Positions 1 through 41,914 of a stretch of 41,914 nucleotides of DNA are shown here, piece after piece. The position numbers were made by a program, and so were the translations under genes. The notes under the pieces were generated by a model. That model was not told where the DNA came from. It was given only the letters and a program-made list of their open reading frames with translations, and did not search any database. Within the stretch, counting starts at the first letter, position 1, and the number at the start of each line of letters is the position of its first letter. Origin of the DNA: Coxiellaceae bacterium UBA6002 (GTDB lineage: Bacteria; Pseudomonadota; Gammaproteobacteria; UBA6002); the NCBI GenBank assembly GCA_002429595.1, contig DJAM01000148.1, forward strand, positions 1-41,914. The letters run 5' to 3'.

Positions 1-40
1 GCGCGAAAATGACAGTCTGCGCGGGAATGACAGTCTGAGA
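1..40. repeat. Partial REP-like element at the window edge: tandem 18-nt direct repeat gcgcg(a/g)(a/g)aatgacagtct(g)
   Basis: Contains gcgggaatgacag, the same half-unit seen in the palindromic elements at 5768-5801, 27578-27665 and 41187-41284. Truncated by the window start. Confidence 0.4.
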
Positions 41-54
41 GGATAACAGCCTCT

Positions 55-948
55 TTACATTTTTCGTTGTTTTTTCTTCGCGTTCGATTCTATGTAAGTG
101 ATAATCATGCTAGCGACATCTTTTTGAGTTGCGTTTTCAATACCCTCAAGTCCAGGCGATGAATTAACTTCCATGACTAAAGGACCGCGATCGGAGCGTA
201 GTAAATCGACACCCGCAACGCGTAAACCAACAGTTCTTGCAGCTAATAAAGCAGTCTGCCTTTCTAAAGCAGTTAGTTTAACTTCTTCAGCTTTGCCGCC
301 GCGATGAAGATTACTTCGAAAACCACCTGGTTTGGAGCGGCGCAGCATTGAGGCCACAACTCGATCGCCAATGACAAAACAGCGAAGGTCGGCGCCTTGA
401 GCTTCTTTGATGTACTCTTGAACCAAAATGTTCGCCTTCATACCTAAAAAGGCTTCGATAACACTTTCTGCAGCAACTTCAGTTTCAGCAAGGACGACTC
501 CAATGCCTTGGGTGCCCTCCACTAATTTGATGACCAGTGGAGCCCCTCCAACCATTTTAATTAAGTCACCAATGTCGTCTGGAGAATGTGCGAAACCCGT
601 TATGGGTAGGCCTATGCCACTTTGAGACAAAAGCTGCAGAGAACGTAGTTTGTCTCTTGCGTTGAGAATGCCGGTCGAGTTATTGACAGAATAAACTCCC
701 ATCATCTCAAACTGTCGAACAACTGCGGCACCATAGAATGTAATTGAGGAGCCAACTCGAGGAATAACTGCATCATATTGACGAAGTTCCTTTCCTCTGG
801 AATGGATAATGGATTTATTAGGAGCAATATTCATGTAGCAACGCAAGGCATTGATAACATTCACTTCATGCCCGCGTTTTTCTGCGGCTTCGATCAAACG
901 AGCCGTAGAGTAAAGCTTAGGTTTACTTGATAATATTGCAATCCTCAT
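55..948 (-). CDS. rimK: Ribosomal protein S6--L-glutamate ligase RimK (ATP-grasp)
   Basis: 297 aa. Strong end-to-end similarity to E. coli RimK as remembered (MRIAILS..., [66 protein letters not shown]). Confidence 0.9.
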
Positions 949-966
949 TAAAAACTCTCTTTTGTT

Positions 967-1428
967 CTAGGTATGAAATGATCGAGCCGGATCTATAATA
1001 TAGTAGGTCTGCAACGCTTTTCTACCCAGTAGCATGCGAAAGTTCATTGAGCTTCGATCTGTTAAAGTGACATGGATCAGCCTAGAAAGACCACCCATAA
1101 TTAATGTAGTTTCGATAACATAACGTAGCTCTCGATGTCCACCTGAATCACTAACATTTCTGAGATCAACCAGATTGGCGGCGCATTGAACAGTCACCTC
1201 ATTGTTTCTTTGGATAGGATGAATTTTGAAAGCAACTTTATCAATGCCGTTTTCTTGAAACGGCTCGATATCAAATGCGTGTAGCGCCGACGTCCTGGCG
1301 CCGGTATCAATTTTAGCTTTGATGAGGTCAATACCTAAGGAAGGAAGGGAAACCCATTCACGCCAACCAATAACAACATAGGATTTGTTATGATATTTAA
1401 GAATGCTATGTTTATAAATTCTTTCCAT
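967..1428 (-). CDS. RimK-associated retropepsin-like aspartic protease (PF05618 'ATP-dependent zinc protease' family, RimB-like)
   Basis: 153 aa. Carries a D-T-G motif (KIDTGARTSALHA). Lies immediately downstream of rimK in the same orientation, as in Pseudomonas rimABK loci. Confidence 0.65.
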   Translation of the reverse strand: MERIYKHSILKYHNKSYVVIGWREWVSLPSLGIDLIKAKIDTGARTSALHAFDIEPFQENGIDKVAFKIHPIQRNNEVTVQCAANLVDLRNVSDSGGHRELRYVIETTLIMGGLSRLIHVTLTDRSSMNFRMLLGRKALQTYYIIDPARSFHT

Positions 1429-1493
1429 GAACTAACCTTTTTGTACGATAATAAACTAAGAATATGATAAATGCGATCTATCAGGGGGTATAA

Positions 1494-2456
1494 ATGTTAA
1501 TATGGTCTTTATCTGCATCAGCTATCAAAGTCCTCGATGACATCAAAAAGCCATCAGAGCAAAGCTTTATCTGGATCGATGCCGATCCCCAAGAACTTTG
1601 CCAGGTGCTGGAGAAAACTCATAGCATTAATGGCATAACCCTTAACGAAGAACACATTCGGGACTGTCAAAATTTGCAGCACCCCAGTTTTTATGAAAAG
1701 ACGATGTCTTACGATATATTGATTTTCCGTAGTTTGATCGCCAAGCTTGCGCCTAAAACAATACAAACAACAGCGATCACTTTTTTGATTTTTCCAAAAA
1801 TACTGGTCACTTTTCATCAAAATGACGAAGCTATGAGTCGTATCAAAAAGAAGCTGCAAAATATCAAAAAAACCCTGCCTACAGAACCCAATAACCTGAT
1901 GTTTATTATCCTTGACGAAATCGTGGATAACTTTTTACTTTTAAAAACACCTTTATTAGATGAATATAATGTCTGGGAGCAGCAGCTATTTGATAATACC
2001 TCTCGAGCTAGAAGTATTAACTGGAGAAAATATCTAAATTTTAAAACTGAGACCAGAAAACTGCGTATTTTAGGGGAAGAACAAATAGAGGTGATTTATC
2101 AATGGCGTCACGATAATGAATTAGGCCTGAATGAAGACTTGGCAATTCGATATAATGACTTATTAGATCATATTAAAAGGGTAATTCGATCAACCACACA
2201 ATTAGAAAATGAGTTAGACACTCTGACGCAATTACATTATTCATTAATTGGTAATCGAACTAATGATACGATGCGTACTTTAACGGTTCTTTCCGGGATT
2301 TTTTTGCCGTTAAATCTCATTGCTGGTATTTTTGGGATGAATTTTGCACACATGAATATATTTCAATCATACTATGCACAAGACATCACCCTGTGGGGGA
2401 TGTTAATATTGGCGGTCTTTTTGTTATTAGTTTTCAAATGGATAAAATGGATATAG
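1494..2456 (+). CDS. CorA-family divalent cation (Mg2+/Co2+) transporter
   Basis: 320 aa. GMN signature (FGMNFAHMN) followed by two C-terminal TM helices. The long soluble N-terminal domain is typical of CorA/ZntB. Confidence 0.7.
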   Translation: MLIWSLSASAIKVLDDIKKPSEQSFIWIDADPQELCQVLEKTHSINGITLNEEHIRDCQNLQHPSFYEKTMSYDILIFRSLIAKLAPKTIQTTAITFLIFPKILVTFHQNDEAMSRIKKKLQNIKKTLPTEPNNLMFIILDEIVDNFLLLKTPLLDEYNVWEQQLFDNTSRARSINWRKYLNFKTETRKLRILGEEQIEVIYQWRHDNELGLNEDLAIRYNDLLDHIKRVIRSTTQLENELDTLTQLHYSLIGNRTNDTMRTLTVLSGIFLPLNLIAGIFGMNFAHMNIFQSYYAQDITLWGMLILAVFLLLVFKWIKWI

Positions 2457-2484
2457 AAAAAATCTGCTCTATAGCAGATTTAGG
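2457..2484 (-). terminator. Intrinsic terminator oriented for minus-strand transcription
   Basis: 9-bp perfect stem aaatctgct/agcagattt (2460-2468 / 2473-2481) with a 4-nt loop. On the minus strand it is followed by UUUUUCUAU. On the plus strand it is followed by agggg, which is not U-rich. Confidence 0.5.
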
Positions 2485-2650
2485 GGTGTCCCGACGATGT
2501 TGTCACCTCTGAGCTCTCTTATGTATACTTTGGTAGTTTGCGAAACACATTAGGCTTTTTACATTTAGTAAACATGCACACCGTGTCTCGAACTAACTCC
2601 CCATACCATTCTCATGTTAGTTCAGGGATAAACACCATACAGGACACTTA
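2457..2650 (-). ncRNA. Candidate ~190-nt sRNA in the corA/priA intergenic region, transcribed antisense to the flanking genes
   Basis: Putative sigma70 promoter on the minus strand: TTGAAA (2685-2680) - N18 - TATTAT (2661-2656). No minus-strand ORF follows. The transcript would run to the terminator at 2457-2484. Confidence 0.3.
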
Positions 2651-2718
2651 ATAAAATAATAGTACAAAAAACAGTAGTTTTTCAACCTGTAGGCTAAGCT
2701 AATGGAGGCTTTAAGCCA

Positions 2719-4920
2719 TTGATAATTAAAGAAAATTGTATCTTACAAGTCGCTTTAGCTACGCCCATTCGAAAAACGTTTGATTATCTGCCGCCTGAGC
2801 CTTTTAATCCACAAGCCCTAAAATCTGGCATTAGAATCAAAGTACCGTTTGGCCGGGGAGAGAAGGTGGGTGTCTTATTAAACATTAAAACAGAAAGTCA
2901 TCTTCCTAAAGCCAAGCTGAAACATGCCATTAGCGTTTTAGATCCAGTTCCGCTGTTCGATCAGTCGATTATGATGCTTTACCAATTTGCAAGTCAGTAT
3001 TATCAACATGCAATGGGTGAAATCATTTTCGCAAGTCTGCCTCCTTTGCTAAGAGATGGTCAGCCTGCCAGCTTACCTGAAGAAATTATTTTTATCTTAA
3101 CTGAGTTAGGAGCAAAAACCTCCGAAGAGGCTTTTCGCCATGCGGTTCAACAACGAAAAATAATGACTTTATTAAATGCACACCCCAATGGTTTATCTCG
3201 AGATGAGATCCTCGCAAATGGGGGAGAACAAAAAGCCTTAACGGCGTTGCTCGCAAAAGGCTATCTGAAAAAATATGTCCTAAAACGCACCATGGTTACC
3301 GGTAAGGTTCAAAAGCATTTACCTTTGAATGAGTATCAACAAACAGCAGTTGCTGCGATTACGGGACAGAAAGGTTTTGCAACTTATTTGCTAGAAGGAG
3401 TGACGGGTAGCGGTAAAACCGAAGTTTATTTACAGTCTATTGAGGCCGTTCTAAAAAATAATAAACAAGCCTTAGTTCTCGTTCCTGAAATAGGACTTAC
3501 GCCGCAAACTGTGGCTAGGTTTCAAGAACGTTTCAATTTACCGATCAGCATTTTGCATTCCGGCTTAAACGATAAAGAACGGAATAACGCGTGGTTATTA
3601 GCCTCAGATGGTACCGCTCGAATTATTATTGGCACTCGCTCCGCTGTGCTCACTCCTTTGCCGGCTTTGGGACTGATTATTCTTGATGAAGAACATGATG
3701 TTTCTTTCAAACAGCAATCTGGCTTTCGTTATTCGGCAAGAGATTTAGCAATTATGCGTGCCAAGCTAACAGATGTACCCGTTGTTTTGGGGACAGCAAC
3801 ACCGTGTTTAGAATCGTTGTTTAATGTAAAACAAAAACGCTTTTTGCATCTCAATTTACCAGTAAGAGCAGGGCAATCCATTGCCCCGAGTTTTCATCTC
3901 ATCGATGTTCGTAGCACAAAGTTAGAAGAGGGATTTTCTCCTGCTATTCTCGAGCAAATGCAAAAACATTTGGGTAACGGTGGCCAGGTTTTAATTTTCT
4001 TAAATAGACGTGGCTATGCGCCAACTTTGTTGTGTCATCAGTGTGGTTGGATAGCGAGTTGTTCGCGTTGTGATGCACGGCTAACATACCATGCCGAGTT
4101 AGAATATTTAATTTGCCATCACTGTGCGACAAATTATCGAATTAACAAAAAATGTGGTGCTTGCCATAGTAGAGAATTATTGCTTCTAGGCGTGGGGACA
4201 CAACGGGTAGAAAAATTTCTAACACATCATTTTCCTCTCGCTCACATCACTCGAATTGATCGTGATAGCACACGCAAGAAAGGAGCTATGGCAAAAATGC
4301 TCGCACATGTCCAAAGTGGTGAGAGCAATATTTTAATTGGGACTCAGATGTTGGCCAAAGGTCATCATTTTCCTGACGTAACGATGGTAGTCATTACCGA
4401 TATCGATACTCAGCTATATAGCACCGATTTTAGAGCCTGTGAGCGCTTAGGACAGCTTATCGTCCAAGTGGCCGGTCGTGCAGGTCGCAGCGAAAAACCC
4501 GGCGAGGTTTATTTGCAAACACATAATCCAACGCATCCATTGCTACTGCAATTAATCAAAAGTGGTTACAGCCGTTTTGCAGAACAGTTATTAAAGGAAA
4601 GAAAATCAGCAGAATTGCCGCCTTTTTCGCATCTGGCATTATTTAGAGCACAAGGGACACATCAAAGTTTAGCGCAGGAATTTTTAACAGAAGTCCGCAA
4701 ATTATTTTTAGACGATCAAAATATCAGCATTTTTGGTCCAATTCCGGCATTAATGGAAAAGAAGGCAGGCAAATTTCGAGCACAACTTTTGGTACAAGCA
4801 AAAAAACGCGTCTATTTACAAAAAATATTACAAGATAAAATGTCGATTATTGAAAATCTACCTTCTGCCCGCAAAGTTCGTTGGTCAATCGACATTGATC
4901 CAATTGATGTGCTCTCTTGA
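2719..4920 (+). CDS. priA: Primosomal protein N' (PriA helicase)
   Basis: 733 aa. Walker A GVTGSGKTEVY. DExH-like LIILDEEHD. Zn-binding Cys cluster (CHQCGWIASCSRCDARLTYH...CHHC...CGAC). Apparent TTG start preceded by GGAGG (2704-2708). Confidence 0.9.
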   Translation: MIIKENCILQVALATPIRKTFDYLPPEPFNPQALKSGIRIKVPFGRGEKVGVLLNIKTESHLPKAKLKHAISVLDPVPLFDQSIMMLYQFASQYYQHAMGEIIFASLPPLLRDGQPASLPEEIIFILTELGAKTSEEAFRHAVQQRKIMTLLNAHPNGLSRDEILANGGEQKALTALLAKGYLKKYVLKRTMVTGKVQKHLPLNEYQQTAVAAITGQKGFATYLLEGVTGSGKTEVYLQSIEAVLKNNKQALVLVPEIGLTPQTVARFQERFNLPISILHSGLNDKERNNAWLLASDGTARIIIGTRSAVLTPLPALGLIILDEEHDVSFKQQSGFRYSARDLAIMRAKLTDVPVVLGTATPCLESLFNVKQKRFLHLNLPVRAGQSIAPSFHLIDVRSTKLEEGFSPAILEQMQKHLGNGGQVLIFLNRRGYAPTLLCHQCGWIASCSRCDARLTYHAELEYLICHHCATNYRINKKCGACHSRELLLLGVGTQRVEKFLTHHFPLAHITRIDRDSTRKKGAMAKMLAHVQSGESNILIGTQMLAKGHHFPDVTMVVITDIDTQLYSTDFRACERLGQLIVQVAGRAGRSEKPGEVYLQTHNPTHPLLLQLIKSGYSRFAEQLLKERKSAELPPFSHLALFRAQGTHQSLAQEFLTEVRKLFLDDQNISIFGPIPALMEKKAGKFRAQLLVQAKKRVYLQKILQDKMSIIENLPSARKVRWSIDIDPIDVLS

Positions 4921-4931
4921 GGATTAAATGT

Positions 4932-5750
4932 ATGACTGATCAGTACGCTGTATTTGGTAATCCGATATCACATAGTCTATCTCCGATTATTCATCAGCAA
5001 TTTGCGCTTGAGACTCATCAAGATATTGCTTATCACAAAATTGAAGTGCCGAAAGACAAGCTCGAAGAATATATCCAGGATTTTCAGGATCGAGGCGGCA
5101 AGGGTCTCAATATTACACTTCCTTTTAAACGAGAAGCTTTTTCTCTCACGACAATTAATTCTACTGAAGCGACGATTGCTCAGGCCGTCAATACCCTAAG
5201 TTTCCAAAAAGATGGCACGATACTAGGATATAACACGGATGGCATTGGACTCATTAGAGATTTGATGCAGAACCTGCATTGCATGATAGTCGATAAACGT
5301 ATTTTAATTTTAGGTGCTGGTGGTGCGGTACGAGGAATTTTATTTCCTTTACTAAACCAAGTGCCAAAGCAAATTGTCATTGCTAACCGTACCTTAGAGA
5401 GTGCTAAGGAGCTGGAAAGGAGTATGGGCAGCTATGGCAATATCACTGCCACACCTTTAGACGGCATAACTGGGGAATTTGATATTGTCATTAATGGTAC
5501 CAGTTTGGGAGTCAGCTCCAATCAAATTTCGTTTGATCCGAAAATCATCACGAAAGAGACATTCTGTTACGATTTAATCTATGGACAGGAGCTCACGCCC
5601 TTCTTAAAATGGGCAGTTGCTCACGGAGCTAAGCGAGTAGCGGACGGAATGGGCATGCTCGTGGAGCAAGCGGCTGAGGCCTTTTTTATTTGGCGTGGTC
5701 AAAAACCTGACACAGGTAAAGTATTAAAACTCTTAAGAAAGAACGAATGA
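4932..5750 (+). CDS. aroE: Shikimate dehydrogenase
   Basis: N-terminus YAVFGNPISHSLSPIIHQ, GYNTDGIG, and NADP-binding ILGAGGAVRG. Start placed at ATG 4932 (MTDQY...) rather than the track's upstream overlap with the priA stop. Confidence 0.85.
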   Translation: MTDQYAVFGNPISHSLSPIIHQQFALETHQDIAYHKIEVPKDKLEEYIQDFQDRGGKGLNITLPFKREAFSLTTINSTEATIAQAVNTLSFQKDGTILGYNTDGIGLIRDLMQNLHCMIVDKRILILGAGGAVRGILFPLLNQVPKQIVIANRTLESAKELERSMGSYGNITATPLDGITGEFDIVINGTSLGVSSNQISFDPKIITKETFCYDLIYGQELTPFLKWAVAHGAKRVADGMGMLVEQAAEAFFIWRGQKPDTGKVLKLLRKNE

Positions 5751-5812
5751 CATGACGTCATCCCGCGATCTGTCATTCCCGCCTTCGCGGGAATGACAGA
5801 TCACCGGACTGT
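5747..5812. repeat. REP-like palindromic element
   Basis: Perfect 15-bp arms atctgtcattcccgc / gcgggaatgacagat (5768-5782 / 5787-5801) with a 4-nt loop. Preceded by a degenerate half-unit gacgtcatcccgcg. Lies in the aroE / MOMP-gene intergenic region. Confidence 0.6.
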
Positions 5813-5840
5813 TAGATTCCAATAAAATTAGGGAAGAATA

Positions 5841-8800
5841 ATGAAAAAATGGATGTTAACGCTTATCTCTCTTGGTTATATCAGTCCCATTTTTGCTACA
5901 GCGCATGATTCTTTTCTGGTCACTGGCGAGACTCTAAATGAAGTCGCCAACTATGACCACGTTTTTGATATGCCGAATTTCTTTACGCGTGTTTTTCCGC
6001 AAAACTTAAACCCAAATCTAGTGATAGTACCTAGGACTAATAGTGGCTTCATATTCGGACTAACAGGTGCCTTGCTCCGGTCATTTGATAACCAGACCGA
6101 CTATGTTATTCCCGATACAAGTCCACTGCCTTTCTTGCCAAGCCCTAATAGTAATATTCGTGAGATTAGTCCAGATTACAATTTTGGTTATGGCGGTTAT
6201 CTCGGGTATGTCTATCCATATACTGGCAGAGATATTAAATTTAGTTTCTTCTTGTTTGATGAGAATGTGAATGACTCGATCACGGCGCCTACCGATGGCA
6301 CCTTGTGGACGCCTCTTGCGCTTTATGATCAAACGACAGAAGCTGATGCAGCATTTGCGAAATACACGACCAATTTTTATTCCGCCAAATTAATGATGGG
6401 TCAAAATATTGTTGCCGGCACTCGCCTTCGAATTCACCCCTCACTAGGTTTGCAATATGCAGGTATCAATCGTGAGTTAAAAACAAACTATGGTGCGGCA
6501 TCAGGTATTCTTGATGTGCTGCCATTTGGTGATTCTGTTGTTAAGCAGAAAAGTAACTTCAATGGTATCGGTCCTGCAATACAATTCGATTTAAGTTATT
6601 TCCTTGCGCCACATTTCGCATTAACCGGACATTTACTTAACTCGATTTTGGTCGGTACGATCACGAGCGAAATAAACTACGCAGAAGATCTTTTACTGAC
6701 CACGCCACTTGATTCTGCTCCTGCCAACACGGTAATTAATCTTACATCAGCGAATCGTTGCGTTGCTAATTTAGATGGGAAGTTAGGTTTCTGCTTCGAA
6801 TATCCATTCTGCGGAACTAACACCAAAATGGAGATCGAAATTGGCTACGAGTTTAATCACTTCTTTAATGCAATTGATACCTATCGAAGTGCTGGCGGCG
6901 CATTTTTTGTTGATGAAACCGATCCGCCAGTTTATGTTGACACACCATTGCACATCAAAAACCCCCATGATTTTACAATGGATGGCCCCTATTTAACTTT
7001 GGGGCTTTCTGGTATTTCTTGCCCAGATAATGTTGTGATAGATCCAGTCTGTGTGACTGTTCCGAAACTAGATGGTGGTTTTGTATTTAGTATAGGAGCT
7101 ATTTATTATCGCATGAATCATAACCATACTGATTTTGCGATTTTAGATCCTACCCCGACACTGATTACCGATCCTCTAGTTGATCCAACTGTACCACCTG
7201 TCTTTGTGCCAAGCACTAAATCTACGCTTAAAAATATCGAAAGTGATAGCTCTTACGGCTTAATGTTTGATTTGGGTTATATATTCAGAAAAACTCCGTA
7301 CGACATGACTTTCCACTTTGAAGGCTTGAACGGACAAGATAAAGAACGAGTGACAGCTCCAGCAGCAGGCACTGTGTGGCCTATACTGGTGACACCATTT
7401 TTTAATCCTACACAAACTGGTATGTTCGCAACGCGAGCACATGCAAATCTGAAAAATACATATTACGAGGCGCATCTTGATGTAGGTCAAGCTATTAGCG
7501 CCGACAATTTAGCCTGGTTTAGATTATTTGAAGGGATTGAGTACGCCCGTCTTTATTCTGATCTTCATGTTACTTACGATAATGTCACTACTAATCCATT
7601 CGCGCTTTTCGATGAAATCCCTGATCCGACGTTAACTTATCGAAGGGTTGATGCCGTTTCAAAGAGCCGTTTCAATGGCTACGGTCCTCGAGTTGGTATA
7701 GACATGGCGCTTCCGATGGGTTGGATCAATCTAATTGCCGAGCTAGCAGGTGGTTTCCTCTTTGGAAATATTGACTCAACTTATAGCAACACTTACGAAT
7801 CAGGTGTTTTAACAGGCGCCGATCCTGATGTTGTGTTAGTGCCAGGAGGCAATTTAGGCGCTTCGTTAGACTCACAAAATCAGGTGGCCCCATTTTTAGA
7901 TACAAAAGTTGCGATTGGTTATGGCTTCGATTTTTTTGCAAGAACCAAATGGACGGTTGAATTAGGGTTTAAAGCAGCTCATTACTTTAACGCAGCAACA
8001 ACTTTCCGCCATGTTACTAATAATTCTGCTGATTTCGTTAAGCAAGTTGATGACATCACAGTCAATGGACCTTACTTAAATGTGTCGGTCTTTGGCTTTG
8101 GTGCTTGCCCACCAGACTGTTTACCACGGGATCCTTTCTGCGTCATTGTGCCTGAACTCAAAGGTGGCTTAGAGCTAGCGATTGAATATCTCTATTTGCG
8201 TCCCAATGTGGTTAACGTTGATTACGCTTTAGTTGATCCTGCACCAACATTTGTACCAAATTTGGTTGAACCACCTGTGTTTGCAGATGGTTTTGAATTT
8301 AATCCAAGTGCTAGATCAAGGGTTCAGTTCTTAACGCCGCAATTTGCTTCTGGCTATCGTGCACATGTAGGCTATATCTTTCCACTGACCTCTAATGACA
8401 TTTCAGTTAACTTTGTACAATACGAAGCAAGTTCTTCTGATCATGCTTCAGCGCCTGCCTTTGGTTTGCTTTGGACTATTACTAATGGCAGTTTTGGCTC
8501 TGTCTCAAGTGTTGATCCAACTTTCTTCCCGATCGCAGCCGACCATGCCAACGTGAATGTAGATTTTAATTGGCAGACTGGCAATGTAGAGATGGGTAAA
8601 CGAGTTAAATTTTATAACCTCATGCTGAGAGCTTTTGCAGGTCTGACATACGCTAAAGTGACTGAAAATATCAAGATTACTTATCTAGATGGTTTTTCAG
8701 TGGGTCCCGATACTCTTATTCCAATTGCCTCTGATGCTATTCACCAAGGCAATGACTTCTCCGGATTTGGTCCTCGCTTGGGTGTTGCTGGTGACTTCGG

Positions 8801-9143
8801 TTTTGGCTGTGGCTTTTCGCTGGTCGCACTGGTTGGTACTGACTTGCTAGTTGGCACATTCAATAGTAGTCTCGAAGAGCTTTCTTCAAGTGGTGATTCA
8901 GCAACCTTAAACCCAACGAAAAGAACTCGTTTGGCACCTGCCGTCGACGGCAAGATCGGAATCGCCTACACAATTGCTCTGAAAAACTGTGCTCAAATTA
9001 GTCTTGAAGGCGGTTATCAAATGAATCATTATTTTAATGCGAAAGATAGCTTGCGCTTCACCAGTAATTCCAATGCCTTCATCAAACAAGAACAAGATGT
9101 CAGTTTTGATGGTTGGTATGGCAGATTACAAATTAATTTCTAA
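5841..9143 (+). CDS. Outer membrane protein with three tandem Legionella-type MOMP (porin) domains and a signal peptide
   Basis: 1100 aa. Sec signal MKKWMLTLISLGYISPIFATA. Three ~360-aa repeats start at about nt 6180, 7250 and 8346. Each has Legionella MOMP hallmarks: an aromatic N-terminal strand (NFGYGGYLGYVYPY / SYGLMFDLGYIF / ASGYRAHVGYIF), NG(I/Y/F)GP(A/R)(I/V/L)G, and (Y/F)xxNHYFNA. The final residue is F (Q-I-N-F). Pro-rich linkers carry Cys pairs. Confidence 0.8.
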   Translation: MKKWMLTLISLGYISPIFATAHDSFLVTGETLNEVANYDHVFDMPNFFTRVFPQNLNPNLVIVPRTNSGFIFGLTGALLRSFDNQTDYVIPDTSPLPFLPSPNSNIREISPDYNFGYGGYLGYVYPYTGRDIKFSFFLFDENVNDSITAPTDGTLWTPLALYDQTTEADAAFAKYTTNFYSAKLMMGQNIVAGTRLRIHPSLGLQYAGINRELKTNYGAASGILDVLPFGDSVVKQKSNFNGIGPAIQFDLSYFLAPHFALTGHLLNSILVGTITSEINYAEDLLLTTPLDSAPANTVINLTSANRCVANLDGKLGFCFEYPFCGTNTKMEIEIGYEFNHFFNAIDTYRSAGGAFFVDETDPPVYVDTPLHIKNPHDFTMDGPYLTLGLSGISCPDNVVIDPVCVTVPKLDGGFVFSIGAIYYRMNHNHTDFAILDPTPTLITDPLVDPTVPPVFVPSTKSTLKNIESDSSYGLMFDLGYIFRKTPYDMTFHFEGLNGQDKERVTAPAAGTVWPILVTPFFNPTQTGMFATRAHANLKNTYYEAHLDVGQAISADNLAWFRLFEGIEYARLYSDLHVTYDNVTTNPFALFDEIPDPTLTYRRVDAVSKSRFNGYGPRVGIDMALPMGWINLIAELAGGFLFGNIDSTYSNTYESGVLTGADPDVVLVPGGNLGASLDSQNQVAPFLDTKVAIGYGFDFFARTKWTVELGFKAAHYFNAATTFRHVTNNSADFVKQVDDITVNGPYLNVSVFGFGACPPDCLPRDPFCVIVPELKGGLELAIEYLYLRPNVVNVDYALVDPAPTFVPNLVEPPVFADGFEFNPSARSRVQFLTPQFASGYRAHVGYIFPLTSNDISVNFVQYEASSSDHASAPAFGLLWTITNGSFGSVSSVDPTFFPIAADHANVNVDFNWQTGNVEMGKRVKFYNLMLRAFAGLTYAKVTENIKITYLDGFSVGPDTLIPIASDAIHQGNDFSGFGPRLGVAGDFGFGCGFSLVALVGTDLLVGTFNSSLEELSSSGDSATLNPTKRTRLAPAVDGKIGIAYTIALKNCAQISLEGGYQMNHYFNAKDSLRFTSNSNAFIKQEQDVSFDGWYGRLQINF

Positions 9144-9169
9144 TAAAAAAATAGGAACTAAAACAACGT

Positions 9170-11209
9170 ATGACAAATCCTTTACTACGTTCAAATTCTT
9201 TACCTGCGTTTAGTGAAATAAAACCAGAACATGTTGAGCCCGCGTTAGACACCATTTTAAAAGAAAATCGCGAAAGGGTGGCGGAACTTGTGTCTCAAAA
9301 AACTGCACACACCTGGAAAAATCTCATGGCACCGCTTGAAGATTTAGATGATCGTCTAGGACAAATGTGGTCAGTGGTTGGACATTTGAATGCAGTGATG
9401 TCTAATGATGAATTACGAGAAGCGTATGATAAGTGCTTAGCTAAGATCTCAAATTATGCTACTGAAATGGGTCAAAATAAGAATTTGTTCATTGCAATTA
9501 AGTCGTTGGTAGAAGGTCCTGAATATCAACTTTTAGATTTCGCACAAAAGAAAATATTAGAAAATGAACTTCGTGATTTTGAATTAGCAGGTGTTAATTT
9601 GCCACCAGAAGCAAAAAAAACCTATGGTCAATTGCAAGAACAACTCACCCTGCTTACTGCAAAATTTGAACATAATTTGATGGACGCAACGCAGAATTGG
9701 ACAAAATTAATTACTGATGAAGCTGATTTAGCAGGCTTGCCAGAGCTAACTGTACAACTTGCCAAAGAGGCAGCACAGGCGAAGGGATTGGAAGGATATC
9801 TATTTACACTAGAACAACCTTCATATGTTGCAGTCGTTACCTATGCAAATTCAAGAGAGTTTCGACATGAAATGTACAACGCCTACGTTACACGAAGTTC
9901 AGATCAAGGTCCCAATGCGAAGAAATGGGACAATACTCCAGTTATGCATGACATTTTAATTGCTAGAAAAAAACTTGCTCAAGTACTTGGCTATGGGAAT
10001 TATGCGGAGCTTTCGTTGGTCCAAAAAATGGCAAAAGATCCAGAAGAAGTTTTGCACTTTTTGAATTCGTTGGCACTTGCAAGTATCAAAAGTGCTCGAG
10101 AAGAATTTAAACAATTACAAAATTTTGCAAAAGAAAAATATGGCATTGATAAACTCGAAGCATGGGACATTGCTTATTTTAGCGAAAAGCTACGTGAGCA
10201 TCGTTATGATATTTCGCAAGAAGCACTTCGACCTTATTTTCCAGAAGACCAAGTTGTCAGTGGTCTGTTTGCCATAGTTAAAAAATTATTTGGCATCACT
10301 ATTGAAGAAATAAAAAATGTAGAAGTTTGGCATCCAGATGTTAAATTTTTTACCATTTATGATTCCCAAGGTGTGGTTCGAGGACAATTCTATTTAGACT
10401 TATATGCAAGATCTAATAAGAGAGGTGGCGCATGGATGGATGAATGTCGAGTAAGACGAAAAACAAATTCTCATTTGCAAATACCCATTGCTTATCTTAC
10501 TTGCAATTTTAATCGTCCTGCTGGTGATAAGCCTGCACTGTTTAATCATGAAGAAGTACAAACTTTATTCCACGAATTTGGACATGGTCTGCATCATCTA
10601 TTAACAAAAATTGATTATGCCGGAGTCTCAGGAATTAATGGAGTGCCTTGGGATGTAGTAGAGCTGCCCAGTCAGTTTCTTGAGAATTGGTGCTGGGAAA
10701 AAGAAGCATTTCAATATATTTCAAAGCATTATCAAACCGGCGAAACATTACCAGATGATCTCTTCGAAAAAATGTTAAAAGCTAAAAACTTTCAATCAGC
10801 AATGCAAATGGTTCGCCAATTAGAATTTGCGATGTTTGATTTCCACTTACACTTATACTTCAATGACCAAGATGATCATGCGCAAATACAACGGCTGTTA
10901 GATAAAACGCGAGAAGAAATTTGTGTGATTCCTGTGCCTGAATTCAATCGTTTTCAACATGGTTTTTCGCATATTTTTGCGGGTGGCTATGCTGCAGGTT
11001 ATTATAGTTATAAATGGGCTGAAGTTCTTTCAAGCGATGCTTTTTCTCGCTTTGAAGAGGAAGGTATTTTCAATCGTGAAACAGGACAATTATTTTTAGA
11101 TACAATTTTAGAACATGGTGGCGCAAAAGATCCTATGGAACTGTTTGTCGCATTTCGTGGCAGACCACCTTCAATTGATGCTTTATTACGCCATAGCGGA
11201 ATTCAATAA
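9170..11209 (+). CDS. prlC: Oligopeptidase A (M3 family zinc metallopeptidase)
   Basis: 679 aa. HEFGH zinc motif ([10 protein letters not shown]). Length and N-terminus are typical of PrlC/OpdA. Confidence 0.85.
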
Positions 11210-11226
11210 TTTCAACAGGACCGAAC

Positions 11227-11895
11227 ATGAATCAAGATCAGATGAAACAACAAGCAGCGCAAGAAGCATTGAAATATATTCCTGAAGAGGGAATCATTGG
11301 TGTTGGTACAGGCAGTACTGTGAACTATTTTATTCAAGCACTAGGTCCAATAAAAAATCGCATTGAAGGAACAGTTGCGAGCTCTAAGGCAACTGAAGCA
11401 GCTTTAAAGGCCTTAGGAATTCCTGTGTACGATTTAAATACAGTAAATCAAGTCTCCGTCTATGTGGATGGTGCTGATGAGGCTAATGATTACTGTTACT
11501 TAGTAAAGGGAAAGGGTGGCGCACTGACTCGCGAAAAGATTATCGCTGCGGTTGCTAAAAAGTTTGTTTGTATTATTGATGAATCTAAAAAAGTGACTGT
11601 CCTTGGTAACCAAGAGCCAGTTCCTGTTGAGGTCATACCGATGGCTAGGAGTTATGTTGCAAGACAAATTGTTAAGATCGGAGGTAACCCGGTTTATCGT
11701 GAAGGCTTTGTTACAGACAATGGCAATATCATTTTAGACGTCTACAATCTTGATATCTTAGAGCCAGTTAAAACTGAAGGACTTTTAAAATCATTTACTG
11801 GTGCCGTAGAGAATGGAATTTTCGCTAAACGTCCAGCTGATATTTTACTGATTGCTTCTTCTTCAGGTGTCTCCACCTTAAAGCGAACAGACTAA
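11227..11895 (+). CDS. rpiA: Ribose-5-phosphate isomerase A
   Basis: 222 aa. GVGTGST motif, [16 protein letters not shown]. Confidence 0.85.
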
Positions 11896-11976
11896 TAAAG
11901 ATAGTTAGCGACTGTACAAATAAATAAGTCTATAATTGTATTAAGTAGGTCCCTTTATTGAAGGAGGTTACTTACA

Positions 11977-12432
11977 ATGCCAAATAATACAATAAAAGAA
12001 TACCTTAATAATCATGATATTAACTATTCCTTAATTTCTCATTCGCCTGCTTATACAGCCCCCGAAATCGCTGCTATTTGCCATCTTTCTGGTAAACACC
12101 TTGCAAAAGTTGTCATTATCAAAGCTGATGGAAAATTCGCTATGGTGGTAGAACCTGCTCATCAAAAAGTTAATCTAAAAAGTTTCTCGGAGATGACTGG
12201 ACTTAAAAACGTAGAACTTGCGAGTGAATCTGAATTTCAAGATAAGTTTCCAGATTGTGAGCTCGGCGCTATGCCGCCATTCGGTGATTTATACGATATG
12301 GATGTGTATGTCGCAGAGCCTTTAACCAAGGACGATCAAATTGCTTTTAATGCTGGAAGTCATGAAGAGTTAATCAAAATGTCTTTCAAGGATTTTGAGC
12401 GGTTAGTTCATCCTAATATTCTGAAGCACTAA
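11977..12432 (+). CDS. YbaK/ProX-family aminoacyl-tRNA deacylase-like protein
   Basis: 151 aa, the size and composition of the YbaK/ProX domain. Strong RBS AGGAGG upstream (11957-11963 region). Confidence 0.55.
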   Translation: MPNNTIKEYLNNHDINYSLISHSPAYTAPEIAAICHLSGKHLAKVVIIKADGKFAMVVEPAHQKVNLKSFSEMTGLKNVELASESEFQDKFPDCELGAMPPFGDLYDMDVYVAEPLTKDDQIAFNAGSHEELIKMSFKDFERLVHPNILKH

Positions 12433-12472
12433 GTTTCTTGCATTTCAATTTCAACTTAAAAGGGGTATCCGC

Positions 12473-12997
12473 ATGTTGCCATTGGAAATCACTATTCGAG
12501 ATATTGAGAACACTGCAGCAATTGATGCAAAAATAAGGAAAAAAGCAGAGAAGCTTGAACATATATATGATCGGATAACTTTTTGTCGAGTCGGTGTCGA
12601 TGCTCAACAAAAAAATAAACATCAAGGAAAACTTTTTCAAGTCAATATTGAACTTGATCTCCCAGGAAAAGTATTAATGGTAAATAATAACAGTCATCGC
12701 AATGAAGATTTGTATGTCGCAATTCGCGATTCTTTTAATGCGATGAAACGTCAATTAGAAGATCATGCTCAAAAGATTCGAGGTGATCGTAAAAATCATC
12801 ATTCACAACGTACCGGAAGAATCGTTCGTCTATTTGAAGACTATGGTTTCATCGAAGTACCTGATGGTACGGAATATTATTTCCATGAAAGTAATGTTCC
12901 AGCTAACTTCAAAGATCTACAAATAGGTCATACAGTGAGGTTTATCGAGATGACTGGCGGAGATGGCTTACAAGCTAATCACGTCATTCTTATATAA
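12473..12997 (+). CDS. hpf: Ribosome hibernation promoting factor (RaiA/HPF domain) fused to a C-terminal cold-shock-like domain
   Basis: N-terminal ~100 aa matches the HPF/YfiA fold signature (MLPLEITIRDIE...KL.KIY..I...RV.V...QKNKHQGKLFQVNIELDLPGK). The C-terminal ~60 aa has a CSD pattern: G(R)IVRLFEDYGFIEVPDGTEYYFHESNV...GHTVRFIE..GGDGLQANHV, i.e. RNP1-like YGFIEV and RNP2-like YYFHE. Confidence 0.75.
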   Translation: MLPLEITIRDIENTAAIDAKIRKKAEKLEHIYDRITFCRVGVDAQQKNKHQGKLFQVNIELDLPGKVLMVNNNSHRNEDLYVAIRDSFNAMKRQLEDHAQKIRGDRKNHHSQRTGRIVRLFEDYGFIEVPDGTEYYFHESNVPANFKDLQIGHTVRFIEMTGGDGLQANHVILI

Positions 12998-13000
12998 TCA

Positions 13001-13043
13001 TAAAAAAAGCCTGGATGAAGTTGTGCTTCATCCAGGCTTTTTA
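13001..13043. terminator. Bidirectional intrinsic terminator between convergent hpf and the 13048-13500 gene
   Basis: aaaaaaagcctggatgaag-ttgtg-cttcatccaggcttttta: 12-bp perfect stem, A-run on the 5' side and T-run on the 3' side. Confidence 0.8.
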
Positions 13044-13047
13044 TATT

Positions 13048-13500
13048 TTATGCAGCAAGACGACCAAAAAACTTCCCATTAAGATATTTAGGCAATTCAT
13101 GTTCTTTGATTTTGGTATAGTCTTTATCAAGAGTATCAACGATTTTATCGATGACGAAATGTGAGCAGCATTTGTTTAGTAAGCCTTGAAAATGTGCTGG
13201 GGCTATCACTATTAAGTTTGCGTAAAGATTTTTAGTTCTTCCTTGCTCAAGTATATTAGCCAAGGTATGAGCGAATTTATCGGCCTCCATTTTTTTGGGA
13301 GTAAGAGACTCCTCAAAAGCACTTTTTGGTGCTACTGATTTTCGATAGCGTCCTGGCGCATCAGTAATTAAATTCATCGCTTTTTCTCTACTCTCAGGAT
13401 GAAAAAATTCGTGTAATAAATGCATGTTTTGATAGTTCTTTTGTATCTTAAAAAGGCGGGCTTCACTAGCATTTGCTATAAGTACCCAAGTTGTTTTCAT
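13048..13500 (-). CDS. Host-attachment-protein-like (PF10116-like) hypothetical protein
   Basis: 150 aa. N-terminus MKTTWVLIANASEARLF resembles the 'protein required for attachment to host cells' family as remembered. Not verified. Confidence 0.4.
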   Translation of the reverse strand: MKTTWVLIANASEARLFKIQKNYQNMHLLHEFFHPESREKAMNLITDAPGRYRKSVAPKSAFEESLTPKKMEADKFAHTLANILEQGRTKNLYANLIVIAPAHFQGLLNKCCSHFVIDKIVDTLDKDYTKIKEHELPKYLNGKFFGRLAA

Positions 13501-13519
13501 TGGACCTACCTCCTTACAT

Positions 13520-14032
13520 TTATCGTTGATACCTTGCCATTAATTCAGCTGTTGCAAGGACATGATCTTTTAGGGATTGTTCGATTGCCTGTTTATTAAG
13601 ACCACTTTGATTGGGAAGCATTTTGTTTACAGCATAGAGCTTAAAGAAATAGCGATGCTCTCTATCTGGAGGACACGGACCACCATAAGAGGTGTTATTC
13701 CAACTGTTTTTCCCTTGCGAGGCCCCTACAGGCAATGTAGTTAGGTTTTCTTCAAGTGAAGTAGTTGTAGGGGGTATATTATAAAGCACCCAATGATCCC
13801 AAGTCCCGGCCGGGGCATCAGGGTCTTCCATAATTAATACCAACGACTTAGTGCCTGCTGGTACATCCTTCCAAGATAATGGCGGAGAGATGTTATTGCC
13901 ATCGCAGGTATAGACTTTAGGAATACTTTGCCCTTGTTTCAATTTGGTACTAAATAATTCTAACGCCATAGTGTTTTTTATCCCGAACAACATTGTTATT
14001 GCTATGATGAAAGAACGTTTACGTAAGATCAT
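13520..14032 (-). CDS. YbhB/YbcL-family PEBP (Raf kinase inhibitor-like) protein, secreted
   Basis: 170 aa. Signal peptide. PEBP motifs DPDAP...GTWDHWVLYNIP and CPP..HRYFFKLYA. Confidence 0.75.
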   Translation of the reverse strand: MILRKRSFIIAITMLFGIKNTMALELFSTKLKQGQSIPKVYTCDGNNISPPLSWKDVPAGTKSLVLIMEDPDAPAGTWDHWVLYNIPPTTTSLEENLTTLPVGASQGKNSWNNTSYGGPCPPDREHRYFFKLYAVNKMLPNQSGLNKQAIEQSLKDHVLATAELMARYQR

Positions 14033-14174
14033 CTTAATTTCCCTTACTTAAGTATAGCATCGACCAATTTATGTCCTGGTTTCACCCAGGTTACATGATA
14101 ATACTTTGCAGATTAGAGCTTAACAAGCTAACATTCTGCACTTCTTATTTATTACCTAAAATTGAGAGATTTTT

Positions 14175-14993
14175 ATGGAATGCCCCTTAGACGCTGCTAA
14201 TTATATCAAATCACAACTACCAGAAGGTTTTAAGCCTAAAGTAGGCATTATTTTAGGATCGGGCCTTAATGATTTTGCAAATCAAGTTGGAGATGCCACT
14301 ATTCTTCCATATGCAGAAATTCCTGGCTTTCAAAAATGTAGTGTGCCAGGACATAAAGGAGTTCTAATATTAGGGTCATTAAACGGAGTACCTGTTGCGT
14401 GTATGCAAGGAAGAGCCCATTACTATGAAGGTTATCCCCATGCCGCGGTTTTTAATCCGATTAGAGCATTGAGATTGTTAGGAGTTGAAACGATGATCCT
14501 GACCAATGCTTCAGCTTCATTAAGGCCGGAGGTACAGCCTGGTAGCTTAGTGCTTATCAGTGATCACATTAATTTTACCGGTCAAAATCCGCTAGTTGGA
14601 CCGAATGATGAATTCTTCGGACCTCGTTTTCCTTCCATGCAACGTGTCTATGATCAAGGCTTAGTCGAAATTACTTCTGCTGTCGCTTTAGAACTAGATA
14701 TTAAACTGCATTCGGGTGTTTATTTAGCGGTATTGGGCCCTTCCTATGAAACACCCGCTGAAATTCGTGCCTTTAAAATTTTAGGAGCAGATTTGGTAGG
14801 AATGTCGACTGTGGCAGAAGCCATCATCGCAAGACATTGCAATTTAAAAGTGTTAGCAATCTCTACAGTAACAAATATGGCAAGTGGCATGAGCGAAGAA
14901 TTTTTAACTCACGAAGCCGTTCTTAAGGTAGGCAAAATGGCAGCAGATGATTTAACTCGATTGGTTAAAGCAATAGTTAAAAGAATGTCTTAG
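14175..14993 (+). CDS. Purine nucleoside phosphorylase (PNP/MTAP family, trimeric type)
   Basis: 272 aa. GILGSGL, GRAHYYEGY (PNP signature GRxHxYEG), LGADLVGMSTV. Confidence 0.8.
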   Translation: MECPLDAANYIKSQLPEGFKPKVGIILGSGLNDFANQVGDATILPYAEIPGFQKCSVPGHKGVLILGSLNGVPVACMQGRAHYYEGYPHAAVFNPIRALRLLGVETMILTNASASLRPEVQPGSLVLISDHINFTGQNPLVGPNDEFFGPRFPSMQRVYDQGLVEITSAVALELDIKLHSGVYLAVLGPSYETPAEIRAFKILGADLVGMSTVAEAIIARHCNLKVLAISTVTNMASGMSEEFLTHEAVLKVGKMAADDLTRLVKAIVKRMS

Positions 14994-15634
14994 TGATAAC
15001 GTACACATTTAAGATTTTTTGTTTGCAAGGCAAATTCAAAAATAAGTAATGGTATTATCCAAGAAAACCAGCTTAGAAAAGTTACGATATTTTCTACGGT
15101 ACTAACACGCAAAAAAACAAGAGCTTTTTGTGATAGCGGAAAGACTGTGAAAGAAACAATAGCTATATAGCTTCTAATCATCCACTTTTGATGCAAAGCT
15201 ATCTGTTTTCTACGGATTGAATGATAGCCCATAACAGCGCTTGTAAAACAAACTACAGCTAATGTTCCAAGTCCAGTTGCATAAATAAAATGCTTTTGAG
15301 CTGCCCAAGCCAAAAAAAATGCAGCTATTGATCCTACTAATACAGCGACTAAATATATCTTTCCAATCGAGCGATGAATATTAATATTTTTAGTTCTTAA
15401 GAAATCTATAAATTGCAAAGGGCCGCAAATCATCGCAACAAGTCCGCATATGATATGCAAATATAGCCATGAGCGATGAGGCAAATAAACCGATCCTATA
15501 AAATATTTTGGGATTCGTCGCCAAATCGCATAACAGCTAGCTATGACTAAGAGTAACCATCCAACCTTAACTAGCACTTTTTGAGCAGTGTTAAATGGTT
15601 TAAATGAAACTCCAGCATTATCATATATCTTCAT
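14990..15634 (-). CDS. Integral membrane protein (DUF2306-like), 5-6 TM
   Basis: 214 aa, hydrophobic throughout. Convergently overlaps the PNP gene by 4 nt. Confidence 0.5.
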   Translation of the reverse strand: MKIYDNAGVSFKPFNTAQKVLVKVGWLLLVIASCYAIWRRIPKYFIGSVYLPHRSWLYLHIICGLVAMICGPLQFIDFLRTKNINIHRSIGKIYLVAVLVGSIAAFFLAWAAQKHFIYATGLGTLAVVCFTSAVMGYHSIRRKQIALHQKWMIRSYIAIVSFTVFPLSQKALVFLRVSTVENIVTFLSWFSWIIPLLIFEFALQTKNLKCVRYH

Positions 15635-15871
15635 CAGGTTATTCTACCTACTAGAAGAAGGAGGTGTCTCAGTAAAAATTTAAATAAGTGGTCGTCGTTC
15701 AGGCTGTTGACCTCGCTCTGACAACCGTAAAAAATGCTGTAAAGTTGCATTAATATATGAATTTTGATTGATCTTTTACCTTTTTGTGACTGAATTGGTC
15801 GTTTAGTAAAATCCTCGACTGAATATGACGCTCCGGTCTGCTCAGAAATACTTTCAAAATTTAGTTCATTA

Positions 15872-16273
15872 TCAGGATTGCTTTGTTGCTGCATCAACTA
15901 AGCTGGCTAAAAGTTCTTCAAATTGTTTTATTTTCTCCGGGAATTCAGTAACCCCATATTCGGAAAATAAATGGTCAATGTCATGATAAGCAACAACGGT
16001 CTTCTCATTTTCTTGCCAGGCAACGATTTTTAAAGGTAGCTCAATACCAATATCAGGCATTTGAACCATAAGCGGTGTCCCTGCTTTGGGATTCCCAAAA
16101 ATAATAAGCTCTTCATCTTGCATCGTTAAGCCCGCATCTTGTGCGGCTTTGCTATGACTAATCCGAGCGAATATCTTAATATTTTTTTCTTTTAATATTC
16201 TTTCGACATTGTCGATAACGTCCGTAACAGAAAGATTTGAGATCGTCTTGATTAAGGGTGATTTTTTAGACAT
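15872..16273 (-). CDS. DUF302 domain protein
   Basis: Start moved to ATG 16273 (MSKKSPL...), which is preceded by GGAGGAATTAAAA. The track ORF extends upstream without an RBS. Confidence 0.6.
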   Translation of the reverse strand: MSKKSPLIKTISNLSVTDVIDNVERILKEKNIKIFARISHSKAAQDAGLTMQDEELIIFGNPKAGTPLMVQMPDIGIELPLKIVAWQENEKTVVAYHDIDHLFSEYGVTEFPEKIKQFEELLASLVDAATKQS

Positions 16274-16325
16274 TTTTAATTCCTCCGTGTAATACAAGCT
16301 TAAGATTTGAAGTTTACACAATTGT

Positions 16326-16360
16326 TTGTCGCTGATGTTAATTTAGTCTGACATCATTTT
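16326..16360. repeat. Left copy of the imperfect direct repeat bounding the inserted islet (non-coding copy)
   Basis: ttgtcgctgatgttaatttagtctgacatcatttt matches 18023-18057 (ttgtcgttgctcctaatttagtctgacataatttt) at about 29/35 positions, with a 16-bp perfect core taatttagtctgacat. Confidence 0.55.
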
Positions 16361-16579
16361 CTAATCAATAGTTAATAGGTGATAATAAGTCGTTACTTAC
16401 TTCTCTTGAAAACACAACACTAAGTGGTATAATAAATAAAAAGAAAGGGAATGAAAATCTTTAAAAACAAATTCTTTTCAAAATGGGCAAAGTCAGAAAA
16501 ACTGTAAACGTGCGGGCAAACACATCTTCTAATCAATAAGTTTTTACTTCAATCTTCTTCTCACAATTAACAAAGGAGA

Positions 16580-16891
16580 ATGAAGTGGATAAAGAAGAAC
16601 AAGCATCGCGATATAAAAAATGGCGAGATTTCATCGACGAGCAAGAAGCAAGCGGGAACATTTTCACCCTTTACAATTAAACAACCACCTGCACTAGGAC
16701 GCAAAAATTGGCTCTTCAGTGCTAGTCCTTCTGGAGCAAAAGCAGGTGCAATATTCTTCTCTTTAATTGAAACTTGCAAAGCAAATGATGTTGAACCATA
16801 TCATTATTTTTGCGTGATGTTAAATCGCATTCGGGAATGTGTGACTGAAGATGATTACCCCAAGCTGCTCCCGCAGTTTATCCAGATTTAG
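16580..16891 (+). pseudogene. IS66-family transposase (TnpC) C-terminal fragment, remnant
   Basis: The last ~65 aa (ALGRKNWLFSASPSGAKAGAIFFSLIETCKANDVEPYHYFCVMLNRI...LLP) match the conserved IS66 TnpC C-terminus (..LGRKNWLF.GS..G...AA..YSLIETAKLNG..P..YL..VL..I). Nothing upstream resembles the rest of the transposase. Confidence 0.65.
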
Positions 16892-16938
16892 CTATACGCA
16901 ACAAGAAGATTTTTTTAATTTATTAGGTAACGAGGTTC

Positions 16939-17238
16939 ATGTTTATGAATATATTATGTGAAATGGAGGTTTTTGAGTTTTTTAAGCTTTCATCCGGGGA
17001 CATAGCATTAGCAGGGGAAATGAAGCCAAACAGTAATAAATTTATTTTTGAAAGTAAGGCGGATTTATATATCGATGGCAATCTTATTAAAAAAATTATT
17101 TTAATCGGAGAGGATATTTTCTCTGGCGGTGATAGAGAAAAACGTGCTAACAGGAGAGCTGTTAGAACTAAGGATGATATCCATGAGCTGTTGAGTAATT
17201 CTTTGAATAACATCAAACTTATTATTTATGATAAATAA
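16939..17238 (+). pseudogene. Decayed HigB-2-like toxin paralog
   Basis: Shares the DGNLIKK heptapeptide and the spacing to an SGG motif with the downstream toxin ORF (DGNLIKK+9aa+SGG in both). DNA gatggcaatcttattaaaaaa vs gatggaaatctaataaaaaag matches at 18/21. The N-terminus VFEFFKL resembles the HigB-2 N-terminus. The catalytic C-terminal half has diverged. Confidence 0.3.
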
Positions 17239-17281
17239 TTTAATAATTATGTTCAAAGCACTCAAGTGTTCTTAACCGCAC

Positions 17282-17599
17282 GTGACTGACTCAGCTCTTT
17301 TAAAGGCCGCCGAAGAAATTGGGCAGGGCTTAATTGATGCCAATTTAGATGGAAATCTAATAAAAAAGCGAGTGGCACGAAAAGGTCAAGGGAAGAGTGG
17401 CGGATTTAGAACTATTGTGGCTTTTCAGCGTGGATATAGAATTATTTTTATTTATGGATTTACAAAAAATCAGCGCGACAACATAACAGAACAAGAAGAA
17501 AAAGCACTTAAAAAATTAGCTCAAATTTTGGTAGAGGCAACTGACAGTGAGTTAAAACAAATGATCATACATAGAGATTTATACGAGGTACTTCCATGA
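17282..17599 (+). CDS. Type II toxin, RelE/ParE superfamily, HigB-2-like (toxin-first architecture)
   Basis: 105 aa, GTG start. The core KGQGKSGGFRTIVAFQRGYRIIFIYGFTKNQRDNIT matches Vibrio HigB-2 as remembered (KGKGKRGGSRIIYYF...RFYLLTIYGKNEMSDL). Its stop overlaps the start of the downstream HTH gene (ATGA). Confidence 0.7.
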   Translation: MTDSALLKAAEEIGQGLIDANLDGNLIKKRVARKGQGKSGGFRTIVAFQRGYRIIFIYGFTKNQRDNITEQEEKALKKLAQILVEATDSELKQMIIHRDLYEVLP

Positions 17600-17943
17600 A
17601 TAGAGCAAAAAAAAGCAAGCATCCAAGCATTTTAGAAGCTGTTCATGAAACAGCCAAAGGCTTATATGATGCTCAGATTATTAACCCTACTACAATGCGA
17701 GAGTTCAATGAACTTTGTTTGCCACCTGTAAAAGATCTTTCTGCTAACGAAATTAAAAAAATCCGTTTGCGCGAAAAGGTGAGTCAGGCTGTGTTTGCAA
17801 AGTTTTTAAATACAACCTTATCCACTGTAAGACAATGGGAACAAGGTGAAAAACATCCAAGAGGAACCTCTTTAAAGTTGCTTACTCTTGTTAAAGAAAA
17901 AGGGCTTAGCGTACTTTTACCTGTGACTCAAGTCACAGTGTAG
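17596..17943 (+). CDS. HTH (XRE/NadS-like) antitoxin, HigA-2-like
   Basis: 115 aa. VSQAVFAKFLNTTLSTVRQWEQGEKHPRGTSLKLL matches the HigA-2/COG2944 HTH antitoxin pattern (SQAVFA..L.VS..TVQ.WEQG...P.G.AL.LL). Confidence 0.75.
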   Translation: MNRAKKSKHPSILEAVHETAKGLYDAQIINPTTMREFNELCLPPVKDLSANEIKKIRLREKVSQAVFAKFLNTTLSTVRQWEQGEKHPRGTSLKLLTLVKEKGLSVLLPVTQVTV

Positions 17944-17998
17944 AAGTAAATGATTTAGCGCCTTTAGTTTTAAGCAACCCTAAAAAAACTCTAAGATC

Positions 17999-18775
17999 TT
18001 ACTGTGTGCAATCTCGATTGCTTGTCGTTGCTCCTAATTTAGTCTGACATAATTTTGCATTAACTAGCATTGCTTCTGTTATCGTCGAGCCATTTACGGT
18101 ACTGTTTGCTAAATTTGCTTGGTTAAAATTAGTTTGTTTGAATGCTTGCTCTGGTGAATTATCGCATGGTGTTAATTCTGAATTGCTTAGATTTGCATTG
18201 GAGAAATTCGCTTTTGTGAAATCTGCATTAATTTTGCTGTTGCTGAGGTTTGCTTTAGAAAAATTACAGTGAGTAAAATCGGCGCCACAGCCACCCATTG
18301 GAGGGCGAACTGTAAGGTTTGTCATGTGAGCGTTCTGGAAATTTGAGTTGATGAACGAAGAGTGCTCAAGAAACGTTGCGCCGTTTAATTTGGCATTTTG
18401 AAAGTTGGTGCGGTTGGCGATGACGGCGTTGAAATGTGAGCCGCTTAAATTCGCGTTTTTGAATGATGCGCCTTTTAAAATCACCTTGCCTACTTGTGGT
18501 GATATTCCGGGTCCAAAATCTGCAGGGCTAAAATAAGCATTGGTTAGATTAGCGCCATCAAATTTCGCGCCAGTTAAATTACAAATTAACGTGCTTTGGC
18601 TGTTTTTGGTCACTAAAGTTTTACTGTCACCTAAAACAAAATTGGTTAAATTTGCATTCGTTAAATCGCAATGTGGACAGCTACACGTCGTTTTTAACTT
18701 ATTAAGATCTTGTTGATTAAAACCGAAAGTGGTGCAGGTTATTCCTAATAATAAGACAAATAGTATATTTTTCAT
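17999..18775 (-). CDS. Secreted pentapeptide-repeat protein
   Basis: 258 aa. Sec signal MKNILFVLLLGITCTTFG. Long run of A(N/D)L(S/T)x pentapeptides (ANLTN, ANLSG, ANLSNS, ANFSNANLSNSELT...). Its 3' end is the right copy of the islet direct repeat. Confidence 0.8.
   Translation of the reverse strand: MKNILFVLLLGITCTTFGFNQQDLNKLKTTCSCPHCDLTNANLTNFVLGDSKTLVTKNSQSTLICNLTGAKFDGANLTNAYFSPADFGPGISPQVGKVILKGASFKNANLSGSHFNAVIANRTNFQNAKLNGATFLEHSSFINSNFQNAHMTNLTVRPPMGGCGADFTHCNFSKANLSNSKINADFTKANFSNANLSNSELTPCDNSPEQAFKQTNFNQANLANSTVNGSTITEAMLVNAKLCQTKLGATTSNRDCTQ
18023..18057. repeat. Right copy of the islet-bounding direct repeat; encodes the C-terminus of the pentapeptide-repeat protein
   Basis: See 16326-16360. 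This copy is in frame (..KLCQTKLGATTSNRDCTQ*). Confidence 0.55.
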
Positions 18776-18787
18776 TTTGTACCTCGT

Positions 18788-20074
18788 TTAGTGAAGTTTA
18801 AAATGCGGTTTAATTTTTCGTGTTAAACGATTGGCAAGTGTTAACAGAAAAACACGCCAAGGGCCATGTAGAATTGCTTGATGTTTTTTGTATAACGATA
18901 AATAAAAAAGACGCGCTAACTTTCCTTCAATCAAGAAGCTGCCTGTAAATCTGCCCATGAGACTGCCAAAGGTATTTCGTTCGCTCGTCGAAATAAGTGA
19001 GCCGTAATCTTTATATTTAAAGTTAGCTAATCGTTTTCCTTCGAGATAACGTGGTATGGTTTTAGCCAAATAAGCCGCTTGTTGGCTTGCTACTTGCGCC
19101 CGTGGAGGTAAAGATTCTTTTTCATTTATTTTTAAATGGCCACAATCGCCCAGCGCAAAAATTGAATCATCAACAATGGTTTGTAATGTTGGTTTAATTT
19201 CGATTTGATTTAAATTGTTAAGAGGTAAGTCTCCTAATTCTTTGGTAATTTCATCGACTTTTACCCCTGCTGCCCAAACTATCATAGTGGCTGGAATTTT
19301 TTTGTCAGCTTTGGTTATGACAGTATCATTATCAATTTCCTTGACGAGCTCATTCACCAGAACGGTAATATTACGTTTTAGTAGCTCTTCAGTGACGACT
19401 TTAGAGATCCGTTCCGGAAGGTTTGCCAAAATTCTTGGTGCTGCTTCAATAAGCGTAATTTTGAATGCTTGTTTAGGATTGACTTGATCAAAGCCAAATT
19501 TCTTGACTTGGTCTAGCATGTAATTTAATTCAGCAGCAAGCTCAACACCTGTGGCGCCGCCTCCTACAATGACAATATTGAGTTCGTTGAGTAGATTATT
19601 TTGGATTCGCAGAATATTTTTTAATAAGACTTGTTGGAAAAGATCGGCTTCTTTGCGTTCGTCCAAGAAAAGACAATTCTCTTTGACACCTTTAACTCTT
19701 AAATCATTAGTAACACTACCAATTGCTAACACTAATACATCATAGGAGAGTTCGCGCTCTGGTAAAACTTCAACATTATTTTCGCTGTTGATTGCATCAA
19801 GATAAATTATTTTGCGCTGACGATCTAAGCCTTTAAGTTTACCAAGGTGGAAAGTGTAGTGGTTTCGACTGGCATGGACGAGATAACTGAGTTCATCTTC
19901 ATTAGCATCAAGCGTGCCAGCTGCAACTTCATGCAACAAAGGCTTCCACAAATGAGTGGGGTTTTGATCAACTAAAATTATTTTTGCTTGTTCTTTTTTT
20001 CCTAATGTCTTACCCAACCGAGTAGCAAGTTCCAAACCACCGGCTCCGCCACCTACGATGACAACCTGTTTCAT
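18788..20074 (-). CDS. ndh: Type II NADH dehydrogenase (NDH-2), FAD/NAD(P)-binding
   Basis: Two Rossmann GxGxxG motifs (VVIVGGGAGGLE, IVIVGGGATGVELAAEL). Start placed at ATG 20074 (MKQVVIVGGG), which overlaps the stop of the upstream small gene in ATGA. Confidence 0.85.
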   Translation of the reverse strand: MKQVVIVGGGAGGLELATRLGKTLGKKEQAKIILVDQNPTHLWKPLLHEVAAGTLDANEDELSYLVHASRNHYTFHLGKLKGLDRQRKIIYLDAINSENNVEVLPERELSYDVLVLAIGSVTNDLRVKGVKENCLFLDERKEADLFQQVLLKNILRIQNNLLNELNIVIVGGGATGVELAAELNYMLDQVKKFGFDQVNPKQAFKITLIEAAPRILANLPERISKVVTEELLKRNITVLVNELVKEIDNDTVITKADKKIPATMIVWAAGVKVDEITKELGDLPLNNLNQIEIKPTLQTIVDDSIFALGDCGHLKINEKESLPPRAQVASQQAAYLAKTIPRYLEGKRLANFKYKDYGSLISTSERNTFGSLMGRFTGSFLIEGKLARLFYLSLYKKHQAILHGPWRVFLLTLANRLTRKIKPHFKLH

Positions 20075-20235
20075 GGATTTTCTTCTTGAACTTTTGAGCG
20101 ATCCTGCGACTGTGTATAACCACACTGCACACATTTAATCGTTTCTAAATTACCTTCTTTTCGATAAGAAAGCTTGTCAAATTGATGACAAGAAGGGCAA
20201 ATGGCACCGGCTATGAATTTTAGATTATTCGTCAT
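20071..20235 (-). CDS. YheV-like zinc-ribbon small protein (DUF2387)
   Basis: 54-aa ORF absent from the track (<60 aa): MTNNLKFIAGAICPSCHQFDKLSYRKEGNLETIKCVQCGYTQSQDRSKVQEENP. Pattern FIAGA.CP.C...D.......N...V.CV.CG matches E. coli YheV. Its stop TGA overlaps the ndh ATG. Confidence 0.6.
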   Translation of the reverse strand: MTNNLKFIAGAICPSCHQFDKLSYRKEGNLETIKCVQCGYTQSQDRSKVQEENP

Positions 20236-20237
20236 AA

Positions 20238-20612
20238 TTAAGAATGCATCGTCATAATTAACAGCAGCGCACCGACCACTGCAAAATTAGCATAAAAAAC
20301 AAAAGAAACATTCCTTCTTTGTAACCCTTCCATTGTCCAGTAGTTACAAATGATAAAGTTAACTGCAAGGGTGAAAATAATTAATGCTAGAGCCGCAAAC
20401 ATCGAATAAAAATTAAAGATGATTGCAAGACTGCCTAGTATCTCAGTAACAATGACTAAATATAAAACAATTCTAGGAAAAGGAATTTTTTTTGCTTTGA
20501 TCAAGCCTAACAATTTGTCTTTGTTATAAGCGTTATTAATGCCTGCTTTAAGGAAATAAAAAGCAAGTAGAAAACGACCGAGTGTAGCTAGGTAGAAAGT
20601 CCAATCAGTCAT
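20238..20612 (-). CDS. DoxX-family membrane protein
   Basis: 124 aa, 3-4 TM. N-terminal LGRFLLAFYFLKAG is typical of DoxX. Confidence 0.65.
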   Translation of the reverse strand: MTDWTFYLATLGRFLLAFYFLKAGINNAYNKDKLLGLIKAKKIPFPRIVLYLVIVTEILGSLAIIFNFYSMFAALALIIFTLAVNFIICNYWTMEGLQRRNVSFVFYANFAVVGALLLIMTMHS

Positions 20613-20705
20613 GGGGGAATCTCAACGTAAACTGAAAGTTCTATATTACAAAAAAGTCTCGCAAATTGCGATTAAAGTCTTATAAAACCAGAGATATATT
20701 TTCTT

Positions 20706-20813
20706 TCCCGTACACGTTCCCGTTCACGAATCATATAGGCCACTTGGATAAAGAGTACGAGATGTAACTAAGTTCTTATTGGTCTGTATTATTATTCGGG
20801 AACGGGAACGTTA
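20706..20813. repeat. Long-spacer inverted repeat cgttcccgttcacgaat ... attcgggaacgggaacg (16/17 match, ~68-nt spacer)
   Basis: Read directly from the sequence. Lies between the doxX start and the minus-strand terminator. Confidence 0.4.
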
Positions 20814-20814
20814 A

Positions 20815-20858
20815 AATAAAAAAGGGGGTGCTAAAGATAAACTCTAGCACCCCCTCCC
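20815..20858 (-). terminator. Intrinsic terminator oriented for minus-strand transcription
   Basis: Minus strand gggagggggtgcta-gagtttatctt-tagcacccccTTTTTTATTTT: a 10-bp GC-rich stem (20824-20833 / 20846-20855) followed by a U-tract. The plus-strand side lacks a U-tract. Confidence 0.6.
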
Positions 20859-21090
20859 AGGCAATCCTTGCCTGAAAACTCATCAAACAGTCCCTGTAGA
20901 ACTCACTCCCTTAGAAATTGAATAACTTTCCATTTGGCACTTACCGAAACCGGCTTGTTGCAGACCCTTGCATTCACTCCTCCAAGTTCCTTGTCTTTAC
21001 TTCCTTGCTAAGCCCTAAGCTCATCCATTAACCCCGAAGGCACTCTAATTGATATTTCAGCTCATACAAGTACTACAGGTATAAATCAGT
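20815..21090 (-). ncRNA. Candidate purine-rich, GGA-motif-rich sRNA (CsrB/RsmY/RsmZ-like CsrA-titrating RNA?)
   Basis: The minus-strand sequence upstream of the terminator has no ORF and about 10 GGA motifs in ~230 nt, many in A/CAAGGA or AGGGA context: caaGGAag, caaGGAac, ttGGAGGAg, aatGGAaag, aaGGGAg, caGGGAc, caaGGAtt, ctGGGAggg. Local GC is above surrounding intergenic DNA. The 5' end is not defined. Confidence 0.35.
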
Positions 21091-21234
21091 TAATGTTAAG
21101 GTTTTGTTAAAATCTTAAGTTGAAAAAATTTTTTTAAAAACATGGAGTTGACAAATTTGAGGCCGAATTAAAAATCTTTTTGCCAGCACAACTATGGAAG
21201 ATGTCTTACAAATTCATGGGAATTTTGATTACAA

Positions 21235-21280
21235 AAGACTAAGAAGGTTTTTAAGAAAATGGCTTAGTCTTTTTTTAAAT
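21235..21280. terminator. Hairpin overlapping the msrB stop codon, with T-run on the plus side
   Basis: aagactaag (21235-21243) / cttagtctt (21263-21271) followed by ttttttaaat. On the minus strand it is followed by ttgtaat. It could terminate msrB (minus) and/or a short plus-strand transcript starting near TTGACA 21148-21153. Confidence 0.5.
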
Positions 21281-21623
21281 CCAAAGAAGCAGAATTGATG
21301 CAATAGCGCAATCCGGTAGGGTTTGGACCATCTGAAAATACGTGACCTAGATGAGCTCCACATTTATTGCAGGTCACTTCGACTCTACGCATGTTGTGGC
21401 TGTTATCTTCCTCTTCAGAGGTTGCATTGCTGACTGGTTGATAAAAGCTTGGCCAACCCGTGCCAGAATCATATTTGGTTTCAGAAGAAAACAAAGGAGT
21501 ACCGCAACATTTACAAACATACATCCCCTGCTCTTTGCAATTCCAATATTTTCCAGTAAAAGCAGGTTCAGTGCCTTTCAAGCGGCAAATGGCGTATTCT
21601 TCAGGGGTTAATTTCTTTTCCAA
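21264..21623 (-). CDS. msrB: Peptide methionine sulfoxide reductase MsrB (Zn-binding type)
   Basis: 119 aa. Two CxxC pairs ([21 protein letters not shown]) and the catalytic RYCINSASL. Confidence 0.9.
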
Positions 21624-21746
21624 GGTGAACTCCTAATCAAAAGTTTCATTGAACAAAAATCTTGTGGTATTTTTGCAGTTTATCTAATTATAGGACACCC
21701 ACATCGCTACGGGTATATAAGCACTAAATCCGAATAAGAGGGAAAC

Positions 21747-22316
21747 ATGGCTACTTACAGTACTAATGAATTTAAGAGTGGTTTAAAAGTGATGATTGAC
21801 AATGATCCATGTTCAATCATCGAAAACGAATATGTTAAGCCTGGCAAAGGACAAGCTTTTAACCGGGTACGCTATCGCAATTTAAAAACTGGCAGGGTGC
21901 TCGAAAAAACGTTCAAATCAGGAGATTCTCTACCGGGAGCTGACGTCAGCGAATCGGAAATGCAATACCTCTACAATGATGGTGAATTTTGGCATTTCAT
22001 GTCGCCAGAGACCTTTGAACAATACGCAGCCAATCCAGAAATAGTTGGAGAAGCACGTCAATGGTTAAAAGAACAAGATCAGTGTACGGTCACTATGTGG
22101 AATGGTAATCCGCTCATCGTCACAGCACCCAACTTTGTAACATTGAAAGTTATTCAGACAGATCCAGGTATCAAAGGTGATACCGTGAGTGGTGGCAACA
22201 AACCAGCTACCCTCGAAACGGGTGCGGTCATTCGCGTGCCATTATTTGTTGATATTGGCGATTTAATTAAAGTTGATACTCGTTCCGGTGAGTATGTGTC
22301 TCGTGTGAAAGAATAA
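21747..22316 (+). CDS. efp: Elongation factor P
   Basis: 189 aa. KPGKGQAF loop carrying the modifiable Lys. Classic EF-P N-terminus [14 protein letters not shown]. Confidence 0.92.
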
Positions 22317-23278
22317 TGTTACTGGACTGGCAACCTACTTCAACGCTCGATAATTTACGCTTAAGGGCGAAAGTACTAAAAAAAATACGTACTTTTTTTG
22401 AAAACTTATCGGTGTTAGAAGTAGAAACGCCGTTGATCGGAAGCAGTACCGCGACCGACCCCTATATTCAAAGTTTTGAAACCAGATTGGATCTTTCGGG
22501 CACGAGTGTCGGTCGTTTCCTGCAAACATCCCCTGAATTTCCCATGAAACGACTGCTTTGTGCTGGATCGGGATCGATTTATCAAATCTGTAAAGCGTTT
22601 CGCAATGGCGAAATCAGCGCTAAGCACAACCCCGAATTTACCATTTTAGAGTGGTATCAAGTGGGTTATACTCATATTGAGCTGATGAAAGAGGTGGCTG
22701 AATTTTTACGGTGGATATTGGATTGCCCGCCTGCCCAATGGCTAACGTATAAGGAATTATTTAATATTTATTTTGGAATCAATCCGCATACCTGTGACAT
22801 ACAACAACTACAAGACATATCACAAAAATATCATTTAAGTTTGGCAAACACGGAAACTAATAAAGACGTCTGGCTCGATCTCTTATTAACTCATATTATT
22901 GAGCCTGAGTTAGGACTAAATGAGCCGATTTTTATTTACAATTATCCTGCGAGCCAAGCTGCATTAGCAAAAATTAGAAAAGAAGAAGATTATCAGGTTG
23001 GCGAAAGGTTCGAGGTGTACTATAAAAGTATAGAGCTTGCTAATGGTTACCATGAGCTTGGTGATCCGGAAGAACAACTACAAAGATTCAATCAAGATAA
23101 TATAGTCAGAAAACGACAAGGTTTGCCGATCATACCGATTGATCACTACTTTTTGGATGCTTTAGGAAATCTTCCTGAATGTGCCGGTGTTGCATTAGGC
23201 ATCGACCGGTTAGTTTGTTTAGCAGCAAATACTATGAATATTCAGGATGTGCTTACTTTTCCAAGTTCCTCTAGTTGA
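22316..23278 (+). CDS. epmA: EF-P Lys34 lysyltransferase EpmA (PoxA/GenX, truncated class II LysRS paralog)
   Basis: 320 aa. Class II aaRS motifs (FRNGEIS..HNPEFTILEWY; GVALGIDRLV). The start ATG overlaps the efp stop (TAATG). Confidence 0.85.
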   Translation: MLLDWQPTSTLDNLRLRAKVLKKIRTFFENLSVLEVETPLIGSSTATDPYIQSFETRLDLSGTSVGRFLQTSPEFPMKRLLCAGSGSIYQICKAFRNGEISAKHNPEFTILEWYQVGYTHIELMKEVAEFLRWILDCPPAQWLTYKELFNIYFGINPHTCDIQQLQDISQKYHLSLANTETNKDVWLDLLLTHIIEPELGLNEPIFIYNYPASQAALAKIRKEEDYQVGERFEVYYKSIELANGYHELGDPEEQLQRFNQDNIVRKRQGLPIIPIDHYFLDALGNLPECAGVALGIDRLVCLAANTMNIQDVLTFPSSSS

Positions 23279-23312
23279 TGAGGAGCTTATCAACCCAGGG
23301 AGATGGACTTCC

Positions 23313-23876
23313 ATGATTCGAGCATTTTTAGCAATTAGTCTGGACGATGATGTCAAACATCAACTCTTTCGGGTTGGAACTTCGCTCAAAGAAAAATTAA
23401 ATCTATCTGTCAAATGGGTGAAGGAAAACCATCTTCATTTAACATTACGTTTTTTAGGAAACTTAGAGCAACGCGATGTCGATGTACTCACTAATTCGCT
23501 TTCGGGCCTTGAAAGTTTATCGTCCTTTGATTTGAACTTCAGCCAAGTGATAGCCTTTCCCTTGCAAAAGCCACGGGTCATTGGTATGGCGATTAAACCA
23601 TCCGAAAACTTAGGTGAATTAGTAAATTTTTTAAGCAATCGTTTGCTGCAATTAGGATTTGAGCCTGAAGAACGAACTTTCATGCCGCATATTACTCTAG
23701 GAAGAATTGCAAAGCCTCGACGAAAAGGTTTGCAGTTAACTGCTTGTGAATTCCCAAAAAAGCAAGCCGTTACAGCAGTGACTCTTTATCAAAGTCAAAT
23801 AAGTCCAGAAGGAAGCATTTATTCAATTCTTCACCAATTTCCACTCAAGGCTACTGTTGAAGAGTCGACTATTTAG
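23313..23876 (+). CDS. thpR: RNA 2',3'-cyclic phosphodiesterase ThpR (2H / LigT family)
   Basis: Two HxTxxF/HxTLxR motifs (HLTLRFLG and HITLGR). Start placed at ATG 23313 (MIRAFLAIS...), preceded by GGGAGA. Confidence 0.75.
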   Translation: MIRAFLAISLDDDVKHQLFRVGTSLKEKLNLSVKWVKENHLHLTLRFLGNLEQRDVDVLTNSLSGLESLSSFDLNFSQVIAFPLQKPRVIGMAIKPSENLGELVNFLSNRLLQLGFEPEERTFMPHITLGRIAKPRRKGLQLTACEFPKKQAVTAVTLYQSQISPEGSIYSILHQFPLKATVEESTI

Positions 23877-25300
23877 GTATTTTTTTCTACTTGGTATGGT
23901 TTGAGCCAATTGGGTTTGCGTCTAAGATAAATAATAACAGGCGAAATAGTCAGAAGTAATATTCCAAGAATTAAAATAGCTTCATAGGTGAAGATATTGC
24001 CGATACTAAGTTGAGTAGGTGGTATGAATCCTAAAATAATTGCTCCGATTGCGGACAAACTCCCAAGGAGGCAAACGATGATTAATCCAAATTTGCCGCC
24101 CGGCACTTTGAACTGGCGTTTAACCTCTGGGTGTTTAAAACGCAGCCAAACCGCTGCTGCGAATAACGCAATGTAGACAAACATGGCAAGCTGAGCTGTC
24201 ATTGCTGTGAGAACCCAATAACTGCTGCTTACTGTCGGCATAAGCAAAAAGACAGCGCACAATATCGTAAAGATAGTTGCCTGAAAAATGAGCAAGGTGA
24301 CAGGAACTTCTCTTTGATTTACAAGACCAAATATCGGCGGCACACTACCATCTTGTGCAGCAATTAGTAATCCTTTTGTTGGGCCGATAATCCAGGTAGC
24401 AACACTGCCAATACCACCGATGATGATTAATAAAGTAATAATCGGCCCCATCCAGTTCATGTTATAAGCGGAGAAGAAAATTTCAAACGCTTGGACTAAT
24501 CCTGTTACCACATTTAATTCGCGATTCGGCACTACGATTGCAATAGCTAGTGAAGATAAAACCAGCGAGATGAAAATAATAGTGGTAGAAACAAGAATAG
24601 CTCTTGGATAAACCTTGCCAGGATTTTTTACTTCATCGGCGTGTACTGCCGACATTTCCATTCCGACTAGACCAAACAACACTGCAGTTAAGAATGACAA
24701 AGTTGCTGGATTGGTCCAAGTTGGCCAAAACTCTGCTTTGGTGAAATGAATTTGTACTGGATTGCCAAGCAGCAACCAAATGATGCCTAAGCAGATGATG
24801 AACACCATTGGAAAAAGAGTTCCTAGTAAAGCGCCTAAGGTACTGACAATACTTGAGGTGCGCATCCCATAGAAATTAATCAGCGTGGCGCTCCAGAAAA
24901 TGACGATGACCACCAGCAACATATAAACTTTACTGTTGGCAAGCGCAGGATTAATTAAGTAAGCGAGAGCACCGCCAATGAATGATAAAATGGTGGGATA
25001 CCAGACTATGTTGTAGACCCATTGCAACCAGATAATGATAAAACCGGCTAAATCTCCAAACGCTTCACGAACCCAAACATAGATGCCACCTTTATTCGGC
25101 CAACCCGTTGCTAATTCAGCGGAAACCAATGCAGTTGGAATGAAAAAAGTAAGAGAAGCGAGTAAATAATAAAACACCAGCGAGAAGCCATACGCCGCAC
25201 TAAACGGTAAACTTCGAAGGCTATCGACCGCAATGACATTAATCATTACCAAACTGAAAACGCCTAAAGTTTTTCCGGGTTTAAAACTAGCCACTGCCAT
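23873..25300 (-). CDS. APC-superfamily amino acid permease/antiporter (about 12 TM)
   Basis: 475 aa, highly hydrophobic. The N-terminal region (FSLVMINVIAVDSLRSLP...GGIYVWVREAFG) is typical of APC transporters. Confidence 0.75.
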   Translation of the reverse strand: MAVASFKPGKTLGVFSLVMINVIAVDSLRSLPFSAAYGFSLVFYYLLASLTFFIPTALVSAELATGWPNKGGIYVWVREAFGDLAGFIIIWLQWVYNIVWYPTILSFIGGALAYLINPALANSKVYMLLVVIVIFWSATLINFYGMRTSSIVSTLGALLGTLFPMVFIICLGIIWLLLGNPVQIHFTKAEFWPTWTNPATLSFLTAVLFGLVGMEMSAVHADEVKNPGKVYPRAILVSTTIIFISLVLSSLAIAIVVPNRELNVVTGLVQAFEIFFSAYNMNWMGPIITLLIIIGGIGSVATWIIGPTKGLLIAAQDGSVPPIFGLVNQREVPVTLLIFQATIFTILCAVFLLMPTVSSSYWVLTAMTAQLAMFVYIALFAAAVWLRFKHPEVKRQFKVPGGKFGLIIVCLLGSLSAIGAIILGFIPPTQLSIGNIFTYEAILILGILLLTISPVIIYLRRKPNWLKPYQVEKNT

Positions 25301-25330
25301 TCGATTATGCCTTTCTAACTATTTGTGCTC

Positions 25331-25360
25331 AGCTATTCCCGCTCAAGAGCGGGAGTAGCT
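25331..25360. repeat. 30-nt palindrome related to the REP-like unit (degenerate single unit)
   Basis: agctattcccgctc-aa-gagcgggagtagct. The core attcccgc...gcggga(g)t resembles cattcccgcgaaagcgggaatg. Confidence 0.4.
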
Positions 25361-25454
25361 TCCTTATAACATGCGTCGCGAAAAAATAAATTTTTCGCTA
25401 GCAATTAGGGGAGAATTTGCATTCTCCCCCTAATAACCCCCATCGCTTAATTGT

Positions 25455-26312
25455 TCAGCGGTTCCCGCTGATCTTTGCAATTTCTTCGCCCATTTTAATG
25501 GGTTGTTGTTCGTAAAAAGAATTTAATTCTACTTTTTGAGGTCCGAATAATACAATCACTGTCGAACCATATTTAAACCTGCCTAATTCGGCACCTTTGT
25601 CTAAGCGTATGTGTTGTCCTTGATATTCTTTGTTGATGATTCGTTTGGAGTCACAAGGTGCTTCGTGCTGTCCCCAGACGGTTTCAATTCCTGCAACTAA
25701 CATAGCGCCGACTAAGATGACGGCAACTTCACCAATTTCGGTATCAAAAAAACAGACTAATCGTTCGTTGCGACAAAATAAATTAGCGACGTGTTGCACC
25801 GATTGATAATTAACAGAAAATAACTTCCCAGGAATATAAACAGTACTTTTTAACGTTCCTGTGATCGGCATGTGAACGCGATGATAATCTTTTGGTGATA
25901 AGTAAACTGTGAAGAAACTGCCTTCTTCATATTGCACGGCATGGCTTTCACTACTGAGTAATTCTTTTAATTTAAATTCAGTTGACTTAGCTTGAAGAAG
26001 TTTTCCAGCATTAATGGTGCCTGATTGTATAACAAAGCCGTCTGCGGGGCTCACAACACTATTGGAATTCGAGTCGATGGGTCTTGCTTCAGGCTTAAGT
26101 GCCCGAGTGAAAAAATCGTTGAAAGTCGCATAATCATTAAAATTGGCTGATTGTGCTTCATCAACGTTTATTTGGAAGGCTTTGATGAAGAGAGCTATTA
26201 AATTATTTTTGATCAGAGGCGATTGCGAATCCGCAAACTTAGCAACCAGGCGTGATAAAAGATGATGCGGCAATAAATGTTGCATCTGACAGGTAAATTT
26301 TTTAAAGACCAT
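25455..26312 (-). CDS. psd: Phosphatidylserine decarboxylase proenzyme
   Basis: 285 aa. C-terminal G-S-T self-cleavage motif (FKYGSTVIVLF). Overall PSD architecture. Confidence 0.85.
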   Translation of the reverse strand: MVFKKFTCQMQHLLPHHLLSRLVAKFADSQSPLIKNNLIALFIKAFQINVDEAQSANFNDYATFNDFFTRALKPEARPIDSNSNSVVSPADGFVIQSGTINAGKLLQAKSTEFKLKELLSSESHAVQYEEGSFFTVYLSPKDYHRVHMPITGTLKSTVYIPGKLFSVNYQSVQHVANLFCRNERLVCFFDTEIGEVAVILVGAMLVAGIETVWGQHEAPCDSKRIINKEYQGQHIRLDKGAELGRFKYGSTVIVLFGPQKVELNSFYEQQPIKMGEEIAKISGNR

Positions 26313-26390
26313 TAGAATTTGCCTAGTTAGCTATTTCAAGAAACATTCGATAGTATAACTTTATGGGGCAACTGGAAAGAGGATACTCCT

Positions 26391-27575
26391 TTGGAAATTT
26401 ATTTGGTTGGTGGCGCTGTTAGGGACTTCCTGCTACTAAAAAAACGTCATCTATTTCTCACCTTACAAGAAGAGCAACACTATTGGTCAGTAGTCGAAAA
26501 AGACTGGGTGGTCGTAGGGGCAACGCCTGAGGAAATGCTGGCGCTAGGATATAAGCAAGTCGGTAAGAGTTTTCCAGTATTTTTGCACCCACATACTAAT
26601 GAAGAATATGCTCTGGCGCGTACCGAGCGCAAAATTGGTAAGGGCTATACTGGCTTTGAGTGCTATTCGAGTCCTGATGTTACCCTAGAAGAAGATTTGC
26701 AGCGAAGAGATTTAACGATCAATGCGATCGCCATGAGAGTCGTTGCTGATCAATATTCTATCAGCAATATTATTGATCCTTTTGAGGGTAGTAAGGATCT
26801 CAACCTAGGAATATTTCGTCATGTTTCGGAAGCCTTTATAGAAGATCCCGTCAGAATTTTGCGAATCGCAAGATTTGCCAGTCGGTTTGAAGATTTTAAT
26901 ATTGCGCCAGAGACGCTAAGTCTTATGAAATCCATGGTCGCTATGGGAGAAGTTGATGCTTTAGTGCCAGAAAGAGTTTGGCAGGAGTGGTATCGGTCTT
27001 TAGAAGAAAAATCACCCTGGCGTTGGTTTGAAATCTTAGAGGATTGTGGCGCCAAGCAAGTTCTTTTTCCAACTCTTAACGATTTAGTATTGAAAAGAAA
27101 GACTTTGCAGTTAGCAGTTAGCAACAATATGAATGAATTAGCACGTTTTACGATTCAGTTATATGATCTGAAGCCAGAAGACCTTGTGCAATTAATAAAA
27201 AAGTATCGGATTCCGAACGACTATTCTGATTTGGCTTATTTGGTGAATAACTTTTATAGCGCTTATTTTGGCGATGAATGGTCGCCCGAAAATTTATTAA
27301 ACCTCTTTGAAAAGGCCGATGCTTTTAGGAGGCGCGTACGTTTTTTGGAGTTTATAAAAATTTGCGAACTTTTAGCCCAAGCGCAAGAACGCACTGTTAA
27401 CATTCCCGATGTTGAGCTGTTATTAGCCGAGTTATTAAAAATAGACAATGAAGCATTGCTAGCGGCTGGCTATAAAGGACCGTTGTTTGCAAAAGCGTTA
27501 AGGAAAGTTAGGCTTGATGTTCTAGCTAAAAAATTGAATTGGCAAGATTGGGATAAGAAGTCTAGAGAATTGTAA
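26391..27575 (+). CDS. cca: CCA-adding tRNA nucleotidyltransferase (class II, HD-domain type)
   Basis: MEIYLVGGAVRD...DWVVVG...YKQVGKSFPVFLHPHTNEEYALARTERKIGKGYTGF...RRDLTINA aligns with E. coli Cca as remembered. TTG start with AGAGGA RBS. Carries a ~17-aa insertion after GGAVRD. Confidence 0.85.
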   Translation: MEIYLVGGAVRDFLLLKKRHLFLTLQEEQHYWSVVEKDWVVVGATPEEMLALGYKQVGKSFPVFLHPHTNEEYALARTERKIGKGYTGFECYSSPDVTLEEDLQRRDLTINAIAMRVVADQYSISNIIDPFEGSKDLNLGIFRHVSEAFIEDPVRILRIARFASRFEDFNIAPETLSLMKSMVAMGEVDALVPERVWQEWYRSLEEKSPWRWFEILEDCGAKQVLFPTLNDLVLKRKTLQLAVSNNMNELARFTIQLYDLKPEDLVQLIKKYRIPNDYSDLAYLVNNFYSAYFGDEWSPENLLNLFEKADAFRRRVRFLEFIKICELLAQAQERTVNIPDVELLLAELLKIDNEALLAAGYKGPLFAKALRKVRLDVLAKKLNWQDWDKKSREL

Positions 27576-27577
27576 AC

Positions 27578-27665
27578 AGGGAATCCTGTCATTACCCCGA
27601 AAGCGGGAATCCATGCTACGTGCAGTTAGATGAATGGATTCCCGCTTTCGCGGGAATGACAGGTT
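27578..27665. repeat. REPIN-like element: two ~30-nt REP-like units in inverted orientation
   Basis: cctgtcattaccccgaaagcgggaatccat (27589-27618) and atggattcccgctttcgcgggaatgacagg (27634-27663) are reverse complements apart from 2 mismatches. The spacer is 15 nt (27619-27633). The element fills the gap between convergent cca and the XRE-family regulator gene. Confidence 0.65.
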
Positions 27666-27687
27666 TGACCCAGGTACATGTATAAAA

Positions 27688-28374
27688 CTAACTTGGATCT
27701 TTTCGTCGGACCCAAATAACAGGAGCTGCACTCAAAATCTCGCGATCATGTAATGCAAATTCTGCGACGGTGCAATCTGGGTTTAAGCAGATTAATGTAT
27801 AAACACCTGGTTGTGAGCCTTGTTTTAATCGACGAAGGATAACCTCATTTTCTTTGGTTTCAATGATGCAATCCATGCCAAGAACGTTGTCGATTGCTTC
27901 GTTGTAGCGTCTTTTCCCAGCAACGTAGTCGCCTTTTTGGTAAAGAGGCTGCATACCATCATCAGGAACGATGAATTCAACGGCATCAGGATTGTGTTGT
28001 CGGAAGGCAAGTAATTCGTTAACAATCGCTCGCTCTTCGGTAATTTCAACGCGATCTTCAAAAGCTTCCTGCATTTGAATTTGCTGTTGGAATAGTTTAT
28101 CACTTAATTGCGGGGGTAAGCCTATACCATAAAGCAACCAGTCAACGGTACAACGAATGCCTTCTTGTCGAAAGACTTCGATTGCTCGTTTGGCACCTTT
28201 CTCGGTTAAGCCACCTGCTTTGGCGTCTTCCCAAGATTGCATGGTACTAGCACTAACGTCGTACTTATCTTCGAGAGCTTTTCGAGATAAACCCGCCATC
28301 ATCCTTAGGCTCTTGAGACGCTTTCCACGCGCTTCAGGAGTTGATTTCTGATCTAAAATATCAGCGACAGCCAT
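27688..28374 (-). CDS. XRE-family HTH transcriptional regulator with C-terminal S24 (LexA/CI)-like domain
   Basis: N-terminal HTH (LKSLRMMAGLSRKALEDKYDVSASTMQSWE). C-terminal ..VPDDGMQPLYQKGDYVAG....VILRRLKQ matches the S24 GDSM.P....GD pattern, but with Gly/Asp where the catalytic Ser is expected. Confidence 0.7.
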   Translation of the reverse strand: MAVADILDQKSTPEARGKRLKSLRMMAGLSRKALEDKYDVSASTMQSWEDAKAGGLTEKGAKRAIEVFRQEGIRCTVDWLLYGIGLPPQLSDKLFQQQIQMQEAFEDRVEITEERAIVNELLAFRQHNPDAVEFIVPDDGMQPLYQKGDYVAGKRRYNEAIDNVLGMDCIIETKENEVILRRLKQGSQPGVYTLICLNPDCTVAEFALHDREILSAAPVIWVRRKDPS

Positions 28375-28430
28375 CGTCTACACCTGTTTAGTTAAAAATT
28401 ATTAAAAAACACAAATTATACATAAAATAT

Positions 28431-28480
28431 TTCAATTTTCATAATTTTTTATAAAAATTGAACTGCATGGCATACCATGC
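28431..28480. promoter_or_regulatory. Two adjacent inverted repeats in a very AT-rich region upstream of the regulator gene (candidate operators)
   Basis: TTCAATTTT-N14-AAAATTGAA (28431-28439 / 28454-28462) and gcatgg-cata-ccatgc (28465-28480). Confidence 0.3.
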
Positions 28481-28658
28481 TTAAATAACTATTAAAAAAT
28501 TCGAATATCACCAAAAAATGACATACTAACATTACTTTTACAGGAGATGAACAGCAATGCTATGTTTTTTACATATAATACCACAGTTTTTTAGAATGTC
28601 TTATATGAAATTTCATATTTTCTTAAGCTTTGTTGCGATATCTGCTTAGAGTTTGTTA

Positions 28659-28841
28659 ATGATTAAAGATTGGCCCCCAGAATTTGACGGTATTAAGATC
28701 GAGCAGAACAAAGTACTTGCTCGGGTAAAAGATACTGATATTTGGCTAGAGCTTGATATCAATGATTCAAAGTGGCTGGCTTATCTGGAGTCCGATCCAC
28801 AGTTGGCGCCATTGTTAGCCTGGTTACAGGCATTTACTTAA
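28659..28841 (+). CDS. Hypothetical small protein (60 aa)
   Basis: ORF only. No recognisable RBS or motif. Convergent with tatC. Confidence 0.2.
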   Translation: MIKDWPPEFDGIKIEQNKVLARVKDTDIWLELDINDSKWLAYLESDPQLAPLLAWLQAFT

Positions 28842-29536
28842 CGAGAGGATTGCCTTGTCATAACGCCTGCGCAAAATAACCCCAATTCATAGAGTAAGCA
28901 CAAGGGTATAGCTAAAAAGATCTGTGAGAGTACATCGGGTGGCGAAAGCAGCATGGCTACGACAAACGCTAGGACTATCACATAACGCCTAGCTGCTCGC
29001 AATCGCTGTAACGAACAGAGATTGAACTTCACTAGTACCACAACAATAACTGGCACCTCAAAACACAGACCAAAAGCGAATAGCATTTGCAGTGCAAAGT
29101 CTAAATATTGACCGATATCAGGCAGCAGTGTCACTTCACTAGGAGCGGTATGGATAAAAAAATGGAAGATGAGAGGCAGCACTAAAAAATAAGCGAATAA
29201 AACCCCAATATAAAAAAGGATCACTGTTGGGAATAGCAATAACCAGATAGCATTTTTTTCGTTCTTATATAAAGCAGGCGAAACAAAAGACCAAATATGA
29301 AAGAAGAAATAAGGTATTAGTAAGAATAACGTTAAAATCAGTGTGAACTTCATCGGAACTAAAAATGTTGCCGTAATCTTAGTAGCAATTAGCTGTTGGG
29401 CGGGTAGATACAAAAGTAGTGGCTTGGTCAGTAAAGAATAAAGTTGATTGGCAAAACAACATAGAATTGCAAACACGACCGCTGTAAAGCTAATGCAGTA
29501 AATGAGCCGGAGTCGTAATTCCATTAAATAATTCAT
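28838..29536 (-). CDS. tatC: Sec-independent protein translocase subunit TatC
   Basis: 232 aa, 6 TM. N-terminal LRLRLIYC.. and overall TatC topology and size. Confidence 0.85.
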   Translation of the reverse strand: MNYLMELRLRLIYCISFTAVVFAILCCFANQLYSLLTKPLLLYLPAQQLIATKITATFLVPMKFTLILTLFLLIPYFFFHIWSFVSPALYKNEKNAIWLLLFPTVILFYIGVLFAYFLVLPLIFHFFIHTAPSEVTLLPDIGQYLDFALQMLFAFGLCFEVPVIVVVLVKFNLCSLQRLRAARRYVIVLAFVVAMLLSPPDVLSQIFLAIPLCLLYELGLFCAGVMTRQSSR

Positions 29537-29540
29537 GGAT

Positions 29541-29753
29541 TTACTGCGATTTCCTTTCGTTGTCGTTAGCCGGATCGGACGGTTTTTGTTCTTCTAATAA
29601 AGTTAATTCTTTTTGTACTTTAGATAGAGAGCCGCGAAGTAAACCTAACCATTTGCCAAGCGTATGAGCGGCTTTGGGTAATTGTTGCGGCCCTAAGACT
29701 ATTAATGCAACCAATAAAACTAATAAGATTTTCCAAAAACTAATTGTTATCAT
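29541..29753 (-). CDS. tatB: Twin-arginine translocase subunit TatB (short form)
   Basis: ISFWKILLVLLVALIVLGPQQLPKAAHTLGKWLGLLRG matches the TatA/B N-terminal TM plus amphipathic helix (LGP..LP). Start ambiguous (29753 or 29771); both overlap the tatA 3' end. Confidence 0.6.
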   Translation of the reverse strand: MITISFWKILLVLLVALIVLGPQQLPKAAHTLGKWLGLLRGSLSKVQKELTLLEEQKPSDPANDNERKSQ

Positions 29754-29904
29754 CGCGATTTTGTTGCTCACTTTCCTTAAGGCCTTTACGAAAGTTTTTT
29801 AGGGCTTGCGCAAGATCCGTCCCAATATTTCGTAAGCGGTTGTTTCCAAGAAGGACATAGGCAAGGACTAATATAACTATTAAGGAAATGAATTTAGCGC
29901 TCAT
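29740..29904 (-). CDS. tatA: Twin-arginine translocase subunit TatA
   Basis: 54-aa ORF missed by the track: MSAKFISLIVILVLAYVLLGNNRLRNIGTDLAQALKNFRKGLKESEQQNRDDNN. TM helix, then LG, then an amphipathic KxFRKG helix. Confidence 0.6.
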   Translation of the reverse strand: MSAKFISLIVILVLAYVLLGNNRLRNIGTDLAQALKNFRKGLKESEQQNRDDNN

Positions 29905-29923
29905 TATTAGTCTCCTTCCTTGA

Positions 29924-30139
29924 TTAATGTGTTATTACAAGCGGATGTGGTGCAATCCATCCCATAAAGTAGCTAAATAACAACAATATAAATAGTAGTA
30001 GGGAAAGACTGATTCGCCAAGTTAGAGCTTTGGCCATGCTTTTAGAGCCAGTTTTATCGCGTAGCATAAAGAAAACAGCGCTTCCTAAGCAATAAACTAT
30101 CGTAATGAGTAGCAAAATAATGATGACTTTTATTATCAT
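29924..30139 (-). CDS. Twin-transmembrane-helix small protein (DUF2909), cytochrome oxidase cluster-associated
   Basis: 71 aa, two TM. ...SKSMAKALTWRISLSLLLF.. pattern as remembered for DUF2909. Lies next to surf1. Confidence 0.55.
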   Translation of the reverse strand: MIIKVIIILLLITIVYCLGSAVFFMLRDKTGSKSMAKALTWRISLSLLLFILLLFSYFMGWIAPHPLVITH

Positions 30140-30168
30140 GTCGTATTTCCTTAGACGGAAGTGAATCC

Positions 30169-30909
30169 TTGGAACAGTTTAAACTACCCTCTATTAGAGT
30201 ACATCTATTTGGTTACTTTTTTTCACCCGGTTGGATTCCAACTGCGGTGACCTGTTTATTGTTACCTTTCTTGATCTCACTTGGATTTTGGCAATTGCAT
30301 CGTGCCGACGAAAAACGTGCTATCGAGAAGGATTATCATCGACAAGGTCAAATTCTACTGCTAAGCGATCTACAAGGTCGGAAATTGCAAAATCTTCGCT
30401 ATCAAAAACTTAAGCTAGCAGGTAGTTTCGATAACGAACGTATTTTCTATATCGATAATAAAAGCTATCAAGGTCGGCCGGGCTTTCAGGTTTTAATGCC
30501 ATTTAAGCCATTGAATGAGTCTAAATGGGTGCTCATAAATAGAGGGTTTATCGAAGGGAGCGATCGTAAAAATTTGCCGAGTATTCAGGAAGTTTCGGGC
30601 CAGAAAGAAGTAGTGGGCTTCATCTTTTTTCCTGGTAAACCATTTTTATTAAAAAAGGAACAGTGGCAGGGTCAATGGCCAGTATTACTTCAAGGCGTCG
30701 ATCTCAAAACGATTGCACAACAATTGAAAGTAGACGTGTATCCCTTTGTTTTATTACAAATAGAGCCTGCTGATCCTGCGTTTATTCGAGATTGGCATCC
30801 GGTCAGCATGCCTTCGTATCGCCATATTGGTTATGCCGTACAATGGTTTGCTTTAGCGCTGACCTTACTTATTATTTATATTCGGGTTAACACCCGTAGG
30901 ATCAAATGA
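30169..30909 (+). CDS. SURF1-family cytochrome oxidase assembly protein
   Basis: 246 aa. N- and C-terminal TM helices. C-terminal HIGYAVQWFALALTLLIIY is typical of SURF1. Confidence 0.8.
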   Translation: MEQFKLPSIRVHLFGYFFSPGWIPTAVTCLLLPFLISLGFWQLHRADEKRAIEKDYHRQGQILLLSDLQGRKLQNLRYQKLKLAGSFDNERIFYIDNKSYQGRPGFQVLMPFKPLNESKWVLINRGFIEGSDRKNLPSIQEVSGQKEVVGFIFFPGKPFLLKKEQWQGQWPVLLQGVDLKTIAQQLKVDVYPFVLLQIEPADPAFIRDWHPVSMPSYRHIGYAVQWFALALTLLIIYIRVNTRRIK

Positions 30910-30916
30910 GGTTCAT

Positions 30917-31498
30917 ATGATGCAACGTAAAACCCTTACATTTTGGCTGATTACGCTTATTTTTTGCATTCCATTGCTAGCCGCCTGGTTTGCTTATTCA
31001 AATGGCCTGTTCTTAAGTGGCAGGACAACGAACCGTGGTACTTTGCTGATACCGCCGATTAGTATTCAAACGCTAGACTTAAAAGATAAAGAAAATCAGC
31101 AAGTGGCTTCTCTGCTTCGAGGTAAATGGTGGTTACTGTATCTCACCGCACAGCCATTAGATGCTGAAAGTCAGCGCAATCTTTACTATATGCGACAAAT
31201 ACGCCAAGCCACCGGCAAGAATCGAGATCGCGTCGCGCGTGCCATCGTGACGGTGCAAGAAAGTTCCAACACGTCTGCGCAATTGGCAAAACAGTTCCCT
31301 GGAACGGCATTCTTTATCATTTCCCCTGAAAAAATTGCAGGACTTGAAAAGGCCACTAAAAAACTTGCATTGGCAAGGGGTTCCCTTTATCTTGTAGATC
31401 CCCTTGGAAATATCATGATGTCATACGCTTTGGATGCGCCCCCGAAAGGAATTTTGAAAGACCTTGAACGTCTATTAAAGGTATCGCAAATTGGTTAA
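30917..31498 (+). CDS. Membrane-anchored hypothetical protein of the oxidase biogenesis cluster (thioredoxin/SCO-like region lacking CxxxC)
   Basis: 193 aa. Single N-terminal TM. GKWWLLYL resembles the SCO/thioredoxin beta-strand but has no Cys pair. Confidence 0.4.
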   Translation: MMQRKTLTFWLITLIFCIPLLAAWFAYSNGLFLSGRTTNRGTLLIPPISIQTLDLKDKENQQVASLLRGKWWLLYLTAQPLDAESQRNLYYMRQIRQATGKNRDRVARAIVTVQESSNTSAQLAKQFPGTAFFIISPEKIAGLEKATKKLALARGSLYLVDPLGNIMMSYALDAPPKGILKDLERLLKVSQIG

Positions 31499-32555
31499 AA
31501 ACAAGAATAGTACTTTCCACCGAATCGCATTTTTGGCCACAATACTTGCTTTCACAGTTGTCATTTTGGGTGCTTATACGCGCCTCAAAGGTGCAGGCCT
31601 TGGTTGTCCAGATTGGCCGGGTTGTTACGGTCAACTTAGCGTTCCCAAAACTGCCAATGCTATTGCGTTAGCTCAGAAACTGTATCCCAATCAACCCGTT
31701 GAAGCGACCAAAGCATGGCCTGAGATGGTGCACCGATATTTTGCCGGAACATTGGTGCTATTAATAGTCACACTTGCTGCTCTTGCTTTTGTAAAACGTA
31801 AGACATTGGGTTCTTCATATAAAGTCACCTGGCTGTTGTTAGGGTGCATTGTGTTCCAAGCATTATTGGGAATGTGGACTGTTACCTTAAAACTTCATCC
31901 CTTAGTTGTTATGGGGCATCTACTAGGTGGTATGACAATTGCGTCCTTGCTTTGGTGGTTGACACTGCGTTCTGGCAATTTGGTGACCAGCGCTAATCAC
32001 AGCTTGAATTATTTAAAACCTTTTTTAGCGATTGGAATTGGAATTGTAGCGATTCAGATTTTCTTGGGTGGCTGGACGAGTGCCAATTATGCGTCCATCG
32101 TGTGTCCTGATTTTCCCTTCTGTCAAAATAGTTTGTTTCCAAAATTTGACTTCGCTCAAGCATTTAATTTTCTAAGACCTATTGGTTTGAATTATCAAGG
32201 CGGAGTGTTAGATGCCACTGCTCGAGTTACAATCCAAATGTGTCATCGTTATGGGGCCTTTATTACGTTTTCTTATATCATCCTATTAGGTTTCTATATT
32301 CTTTTCTCAGGTAAAACATCTGTACTTAAAAATACTGCTGGTATGGTGTTGTTGATATTAGGAACTCAAGTATTTTTAGGCATTTTAAATATTGCCACCT
32401 CTTTATACTTGCCGATTGCTGTTACTCATAATGCTGTTGCGTTATTACTTTTATTATCGATGATTACACTTCGATATCAATTAACGGCACAAGCATTTGA
32501 AAAAATTGCTGTTAGTAAAAAAGAAGCTTTCATTGTAGGAGAACTTTCAACATGA
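31491..32555 (+). CDS. ctaA: Heme A synthase (COX15/CtaA)
   Basis: 354 aa, about 8 TM. GLGCPDWPGCYGQ motif. Conserved His in the TM helices. Confidence 0.8.
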   Translation: MVKNKNSTFHRIAFLATILAFTVVILGAYTRLKGAGLGCPDWPGCYGQLSVPKTANAIALAQKLYPNQPVEATKAWPEMVHRYFAGTLVLLIVTLAALAFVKRKTLGSSYKVTWLLLGCIVFQALLGMWTVTLKLHPLVVMGHLLGGMTIASLLWWLTLRSGNLVTSANHSLNYLKPFLAIGIGIVAIQIFLGGWTSANYASIVCPDFPFCQNSLFPKFDFAQAFNFLRPIGLNYQGGVLDATARVTIQMCHRYGAFITFSYIILLGFYILFSGKTSVLKNTAGMVLLILGTQVFLGILNIATSLYLPIAVTHNAVALLLLLSMITLRYQLTAQAFEKIAVSKKEAFIVGELST

Positions 32556-33427
32556 AATTTCCTTCAGCGTGGCGAAATTATTACGAGTTATGTAAACCAA
32601 GAGTCGTAGCGTTGATGCTGTTGACATCACTCGTTGGTATGCTATTGGCGACCGACGAAATACCTTGGCGCATCTTGTTATTAGGCACAATTGGAATTGG
32701 TTTATCTGCTGGCGCAGGTGGCGTTTTAAATCAACTCATTGATCGAAGAATTGATGGTGTCATGGGCAGAACGAAGCGCAGGCCGATACCCGCTGGTTCT
32801 ATTTCTCCGAGAAAAGCAGCTATTTTTGCTTTTTGCTTAAGTTTGGTCGGTATGTCGGTATTGGTTTTATGTGTTAACGCGCTAACTGCGTTGTTAACTT
32901 TTATTACCTTAATTGGTTATGCATTTATTTATACAGTTTTTCTCAAAAGAGCGACCCCACAAAATATTGTTATTGGTGGTTTAGCTGGTGCAACACCTCC
33001 TCTGTTAGGATGGACTTCCGTCACTAACTCAGTTGACGGTTCTATTTTGCTCTTGGTCTTATTGATTTTTACCTGGACGCCACCACATTTTTGGGCGCTG
33101 GCTATCGCTCGATATGAGGAATATGAAAAAGCTGAAATACCCATGTTGCCAGTCACGCATGGTATTGCCTTTACTAAATTATGTATTGTTTTGTACACCA
33201 TCTTGATGGTGCTAATTTCAGTTTTGCCATATGTCGTAAATTTAAGCGGTATAATTTATTTAAGTGGCGCGTTAGTTTTAGGGACAATTTTTATAATAAA
33301 AAGTGTTGCTTTATATAAAAGTGACAGTCGCGAGGTTGCGATGAATACCTTTTATTATTCAATTTTTTACCTAATGGTCATGTTCTTTATGCTATTGATT
33401 GATCATTATTACTTTATCTGCCAATAG
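32552..33427 (+). CDS. ctaB: Protoheme IX farnesyltransferase (heme O synthase)
   Basis: 291 aa. UbiA-family motifs (NQLIDRRIDGVMGRTKRRPIP...). Start overlaps the ctaA stop. Confidence 0.85.
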   Translation: MKFPSAWRNYYELCKPRVVALMLLTSLVGMLLATDEIPWRILLLGTIGIGLSAGAGGVLNQLIDRRIDGVMGRTKRRPIPAGSISPRKAAIFAFCLSLVGMSVLVLCVNALTALLTFITLIGYAFIYTVFLKRATPQNIVIGGLAGATPPLLGWTSVTNSVDGSILLLVLLIFTWTPPHFWALAIARYEEYEKAEIPMLPVTHGIAFTKLCIVLYTILMVLISVLPYVVNLSGIIYLSGALVLGTIFIIKSVALYKSDSREVAMNTFYYSIFYLMVMFFMLLIDHYYFICQ

Positions 33428-33438
33428 GAGATGTATGA

Positions 33439-34089
33439 ATGTCTAAGAATAATGCTAAACGCCAAATCTTATATGCTGGAATTGCTTTCGCATTAATTGC
33501 GCTGTTATTTGGCGCTTGGTCACAGTTTAATTTACATGATAAAGGGCCTAGAGAATTAGTGTTAAAAAATGGTACCGTTTTTCCACAGCCTCGTATCATT
33601 GAACAATTTGCTCTGCAAAATGCGCCTGATGGAACACCATTTACTAATGAGCAACTTAAAGGCCATTGGAGCATGATGTTTTTTGGTTTTACTCATTGCG
33701 CTAGTTTATGTCCAACCACATTAACAACACTTAATCGCTTTTATCAAAATCTCGAAGCTGCAAATTTTAAAGACTTGCCGCAAGTGATATTTATTTCTAT
33801 CGATCCAGAAAGAGATGACCTCAACCGAGTTGGAACTTTTGTCACTTCTTTTAATAAGAATTTTCACGGAGCAACAGGTACAGAAGAAAAATTGGATAAA
33901 TTAACCGATGAATTAAATATTCTATTTACCAAAGTTAATCCCAATAAAGAAGAAGATTATCAAATTGATCATAGTGGCACAGTGTTATTGTTCGACCCAC
34001 AAGGACATTTGGCCGGATTATTTTCGCCACCGATCGAAGCAAACGATTTGACAGAAGATTACCAAGCGATAGTTAAAAGTAAATCATAG
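33439..34089 (+). CDS. SCO1/SenC copper chaperone
   Basis: 216 aa. Membrane anchor. CxxxCP motif (FTHCASLCPTTL) and conserved downstream His (DHSG). Confidence 0.8.
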   Translation: MSKNNAKRQILYAGIAFALIALLFGAWSQFNLHDKGPRELVLKNGTVFPQPRIIEQFALQNAPDGTPFTNEQLKGHWSMMFFGFTHCASLCPTTLTTLNRFYQNLEAANFKDLPQVIFISIDPERDDLNRVGTFVTSFNKNFHGATGTEEKLDKLTDELNILFTKVNPNKEEDYQIDHSGTVLLFDPQGHLAGLFSPPIEANDLTEDYQAIVKSKS

Positions 34090-34104
34090 GGATTTTTACA
34101 ACGA

Positions 34105-34563
34105 ATGAGATGTAAGCTGATATGGATTAGTCTGCTACTAGTGATATTTTTAAGTGCATGTAAACCAGATGCAGTTGATATTTATGGCCAGCCAGTTCGA
34201 ATCTCAAATTACAAAGGACGCTGGGTGGTCATAAATTACTGGGCAACATGGTGCACTCCCTGCATTAGTGAAATTGCAGAATTAATTAAGCTTCGAACGT
34301 ATTATCCACAAGTCGTAATTTTTGGCGTGAACCCAGATAGTCTTGATAAGAGTGTTTTACAACAGTTAGCTCAAGAATACGGAGTTAACTATGGTTTCTT
34401 GATGGACTTTCCAATCGAAGATTGGGGTGGCAAGAAACCAACAGAGTTACCGGTCACTTTTATCATTTCCCCTAAAGGAAAACTTTACCAGACTCTCCAG
34501 GGCCCACAGACACTTAGCGGTTTCCAATCAGTCATGAATCTTCCCCCCATCACTTATCAATAG
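34105..34563 (+). CDS. TlpA/ResA-like thiol-disulfide oxidoreductase lipoprotein
   Basis: 152 aa. Lipobox LLLVIFLSAC. Thioredoxin motif WATWCTPC. Confidence 0.75.
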   Translation: MRCKLIWISLLLVIFLSACKPDAVDIYGQPVRISNYKGRWVVINYWATWCTPCISEIAELIKLRTYYPQVVIFGVNPDSLDKSVLQQLAQEYGVNYGFLMDFPIEDWGGKKPTELPVTFIISPKGKLYQTLQGPQTLSGFQSVMNLPPITYQ

Positions 34564-34570
34564 GAAAAAA

Positions 34571-34843
34571 ATGGCAAGAGTGTGCAAACATTTTTACGTA
34601 AGTGGCAGAGTACAAGGCGTATTTTTTCGAGATTCAACTCGCAAAAAAGCCCAAGGATTATCGCTATGCGGTTGGGTAAAAAATATACCAGATAGCCGGG
34701 TAGAAGTCTTAGCATGTGGCGAAGAAGAAGATGTTAACGCACTCAAAGAATGGCTGTGGGAAGGGCCACCTGCTGCGAAAGTGAGTGAAGTGCTCGAAAG
34801 CGATCATGAGTTAATTGATCACAGTGAATTCTCTGTTCGATAA
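34571..34843 (+). CDS. acyP: Acylphosphatase
   Basis: 90 aa. VSGRVQGVFFR and GWVKN motifs. Confidence 0.8.
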   Translation: MARVCKHFYVSGRVQGVFFRDSTRKKAQGLSLCGWVKNIPDSRVEVLACGEEEDVNALKEWLWEGPPAAKVSEVLESDHELIDHSEFSVR

Positions 34844-35001
34844 GTTGATTAGTTAAATTGTAATGCGTGAGTGTTGAAGTAAAGGAACAGTGCTAATTTG
34901 TTTCGTAGATTGTATTAATAAAAATATCATAGTTCATTGTGCTTTTATCATTCTTATGTATAATTGCGCCTATTGTTAGCATTCAATGGGTAATAATTAT
35001 A

Positions 35002-37104
35002 ATGATTGAATATATTTCTGCGCATATTCCTCTCTTCTCTCTAATCATTGCCTTTACAGTACTTACTTTGTTTATTCTATATAAAGCTATTTTCATCGTT
35101 GGAGGCCAACAAATTGCGGTGCTCGAACGTAGATGGTTTGGCAAACAAATGCCTGCTAATCGTGTTGTAGCCATGGCTAACGAGGTGGGTATACAAGCGC
35201 GCATATTAGGTCCCGGTCTTCATATTCTTATTCCATTAGTTTATAAAATAACTAAACATCCTATGATGATTATTAGTGAAGGAGAAGTTGGATTAGTCGA
35301 GGCAATTGATGGTCAAGCTGTTCCTCCTGGTCGTATTTATGCCAAAGCTCTTGGAAAGCACAATCTTTTTCAAGACGGAGAAGCCTTTTTGACATCGGAG
35401 AGTGAAAAAGGACCTCAAATCGAAATTTTGCCACCGGGTACTTATCGAATAAATCCTTATTTGTTTCACATTGAAAAACAAGCGTCTATTCAAATTGCCG
35501 AAAATGAAGTGGGTATTGTTGTAGCCAACGATGGCGATACCATCACATCAGGCCAGATATTAGGAAAACAAATTCAACAGCATAATCATTATCAAAATGG
35601 TGCCGCATTTTTAGAAAATGGTGGTCAGAAAGGACCACAAATTGAAATTTTACTACCTGGTACGTATCGAATTAATACCAAACTTTTTAATGTCAATTTA
35701 ACAAGTGCCACAGTTATTCCCGCAGGAAAAGTTGGTCTGGTCACAGCAGAAACAGGAAGACCACTAGAAACTGCGGAGTATGTGGCAAGCTCTGTAAGTG
35801 GTCATCAAAATTATCAGGATGGCTCAGCATTTTTAGAGCATGGTGGTCAACGAGGTCCACAATACGACCTATTAAAACCTGGAACCTACTATGTCAATCC
35901 ATTAATGTTTAAAGTTAATTTGGATGAAGTATTACATGTCGAACGTGGAGGCGTTGCTGTTATTGTTTCAAACGTAGGTAAAGAACCTAGTGTAGAAAAA
36001 GATGTGAACAATTCTGCAGAAAATAAAGGTATAGAAAGATATGTCGTTTCTTCAGGATGTCGAGGTATTCAACGCGAAGTATTAGGCCCTGGTATTTATT
36101 ACCTAAATAAATTAGCACATACCCCTTACATTATTCCTACTACTAATATCACCATTGATTGGGCTAGTGATAAGTCACAAGAATCTAACCTTCAAACCAA
36201 TCGTATTCCTCGCGTGCTAGATCCGTTGTCAATCGTTTCAAAAGATGGCTTTCAAATGACTGTTGAGGTTAAGGTCATCATTCGCATTTTACCGGAGCAA
36301 GCTCCGCATATGTTGGCACGTATCGGTACGGTTGATAATTTGATAGAGCATGTTATCCATCCATTAATCGATAGTTCATTTCGCAATCAAGCTTCTTCTT
36401 CAGAAGCGATGAAATTCATGCAAGATCGCCACATTGAACAAAGTAAAGCAGAAGAGCATGTTGCAGGTGAATTAGCAAAATATCATGTGGAATGTGTCAG
36501 TGTATTGATCTGCCAGATCAAATTACCAGACCGTCTAATGGAAACAATGACCAATAAAGTAGTCGCGTCGCAACAAATGGCGATGTATGACGCGCAACAA
36601 GAAGCTGAGGGTCGACGAAAGGAAATGGAAAAAACAAAAGCGCAAGCCGACTCCCAACCTAACTTGGTAAAAGCTGAGATCGACGTGCAGATTGCTTCAC
36701 AACAAAAGCAACAACAAATCATTCTTGCAGAAGGTAAAAGTCAAGCAACGAAACTAGAGCAAGAAGGTGTCGCTGCAGGTATTGAAGCAGTAGGGCGAGC
36801 AGAAGCAGAAAAAACTAGAGCAATAGGTGAGGCAACTGCAGCAGCATATAATCACCAAGTTGAATCACTAGGTCAACAGTCCTTAGCGATAATTGAAGTG
36901 ATGAAACAAGTTTCCAATGGTCAAATAAAAATTACGCCAGACATATTGGTGAATAGTGCAGCAGGAGGAAGTGAGAATGCGACTTCGAATATGCTAACTG
37001 CGTTTATAGCAAATATGCTCAAAAACAGTCAGAGTGAACCTCAACCTATTTTTACAACTAAGAAGTCTGATAAAAAAGTAAATCCGGTTGTAGAACCTGT
37101 TTAA
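35002..37104 (+). CDS. Flotillin-like SPFH/band-7 protein with four tandem ~74-aa N-terminal repeats
   Basis: N-terminal TM. LGPGLHILIPLV SPFH start. Four repeats of ..VG(L/I)V.A..G........YQ.G.AFLE.GGQ.GPQ...L.PGTY..N..LF.V.L. C-terminal SPFH core followed by an E/A/Q-rich coiled coil (flotillin domain). Start placed at ATG 35002; a TATAAT at about 34961 lies inside the longer track ORF. Confidence 0.7.
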   Translation: MIEYISAHIPLFSLIIAFTVLTLFILYKAIFIVGGQQIAVLERRWFGKQMPANRVVAMANEVGIQARILGPGLHILIPLVYKITKHPMMIISEGEVGLVEAIDGQAVPPGRIYAKALGKHNLFQDGEAFLTSESEKGPQIEILPPGTYRINPYLFHIEKQASIQIAENEVGIVVANDGDTITSGQILGKQIQQHNHYQNGAAFLENGGQKGPQIEILLPGTYRINTKLFNVNLTSATVIPAGKVGLVTAETGRPLETAEYVASSVSGHQNYQDGSAFLEHGGQRGPQYDLLKPGTYYVNPLMFKVNLDEVLHVERGGVAVIVSNVGKEPSVEKDVNNSAENKGIERYVVSSGCRGIQREVLGPGIYYLNKLAHTPYIIPTTNITIDWASDKSQESNLQTNRIPRVLDPLSIVSKDGFQMTVEVKVIIRILPEQAPHMLARIGTVDNLIEHVIHPLIDSSFRNQASSSEAMKFMQDRHIEQSKAEEHVAGELAKYHVECVSVLICQIKLPDRLMETMTNKVVASQQMAMYDAQQEAEGRRKEMEKTKAQADSQPNLVKAEIDVQIASQQKQQQIILAEGKSQATKLEQEGVAAGIEAVGRAEAEKTRAIGEATAAAYNHQVESLGQQSLAIIEVMKQVSNGQIKITPDILVNSAAGGSENATSNMLTAFIANMLKNSQSEPQPIFTTKKSDKKVNPVVEPV

Positions 37105-37395
37105 CGATATTAAAGGATGAAATCCTTAAGGAAAAAATAATTAATTATCTTGAGAAATAAGTAACAGTAATAAGATTTCGAAATGCTTATGTTTTCTGAT
37201 GATAAAACTATTGATTTTTAATGTGTTCTAAGCTTTTGTAGTAGTGATATTACGCTACCTCGTATATTTTTTAAGTCCACTAAAAAGTCTTCTGGTAAAA
37301 AATACACACTTGAAAGTATACCATCATGAGGAATGTAAACTTTTAATATTAGTTTCTCTTTTATTTTGAGATATTTTTCATAAAATAAATCGAGA

Positions 37396-37626
37396 TTATT
37401 TCTTGTTTCTTCGTTCTTCGTTCAAAGCTGTAAGGCTAAACATGGCCTGTTCAAATAATGGTGAAAGTGTTTGATATTCTTCATAGGTAGTTCTTTCACT
37501 TGTTATAATTTTATCTAAATACGTATTGAATTTACGAAGATTAAATTGCAATATTAAAAGAGATTCTCTGTCTTTATTATTTTTTTGGTTTTTTATTCGT
37601 GTCTCAATCCATATTTGATTCATCAT
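37396..37626 (-). CDS. Hypothetical small charged protein (76 aa) downstream of the ATPase gene
   Basis: ORF only. No RBS (upstream tgctttaatttgctttattt). Confidence 0.15.
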   Translation of the reverse strand: MMNQIWIETRIKNQKNNKDRESLLILQFNLRKFNTYLDKIITSERTTYEEYQTLSPLFEQAMFSLTALNEERRNKK

Positions 37627-37646
37627 AAATAAAGCAAATTAAAGCA

Positions 37647-38978
37647 CTAATTGGATAATGGGAATTTAGCGATAAGGTAAAGCGGGTAATTACAGATGTC
37701 ATTATCCTGTTTCAAGTTCAACAATGTTGCACGTGATACAAAAGGAAGTTGATATTTTTGTTGATAAACACGTAAGCTTTTCTGCTTTGTAGTTGTGTTT
37801 GCTTTGACCTCTAAAGGAAAAATTTGATCTTCTACAGGCACTAAAAAATCTATTTCTGCTGTTCCTTCGCTAGTCCAGTAATACAGTTTGTCGTCGTATT
37901 TTACTTGCAGTTCTTGTGCGACATAATTTTCGGTTAAAGCGCCTTTGAATTCAGTGAAAAGCTCGTTACCTTCAACAATAACTTTAGGGAGTAGCTGGCT
38001 CATAGCTCCAAGTAATCCTAAGTCGAGTAAAAAAACTTTAAAAACGTTTTTATTTGCATAACTATTCAGAGGTAATCTTGGTGTTGAGGTATGATATGAT
38101 TTGTGTATTAATCCAGCATCTGTGAGCCATTGTAAAGCTGTCTCATACTCACGACCACGAGCCCCTTTACGTAAAGCTGAGAAAATAAATTTTTTATTCT
38201 CTTTAGCTAATTGACCTGGTATAGATTCCCAGATAGTTGTGATCTTCATGATTTCATTTGCTGGAGCGTGCTTAGCGAAATCTGCGATATACCCAGTTAA
38301 AATTTCTTGATGTACCGTGCGTACTAAAGAGAAATCGTTATTATCTATAAAAGCTTTTACAGCTTCTGGCATACCTCCTACAACAAAATAATATTTTAGA
38401 AAACCAATCAATTGTTCATGAATGGGTATAGGTAAAGGTTCAAAATGTATGAGACTTTCCAAAAGTTCTCTTAGTTTGTGTTTTTCAATTGCATCGAGAA
38501 ACTCAAAAAAACTTAATGGATATAAATCTAAAAAATTTACTTTTCCTACAGGAAATCCTTTTGCTCCTGCTAACTTAACGCCTAACAGTGAGCCGGCACT
38601 CACAACAGCAAAATCATTTGCTTCTTCATTAAAATACTTAAGACTTGTTAATGCATTAGGGCATTCCTGAACTTCGTCAAATATAATTAAAGTGCTTTCC
38701 GGTTTAATTGGTTGATCTAAGTATATGCTAATGTTTTGAACGATAGTTTGTGGATTTAAATTGCCACTAAAGAATTCTCTTGCTGCTGGGTTTTCTTCAA
38801 AATTTAAATAACAATAATTTTCATACTCATTAGTAGCAAATTCTTTCAACAAATAGGTTTTACCTACTTGTCTTGCTCCTCGCATGACTAAAGGTTTGCG
38901 GCTGGGGGAAGTTTTCCAGGAGAGTAATTGTTTATAAGCATCACGTTTCATATGCTGTATCTTAGCAAAACGTGACAT
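37647..38978 (-). CDS. AAA+ ATPase with C-terminal DUF4143 (PD-(D/E)xK nuclease-like) domain, COG1373 family
   Basis: 443 aa. Walker A GARQVGKT. Walker B LIIFDEVQ. C-terminal EIDFLV...PLEVKA resembles a PD-(D/E)xK core. AT-rich flanks. Confidence 0.8.
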   Translation of the reverse strand: MSRFAKIQHMKRDAYKQLLSWKTSPSRKPLVMRGARQVGKTYLLKEFATNEYENYCYLNFEENPAAREFFSGNLNPQTIVQNISIYLDQPIKPESTLIIFDEVQECPNALTSLKYFNEEANDFAVVSAGSLLGVKLAGAKGFPVGKVNFLDLYPLSFFEFLDAIEKHKLRELLESLIHFEPLPIPIHEQLIGFLKYYFVVGGMPEAVKAFIDNNDFSLVRTVHQEILTGYIADFAKHAPANEIMKITTIWESIPGQLAKENKKFIFSALRKGARGREYETALQWLTDAGLIHKSYHTSTPRLPLNSYANKNVFKVFLLDLGLLGAMSQLLPKVIVEGNELFTEFKGALTENYVAQELQVKYDDKLYYWTSEGTAEIDFLVPVEDQIFPLEVKANTTTKQKSLRVYQQKYQLPFVSRATLLNLKQDNDICNYPLYLIAKFPLSN

Positions 38979-39039
38979 ATATCACAATATTCCATCGTAA
39001 AATGTGATCAATTTCACAATATTCATTTGAATAATGTGA
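38979..39039. promoter_or_regulatory. Tandem palindromic operators containing a near-consensus CRP-type site TGTGA-N6-TCACA
   Basis: Two 29-bp units, (t)atcacaatattcc..aaaatgtgat (38979-39007) and tttcacaatattca..taatgtgat (39011-39039), with a ~32-bp period. The junction reads aaaaTGTGAtcaattTCACAat (39002-39017), which matches the CRP consensus TGTGA-N6-TCACA. It sits 20-60 bp upstream of the ATPase start codon. Confidence 0.4.
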
Positions 39040-39079
39040 TTTTCAACACGTTTTTAGTACGAATAACGTGAGAGGAAGA

Positions 39080-39619
39080 TTAATATGCTGATTCTTTTAA
39101 AATCCCAGTCACTGCATGTGCTAGATTGGGATAAATGGGCACTTCTAAACTACCAAGTTCGTCAATAGTTTTGTGACCATTACCAGTTAGCACCAAAATA
39201 GGATTCGCCTTGACAGTTAGTGCAGCTTGTATATCGCGGAGAGAGTCACCAATGCAGATCGCTTGTTCAAGCGGTTCGTCGAAATGTTTGGCAATTTCTT
39301 TGAACATGCCTGCTTGGGGTTTTCTGCAGAGGCAGTTATCTTCGGGTAGATGGGGGCAGTAGAAAATTCCGTCTACCTTGGCGCCATGTTGGGCTAGCGC
39401 ATTGGTCATTTTTGAATGGATTTGTTTTAGGGTTGCTTCGTCATACAGGCCTCTTGCAAGTCCTGATTGGTTTGTTGCTACTGCAACGGTAAAGCCTGCT
39501 TTTTTTAATTTGGCAATGGCTTCGAGGCTTCCTGGAATGGGTAACCATTCATCGGGTGTTTTAATATAGGCGTTGGATTCTTCATTGATGACGCCATCAC
39601 GATCCAGAATAATTAACAT
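39080..39619 (-). CDS. gmhB: D-glycero-D-manno-heptose 1,7-bisphosphate phosphatase (HAD-IIIA) GmhB
   Basis: ILDRDGVIN HAD motif I. Zn-binding CPHLPEDNCLCRKP. VATNQSG. Start placed at ATG 39619. Confidence 0.8.
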   Translation of the reverse strand: MLIILDRDGVINEESNAYIKTPDEWLPIPGSLEAIAKLKKAGFTVAVATNQSGLARGLYDEATLKQIHSKMTNALAQHGAKVDGIFYCPHLPEDNCLCRKPQAGMFKEIAKHFDEPLEQAICIGDSLRDIQAALTVKANPILVLTGNGHKTIDELGSLEVPIYPNLAHAVTGILKESAY

Positions 39620-39621
39620 AC

Positions 39622-40569
39622 TCACTCACCCAATATGGTTTGTTTTGATTTAATTTGGTCACTCTTAGCATTGAGAAAATCTTTAACGCTAATGGGCTTG
39701 CCCCCTGGTATTTGGATTTTTTTTAGATAAAGACTTCCCCTTTGGGTGGCCACTTCAATGCTATCGTGGTTGATGCCGATGACTTGTCCTGGGATTTCGT
39801 CAACAAGGTCGGTGCTGGCAATTTCTGCTCCCCAGACTTTGAGCACTTGGCCATTTAAGTAAGTAAACGCACCGGGCCAGGGATTAAATGCTCGAATATG
39901 GCGATCTATTCTTTGCGTGCAATCATGCCAATTAATCCGCGCTTCTTCTTTGGTAATTTTGGCGGCATAGGTAGCAAGACTATTATCTTGGGCTATTGGA
40001 GTAATGCTTTCTTTTCTTAACTCTTCGAGTGTGGCTATCAGGCTTTTGGCGCCAAGCTCAGCTAGATTATCGTGAATAGTTTGAGCGTTATCTTCTGTTG
40101 TTATCTGGTAATTCTCTTTATGCAAAATCGCTCCGGTGTCTAATCCTTCATCAATCTGCATGATTGTCACACCAGTGACCTCATCGCCAGCTAGCAAAGC
40201 GCGTTGAATAGGAGCCGCTCCTCGCCATCGTGGCAGTAAAGACGCATGAACGTTGATGCAACCGTATTTAAAAAAAGGAAAAATTGCTTTGGGCAATATT
40301 AAGCCGTAAGCAATCACAATCATGACATCTGCATTGAAACTATTGAGTTGTCGTTGAGTATCGTCATCTTTAAAATTGACGGGTTGCAGAACGGGTATTT
40401 GCGGATAACGTTCGAGGCATAGTTTCTTGACAGCACTGGGCTGTAATTTCAAACCTCGGCCTGAGGGGCTGTCTGGTTTAGTGTACACAGCGCAAACAGT
40501 GTGTTTCGTCATTAAAGCCTCTAATGAAGGGCATGCAAACTCAGGAGTGCCTGCGAAAATTACCTTCAT
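39622..40569 (-). CDS. fmt: Methionyl-tRNA formyltransferase
   Basis: MKVIFAGTPEFA N-terminus. HASLLPRWRGAAPIQ SLLP motif. The ATG overlaps the def stop (ATGA). Confidence 0.9.
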   Translation of the reverse strand: MKVIFAGTPEFACPSLEALMTKHTVCAVYTKPDSPSGRGLKLQPSAVKKLCLERYPQIPVLQPVNFKDDDTQRQLNSFNADVMIVIAYGLILPKAIFPFFKYGCINVHASLLPRWRGAAPIQRALLAGDEVTGVTIMQIDEGLDTGAILHKENYQITTEDNAQTIHDNLAELGAKSLIATLEELRKESITPIAQDNSLATYAAKITKEEARINWHDCTQRIDRHIRAFNPWPGAFTYLNGQVLKVWGAEIASTDLVDEIPGQVIGINHDSIEVATQRGSLYLKKIQIPGGKPISVKDFLNAKSDQIKSKQTILGE

Positions 40570-41108
40570 CAATCATCAGCCCATCGTTTTCGTTTAGAAA
40601 GCTTCTTGTCGATACGTTGTCTTTTAAGCTTCGAAAGTCGATCAATGAAAATAATCCCATTGAGATGATCAATTTCGTGTTGTAAGAGCTTAGCCATATA
40701 GCCTTCGCCCTCTATTTCAAACGGTTTGCCATGGCGATCAAATGCCTTAACAATGACCTTATAGGCACGAGTGTTAATCACTTCATAAATGCCACCAGGG
40801 ACGGACATGCAGCCTTCTGGCTCTTCGAGTTGACCTTCTGAAAAGATGACTTCGGGATTGATCAAACAAAGTGCCGAGTCCTTAGGTGGATCCTGTTGTG
40901 CTAGGCGATAGTCATAAAGGACGGTGATTTTTTTAGGGTGTTGAAACGCGAGCTGTGTGGCGGCGAGGCCAGCACAATTTTCTGTATTGAGCAGTGTTTC
41001 CAACATGTCATCAACGACTTTTTGTAACTCTTCTCCAAAATCGGTTACATACTCTCCCTTCTTTCCTAATCCAGGGTCAGGATATTGTAAGATAGGTATA
41101 ATTGGCAT
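40569..41108 (-). CDS. def: Peptide deformylase
   Basis: GLAATQ, EGCMSVPG and HEIDHLNG motifs. Start probably ATG 41108 (MPIIPILQYPDP); the track start at 41123 has no RBS. Confidence 0.9.
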   Translation of the reverse strand: MPIIPILQYPDPGLGKKGEYVTDFGEELQKVVDDMLETLLNTENCAGLAATQLAFQHPKKITVLYDYRLAQQDPPKDSALCLINPEVIFSEGQLEEPEGCMSVPGGIYEVINTRAYKVIVKAFDRHGKPFEIEGEGYMAKLLQHEIDHLNGIIFIDRLSKLKRQRIDKKLSKRKRWADD

Positions 41109-41186
41109 GTGCTTGTTTCTCAAAATTAAAAAAAGACTATTGAGAACTTAGGCTAAAAAAAACCTACAGTCAATCCCTAGCTTTTT

Positions 41187-41284
41187 TGTCATTCCCACCT
41201 AGCTGTTTGTCATTCCCGCGCAGGCGGGAACCCATCTTGGGAGGAGCTCCGGGAATGGGTTCCCGCCTGCGCGGGAAGTCACCT
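41187..41284. repeat. REPIN-like element (inverted pair of REP-like units plus an extra half-unit) directly abutting the IS200 end
   Basis: tgtcattcccgcgcaggcgggaacccat (41208-41235) and atgggttcccgcctgcgcgggaagtcac (41257-41284) are near reverse complements. The spacer contains ggagctcc. An extra tgtcattccc lies at 41187-41196. Confidence 0.65.
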
Positions 41285-41285
41285 A

Positions 41286-41914
41286 CTACCGGCATAGCCG
41301 GTAGTTTGAATTAAACCCCCTAGAAGGGGGTAATACTTGATACCTACCAAGTTGGTTTAACTTTAGTAGTTCATCAAATTTAATTGCCGTTCATCTTCAG
41401 CTCGATCGTGCTCTTCTTGGGTTCGTATGTAATCTAACACCTTCGCCTCTGCTAAACCCGTAGTACTTACACAGTACCCCCGCGACCAAAAATTTTGACC
41501 CTTCATATTCTTTTGACGTCCATACCTTTGGTGCAACAGAATCGTCGTTTTTCCTTTCAACTTTCCTATCACTTCCGATACTGAATATTTCGGCGGGATC
41601 TCCAGACACATATGTACGTGATCTCTCCTTACGTTCCCTTCAACTACTTTTATTTCGTATCGTTCACATACTTCCCGTAGGATCTGACCTATCACTTTTC
41701 GTAGGACTCCATACATTACTTTTTTGCGGTACTTTGGTACTATCACTACGTGGTAATGACAATACCACCTTACATGACTTTGATTTTTCCAATGTCTTAA
41801 CATGCTCTTTCTCCTTGTGAAACTTGGTAGGTCTCACTTGGAGAAAGGCATACTCTTTAACTCTTTTCAATGCTTTTTCGGCAATGCCCTTGTTTTTCAC
41901 ACCGGCATAGCCGG
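41286..41914 (-). mobile_element. IS200/IS605-family insertion sequence (extends beyond the window end)
   Basis: Subterminal hairpins ctaccggcatagccggtag (41286-41304) and (c)accggcatagccgg (41899-41914, truncated) flank tnpA. A second hairpin ccccctagaaggggg (41316-41330) acts as a terminator-like structure 3' of tnpA. Confidence 0.8.
41363..41803 (-). CDS. tnpA: IS200/IS605 family Y1 (HuH) transposase TnpA
   Basis: 146 aa. RWYCHYHVVIVPKYRKKV, HuH motif DHVHMCLEIPPKYSVSEVIGKLKGKTT, and catalytic Tyr region WSRGYCVSTTG...VLDYI closely match Salmonella IS200 TnpA as remembered. Confidence 0.88.
   Translation of the reverse strand: MLRHWKNQSHVRWYCHYHVVIVPKYRKKVMYGVLRKVIGQILREVCERYEIKVVEGNVRRDHVHMCLEIPPKYSVSEVIGKLKGKTTILLHQRYGRQKNMKGQNFWSRGYCVSTTGLAEAKVLDYIRTQEEHDRAEDERQLNLMNY

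Follow-up and report, generated by a model that had tools for sequence, protein, structure and literature searches.

A single gene encoding three tandem Legionella-type MOMP domains, a candidate single-chain pseudo-trimer of the outer membrane

The 41,914-nt stretch of DNA analyzed here (the window) carries on its plus strand a complete gene at positions 5841 to 9143, which opens with an ATG start codon, ends with a stop codon at 9141 to 9143, and encodes a protein of 1100 amino acids. A first-pass annotation of this DNA had described the gene as a single ORF holding three tandem MOMP units, and the ORF that we recovered matches that description exactly. Between aroE and the triple-MOMP gene lies a perfect 16-bp hairpin (positions 5767 to 5802, plus strand; RNA minimum free energy of -38.9 kcal/mol, z score of -5.9), which is present as one copy within the window, lacks a T-run, and probably divides the aroE and MOMP transcription units. 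A Shine-Dalgarno-like sequence, AGGGAAG (5830 to 5836, plus strand), can be read directly 5' of the ATG. Consensus scans detected no convincing promoter 5' of the gene, and the terminator-like sites that they placed inside it are all weak. An Rfam search of the entire window returned no match. When genome contigs were scanned with two peptide patterns, only one locus was recovered, in an uncultured gammaproteobacterial MAG.

The encoded protein comprises a signal peptide, an N-terminal extension of ~40 residues, and three complete PF05150 units, and its mature form has a calculated mass of ~118.6 kDa and a pI of 4.7. The predicted signal peptide, MKKWMLTLISLGYISPIFA (aa 1-19; positions 5841 to 5897, plus strand), has an h-region with a mean Kyte-Doolittle value of 1.7, is modeled as a helix with low pLDDT, and has a predicted cleavage site before TAHD. 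Judging from the sequence, this N-terminal segment and the TA that follows it are the one signal-peptide-like element of the chain, as originally claimed. The extension (aa 20-60; 5898 to 6020, plus strand) is positioned ahead of the first barrel and outside the PF05150 core. When 15 orthologs are compared, its mean identity is 72.5% and 32% of its columns are invariant, which is above the values for the barrels, and its pLDDT is <50 in the full-chain model.

Each third of the protein was scanned separately against the PF05150 profile, for which the threshold is 25.4 bits. Unit 1 (aa 61-393; 6021 to 7019), unit 2 (aa 405-755; 7053 to 8105), and unit 3 (aa 768-1100; 8142 to 9140), all encoded on the plus strand and each predicted to form a 10-stranded barrel, yielded scores of 129.7, 136.4, and 166.8 bits over profile positions 2-279, 1-279, and 2-279 of 281, respectively. 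Scanned whole, the protein matches PF05150 in three stretches with a total of 420 bits. The proposal that each third represents a complete MOMP domain is therefore borne out, with nearly the whole profile covered in every case. An NCBIfam search with the triple-MOMP protein gave no match. Several sub-threshold Pfam matches were rejected, including one to Autotransporter (PF03797; score 23.4 bits, cut-off 26) that covers a 45-residue stretch in unit 1 and reflects generic barrel-strand similarity, and weak ones to DUF2715 and OMP_b-brl that likewise reflect generic barrel similarity.

The three units share 26.6-28.0% protein identity with one another, and pairwise BLASTP E values of 1.6e-28 to 2.6e-39 place this similarity well above chance. 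At the DNA level no similarity among the units was detected other than chance matches of 23 nt or fewer, and the repeats have indeed diverged at this level, as first proposed. The sequence features by which the repeats had been recognized were all located where indicated. These include the similar segments at the unit starts (VIVPRTNSGF at aa 61, VTVPKLDGGF at aa 405, and VIVPELKGGL at aa 768) and the (Y/F)xxNHYFNA motif (NHFFNA at 339, AHYFNA at 713, and NHYFNA at 1062). Two of the features required qualification. The NG(x)GP(x)G loop is represented by NGIGPA at 241, NGYGPR at 612, and SGFGPR at 974, but the agreement in unit 1 (NGIGPAIQ) is only approximate. The C-terminal Phe that had been called canonical is present in this chain, which ends in QINF, but orthologs terminate in F, L, or I. 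As read from the sequence, the chain has both a Sec signal peptide and a last residue that is hydrophobic or aromatic, as expected of PF05150 proteins. The last strand of unit 3, GWYGRLQINF, forms the C-terminus of the chain, and the internal last strands, GPYLTLGLSGIS and GPYLNVSVFGFGA, resemble a normal C-terminal beta-signal, such that every unit ends in a beta-signal-like strand (GPY-phi-x-phi-x-phi).

The units are joined by two short segments that had been noted as Pro-rich linkers containing Cys residues, and these were found as described (CPDNVVIDPVCV at aa 394-405 and CPPDCLPRDPFC at aa 756-767). Linker 1 proper (aa 394-404, CPDNVVIDPVC; 7020 to 7052, plus strand) has a mean identity of 77.9% and an invariant C394, and linker 2 (aa 756-767; 8106 to 8141, plus strand) carries the invariant residues C756 and C760. 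Both are Cys/Pro-rich and are predicted to be periplasmic, and C767 of linker 2 occurs only in proteins that have C404 in linker 1. In the full-chain alignment, which comprises 15 sequences only, conservation is highest in the linkers, where identity averages 66-78%, the barrels are lower, and dN is 0 across both linkers.

Conservation of this kind might be expected of a processing site, and the presence of beta-signal-like strands at the ends of the internal units would also suit a polyprotein precursor whose linkers are cut after export to release three subunits of 38-41 kDa that assemble as a heterotrimer. However, we consider such processing very unlikely. A processed tandem precursor of outer-membrane barrels is without known precedent, and a literature search found none. 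Moreover, the linkers of an independent triple-MOMP protein (P0024, described below) are quite different and Cys-free, and the conserved Cys-Pro motifs suit disulfide-stapled rigid connectors at least equally well.

A more trivial explanation, that three neighboring paralogous MOMP genes were misread as a single ORF, found no support and is effectively refuted. The identical 1100-aa product is present on five contigs from independent sequencing runs. We also identified 15 full-length three-unit homologs with 46-92% identity and four more distant ones with 29-41% identity that are collinear over the whole length, and the reading frame is unbroken in these 19 divergent proteins. There is no DNA-level repeat able to mislead an assembler, and purifying selection runs across the unit junctions. 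The early judgment that this ORF does not represent an assembly collapse is thus upheld, and no frameshift or stop codon splits it. The dN/dS values for units 1, 2, and 3 are 0.039, 0.037, and 0.059, compared with 0.043 for prlC, and all three MOMP domains are under strong purifying selection.

The triple architecture is present in ~7 of 4392 PF05150 family representatives. In unit trees constructed by a distance method with 60 bootstraps, the unit positions are orthologous across the triple family (60/60 for unit 1, 52/60 for unit 2, and 56/60 for unit 3). A second triple protein, P0024, shows a different pattern: its units are monophyletic (60/60) and retain protein identities of 49-58% and DNA identities of 64-67%. 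These relationships indicate that the main family stems from one ancient triplication and that P0024, which resides at a different locus and has Cys-free linkers, is the product of an independent, younger triplication. Copy number in relatives is not restricted to the approximately 19 three-unit homologs, as a two-unit PF05150 family also exists (P0017, P0027, P0047, P0052, P0058, P0066, P0072, and P0116). This family derives from a separate old duplication: its N-terminal units form one clade and its C-terminal units another (60/60 for each), and the two are 19-24% identical to each other. The two-unit proteins and P0024 share with the triple-MOMP protein the tandem PF05150 arrangement, the signal peptide, and the lack of other domains. 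Because a conserved two-unit family exists, copy number need not equal oligomeric state. Consistent with this caution, a search for a single-unit gene adjoining P0017, as would be expected if two plus one units made a trimer, found none.

The most informative relative of known structure is Lpg2961, the L. pneumophila MOMP known in the Dot/Icm machine as 'Porin I' (PDB 9NH1, 2025; PF05150; TC 1.B.57, LM-OMP). This single-domain protein of 288 aa forms a 10-stranded barrel and is a homotrimer in situ. The first-pass annotation had left the triple-MOMP protein to be either three barrels or one giant barrel, and structure predictions favor the former. An AF2 model of the full chain (pLDDT 78.5, pTM 0.83) has ~10 long strands per unit, with 10 in unit 1 between aa 70 and 392 and those of unit 3 extending from aa 776 to 1099, and ~20 residues lie between the last strand of one unit and the first of the next. 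When modeled alone (aa 394-755), unit 2 yields a closed 10-stranded barrel (pLDDT 91.5, pTM 0.88) that matches 9NH1 chains with TM scores of 0.79-0.83 (normalized to 9nh1). The best Foldseek matches of the full-chain model are likewise 9nh1 chains, with TM scores of 0.78-0.79 (target-normalized), whereas those to 22-26-stranded barrels are ≤0.25.

According to Arnold et al., an artificial tandem pair of 8-stranded barrels separated by a 2-residue linker can yield one larger barrel, and by extension all three repeats might form a single barrel of ~30 strands. This outcome appears extremely improbable for the triple-MOMP protein, given that unit 2 is confidently predicted to close on its own with 10 strands, that the full-chain model resembles a 10-stranded rather than a large barrel, and that consecutive units are parted by the ~20 residues noted above.

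The similarity to Lpg2961 is evident in sequence as well. A unit profile matches 9nh1_A with an E value of 1.1e-15, and the two proteins have in common the V-x-VP N-terminal segment, the G-x-GPR motif, and the YFNA motif, in addition to the same predicted barrel; the 10-stranded fold itself is matched by predicted structures only. Furthermore, the number of units in the triple-MOMP chain equals the number of subunits in the native Lpg2961 trimer. In contrast, Lpg2961 has one barrel per chain and identical subunits, whereas the triple-MOMP units are covalently joined by Cys/Pro linkers, are 17-22% identical to Lpg2961, exceed it in length by ~60-100 aa that fall mainly in loops, and are accompanied by the conserved 40-aa extension. 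OmpF/OmpC/PhoE, Neisseria PorB, and chlamydial MOMP (PDB 9OQ7) are also trimers of outer-membrane barrels, and the chlamydial MOMP trimer has conserved periplasmic cysteines too. However, these proteins have 16-stranded (OmpF, PorB) or other barrels, always one per chain. No classical porin family of Pfam or NCBIfam was matched by the triple-MOMP protein, and the Foldseek TM scores to PorB and other porins are ≤0.25.

The triple-barrel architecture itself is real, conserved, and rare. Its best explanation, which we regard as probable, is a single-chain three-barrel MOMP that arose by ancient tandem triplication and would be packed as an intramolecular pseudo-trimer held by its Cys/Pro linkers. 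The idea of a pseudo-trimer draws strong indirect support from the in situ homotrimer of Lpg2961, by analogy, and from the full-chain pTM of 0.83, which for three equal domains would imply a confidently fixed relative arrangement. A rather unlikely alternative is that the three barrels do not close into an intramolecular trimer and are instead arranged as beads on a string, or exchange partners between chains to build a membrane-stiffening lattice. L. pneumophila MOMP trimers do surround the Dot/Icm machine in ordered arrays, and the conserved two-unit proteins cannot close a trimer alone, both of which are in keeping with such arrangements. Against them, the whole-chain pTM points to a single, defined, compact arrangement, the invariant linkers span no more than 11-12 aa, and triplication has taken place twice, independently, with exactly three units each time.

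A pseudo-trimer could be produced as follows. The starting point is one chain in which a lone signal-peptide-like segment precedes three complete MOMP domains under strong purifying selection. Each domain is predicted to form its own closed 10-stranded barrel, as Lpg2961 does. Because the number of strands is even, both ends of each barrel should be periplasmic, and the 11-12-residue linkers are therefore predicted to lie on the periplasmic face. BAM would insert the barrels sequentially, with each unit providing its own beta-signal-like last strand, and the three barrels would pack side by side around a pseudo-threefold axis, mimicking intramolecularly the homotrimer of single-domain MOMPs. 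Disulfides formed by the conserved cysteines predicted to be periplasmic (C324, C394, C756, C760, C990, and C1050, plus C404/C767) may staple the linkers and periplasmic turns. With stoichiometry and cyclic order fixed in this manner, the three 'subunits' would be free to diverge, to the 27-30% identity that they now share, and to specialize, and the outcome would be a hard-wired heterotrimeric porin and structural outer-membrane protein.

The description of this architecture as unusual for the outer membrane holds with respect to its rarity among PF05150 representatives but not with respect to its class, because multi-barrel proteins, OMPLA fusions among them, were described computationally in 2021. 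In that work, Solan, Pereira, Lupas, Kolodny, and Ben-Tal (PNAS 2021; PMC8346858) report 34 predicted architectures and 186 families, including a PLA1-PLA1 (12-12) fusion of OMPLA homodimer barrels. They state that, with one exception, architectures having three barrels or more are made from 8-stranded barrels, and that every outer-membrane barrel solved by then had one barrel per chain, with multi-barrel chains known by prediction alone. The triple-MOMP protein belongs to this already predicted class: it has three full-length, non-overlapping PF05150 matches (at least two barrel matches and linkers define the class) joined by 11-12-aa linkers, and separate barrels are indicated by the structure predictions. 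As in cases of that survey, one chain has come to hold several copies of a normally homo-oligomerizing barrel, with full-length matches, clear linkers, lineage-specific distribution, and more than one origin. The survey differs in that it took barrels with solved structures as its seeds, and its main text makes no mention of Legionella, MOMP, or a 10-10-10 architecture. In the triple-MOMP protein, the number of copies coincides with that of a trimer seen by experiment, and the family is old (to 29% identity). A non-systematic look at the literature brought up no solved multi-barrel chain postdating the survey. Fused outer-membrane pore proteins were also reported by Reddy and Saier (2016), an example being TC 1.B.4.1.1 (1115 aa, three domains). 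These likewise contain two or three full-length pore domains per chain, but they join different families, all come, by the authors' account, from alpha-proteobacteria, and none is an LM-OMP, a family for which the same authors give a size of 370 +/- 52 aa.

We are evenly divided on whether the triple-MOMP protein constitutes the first natural single-chain version of a porin whose single-domain relatives are experimentally homotrimeric, with three non-equivalent, cyclically ordered 'subunits' and at least two origins in PF05150. If so, BAM must be able to fold three consecutive barrels of one polypeptide by means of internal beta-signals, and selection would act on a fixed stoichiometry and asymmetry of the MOMP trimer, which in the envelope of Legionella-like bacteria might, for example, be a module for asymmetric docking or tethering. 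The family offers an unusually well-anchored test case because it has a solved trimeric relative, a matching copy number, and an old, constrained fusion with a younger independent counterpart. It could be used to examine how BAM handles multi-barrel chains and whether internal beta-signals are needed, whether covalent linkage can replace porin trimerization, and what evolutionary steps lead, within the membrane, from a symmetric homo-oligomer to a pseudo-oligomer that is asymmetric. These questions bear on the MOMP of Legionella-like bacteria, which in L. pneumophila is the dominant surface protein, tethered to peptidoglycan and arrayed around the type IV secretion machine. L. pneumophila MOMPs are reported to have porin (ion channel) activity and to be tethered covalently to peptidoglycan by LD-transpeptidases.

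A comparison of outward- and inward-facing strand residues, made to locate a conserved trimer interface, gave a noisy conservation signal, in which strands 1, 9, and 10 are somewhat more conserved on the outward side and strands 3-4 are the least so.

The open reading frame at positions 5841–9143 of the forward strand begins with ATG and comprises 1100 codons, and its product matches the Pfam family PF05150 (Legionella_OMP) in three stretches, with a summed score of 420 bits. The first-pass annotation had proposed that this ORF carries three tandem MOMP domains and had suggested an HMM search with each third on its own. When scanned in this manner, the thirds scored 129.7, 136.4, and 166.8 bits against the PF05150 cut-off of 25.4, and each spanned the profile from position 1 or 2 to position 279 of 281. 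Therefore, the protein contains three complete domains rather than fragments (unit 1, aa 61–393; unit 2, aa 405–755; unit 3, aa 768–1100), and every motif quoted in the first-pass annotation was found where it had been placed. The first-pass observation is confirmed. A putative Sec-type signal peptide (aa 1–19) was read from the sequence, and the mature protein has a computed mass of ~118.6 kDa and a pI of 4.7. Units 1 and 2 are joined by linker 1 (CPDNVVIDPVC) and units 2 and 3 by linker 2 (CPPDCLPRDPFC), and the unit-terminal strands are alike in kind (GPYLTLGLSGIS in unit 1, GPYLNVSVFGFGA in unit 2, and GWYGRLQINF in unit 3). The units share 26.6–28.0% protein identity (BLASTP E values of 1.6e-28 to 2.6e-39), whereas a DNA-level comparison between them yielded only chance matches of ≤23 nt. 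A strong protein repeat lacking DNA similarity indicates that the repeat is real, old, and beyond an assembler's making, as had been argued at first reading from the divergence of the repeats as DNA.

The identical 1100-aa product is encoded on five contigs, drawn from NCBI and from the independently assembled runs SRR28285590, SRR5321113, and SRR28401817, with the same neighbors on all five (priA-aroE-X-prlC-rpiA). A protein search returned 15 full-length homologs (1053–1117 aa, 46–92% identity, 100% coverage in all) as well as two truncated ones. Four more distant triples, P0018 (41% identical), P0020 (34%), P0019 (32%), and P0021 (29%), came from an exhaustive profile search covering 1.84 billion representatives, and each of them aligns collinearly in one single alignment of ~1100 residues. 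Relative to the 92% identical ortholog, dN/dS values for units 1, 2, and 3 are 0.039, 0.037, and 0.059, compared to 0.043 for the adjacent housekeeping gene prlC. Thus, selection maintains all three units, and none is decaying. In the same comparison, no nonsynonymous changes occur in the 23 linker codons, with synonymous sites saturated. Recovery of the same product from independent runs, collinear homologs, and purifying selection led us to reject the reading of the triple gene as an artefact.

A profile of the three units has one match among solved structures, chain A of PDB 9NH1 (E = 1.1e-15). In the in situ structure of the Legionella pneumophila Dot/Icm machine, this chain is named "Porin I" and attributed to the MOMP Lpg2961, a 10-stranded barrel whose trimers form rings encircling the secretion apparatus (Yue et al., PNAS 2025). 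We employed AlphaFold2, as the first-pass annotation had advised, first on the whole chain, with an alignment of the 15 orthologs as input. The resulting model (mean pLDDT 78.5, pTM 0.83) has about ten long strands per unit. Its top Foldseek matches in the PDB are three 9nh1 chains (TM 0.78–0.79, normalized to target), whereas 22- to 26-stranded transporters and LptD reach TM values of ≤0.25. Unit 2, an internal unit with no free C terminus, was also folded alone (aa 394–755, 75-sequence alignment; pLDDT 91.5, pTM 0.88). Its best match is again 9nh1 (TM 0.79–0.83), followed by the 10-stranded barrels OmpT, Pla, and OpcA (TM ~0.5). Because of these matches and because unit 2 closes alone in its model, a reading in which the continuous chain forms one single 30-stranded barrel is very unlikely. 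The models instead make it very probable that one chain holds three separate barrels of the 10-stranded MOMP type.

A neighbor-joining tree of 86 units was built with 60 bootstraps. Units 1, 2, and 3 are each monophyletic over 16 orthologs (60/60, 52/60, and 56/60 bootstraps), and support is 22/60, 46/60, and 58/60 with the three most distant triples, P0019–P0021, added (19 proteins). All 57 units from the 19 triples form one clade in 37/60 bootstraps. The unit-wise monophyly suggests that a single ancient triplication took place, with the triples inherited vertically since then. A separate triple-MOMP protein, P0024 (1051 aa; locus L010, 98–3253), has units that are mutually closest (60/60; 49–58% protein and 64–67% DNA identity), linkers of ~25 aa without Cys, and a different genomic context (35.8% GC over the 10.3-kb locus). 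P0024 is a second, younger, independent triplication, and copy number three was therefore reached twice. There is also a two-unit PF05150 family of 650–715 aa (P0017, P0027, P0047, P0052, P0058, P0066, P0072, and P0116). Its N-terminal units form one clade and its C-terminal units another (60/60 each), the two kinds being only 19–24% identical to each other, and the family derives from a separate old duplication. In L011, the one two-unit locus inspected, the P0017 gene (8001–9950) has no single-unit MOMP gene as a neighbor.

We infer that the three barrels are probably packed as an intramolecular pseudo-trimer, an idea that the first-pass annotation had raised as a question. This arrangement is favored because the single-domain relative Lpg2961 is known to be trimeric, because the linkers are short and invariant, and because three copies were reached twice. 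The whole-chain pTM of 0.83 also argues for it, as pTM, by its definition, should not reach this value if three equal domains had no defined orientation to one another. However, the conserved two-unit family speaks against a simple rule that copy number equals oligomeric state.

Because the predicted number of strands is even, each barrel would have both of its ends in the periplasm, which places the linkers on the periplasmic side. The linkers are among the best-conserved parts of the protein (mean identity 78% for linker 1 and 66% for linker 2). Cysteines C324, C394, C756, C760, and C1050 are invariant among the 15 orthologs, and C990 is present in 14 of them. C404 (second Cys of linker 1; codon 7050–7052, forward strand) and C767 (third Cys of linker 2; codon 8139–8141, forward strand) are jointly present in 9/15 orthologs and jointly absent in 6/15, a pattern compatible with an inter-linker disulfide or with the pair having been lost once, in one clade. 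By strand count in the model, all eight cysteines reside at predicted periplasmic turns or linkers, which would fit disulfide stapling. Before the first barrel, the alignment of 15 orthologs delineates an N-terminal extension (aa 20–60; 5898–6020, forward strand) with a mean identity of 72.5%, compared to 55–60% in the barrels. There, 32% of columns are invariant, including H22, F25, E34, H40, P45, F47, F48, and NPNLV 57–61. This extension, modeled at pLDDT <50, may serve in the periplasm as a segment for interaction or tethering.

From homology, the protein is expected to be both a major porin and a structural component of the outer membrane. L. pneumophila MOMPs are covalently tethered to peptidoglycan via LD-transpeptidases; they also lie alongside the Dot/Icm machine (Yue et al., PNAS 2025). 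We speculate that the aa 20–60 extension is a candidate for a peptidoglycan tether or other periplasmic contact; if the N-terminal region is the tether site, fusion would leave each set of three barrels with one tether. That the units have diverged to 27–30% identity, with differing loop insertions, suggests specialization of the three pores or surfaces.

The exhaustive search recovered 4392 PF05150 family representatives at E ≤0.001. Among the best 150 of these, triples account for six clusters at full length plus a truncated one, alongside about eight doubles, a few fragments of triples, and otherwise single units of 316–460 aa; TCDB gives 370 ± 52 aa for the LM-OMP family. Reddy and Saier (2016) reported a few fusions between different outer-membrane families, all alpha-proteobacterial. 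The idea of several outer-membrane barrels per chain is already known: the main text of Solan et al. 2021 (PMC8346858) describes 34 predicted multi-barrel architectures, including PLA1-PLA1, in which a functionally homodimeric barrel is amplified into one chain, and raises the question of how BAM inserts such proteins. That main text makes no mention of Legionella, MOMP, or a 10-10-10 architecture, and no report of tandem MOMPs emerged from our literature searches. The triple MOMP is the trimer counterpart of the amplified homodimer barrel OMPLA, and the trimer of the MOMP family has since been seen experimentally. The results support the first-pass interpretation, with trimer-like packing as a probable arrangement. 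The architecture is unusual, as first proposed, in that tandem MOMPs are rare, but multi-barrel outer-membrane proteins are a described class.

The triple-MOMP gene is monocistronic in character. Between aroE and the MOMP gene, and separating the two, lies an inverted repeat with perfectly matched 16-bp arms, GATCTGTCATTCCCGC cttc GCGGGAATGACAGATC (5767–5802, forward strand), present in one copy in the window, whose RNA hairpin has an MFE of −38.9 kcal/mol (z −5.9). No T-run follows it. Candidate roles for the repeat are a terminator lacking the U-tract, a REP-like element, and a hairpin with a regulatory function. Homologs at 48–52% identity occupy the same aroE/prlC neighborhood, sometimes in opposite orientation, and the most distant triple-MOMP members lie at loci away from it. 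Host_attach (PF10116) and baeRF_family12 domains occur in a 150-aa protein (13048–13500, reverse strand) whose gene stays close to that for the triple MOMP in homologous loci of ~50% identity (L005, 1928–2383; L007, 428–880). In L007, from the MAG homolog, the gene for a 596-aa protein (2091–3881, reverse strand) is inserted between rpiA and the tRNA_edit gene; the protein has faint matches to ankyrin repeats and is reminiscent of eukaryote-like effectors in Legionella-type bacteria.

The window holds no further PF05150 gene, and its remainder consists of ordinary chromosomal housekeeping genes. Amid efp, psd, tatC, cytochrome oxidase assembly genes, and fmt are genes for a 721-aa protein (34939–37104, forward strand), whose sole Pfam match is SPFH/Band 7 at aa 368–556 and whose long N-terminal part has no match, and for a 258-aa pentapeptide-repeat protein (17999–18775, reverse strand). 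The 1-kb block at 37001–38000 has a GC fraction of 0.30, compared to ~0.39 window-wide; it overlaps the start of an AAA_14/DUF4143 ATPase gene (37647–38978, reverse strand) and the preceding gap, and could be a small insertion.

What the first reader, a model, noticed from the sequence alone, without database searches (positions are those of the whole stretch)
16322..18060. ~1.7-kb degraded insertion bounded by 35-bp imperfect direct repeats, one forming the 3' end of the pentapeptide-repeat gene
ttgtcgctgatgttaatttagtctgacatcatttt (16326-16360, non-coding with an in-frame stop) and ttgtcgttgctcctaatttagtctgacataatttt (18023-18057, which encodes the last residues of the pentapeptide-repeat protein) are direct repeats of ~35 bp with a 16-bp perfect core. 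They flank a segment holding an IS66 transposase C-terminal fragment, a decayed higB-like ORF and an intact HigB2/HigA2-like toxin-antitoxin pair. This is the signature of an integrative element that inserted into the 3' end of a gene and regenerated it with its own att copy. No integrase remains, so it appears to be a remnant stabilised by the TA module.
Basis: seen in the sequence. Interest (0 to 1): 0.55.

Follow-up and report, generated by a model that had tools for sequence, protein, structure and literature searches.

The report
Old insertion scar with broken toxin-antitoxin
The repeat is real: it is a decayed second copy of the end of a pentapeptide-repeat gene, left behind when foreign DNA (a toxin-antitoxin operon) went into a recurrently used gap between two converging housekeeping genes, which is an ordinary kind of genomic scar.

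Summary
The direct repeat exists and is not chance. It is 40/51 identical without gaps and about 82 nt with gaps, and no shuffle reached its score. The copy at 18017-18067 is native coding sequence, because the C-terminus it encodes is conserved in homologues. The copy at 16290-16371 is a non-coding duplicate.

Related contigs show the true empty site is pentapeptide gene -> <- purine nucleoside phosphorylase (PNP) gene, 4-6 bp apart. It is not DUF302|pentapeptide. All of 14994-17998 is lineage-specific. It comprises a DUF302-DUF2306 module and a toxin-antitoxin (TA) module, separated by the repeat copy.

A 48-nt copy of the PNP 3' end sits beside the pentapeptide stop. A relative (L002) has different cargo at the same junction, flanked by the same duplicated gene ends.

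The "decayed higB ORF" is the first 18 codons of the same RelE/HigB2-like toxin gene. A 780-nt IS66-derived remnant splits that gene, so the TA pair is not intact.

No integrase occurs in the 41.9-kb contig. The distal copy evolves neutrally between strains.

Best reading: a relic of Campbell-type integration at a hot spot, enzyme unknown. This is ordinary and of low interest.

The parts
14175..14993 (+). Purine nucleoside phosphorylase (PNP) gene. It is the conserved right-hand flank of the hot spot. In empty-site relatives its 3' end abuts the pentapeptide gene.
   Evidence: PF01048. NCBIfam NF006054 scores 360 bits against a cut-off of 218. Synteny in L002, L003, L004, L008 and L023.
14990..16273 (-). 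Cargo module 2: DUF2306 membrane protein (14990-15634), a doubtful orf87 (15634-15897) and the DUF302 gene (15872-16273). It is absent from this locus in L002, L003, L004 and L008.
   Evidence: Pfam hits. Gene lists of relatives. Between strains, DUF302 differences fall mostly at third codon positions (23 of 35), so it is a live gene. orf87 spans a 143-nt indel relative to L023.
16290..16371 (.). P': the distal, non-coding copy of the last ~66 nt of the pentapeptide gene, plus its stop and ~15 nt of the ancestral PNP tail. The perfect core is at 16339-16354. It carries an in-frame TGA and a 4-6-nt deletion.
   Evidence: It is only ~79% identical to the same element in sister strain L023, so it evolves neutrally.
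16406..16433 (+). Near-consensus sigma-70 promoter of the TA operon: TTGAAA, 16-nt spacer, TG, TATAAT. It lies 18 nt upstream of the toxin start codon.
   Evidence: 11 of 12 matches plus an extended -10. This is a consensus match only; function is inferred.
16451..16507 (+). 5' end of the toxin gene: 18 codons (MKIFKNKFFSKWAKSEKL), followed by a stop created by the insertion.
   Evidence: Read from the sequence. Joined to 17285-17599, it matches PF06296 over positions 1-120 of 120 at 149 bits, against 120 bits for positions 19-120 alone. It aligns without gaps to full-length toxins of L016, L019 and Aquicella.
16505..17284 (+). Internally deleted IS66-family remnant of 780 nt, inserted in the toxin gene. 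Imperfect terminal inverted repeats lie at 16504-16524 and 17267-17286. It holds a TnpC C-terminal fragment (16580-16891) and a conserved small orf99 (16939-17238). No target duplication is recognisable.
   Evidence: PF13817. Inverted repeat I15. The left end GTAAACGTGCGGGCAA resembles the Legionella antarctica IS66 end GTATCCGTTCGGTGAA. A tblastn search gives 54% identity to that transposase. orf99 has three homologues at 54-78% identity.
17285..17599 (+). 3' part of the toxin gene (codons 19-122). It could be expressed only as an N-terminally truncated protein from GTG 17282.
   Evidence: PF06296 positions 19-120 of 120. Distant match to V. cholerae HigB-2 structures, E 5.5e-4.
17596..17943 (+). 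Intact HTH-Xre antitoxin gene (HigA2-like). It overlaps the toxin stop by 4 nt.
   Evidence: PF01381. Match to HigA-2 structures, E 3.9e-7. 75-82% identical to the aligned homologues in other contigs.
17950..17997 (.). N'': a decayed 48-nt copy of the PNP gene's 3' end, lying directly after the pentapeptide stop. With the next part it preserves the ancestral pentapeptide|PNP junction.
   Evidence: The L002 PNP 3' end aligns here at 77% over 48 nt, E 1e-5. It is 78% identical to the L002 PNP tail but only 64% to this genome's present PNP tail.
17999..18067 (-). P: the native 3' end of the pentapeptide-repeat gene and the proximal repeat copy. The perfect core is at 18035-18050.
   Evidence: The C-terminus AKLCxTKL...SNRDC is conserved in homologues P0002, P0003, P0004 and P0006. 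It is identical in L023.
17999..18775 (-). Pentapeptide-repeat protein gene (258 aa). It is the conserved left-hand flank of the hot spot.
   Evidence: PF00805. Homologues and synteny.

Best explanation
The repeat is an integration scar. In the ancestor, the pentapeptide-repeat gene and the PNP gene converged with only a few bases between their stop codons. Foreign DNA entered at that junction more than once.

Each entry most likely followed the Campbell model. A circular molecule carrying a copy of the junction recombined with the chromosomal junction, which leaves one junction copy on each side of the cargo.

In this genome the proximal copy is 18067-17950: the pentapeptide end plus 48 nt of PNP tail. 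The distal copy is 16371-16290. The cargo between them was originally nothing but a ~0.8-kb HigB2/HigA2-like toxin-antitoxin operon with its promoter.

A second module (DUF302-DUF2306) lies between the distal copy and the PNP gene. Later an IS66 element landed in the toxin gene after codon 18 and decayed to 780 nt. That left a split toxin gene and an intact antitoxin gene.

Shown:
- the duplication;
- the empty site in relatives;
- different cargo with the same duplicated ends in a relative;
- the split toxin gene;
- the neutral decay of the distal copy.

Inferred:
- the circular intermediate;
- the order of events;
- the recombination enzyme, which could be a recombinase acting in trans or RecA acting on the shared junction sequence. 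This is unknown.
For: - Repeat significance.
- The proximal copy is native coding sequence.
- Empty sites, with pentapeptide and PNP 4-6 bp apart, in L003 and L004/L005.
- L002 has 2.7 kb of unrelated cargo (an AAA_14/DUF4143 ATPase and orf246) at the same junction. It is flanked by a ~90-nt pentapeptide-end duplicate. A 125-nt, 90%-identical PNP-end duplicate lies inside it.
- The duplicates start at nearly the same place in both genomes: 69 vs 63 nt before the gene end.
- A PNP-tail copy lies next to the pentapeptide stop in both genomes.
- The duplicates have different ages. JC distances are 0.41, 0.22 and 0.11, so there was more than one event.
- The cargo between the copies, minus the IS remnant, is ~798 nt. 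That is a promoter, the toxin gene and the antitoxin gene.
- Related TA pairs occur as compact two-gene inserts in other housekeeping contexts, and on Aquicella and Coxiella plasmids.
Against: - No integrase or other recombinase gene lies in the insert or anywhere in the 41.9-kb contig, nor in the L002 insert.
- No excised or circular form has been seen, and no element carrying this junction together with an integrase.
- The lengths of the duplicated PNP tails differ (15, 35, 48 and 125 nt). A single precise crossover site does not predict that.
- No pentapeptide-end copy is detectable next to the PNP gene in this genome, or upstream of the internal PNP-end copy in L002.
- Only five lineages of this clade are in the databases, so the census of empty and occupied sites is small.
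- The age estimates rest on fewer than 130 sites. They do not exclude a single ancient duplication followed by cargo turnover.
Confidence: 0.6

Rival explanations
1. A self-encoded tyrosine-integrase element targeted the 3' end of the pentapeptide gene and re-supplied that end from its own attP. It later lost its integrase, and the TA module retains the remnant. That would make it a CIME-like (cis-mobilisable element) remnant that a related integrase might still move.
For: Direct repeats at a gene's 3' end, an empty site in relatives, and the same left boundary of the duplicate in two genomes with different cargo. In the Aquicella lusitana plasmid, the closest TA relative sits next to tyrosine-recombinase gene fragments.
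Against: - No integrase or fragment of one is present here or in L002.
- The gene-side copy is no more divergent from the L002 orthologue than the rest of the gene: 81% vs 79%.
- The distal copy decays neutrally, including inside the 16-bp core. It is 79% identical between strains that are 98% identical overall.
- The toxin gene is split, so TA addiction is unlikely to act now.
- The space between the copies holds only the TA operon and the IS remnant. No room is left for a deleted integrase unless the deletion was exact.
Confidence: 0.2
2. There was one ancient duplication of the junction in the common ancestor of this lineage and L002. The cargo between the copies then turned over by ordinary recombination. 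On this view the TA operon was not delivered by the event that made the repeat.
For: - Both genomes share the same layout: the pentapeptide end plus a short PNP tail on one side, and a pentapeptide-end copy on the other.
- The two distal copies share two derived substitutions (AGC AAT CGN to AAC ART TGN).
- The P-P' distance here (0.41) is compatible with the per-lineage neutral distance of 0.33-0.53.
- The patchy divergence against L023 shows that recombination is active at this locus.
Against: - The L002 duplicates are younger (0.22 and 0.11) than the lineage split.
- The L002 distal copy shares lineage-specific bases with its own gene copy.
- The TA operon fills the space between the copies exactly, which fits better with it being the cargo that was delivered.
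Confidence: 0.15
3. The junction is a Xer/dif-type site, and the inserts are integrase-less IMEX elements that use the host's XerL recombinase, as LME-1 does in Legionella.
For: The organism looks like a member of the Legionellales, where a single-recombinase dif/XerL system with an IMEX is known (PMC9765430). The inserts lack integrases and are arranged in tandem.
Against: - There is no GC-skew inflection anywhere in the contig.
- In empty genomes the repeated sequence is coding sequence of two genes, with only 4-6 bp between them. The Legionellales dif is described as a ~30-bp non-coding palindromic site.
- The core is not palindromic.
- The distal copy is not conserved.
Confidence: 0.03
4. 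The similarity is chance, or reflects a shared functional motif such as a terminator, in AT-rich DNA.
For: The genome is AT-rich (about 38% GC). With up to 3 mismatches, the 16-mer core gives 2 or more matches in 17 of 100 shuffles of the window.
Against: The full alignment far exceeds all shuffles. An independent genome shows the same duplication. No terminator-like or RNA structure lies at either copy.
Confidence: 0.02

Closest known systems
Degenerate integrative islets / cis-mobilisable elements (CIMEs) flanked by att repeats at a gene's 3' end, for example the CIMEs derived from ICESt1/ICESt3 at the fda gene of Streptococcus thermophilus (recalled from my own knowledge, not tested here)
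   Same: Imperfect direct repeats made of the target gene's 3' end flank a small cargo that has no recombination genes. Several modules sit in tandem, separated by repeat copies. Empty sites occur in relatives.
   Different: No cognate integrase-bearing element is known for this site. The duplicated block spans the ends of two convergent genes. The distal copy is not conserved between strains, so present-day mobility is unlikely.
Integration hot spots between conserved core genes, the general pattern of bacterial genome plasticity (for example Oliveira, Touchon and Rocha 2017; recalled from my own knowledge)
   Same: The flanking core genes are the same in five lineages, but the content differs: empty, 0.4 kb, 2.7 kb and 3.0 kb. 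Strain-level recombination patches occur at the locus.
   Different: Here the junction sequence itself is duplicated around the cargo. That points to single-crossover (Campbell-type) entry rather than double-crossover replacement through the flanks.
Vibrio cholerae HigB-2/HigA-2 toxin-antitoxin system (PDB 5JA8, 5JAA)
   Same: The toxin gene lies upstream of the antitoxin gene. The toxin has a RelE-fold and the antitoxin has a C-terminal HTH. Sequence matches are detectable.
   Different: The relationship is distant (E 5.5e-4 and 3.9e-7). The toxin belongs to Pfam PF06296. The toxin gene here is split by an IS remnant. It is not in an integron cassette.
IS66-family insertion sequences
   Same: A TnpC C-terminal domain (PF13817). 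Terminal inverted repeats that begin GTAA and resemble those of a Legionella antarctica IS66.
   Different: Only ~780 nt remain. tnpA, tnpB and most of tnpC are missing. There is no 8-bp target duplication. An extra conserved 99-aa ORF lies between the tnpC end and the right inverted repeat.

Membership tests
Site-specific integrative element (genomic islet, tyrosine-recombinase type) | Direct repeats (attL/attR) flank the element, and one overlaps the 3' end of the target gene | tested here: met
   16321-16371 vs 18017-18067, 40/51 identical, above all shuffles. One copy lies inside the pentapeptide gene.
Site-specific integrative element (genomic islet, tyrosine-recombinase type) | Empty target site in related genomes | tested here: met
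In L003 and L004/L005, pentapeptide and PNP are 4-6 bp apart.
Site-specific integrative element (genomic islet, tyrosine-recombinase type) | An integrase or recombinase gene within or next to the element | tested here: not met
   None among the ORFs of the insert, nor among any ORF of at least 110 aa in the 41.9-kb window. None among the ORFs scanned in the L002 insert (the ATPase and orf246).
Cis-mobilisable element (CIME) | att sites kept functional and recognised by a related element's integrase acting in trans | tested here: not met
   The distal copy is only ~79% identical between strains that are 98-100% identical in the flanks, and has 2 changes inside the 16-bp core. No cognate integrase is known. 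Trans-mobilisation itself cannot be tested with these tools.
IMEX at a dif/Xer site | A ~28-30-bp partly palindromic non-coding site at the replication terminus (GC-skew switch) | tested here: not met
   No skew inflection. The site is coding sequence of two genes in empty genomes. The core is not palindromic. Criteria were taken from PMC9765430.
Integron gene cassette | An attC site (imperfect inverted repeats) at the cassette end and an intI/attI platform | tested here: not met
   No integrase family was found. No inverted-repeat structure is shared by the two copies: the 6-bp stem in the 16326-16360 copy is absent from the other.
Type II toxin-antitoxin, PF06296 RelE / HTH-Xre (HigB2/HigA2-like) | Adjacent toxin and antitoxin genes in one operon, toxin first, with a promoter | tested here: met
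   PF06296 and PF01381. 4-nt overlap at 17596-17599. Promoter-like site at 16406-16433. PDB matches to HigB-2 and HigA-2.
Type II toxin-antitoxin, PF06296 RelE / HTH-Xre (HigB2/HigA2-like) | Uninterrupted, full-length toxin gene | tested here: not met
   Codons 1-18 (16451-16504) are separated from codons 19-122 (17285-17599) by 780 nt. The sister strain L023 has the same state.
IS66 family | tnpA-tnpB-tnpC genes, terminal inverted repeats starting GTAA, and an 8-bp target duplication | tested here: inconclusive
   A TnpC C-terminal fragment and similar inverted repeats are present. tnpA, tnpB and most of tnpC are absent. No target duplication is visible. It is a remnant, not a functional member.

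The most novel reading that the evidence does not exclude
The junction of the two convergent genes might act as a capture site for small, integrase-less cassettes: a TA operon, a DUF4143 ATPase, a DUF302-DUF2306 module. Each cassette would travel as a circle carrying a copy of the junction itself, and would enter by recombination with the resident junction. That would give an integron-like tandem array whose 'attC' is a duplicated piece of host gene ends, with no dedicated integrase.
Probability: 0.12. Interest if true: 0.55.

Novelty: new member of a known kind. Interest (0 to 1): 0.25.

Why it matters
The main value is correct annotation. The locus is a small variable islet in an uncultured Legionellales-like bacterium. 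The toxin-antitoxin pair is disabled, leaving a split toxin gene and an orphan antitoxin gene. The true ancestral site is now known.

It also gives a clean example of a hot spot whose target straddles the ends of two convergent genes, with both ends duplicated. That could guide a search for whatever recombinase, if any, serves this site. Nothing here challenges current understanding.

Tried and rejected
1. The genome-contig scan with the NDH-2 protein gave only a 49%-identical Coxiellales MAG without synteny. It was no use for the empty-site question.
2. The metagenome-contig scan with the pentapeptide alignment gave one unrelated 28% hit.
3. A viral-contig scan for the repeat core gave one hit inside a phage tail-protein gene that happens to encode SEKLCQTKLEKF. 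This was chance.
4. BLASTN of the 1.8-kb segment against phages found nothing. Against plasmids, only the TA genes matched, at about 70% (Aquicella, Coxiella pQpH1). No homologous island with an integrase turned up. The IS remnant and orf99 have no plasmid DNA or protein match beyond generic IS66 transposases.
5. The dif/XerL idea was rejected on GC skew, coding location and lack of a palindrome. The pQpH1 region around the antitoxin homologue showed no link to XerL.
6. I looked for a third pentapeptide-end copy next to the PNP gene here, and upstream of the internal PNP-end copy in L002. Neither rose above shuffles.
7. I tested whether related TA cassettes (L016, L018) or the window's own DUF4143 ATPase gene (37647-38978) are flanked by duplicated gene ends. 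They are not.
8. I tested whether the gene-side copy is foreign, by comparing divergence along the gene against L002. There was no signal.
9. There is no tRNA or Rfam RNA gene at the site.
10. No 8-bp target duplication could be found for the IS66 remnant. A 4-bp ACTG reading would put the toxin gene out of frame, so I rejected it.
11. The contexts of P0004 and P0007 were too short, or had no DNA available.
Full report
**The observation**

The two 35-mers are in the sequence. One is at 16326-16360 as stated. They match at 30 of 35 positions and share a perfect 16-bp core, which occurs exactly twice in the window.

The similarity is longer than reported:
- 40/51 without gaps, 16321-16371 vs 18017-18067;
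- about 82 nt with one small gap.

In 100 dinucleotide shuffles of 15800-18900, the best direct-repeat score was 16, against 22 observed. In 500 shuffles, the best local alignment score was 34, against 60.5 observed. The repeat is real.

**What lies between the copies**

Pfam confirms the following:
- an IS66 TnpC C-terminal fragment (16580-16891);
- a PF06296 RelE-type toxin ORF (17282-17599);
- an HTH-Xre antitoxin (17596-17943).

The toxin ORF matches only profile positions 19-120 of 120. Joining the two pieces gives a full-length match (positions 1-120, 149 bits against 120). The joined protein aligns without gaps to intact toxins from other contigs and from an Aquicella lusitana plasmid.

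So one toxin gene is split after codon 18 by 780 nt (16505-17284). This insert has:
- imperfect terminal inverted repeats (pair I15) that resemble those of a Legionella antarctica IS66;
- the TnpC tail;
- a 99-aa ORF with three homologues elsewhere.

No target duplication is visible.

Without this insert, the DNA between the repeat copies is about 798 nt. That is a near-consensus promoter (16406-16433), the toxin gene and the antitoxin gene, and nothing else. Both proteins are distant relatives of V. cholerae HigB-2 and HigA-2.

**Which copy is native**

Homologues of the pentapeptide protein at 48-84% identity keep the C-terminus AKLCxTKL...SNRDC. The copy inside the gene is therefore ordinary coding sequence.

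The gene's last 69 nt are 81% identical to the L002 orthologue, and the rest of the gene is 79%. Nothing suggests that the gene end was imported.

**The empty site**

The exact-protein look-ups returned syntenic contigs from five lineages.
- L003 (55% protein identity) and L004/L005 (48%): the pentapeptide gene is followed, 4-6 bp later, by the convergent purine nucleoside phosphorylase (PNP) gene.
- The window: 3.0 kb separates the two genes, namely DUF2306, orf87, DUF302, the distal repeat copy and the TA module.
- L002 (84% identity): 2.7 kb of unrelated cargo lies there, an AAA_14/DUF4143 ATPase and a 246-aa ORF.
- L008: 0.4 kb lies there, and the pentapeptide gene is truncated.

This is a recurrently used hot spot.

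**The duplicated block is the junction of both genes**

In L002 the last ~63 nt of the pentapeptide gene and the following ~27 nt recur at 7801-7890, directly abutting the real PNP end. Identity is 75-82%. A 125-nt copy of the PNP 3' end, 90% identical, lies in the middle of the insert.

In the window, the 48 nt after the pentapeptide stop (17997-17950) are a decayed copy of a PNP 3' end. The L002 PNP end aligns there at 77%, E 1e-5. That stretch is closer to the L002 tail (78%) than to this genome's present PNP tail (64%).

Written in the direction of the pentapeptide gene, the two arrays are:
- window: [pentapeptide end + PNP tail 48 nt] TA [pentapeptide-end copy + ~15 nt of tail] DUF302-DUF2306 [PNP];
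- L002: [pentapeptide end + tail 35 nt] ATPase [tail 125 nt] orf246 [pentapeptide-end copy + PNP].

The pentapeptide-end copies start 69 and 63 nt before the gene end in the two genomes.

This layout is what a single crossover produces between a circle carrying a junction copy and the chromosomal junction (the Campbell model), repeated at least twice per genome.

**Age and constraint**

A sister strain (L023) is 98% identical overall and has the same architecture, including the split toxin gene. Differences between the two strains cluster in 15700-16500:

| Segment | Identity, window vs L023 |
|---|---|
| DUF302 | 91% (23 of 35 differences at third codon positions) |
| TA promoter region | 89% |
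| Distal repeat copy | ~79% |
| IS remnant, TA genes, pentapeptide end | almost identical |

The distal copy therefore evolves at about the neutral rate, including inside the core. It is not a maintained recombination site.

Jukes-Cantor (JC) distances between duplicates are:
- 0.41 for the window's pentapeptide-end pair;
- 0.22 for the L002 pair;
- 0.11 for the L002 PNP-end pair.

The distance between the two lineages at fourfold-degenerate sites is 0.66-1.06. These rough figures indicate several events of different ages, none of them recent.

**The enzyme**

No tyrosine or serine recombinase domain was found in the insert or in any ORF of at least 110 aa in the contig. None was found in the ORFs scanned in the L002 insert.

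A Xer/dif explanation is known for Legionellales (PMC9765430), but it does not fit:
- there is no GC-skew switch;
- the site is coding sequence in empty genomes;
- the core is not palindromic.

No tRNA or other RNA gene is present.

Related TA pairs occur as compact inserts in other housekeeping contexts without flanking repeats. The repeats are therefore a property of this site, not of the TA module.

I cannot tell whether a recombinase acting in trans or RecA acting on the shared junction made the insertions. The similar left boundary in two genomes favours a defined site. The variable lengths of the PNP-tail copies favour homologous exchange.

**Verdict**

It is wrong on several points: the empty site, the single-gene target, the intact TA pair and the stabilisation claim.

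The organism is an uncultured, AT-rich Legionellales-like bacterium. This is a new example of a well-known kind of thing, a degraded islet at an integration hot spot, and it deserves a low interest score.

The only unusual aspect is that the duplicated target spans the ends of two convergent genes and that small integrase-less modules sit in tandem there. A cassette-capture reading cannot be excluded, but it has little support.

Noticed in passing
window 15700-16500 (compared with L023 4340-5100): Against the 98%-identical sister strain L023, nearly all differences fall in this block. DUF302 is 91% identical, the repeat copy 79% and the TA promoter 89%. The adjoining IS66 remnant, TA genes and pentapeptide gene are almost identical. 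The sharp boundary sits at the left end of the IS remnant (about 16504), which suggests a recombination patch imported from a more divergent strain.
   Followed up: partly
window 15797-15810 (L023 4923-5079): L023 has about 143 extra bases here, inside the window's 87-aa ORF (15634-15897). That ORF has no family match, so it is probably not a gene. L023's DUF2306 gene is also split into two ORFs.
   Followed up: partly
window 16939-17238: The 99-aa ORF inside the IS66 remnant has no Pfam, NCBIfam or plasmid match. It does have three homologues (54-78% identity) in other metagenome contigs, so it may be a real passenger gene of an IS66 relative.
   Followed up: partly
window 37647-38978 and 38967-39030: A solitary AAA_14/DUF4143 ATPase gene sits among housekeeping genes. 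The same family is the cargo at the L002 hot spot and lies next to the TA pair in L016. There are no flanking direct repeats here. An imperfect 32-nt tandem repeat lies at its 5' end: the first copy overlaps the start codon and the second lies upstream.
   Followed up: partly
L008 9540-10030 (and protein P0007): In another lineage the pentapeptide gene is about 50 codons shorter (208-210 aa). About 0.4 kb with two small unassignable ORFs separates it from the PNP gene. This is a third state of the same hot spot.
   Followed up: partly
window 41363-41803: An IS200/IS605-family Y1 transposase gene (NCBIfam NF033573, 134 bits) lies near the end of the contig.
   Followed up: no
window 5841-9143: A 1100-aa protein matches the Legionella major outer-membrane protein domain (PF05150) in three stretches. 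This supports a Legionellales-like origin for the contig.
   Followed up: no
L011 2574-4455 (Aquicella lusitana plasmid 5): The closest DNA relative of the TA pair (70% identity) sits beside tyrosine-recombinase gene fragments interrupted by an IS4 element, on a small plasmid that also has a MipZ/ParA-like partition gene.
   Followed up: no
L016 1044-1066 and 3568-3590: A 23-nt, 83%-identical direct repeat of the purN 3' end flanks an ATPase-HxlR-orf204 segment that lies just upstream of a related TA pair. It may be a similar scar or may be chance.
   Followed up: no
L025 1124-1160: In a more distant lineage (P0004), a GC-rich hairpin (atcccgcgacttgatcgcgggat) follows the pentapeptide gene, rather than the PNP gene end, within the 85 nt available.
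   Followed up: no

What the first reader, a model, noticed from the sequence alone, without database searches (positions are those of the whole stretch)
20815..21090. Intergenic GGA-motif-rich candidate sRNA with a strong intrinsic terminator (CsrA/RsmA-sponge-like)
The 650-bp doxX-msrB spacer contains no ORF. Its minus strand reads as a purine-rich RNA with about 10 GGA motifs in ~230 nt. Many occur as CAAGGA or AGGGA, the CsrA-binding flavour. At this base composition about 3 would be expected by chance. The RNA ends in a GC-rich hairpin followed by UUUUUUAUUUU (20815-20858). Local GC is clearly higher than in the neighbouring AT-rich intergenic DNA. This is what CsrB/RsmY/RsmZ-type regulatory RNAs look like. 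It does not resemble tmRNA, RNase P RNA, SRP RNA or 6S RNA by the motifs I know.
Basis: partly seen in the sequence, partly recalled or inferred. Interest (0 to 1): 0.6.

Follow-up and report, generated by a model that had tools for sequence, protein, structure and literature searches.

The report
CsrA-sponge small RNA with UvrY/LetA-type promoter

Summary
The minus strand of 20815-21090 carries 10 GGA triplets and ends in a strong intrinsic terminator. This stretch has the densest A(R)GGA content in the whole 42-kb window.

I recovered six homologous copies from relatives whose EpmA is only 61-71% identical. All sit just upstream of doxX, even where the upstream gene is rsmE instead of msrB. 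They conserve eight GGA sites. Two or three of these lie in hairpin loops, and one of those hairpins shows compensatory base changes.

All seven copies conserve a weak sigma-70 promoter: TTGNNN, 16 nt, TA[G/C]AGT. This puts the start near 21035, giving an RNA of about 220 nt.

About 167 nt upstream of that start lies an 18-nt box with a TGTAAK half-site 17 nt before it. In one relative the box matches the footprinted UvrY site of E. coli csrC at 16 of 18 positions. The E. coli site has the same half-site arrangement and almost the same distance to the start.

No Rfam family matches. All five published sequence criteria for CsrA-regulating sRNAs are met.

Verdict: a new, lineage-specific member of the CsrB/CsrC/RsmY/RsmZ class. 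Expression and CsrA binding are untested, and I could not check whether the genome has csrA.

The parts
20813..21035 (-). Predicted sRNA transcript, about 220 nt. The start (about 21035) is inferred from the conserved -10 box. The 3' end lies in the U-tract at 20823-20813. It carries 10 GGA, starting at 21026, 21004, 20990, 20983, 20980, 20931, 20909, 20893, 20867 and 20857.
   Evidence: Sequence. GGA counts. Homologues in six other loci score nhmmer E 1e-36 to 1e-51. Alignments A3 and A4.
21017..21035 (-). 5' hairpin GGG.UUA-AUGGA-UGA.CUU, with GGA (21026-21024) in the loop.
   Evidence: Unpaired probability of the GGA is 0.91 in the window and 0.46-0.94 in the five other relatives that have this hairpin. 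77% of cells are paired, with one-sided changes only. L102 lacks this segment.
20902..20914 (-). Middle hairpin CU(N)A-(N)GGAG-U(N)AG, with GGA in the loop. The window copy has one A.G mismatch.
   Evidence: Four of six pairs show changes on both sides across relatives (C-G/U-A/U.G). 83% of cells are paired.
20858..20874 (-). Last hairpin CAGGCA-AGGAU-UGCCUG. This is a CsrA-type A(N)GGA loop directly abutting the terminator.
   Evidence: The stem is invariant in 7 of 7 (L101 is one pair shorter). The GGA has unpaired probability 0.98-1.0 in all 7.
20813..20858 (-). Intrinsic terminator: a 17-pair GC-rich stem (20858..20820) plus the U-tract TTTTTTATTTT.
   Evidence: Terminator scan. Four stem pairs show compensatory changes among relatives.
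21042..21069 (-). Inferred weak sigma-70 core promoter: -35 TTGTAT (21069-21064), a 16-nt spacer, and -10 TAGAGT (21047-21042).
   Evidence: TTGNNN, exactly 16 nt, then TA[G/C]AGT in 7 of 7 loci. There are no indels, while the spacer sequence varies. It matches 7 of 12 consensus positions, so the promoter scan did not report it.
21193..21210 (-). 18-nt UvrY/GacA/LetA-type box TGTAAGACATCTTCCATA, centred about -167 from the predicted start.
   Evidence: Conserved at -175 to -178 in five loci, at -163 in L101 and at -201 in L102. The L082 version TGTGAGATAATGCCGATA matches the footprinted UvrY site of E. coli csrC (TGTGAGACATTGCCGATA; PMC4682653) at 16 of 18. It is the only hit in 6.8 kb, against 0.01 expected. 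In E. coli csrC the box starts at -168.
21216..21233 (-). Upstream half-site TGTAAT(CAAAATTCCCAT), 17 nt before the box (23 nt start to start).
   Evidence: TGTAAK or TGTGAG sits 23 nt before the box in 6 of 7 loci. E. coli csrC has TGTAAG 16 nt before its box.
21092..21106 (-). Conserved promoter-proximal element CAAAACCTTAACATT, at about -70 to -57. Its function is unknown.
   Evidence: CTTAA is conserved at -65 to -67 in 6 of 7 loci.

Best explanation
The spacer encodes an independently transcribed, non-coding RNA of about 220 nt on the minus strand, from about 21035 to about 20815. It most likely works as a CsrA/RsmA sponge.

The RNA displays about eight conserved GGA sites. Several have the A(N)GGA form and sit in hairpin loops; the rest lie in unstructured linkers. 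These would bind and titrate several CsrA dimers, relieving CsrA control of its mRNA targets.

Transcription would start from a weak sigma-70 promoter. It would depend on a GacA/UvrY/LetA-family response regulator bound to two tandem sites about 160-200 nt upstream. In most relatives an IHF-like site lies in between. The RNA would therefore accumulate when the cognate sensor kinase (BarA/GacS/LetS type) is active.

Shown here: the sequence features, their conservation, the base-pair covariation, and the match to a footprinted UvrY site.

Inferred: the transcription start, CsrA binding, and regulator dependence.
For: - Seven homologous copies exist in genomes whose EpmA proteins are 61-71% identical.
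- GGA density is 4.2-7.0 per 100 nt, against 5.7 for E. coli CsrC. This is the top A(R)GGA window of the 42 kb.
- The last hairpin CAGGCA-NGGAU-UGCCUG is invariant, with the GGA unpaired at 0.98-1.0.
- For the four named helices, 90% of cells are paired against 42-63% in slid controls. Eight pairs change on both sides; 0 of 500 shuffles reach that.
- GGA triplets are more accessible than other GG triplets in all 7 copies: 0.51-0.70 against 0.24-0.47.
- A strong terminator is present.
- The -35/16 nt/-10 arrangement is conserved in 7 of 7.
- The upstream 18-mer plus half-site match E. coli csrC in sequence (16 of 18), arrangement and distance.
- An IHF-like WATCAANNNNTTR lies at -105 to -119 in 6 of 7.
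- The upstream gene differs (msrB or rsmE) while the promoter stays in place.
- No ORF is conserved.
- All five criteria of Kulkarni et al. 2006 are satisfied (PMC1488887).
- The host looks Legionellales-like: a 1100-aa protein carries three Legionella_OMP domains. In Legionella pneumophila, of that order, the LetA-RsmX/Y/Z-CsrA cascade is established (PMC5928044, PMC5780407).
Against: - No Rfam family matches, including CsrB, CsrC, RsmY, RsmZ and RsmX.
- The GGA excess over the local composition is only marginal on its own (P about 0.05).
- Predicted GGA accessibility beats dinucleotide shuffles only weakly (z 0.2-1.3).
- The right half of the upstream box is a poor palindrome. This is true of csrC as well.
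- The window's own copy of the IHF-like site is degenerate.
- No csrA, letA/gacA or barA gene is present in the DNA I hold. Whether this genome has the protein partners is unknown.
- There are no expression data. The start site is inferred only from conservation.
Confidence: 0.8

Rival explanations
1. The RNA is a cis-acting 5' leader or attenuator of the doxX-DUF2387-NDH-2 operon. The terminator would be conditional, and read-through would control doxX.
For: The element lies upstream of doxX on the same strand wherever the downstream flank can be seen (6 of 7 loci; the L082 contig ends first). This holds even where the upstream gene has changed. The gap from terminator to doxX start is as short as 59-63 nt in L086 and L102.
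Against: The terminators are long, perfect and U-rich in every copy. I noticed no conserved alternative pairing for the terminator arms, though I did not test this formally. The sequence between terminator and doxX is unconserved and varies from 59 to 200 nt. The window has a further terminator-like hairpin before doxX. The far-upstream UvrY-type box and the repeated GGA sites are hallmarks of sponge RNAs, not of leaders. The linkage to doxX rests on only two gene arrangements, which means one rearrangement.
Confidence: 0.07
2. It is an Hfq-dependent base-pairing sRNA that acts on mRNAs through a seed region. The GGA motifs would be incidental to its purine-rich composition.
For: It has a terminator hairpin with a long U-tail, typical of Hfq-binding sRNAs. 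The GGA count is only about 1.6 times the local-composition expectation.
Against: Conservation falls on the GGA sites themselves and on GGA-presenting hairpins, not on one single-stranded seed. The promoter carries a UvrY/GacA-type box, and the direct targets of such boxes are overwhelmingly Csr/Rsm RNAs (PMC4682653).
Confidence: 0.07
3. There is no functional RNA. The region would be conserved regulatory DNA, a small-protein gene, or a remnant.
For: There is no expression evidence. Mechanical ORFs of 24-37 aa exist.
Against: ORFs differ in frame, position and sequence among the seven copies. Compensatory base-pair changes in two helices indicate selection on RNA structure. A promoter-to-terminator unit is conserved.
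Confidence: 0.04

Closest known systems
E. coli/Salmonella CsrC (Rfam RF00084)
   Same: - Size class: 246 nt against about 220 nt.
- GGA density: 5.7 against 4.5 per 100 nt.
- A GCAAGGAUUG site lies near the 3' end.
- It ends in an intrinsic terminator.
- The upstream 18-mer is of the weakly symmetric 'csrC type' (TGTGAGACATTGCCGATA against TGTGAGATAATGCCGATA in L082 and TGTAAGACATCTTCCATA in the window).
- A TGTAAG half-site lies 16-17 nt before the box.
- The box starts at -168 in E. coli and at about -175 here.

   Different: There is no detectable sequence or covariance-model homology of the RNA body; the only CsrC match is 8 bits on the terminator. The neighbouring genes differ (yihA/yihI against msrB or rsmE and doxX). 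The host lineage differs. An IHF-like site is present here in most relatives, whereas none was apparent at csrC and csrC expression did not need IHF.
Legionella pneumophila RsmX/RsmY/RsmZ (LetS/LetA-CsrA cascade)
   Same: It is the same kind of RNA in what is probably the same order of bacteria. [quoted passage not shown]
   Different: From my own recollection, not tested here: RsmY and RsmZ are about 110-130 nt, roughly half the length of this RNA. I had no RsmX/Y/Z sequences to align, so homology is untested. Only one copy was seen in the DNA held here, whereas Legionella has two or three.
Pseudomonas RsmY/RsmZ (Rfam RF00195, RF00166) and E. coli CsrB (RF00018)
   Same: Multiple GGA hairpins followed by a terminator. 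A GacA/UvrY box lies far upstream, with IHF between the box and the promoter (csrB, rsmZ; PMC4682653). In csrB, a second partial site lies 5 bp after the 18-mer. That gives the same 23-nt periodicity as the two tandem sites here.
   Different: There is no covariance-model match. The box here lacks the near-perfect palindrome TGTAAGN6CTTACA / TGTGAGAGATCTCTTACA. Its length is intermediate between RsmY/Z and CsrB.

Membership tests
CsrA-regulating sRNAs (functional class; five criteria of Kulkarni et al. 2006, PMC1488887) | Located in an intergenic region | tested here: met
   It lies in the 651-bp msrB-doxX spacer, which has no conserved ORF. It is also intergenic in all six relatives.
CsrA-regulating sRNAs (functional class; five criteria of Kulkarni et al. 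2006, PMC1488887) | High concentration of AGGA/ARGGA (GGA) motifs | tested here: met
   10 GGA in about 223 nt. This is the highest A(R)GGA count of any 220-nt window on either strand of the 42 kb. Relatives carry 8-15 GGA. The excess over local composition alone is marginal (P 0.05).
CsrA-regulating sRNAs (functional class; five criteria of Kulkarni et al. 2006, PMC1488887) | Rho-independent terminator at the 3' end | tested here: met
   A 17-pair stem plus U-tract. It is conserved with compensatory changes.
CsrA-regulating sRNAs (functional class; five criteria of Kulkarni et al. 2006, PMC1488887) | Predicted structure shows repeated GGA in loops and free regions | tested here: met
   Three conserved hairpins have GGA in the loop, and the other GGAs lie in linkers. 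GGA unpaired probability is 0.51-0.70 against 0.24-0.47 for other GG triplets. The excess over shuffles is weak.
CsrA-regulating sRNAs (functional class; five criteria of Kulkarni et al. 2006, PMC1488887) | Conserved upstream site of csrB, csrC or rsmY type (UvrY/GacA binding site) | tested here: met
   A csrC-type 18-mer plus half-site, conserved in position in the relatives. It matches the E. coli csrC site at 16 of 18 in L082 and 13 of 18 in the window.
CsrA-regulating sRNAs (functional class) | Binds and sequesters CsrA/RsmA; the genome encodes CsrA and a BarA/UvrY-type two-component system | not testable with these tools
   tblastn found no csrA in the window or the fetched loci. No such regulator is among the Pfam-scanned window ORFs.
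Rfam clan CL00106 families (CsrB RF00018, CsrC RF00084, PrrB_RsmZ RF00166, RsmY RF00195, RsmX) | Match to the family covariance model at or above its gathering score | tested here: not met
   No hit at gathering score in the whole window. At E<=10, the only hit is CsrC at 8 bits against a gathering score of 61, and it falls on the terminator.
Legionella RsmX/RsmY/RsmZ | Sequence or structure homology to the L. pneumophila RNAs and their LetA consensus box | not tested
   No reference sequences were available in the tools or in the papers read.

The most novel reading that the evidence does not exclude
The RNA is more than a free-standing sponge. It is functionally coupled to the doxX-DUF2387-NDH-2 genes that follow it on the same strand wherever that flank can be seen. 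CsrA occupancy of the invariant GGA hairpin, which directly abuts the terminator, would tune read-through. One locus would then act both as a CsrA sponge and as a CsrA-sensing leader for a redox/respiratory operon.
Probability: 0.07. Interest if true: 0.55.

Novelty: new member of a known kind. Interest (0 to 1): 0.35.

Why it matters
The finding gives an uncultured, Legionella-like lineage a concrete handle on its Csr/Rsm global switch. In Legionella that switch controls the change from replicative to transmissive state. The finding also adds a family that Rfam-based annotation misses.

It also shows that the 'csrC-type' UvrY site architecture (an 18-mer plus a half-site about 170 nt upstream) is shared between Enterobacteria and a distant gammaproteobacterial lineage. 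The RNA bodies themselves have diverged beyond detection. Promoter architecture may therefore be a better search key for these RNAs than the RNA sequence.

It does not change how this class of regulator is understood.

Tried and rejected
That protein is too conserved: the best 80 hits were unrelated phyla at 56-72% identity, with no useful synteny.

(2) The metagenome scan with TTCAGGCANGGATTGCCTGG returned 7 hits. All lie in what read as unrelated protein-coding sequence and none is homologous.

(3) Three EpmA relatives at about 61% identity were examined (L087, L088, L089). In L087 and L088 msrB abuts a bPH_2 gene with no spacer. L089 has no msrB next to efp. The RNA was instead found next to doxX elsewhere in the genome of L087 (L102).

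(4) I considered an alternative promoter: -35 TTAACA/TTAATA with -10 TAGTAC, starting near 21065. I rejected it because the spacing has indels and the key -10 positions (A2, T6) are not conserved.

(5) The long 5' outer stem GCCUU/AGGGC from single-sequence folding would need bases lying immediately after the -10 box. It is therefore probably not part of the RNA.

(6) Searches for a second copy (nhmmer) and for csrA (tblastn) in all held DNA found nothing.

(7) There is no conserved ORF.

(8) A literature search for the MAG accession found nothing. The exact L. pneumophila LetA consensus and the RsmY/Z sequences could not be retrieved.

(9) I did not build a covariance model, because no public collection remained that could be searched with it.

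Full report
**1. The observation**

The spacer between msrB (21264-21623, minus; SelR domain) and doxX (20238-20612, minus; DoxX domain) is 651 bp. Read on the minus strand, 20815-21090 contains 10 GGA triplets: CAAGGA three times, AGGGA twice, AUGGA twice, and others. It ends in a 17-pair GC-rich hairpin (20858..20820) followed by TTTTTTATTTT. GC is 0.43-0.49 here, against 0.24-0.33 in the DNA just upstream.

At the local purine-rich composition the expectation is 6.1, and 5% of mononucleotide shuffles reach 10. So the count alone is only modest evidence. Even so, only 0.27% of all 276-nt windows on either strand reach 10 GGA. For the A(R)GGA motif, this is the single best 220-nt window in the 42 kb.

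**2. Database identity**

No Rfam family reaches its gathering score anywhere in the window. A permissive scan of 20600-21300 gave only noise. It included an 8-bit CsrC match that covers just the terminator.

**3. Relatives**

The window is a MAG contig. Its EpmA has few close relatives. Fetching the contigs of the closest ones showed the same msrB-spacer-doxX arrangement in L085 and L086. L082 shows msrB and the spacer before its contig ends. The spacers align with blocks of near identity, although the flanking proteins are only 64-71% identical.

Relatives at about 61% EpmA identity lack the spacer at msrB. A DoxX search then recovered three further loci: L100, L101 and L102. L102 comes from NCBI assembly GCA_013697705.1. 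In these three, the same element lies upstream of doxX but downstream of rsmE instead of msrB.

A profile of the seven copies finds each with E between 1e-36 and 1e-54. It finds nothing else in about 0.7 Mb of held DNA. The element is therefore conserved and single-copy in what I could see. It travels with doxX, not with msrB.

**4. Promoter and boundaries**

All seven loci have TTGNNN, exactly 16 nt, then TA[G/C]AGT. There are no indels, while the spacer sequence varies. In the window these are TTGTAT (21069-21064) and TAGAGT (21047-21042). This matches 7 of 12 consensus positions, so it is weak, as expected for an activator-dependent promoter. The scan tool did not report it.

An alternative promoter further upstream has variable spacing and unconserved key positions, so I rejected it. 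The start is therefore inferred at about 21035. The RNA would be about 220 nt; the relatives range from 177 to 215 nt.

**5. Upstream regulatory sites**

At -175 to -178 from the inferred start in five loci lies an 18-mer of the form TGTRNGA.AT.T.CC.ATA. It is at -163 in L101 and -201 in L102. The window copy is TGTAAGACATCTTCCATA (21210-21193). A TGTAAK or TGTGAG half-site lies exactly 23 nt further upstream in six of seven loci.

Zere et al. 2015 (PMC4682653) footprinted UvrY on an 18-nt inverted repeat far upstream of csrB and csrC. For E. coli csrC it is TGTGAGACATTGCCGATA, with a TGTAAG half-site 16 bp upstream. I read this locus in MG1655. The sequence there is TGTAAG, 16 nt, then TGTGAGACATTGCCGATA, and the box starts at -168.

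The L082 box, TGTGAGATAATGCCGATA, matches the E. coli site at 16 of 18 positions. It is the only match with up to 3 mismatches in that 6.8-kb locus, where 0.01 is expected. Sequence, tandem arrangement and distance therefore all agree with an experimentally defined UvrY site.

An IHF-like WATCAANNNNTTR, in the same orientation, lies at -105 to -119 in six of seven loci. It is degenerate in the window itself. This recalls csrB and rsmZ, where IHF acts between the far-upstream site and the promoter. A further conserved element, AAAACCTTAATATT at about -70 to -57, is unexplained.

**6. RNA anatomy**

Eight GGA sites are conserved in the alignment.

- The last hairpin, CAGGCA-NGGAU-UGCCUG (20874-20858), is invariant. 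Its GGA is unpaired with probability 0.98-1.0 in all seven.
- A 5' hairpin (21035-21017) shows AUGGA in its loop in six copies.
- A middle hairpin, CU(N)A-NGGAG-U(N)AG (20914-20902), keeps pairing through C-G/U-A/U.G exchanges.

For these three hairpins and the terminator together:

- 90% of cells form standard pairs, against 42-63% when the partners are slid.
- Eight pairs change on both sides, four in the middle hairpin and four in the terminator.
- 0 of 500 shuffles reach that number.

The remaining GGAs lie in weakly structured linkers. By hand inspection only, a central non-GGA hairpin also appears to be conserved in position but not in sequence.

GGA triplets are more accessible than other GG triplets in every copy: 0.51-0.70 against 0.24-0.47. 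The excess over dinucleotide shuffles is small (z 0.2-1.3). The claim that GGAs sit in loops therefore holds firmly for three sites and loosely for the rest. No ORF is conserved.

**7. Mechanism**

The best-supported reading is a CsrA/RsmA-sequestering RNA, transcribed under a GacA/UvrY/LetA-type response regulator. It satisfies all five sequence criteria that Kulkarni et al. 2006 give as defining for this class (PMC1488887). These are:

- an intergenic location;
- a high A(R)GGA density;
- a terminator;
- GGA in loops and free regions;
- a csrB-, csrC- or rsmY-type upstream site.

The host appears Legionellales-like, since a 1100-aa ORF carries three Legionella_OMP domains. In Legionella pneumophila the LetS/LetA-RsmX/Y/Z-CsrA cascade is established.

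What is not shown: expression, the start site, CsrA binding, and the presence of csrA and the regulator in this genome. Neither gene is in the DNA I hold.

**8. Rivals**

- A conditional leader of the doxX operon is suggested by the constant linkage to doxX and by short gaps in some relatives. The terminators look unconditional, the intervening DNA is unconserved, and the linkage rests on a single rearrangement.
- An Hfq-type base-pairing sRNA is possible. It does not explain why conservation falls on GGA hairpins, or why there is a UvrY-type box.
- A peptide gene or a non-functional remnant is contradicted by the covariation and by the lack of any conserved ORF.

**9. Comparison and novelty**

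The RNA works like CsrC, CsrB, RsmY and RsmZ, and resembles CsrC most in size and promoter architecture. It is not a member of any Rfam family by covariance model. Homology to the Legionella RsmX/Y/Z RNAs could not be tested.

I file it as a new, lineage-specific member of a well-known kind. Interest is moderate to low. It is useful for annotation and for studying an uncultured lineage, and the conservation of the csrC-type site architecture is notable. It is not surprising to a specialist.

Noticed in passing
window 20714-20735 and 20790-20811: A 22-nt inverted repeat (91% complementary, arms 54 nt apart) lies immediately downstream of the sRNA terminator. It includes tandem TTCCCGTNCACG units and is unique in the window. 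The relatives have much shorter terminator-to-doxX gaps (59-108 nt against 200 nt), so it looks like a small inserted hairpin element.
   Followed up: partly
window 20659-20671 (minus strand): A second terminator-like hairpin, TCGCAATTTGCGA followed by a T-run, lies 46 nt upstream of the doxX start codon. It would stop any read-through from the sRNA.
   Followed up: no
window 5841-9143 (+): A 1100-aa ORF carries three stretches of the Legionella_OMP domain (PF05150, E 4e-126). This is an unusually long, repeated major-outer-membrane-protein homologue, and it points to a Legionellales-like host.
   Followed up: no
window 21233-21243 and 21263-21273: A perfect 11-nt inverted repeat (AAAAGACTAAG / CTTAGTCTTTT) spans the msrB stop codon and abuts the upstream TGTAAT half-site. 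It may be the msrB terminator.
   Followed up: no
L102 about 4630-4680 (upstream of the sRNA): The IHF-like AATCAATCATTTA lies inside a short tandem repeat (TAAATGATTGATTC, 2-3 copies). This relative therefore carries two or three copies of the candidate site.
   Followed up: no
L085 11642-13255: A hipA/hipB toxin-antitoxin pair is inserted between ligT and the amino-acid permease. It is absent from the window and from the other relatives.
   Followed up: no
window 40681-40698 (+): This is the only other match in the window to the box pattern TGTRNGN7CCNTA (TGTAAGAGCTTAGCCATA). It lies inside an ORF and is probably chance: 0.3 matches are expected, and 6 of 100 shuffles gave two.
   Followed up: no
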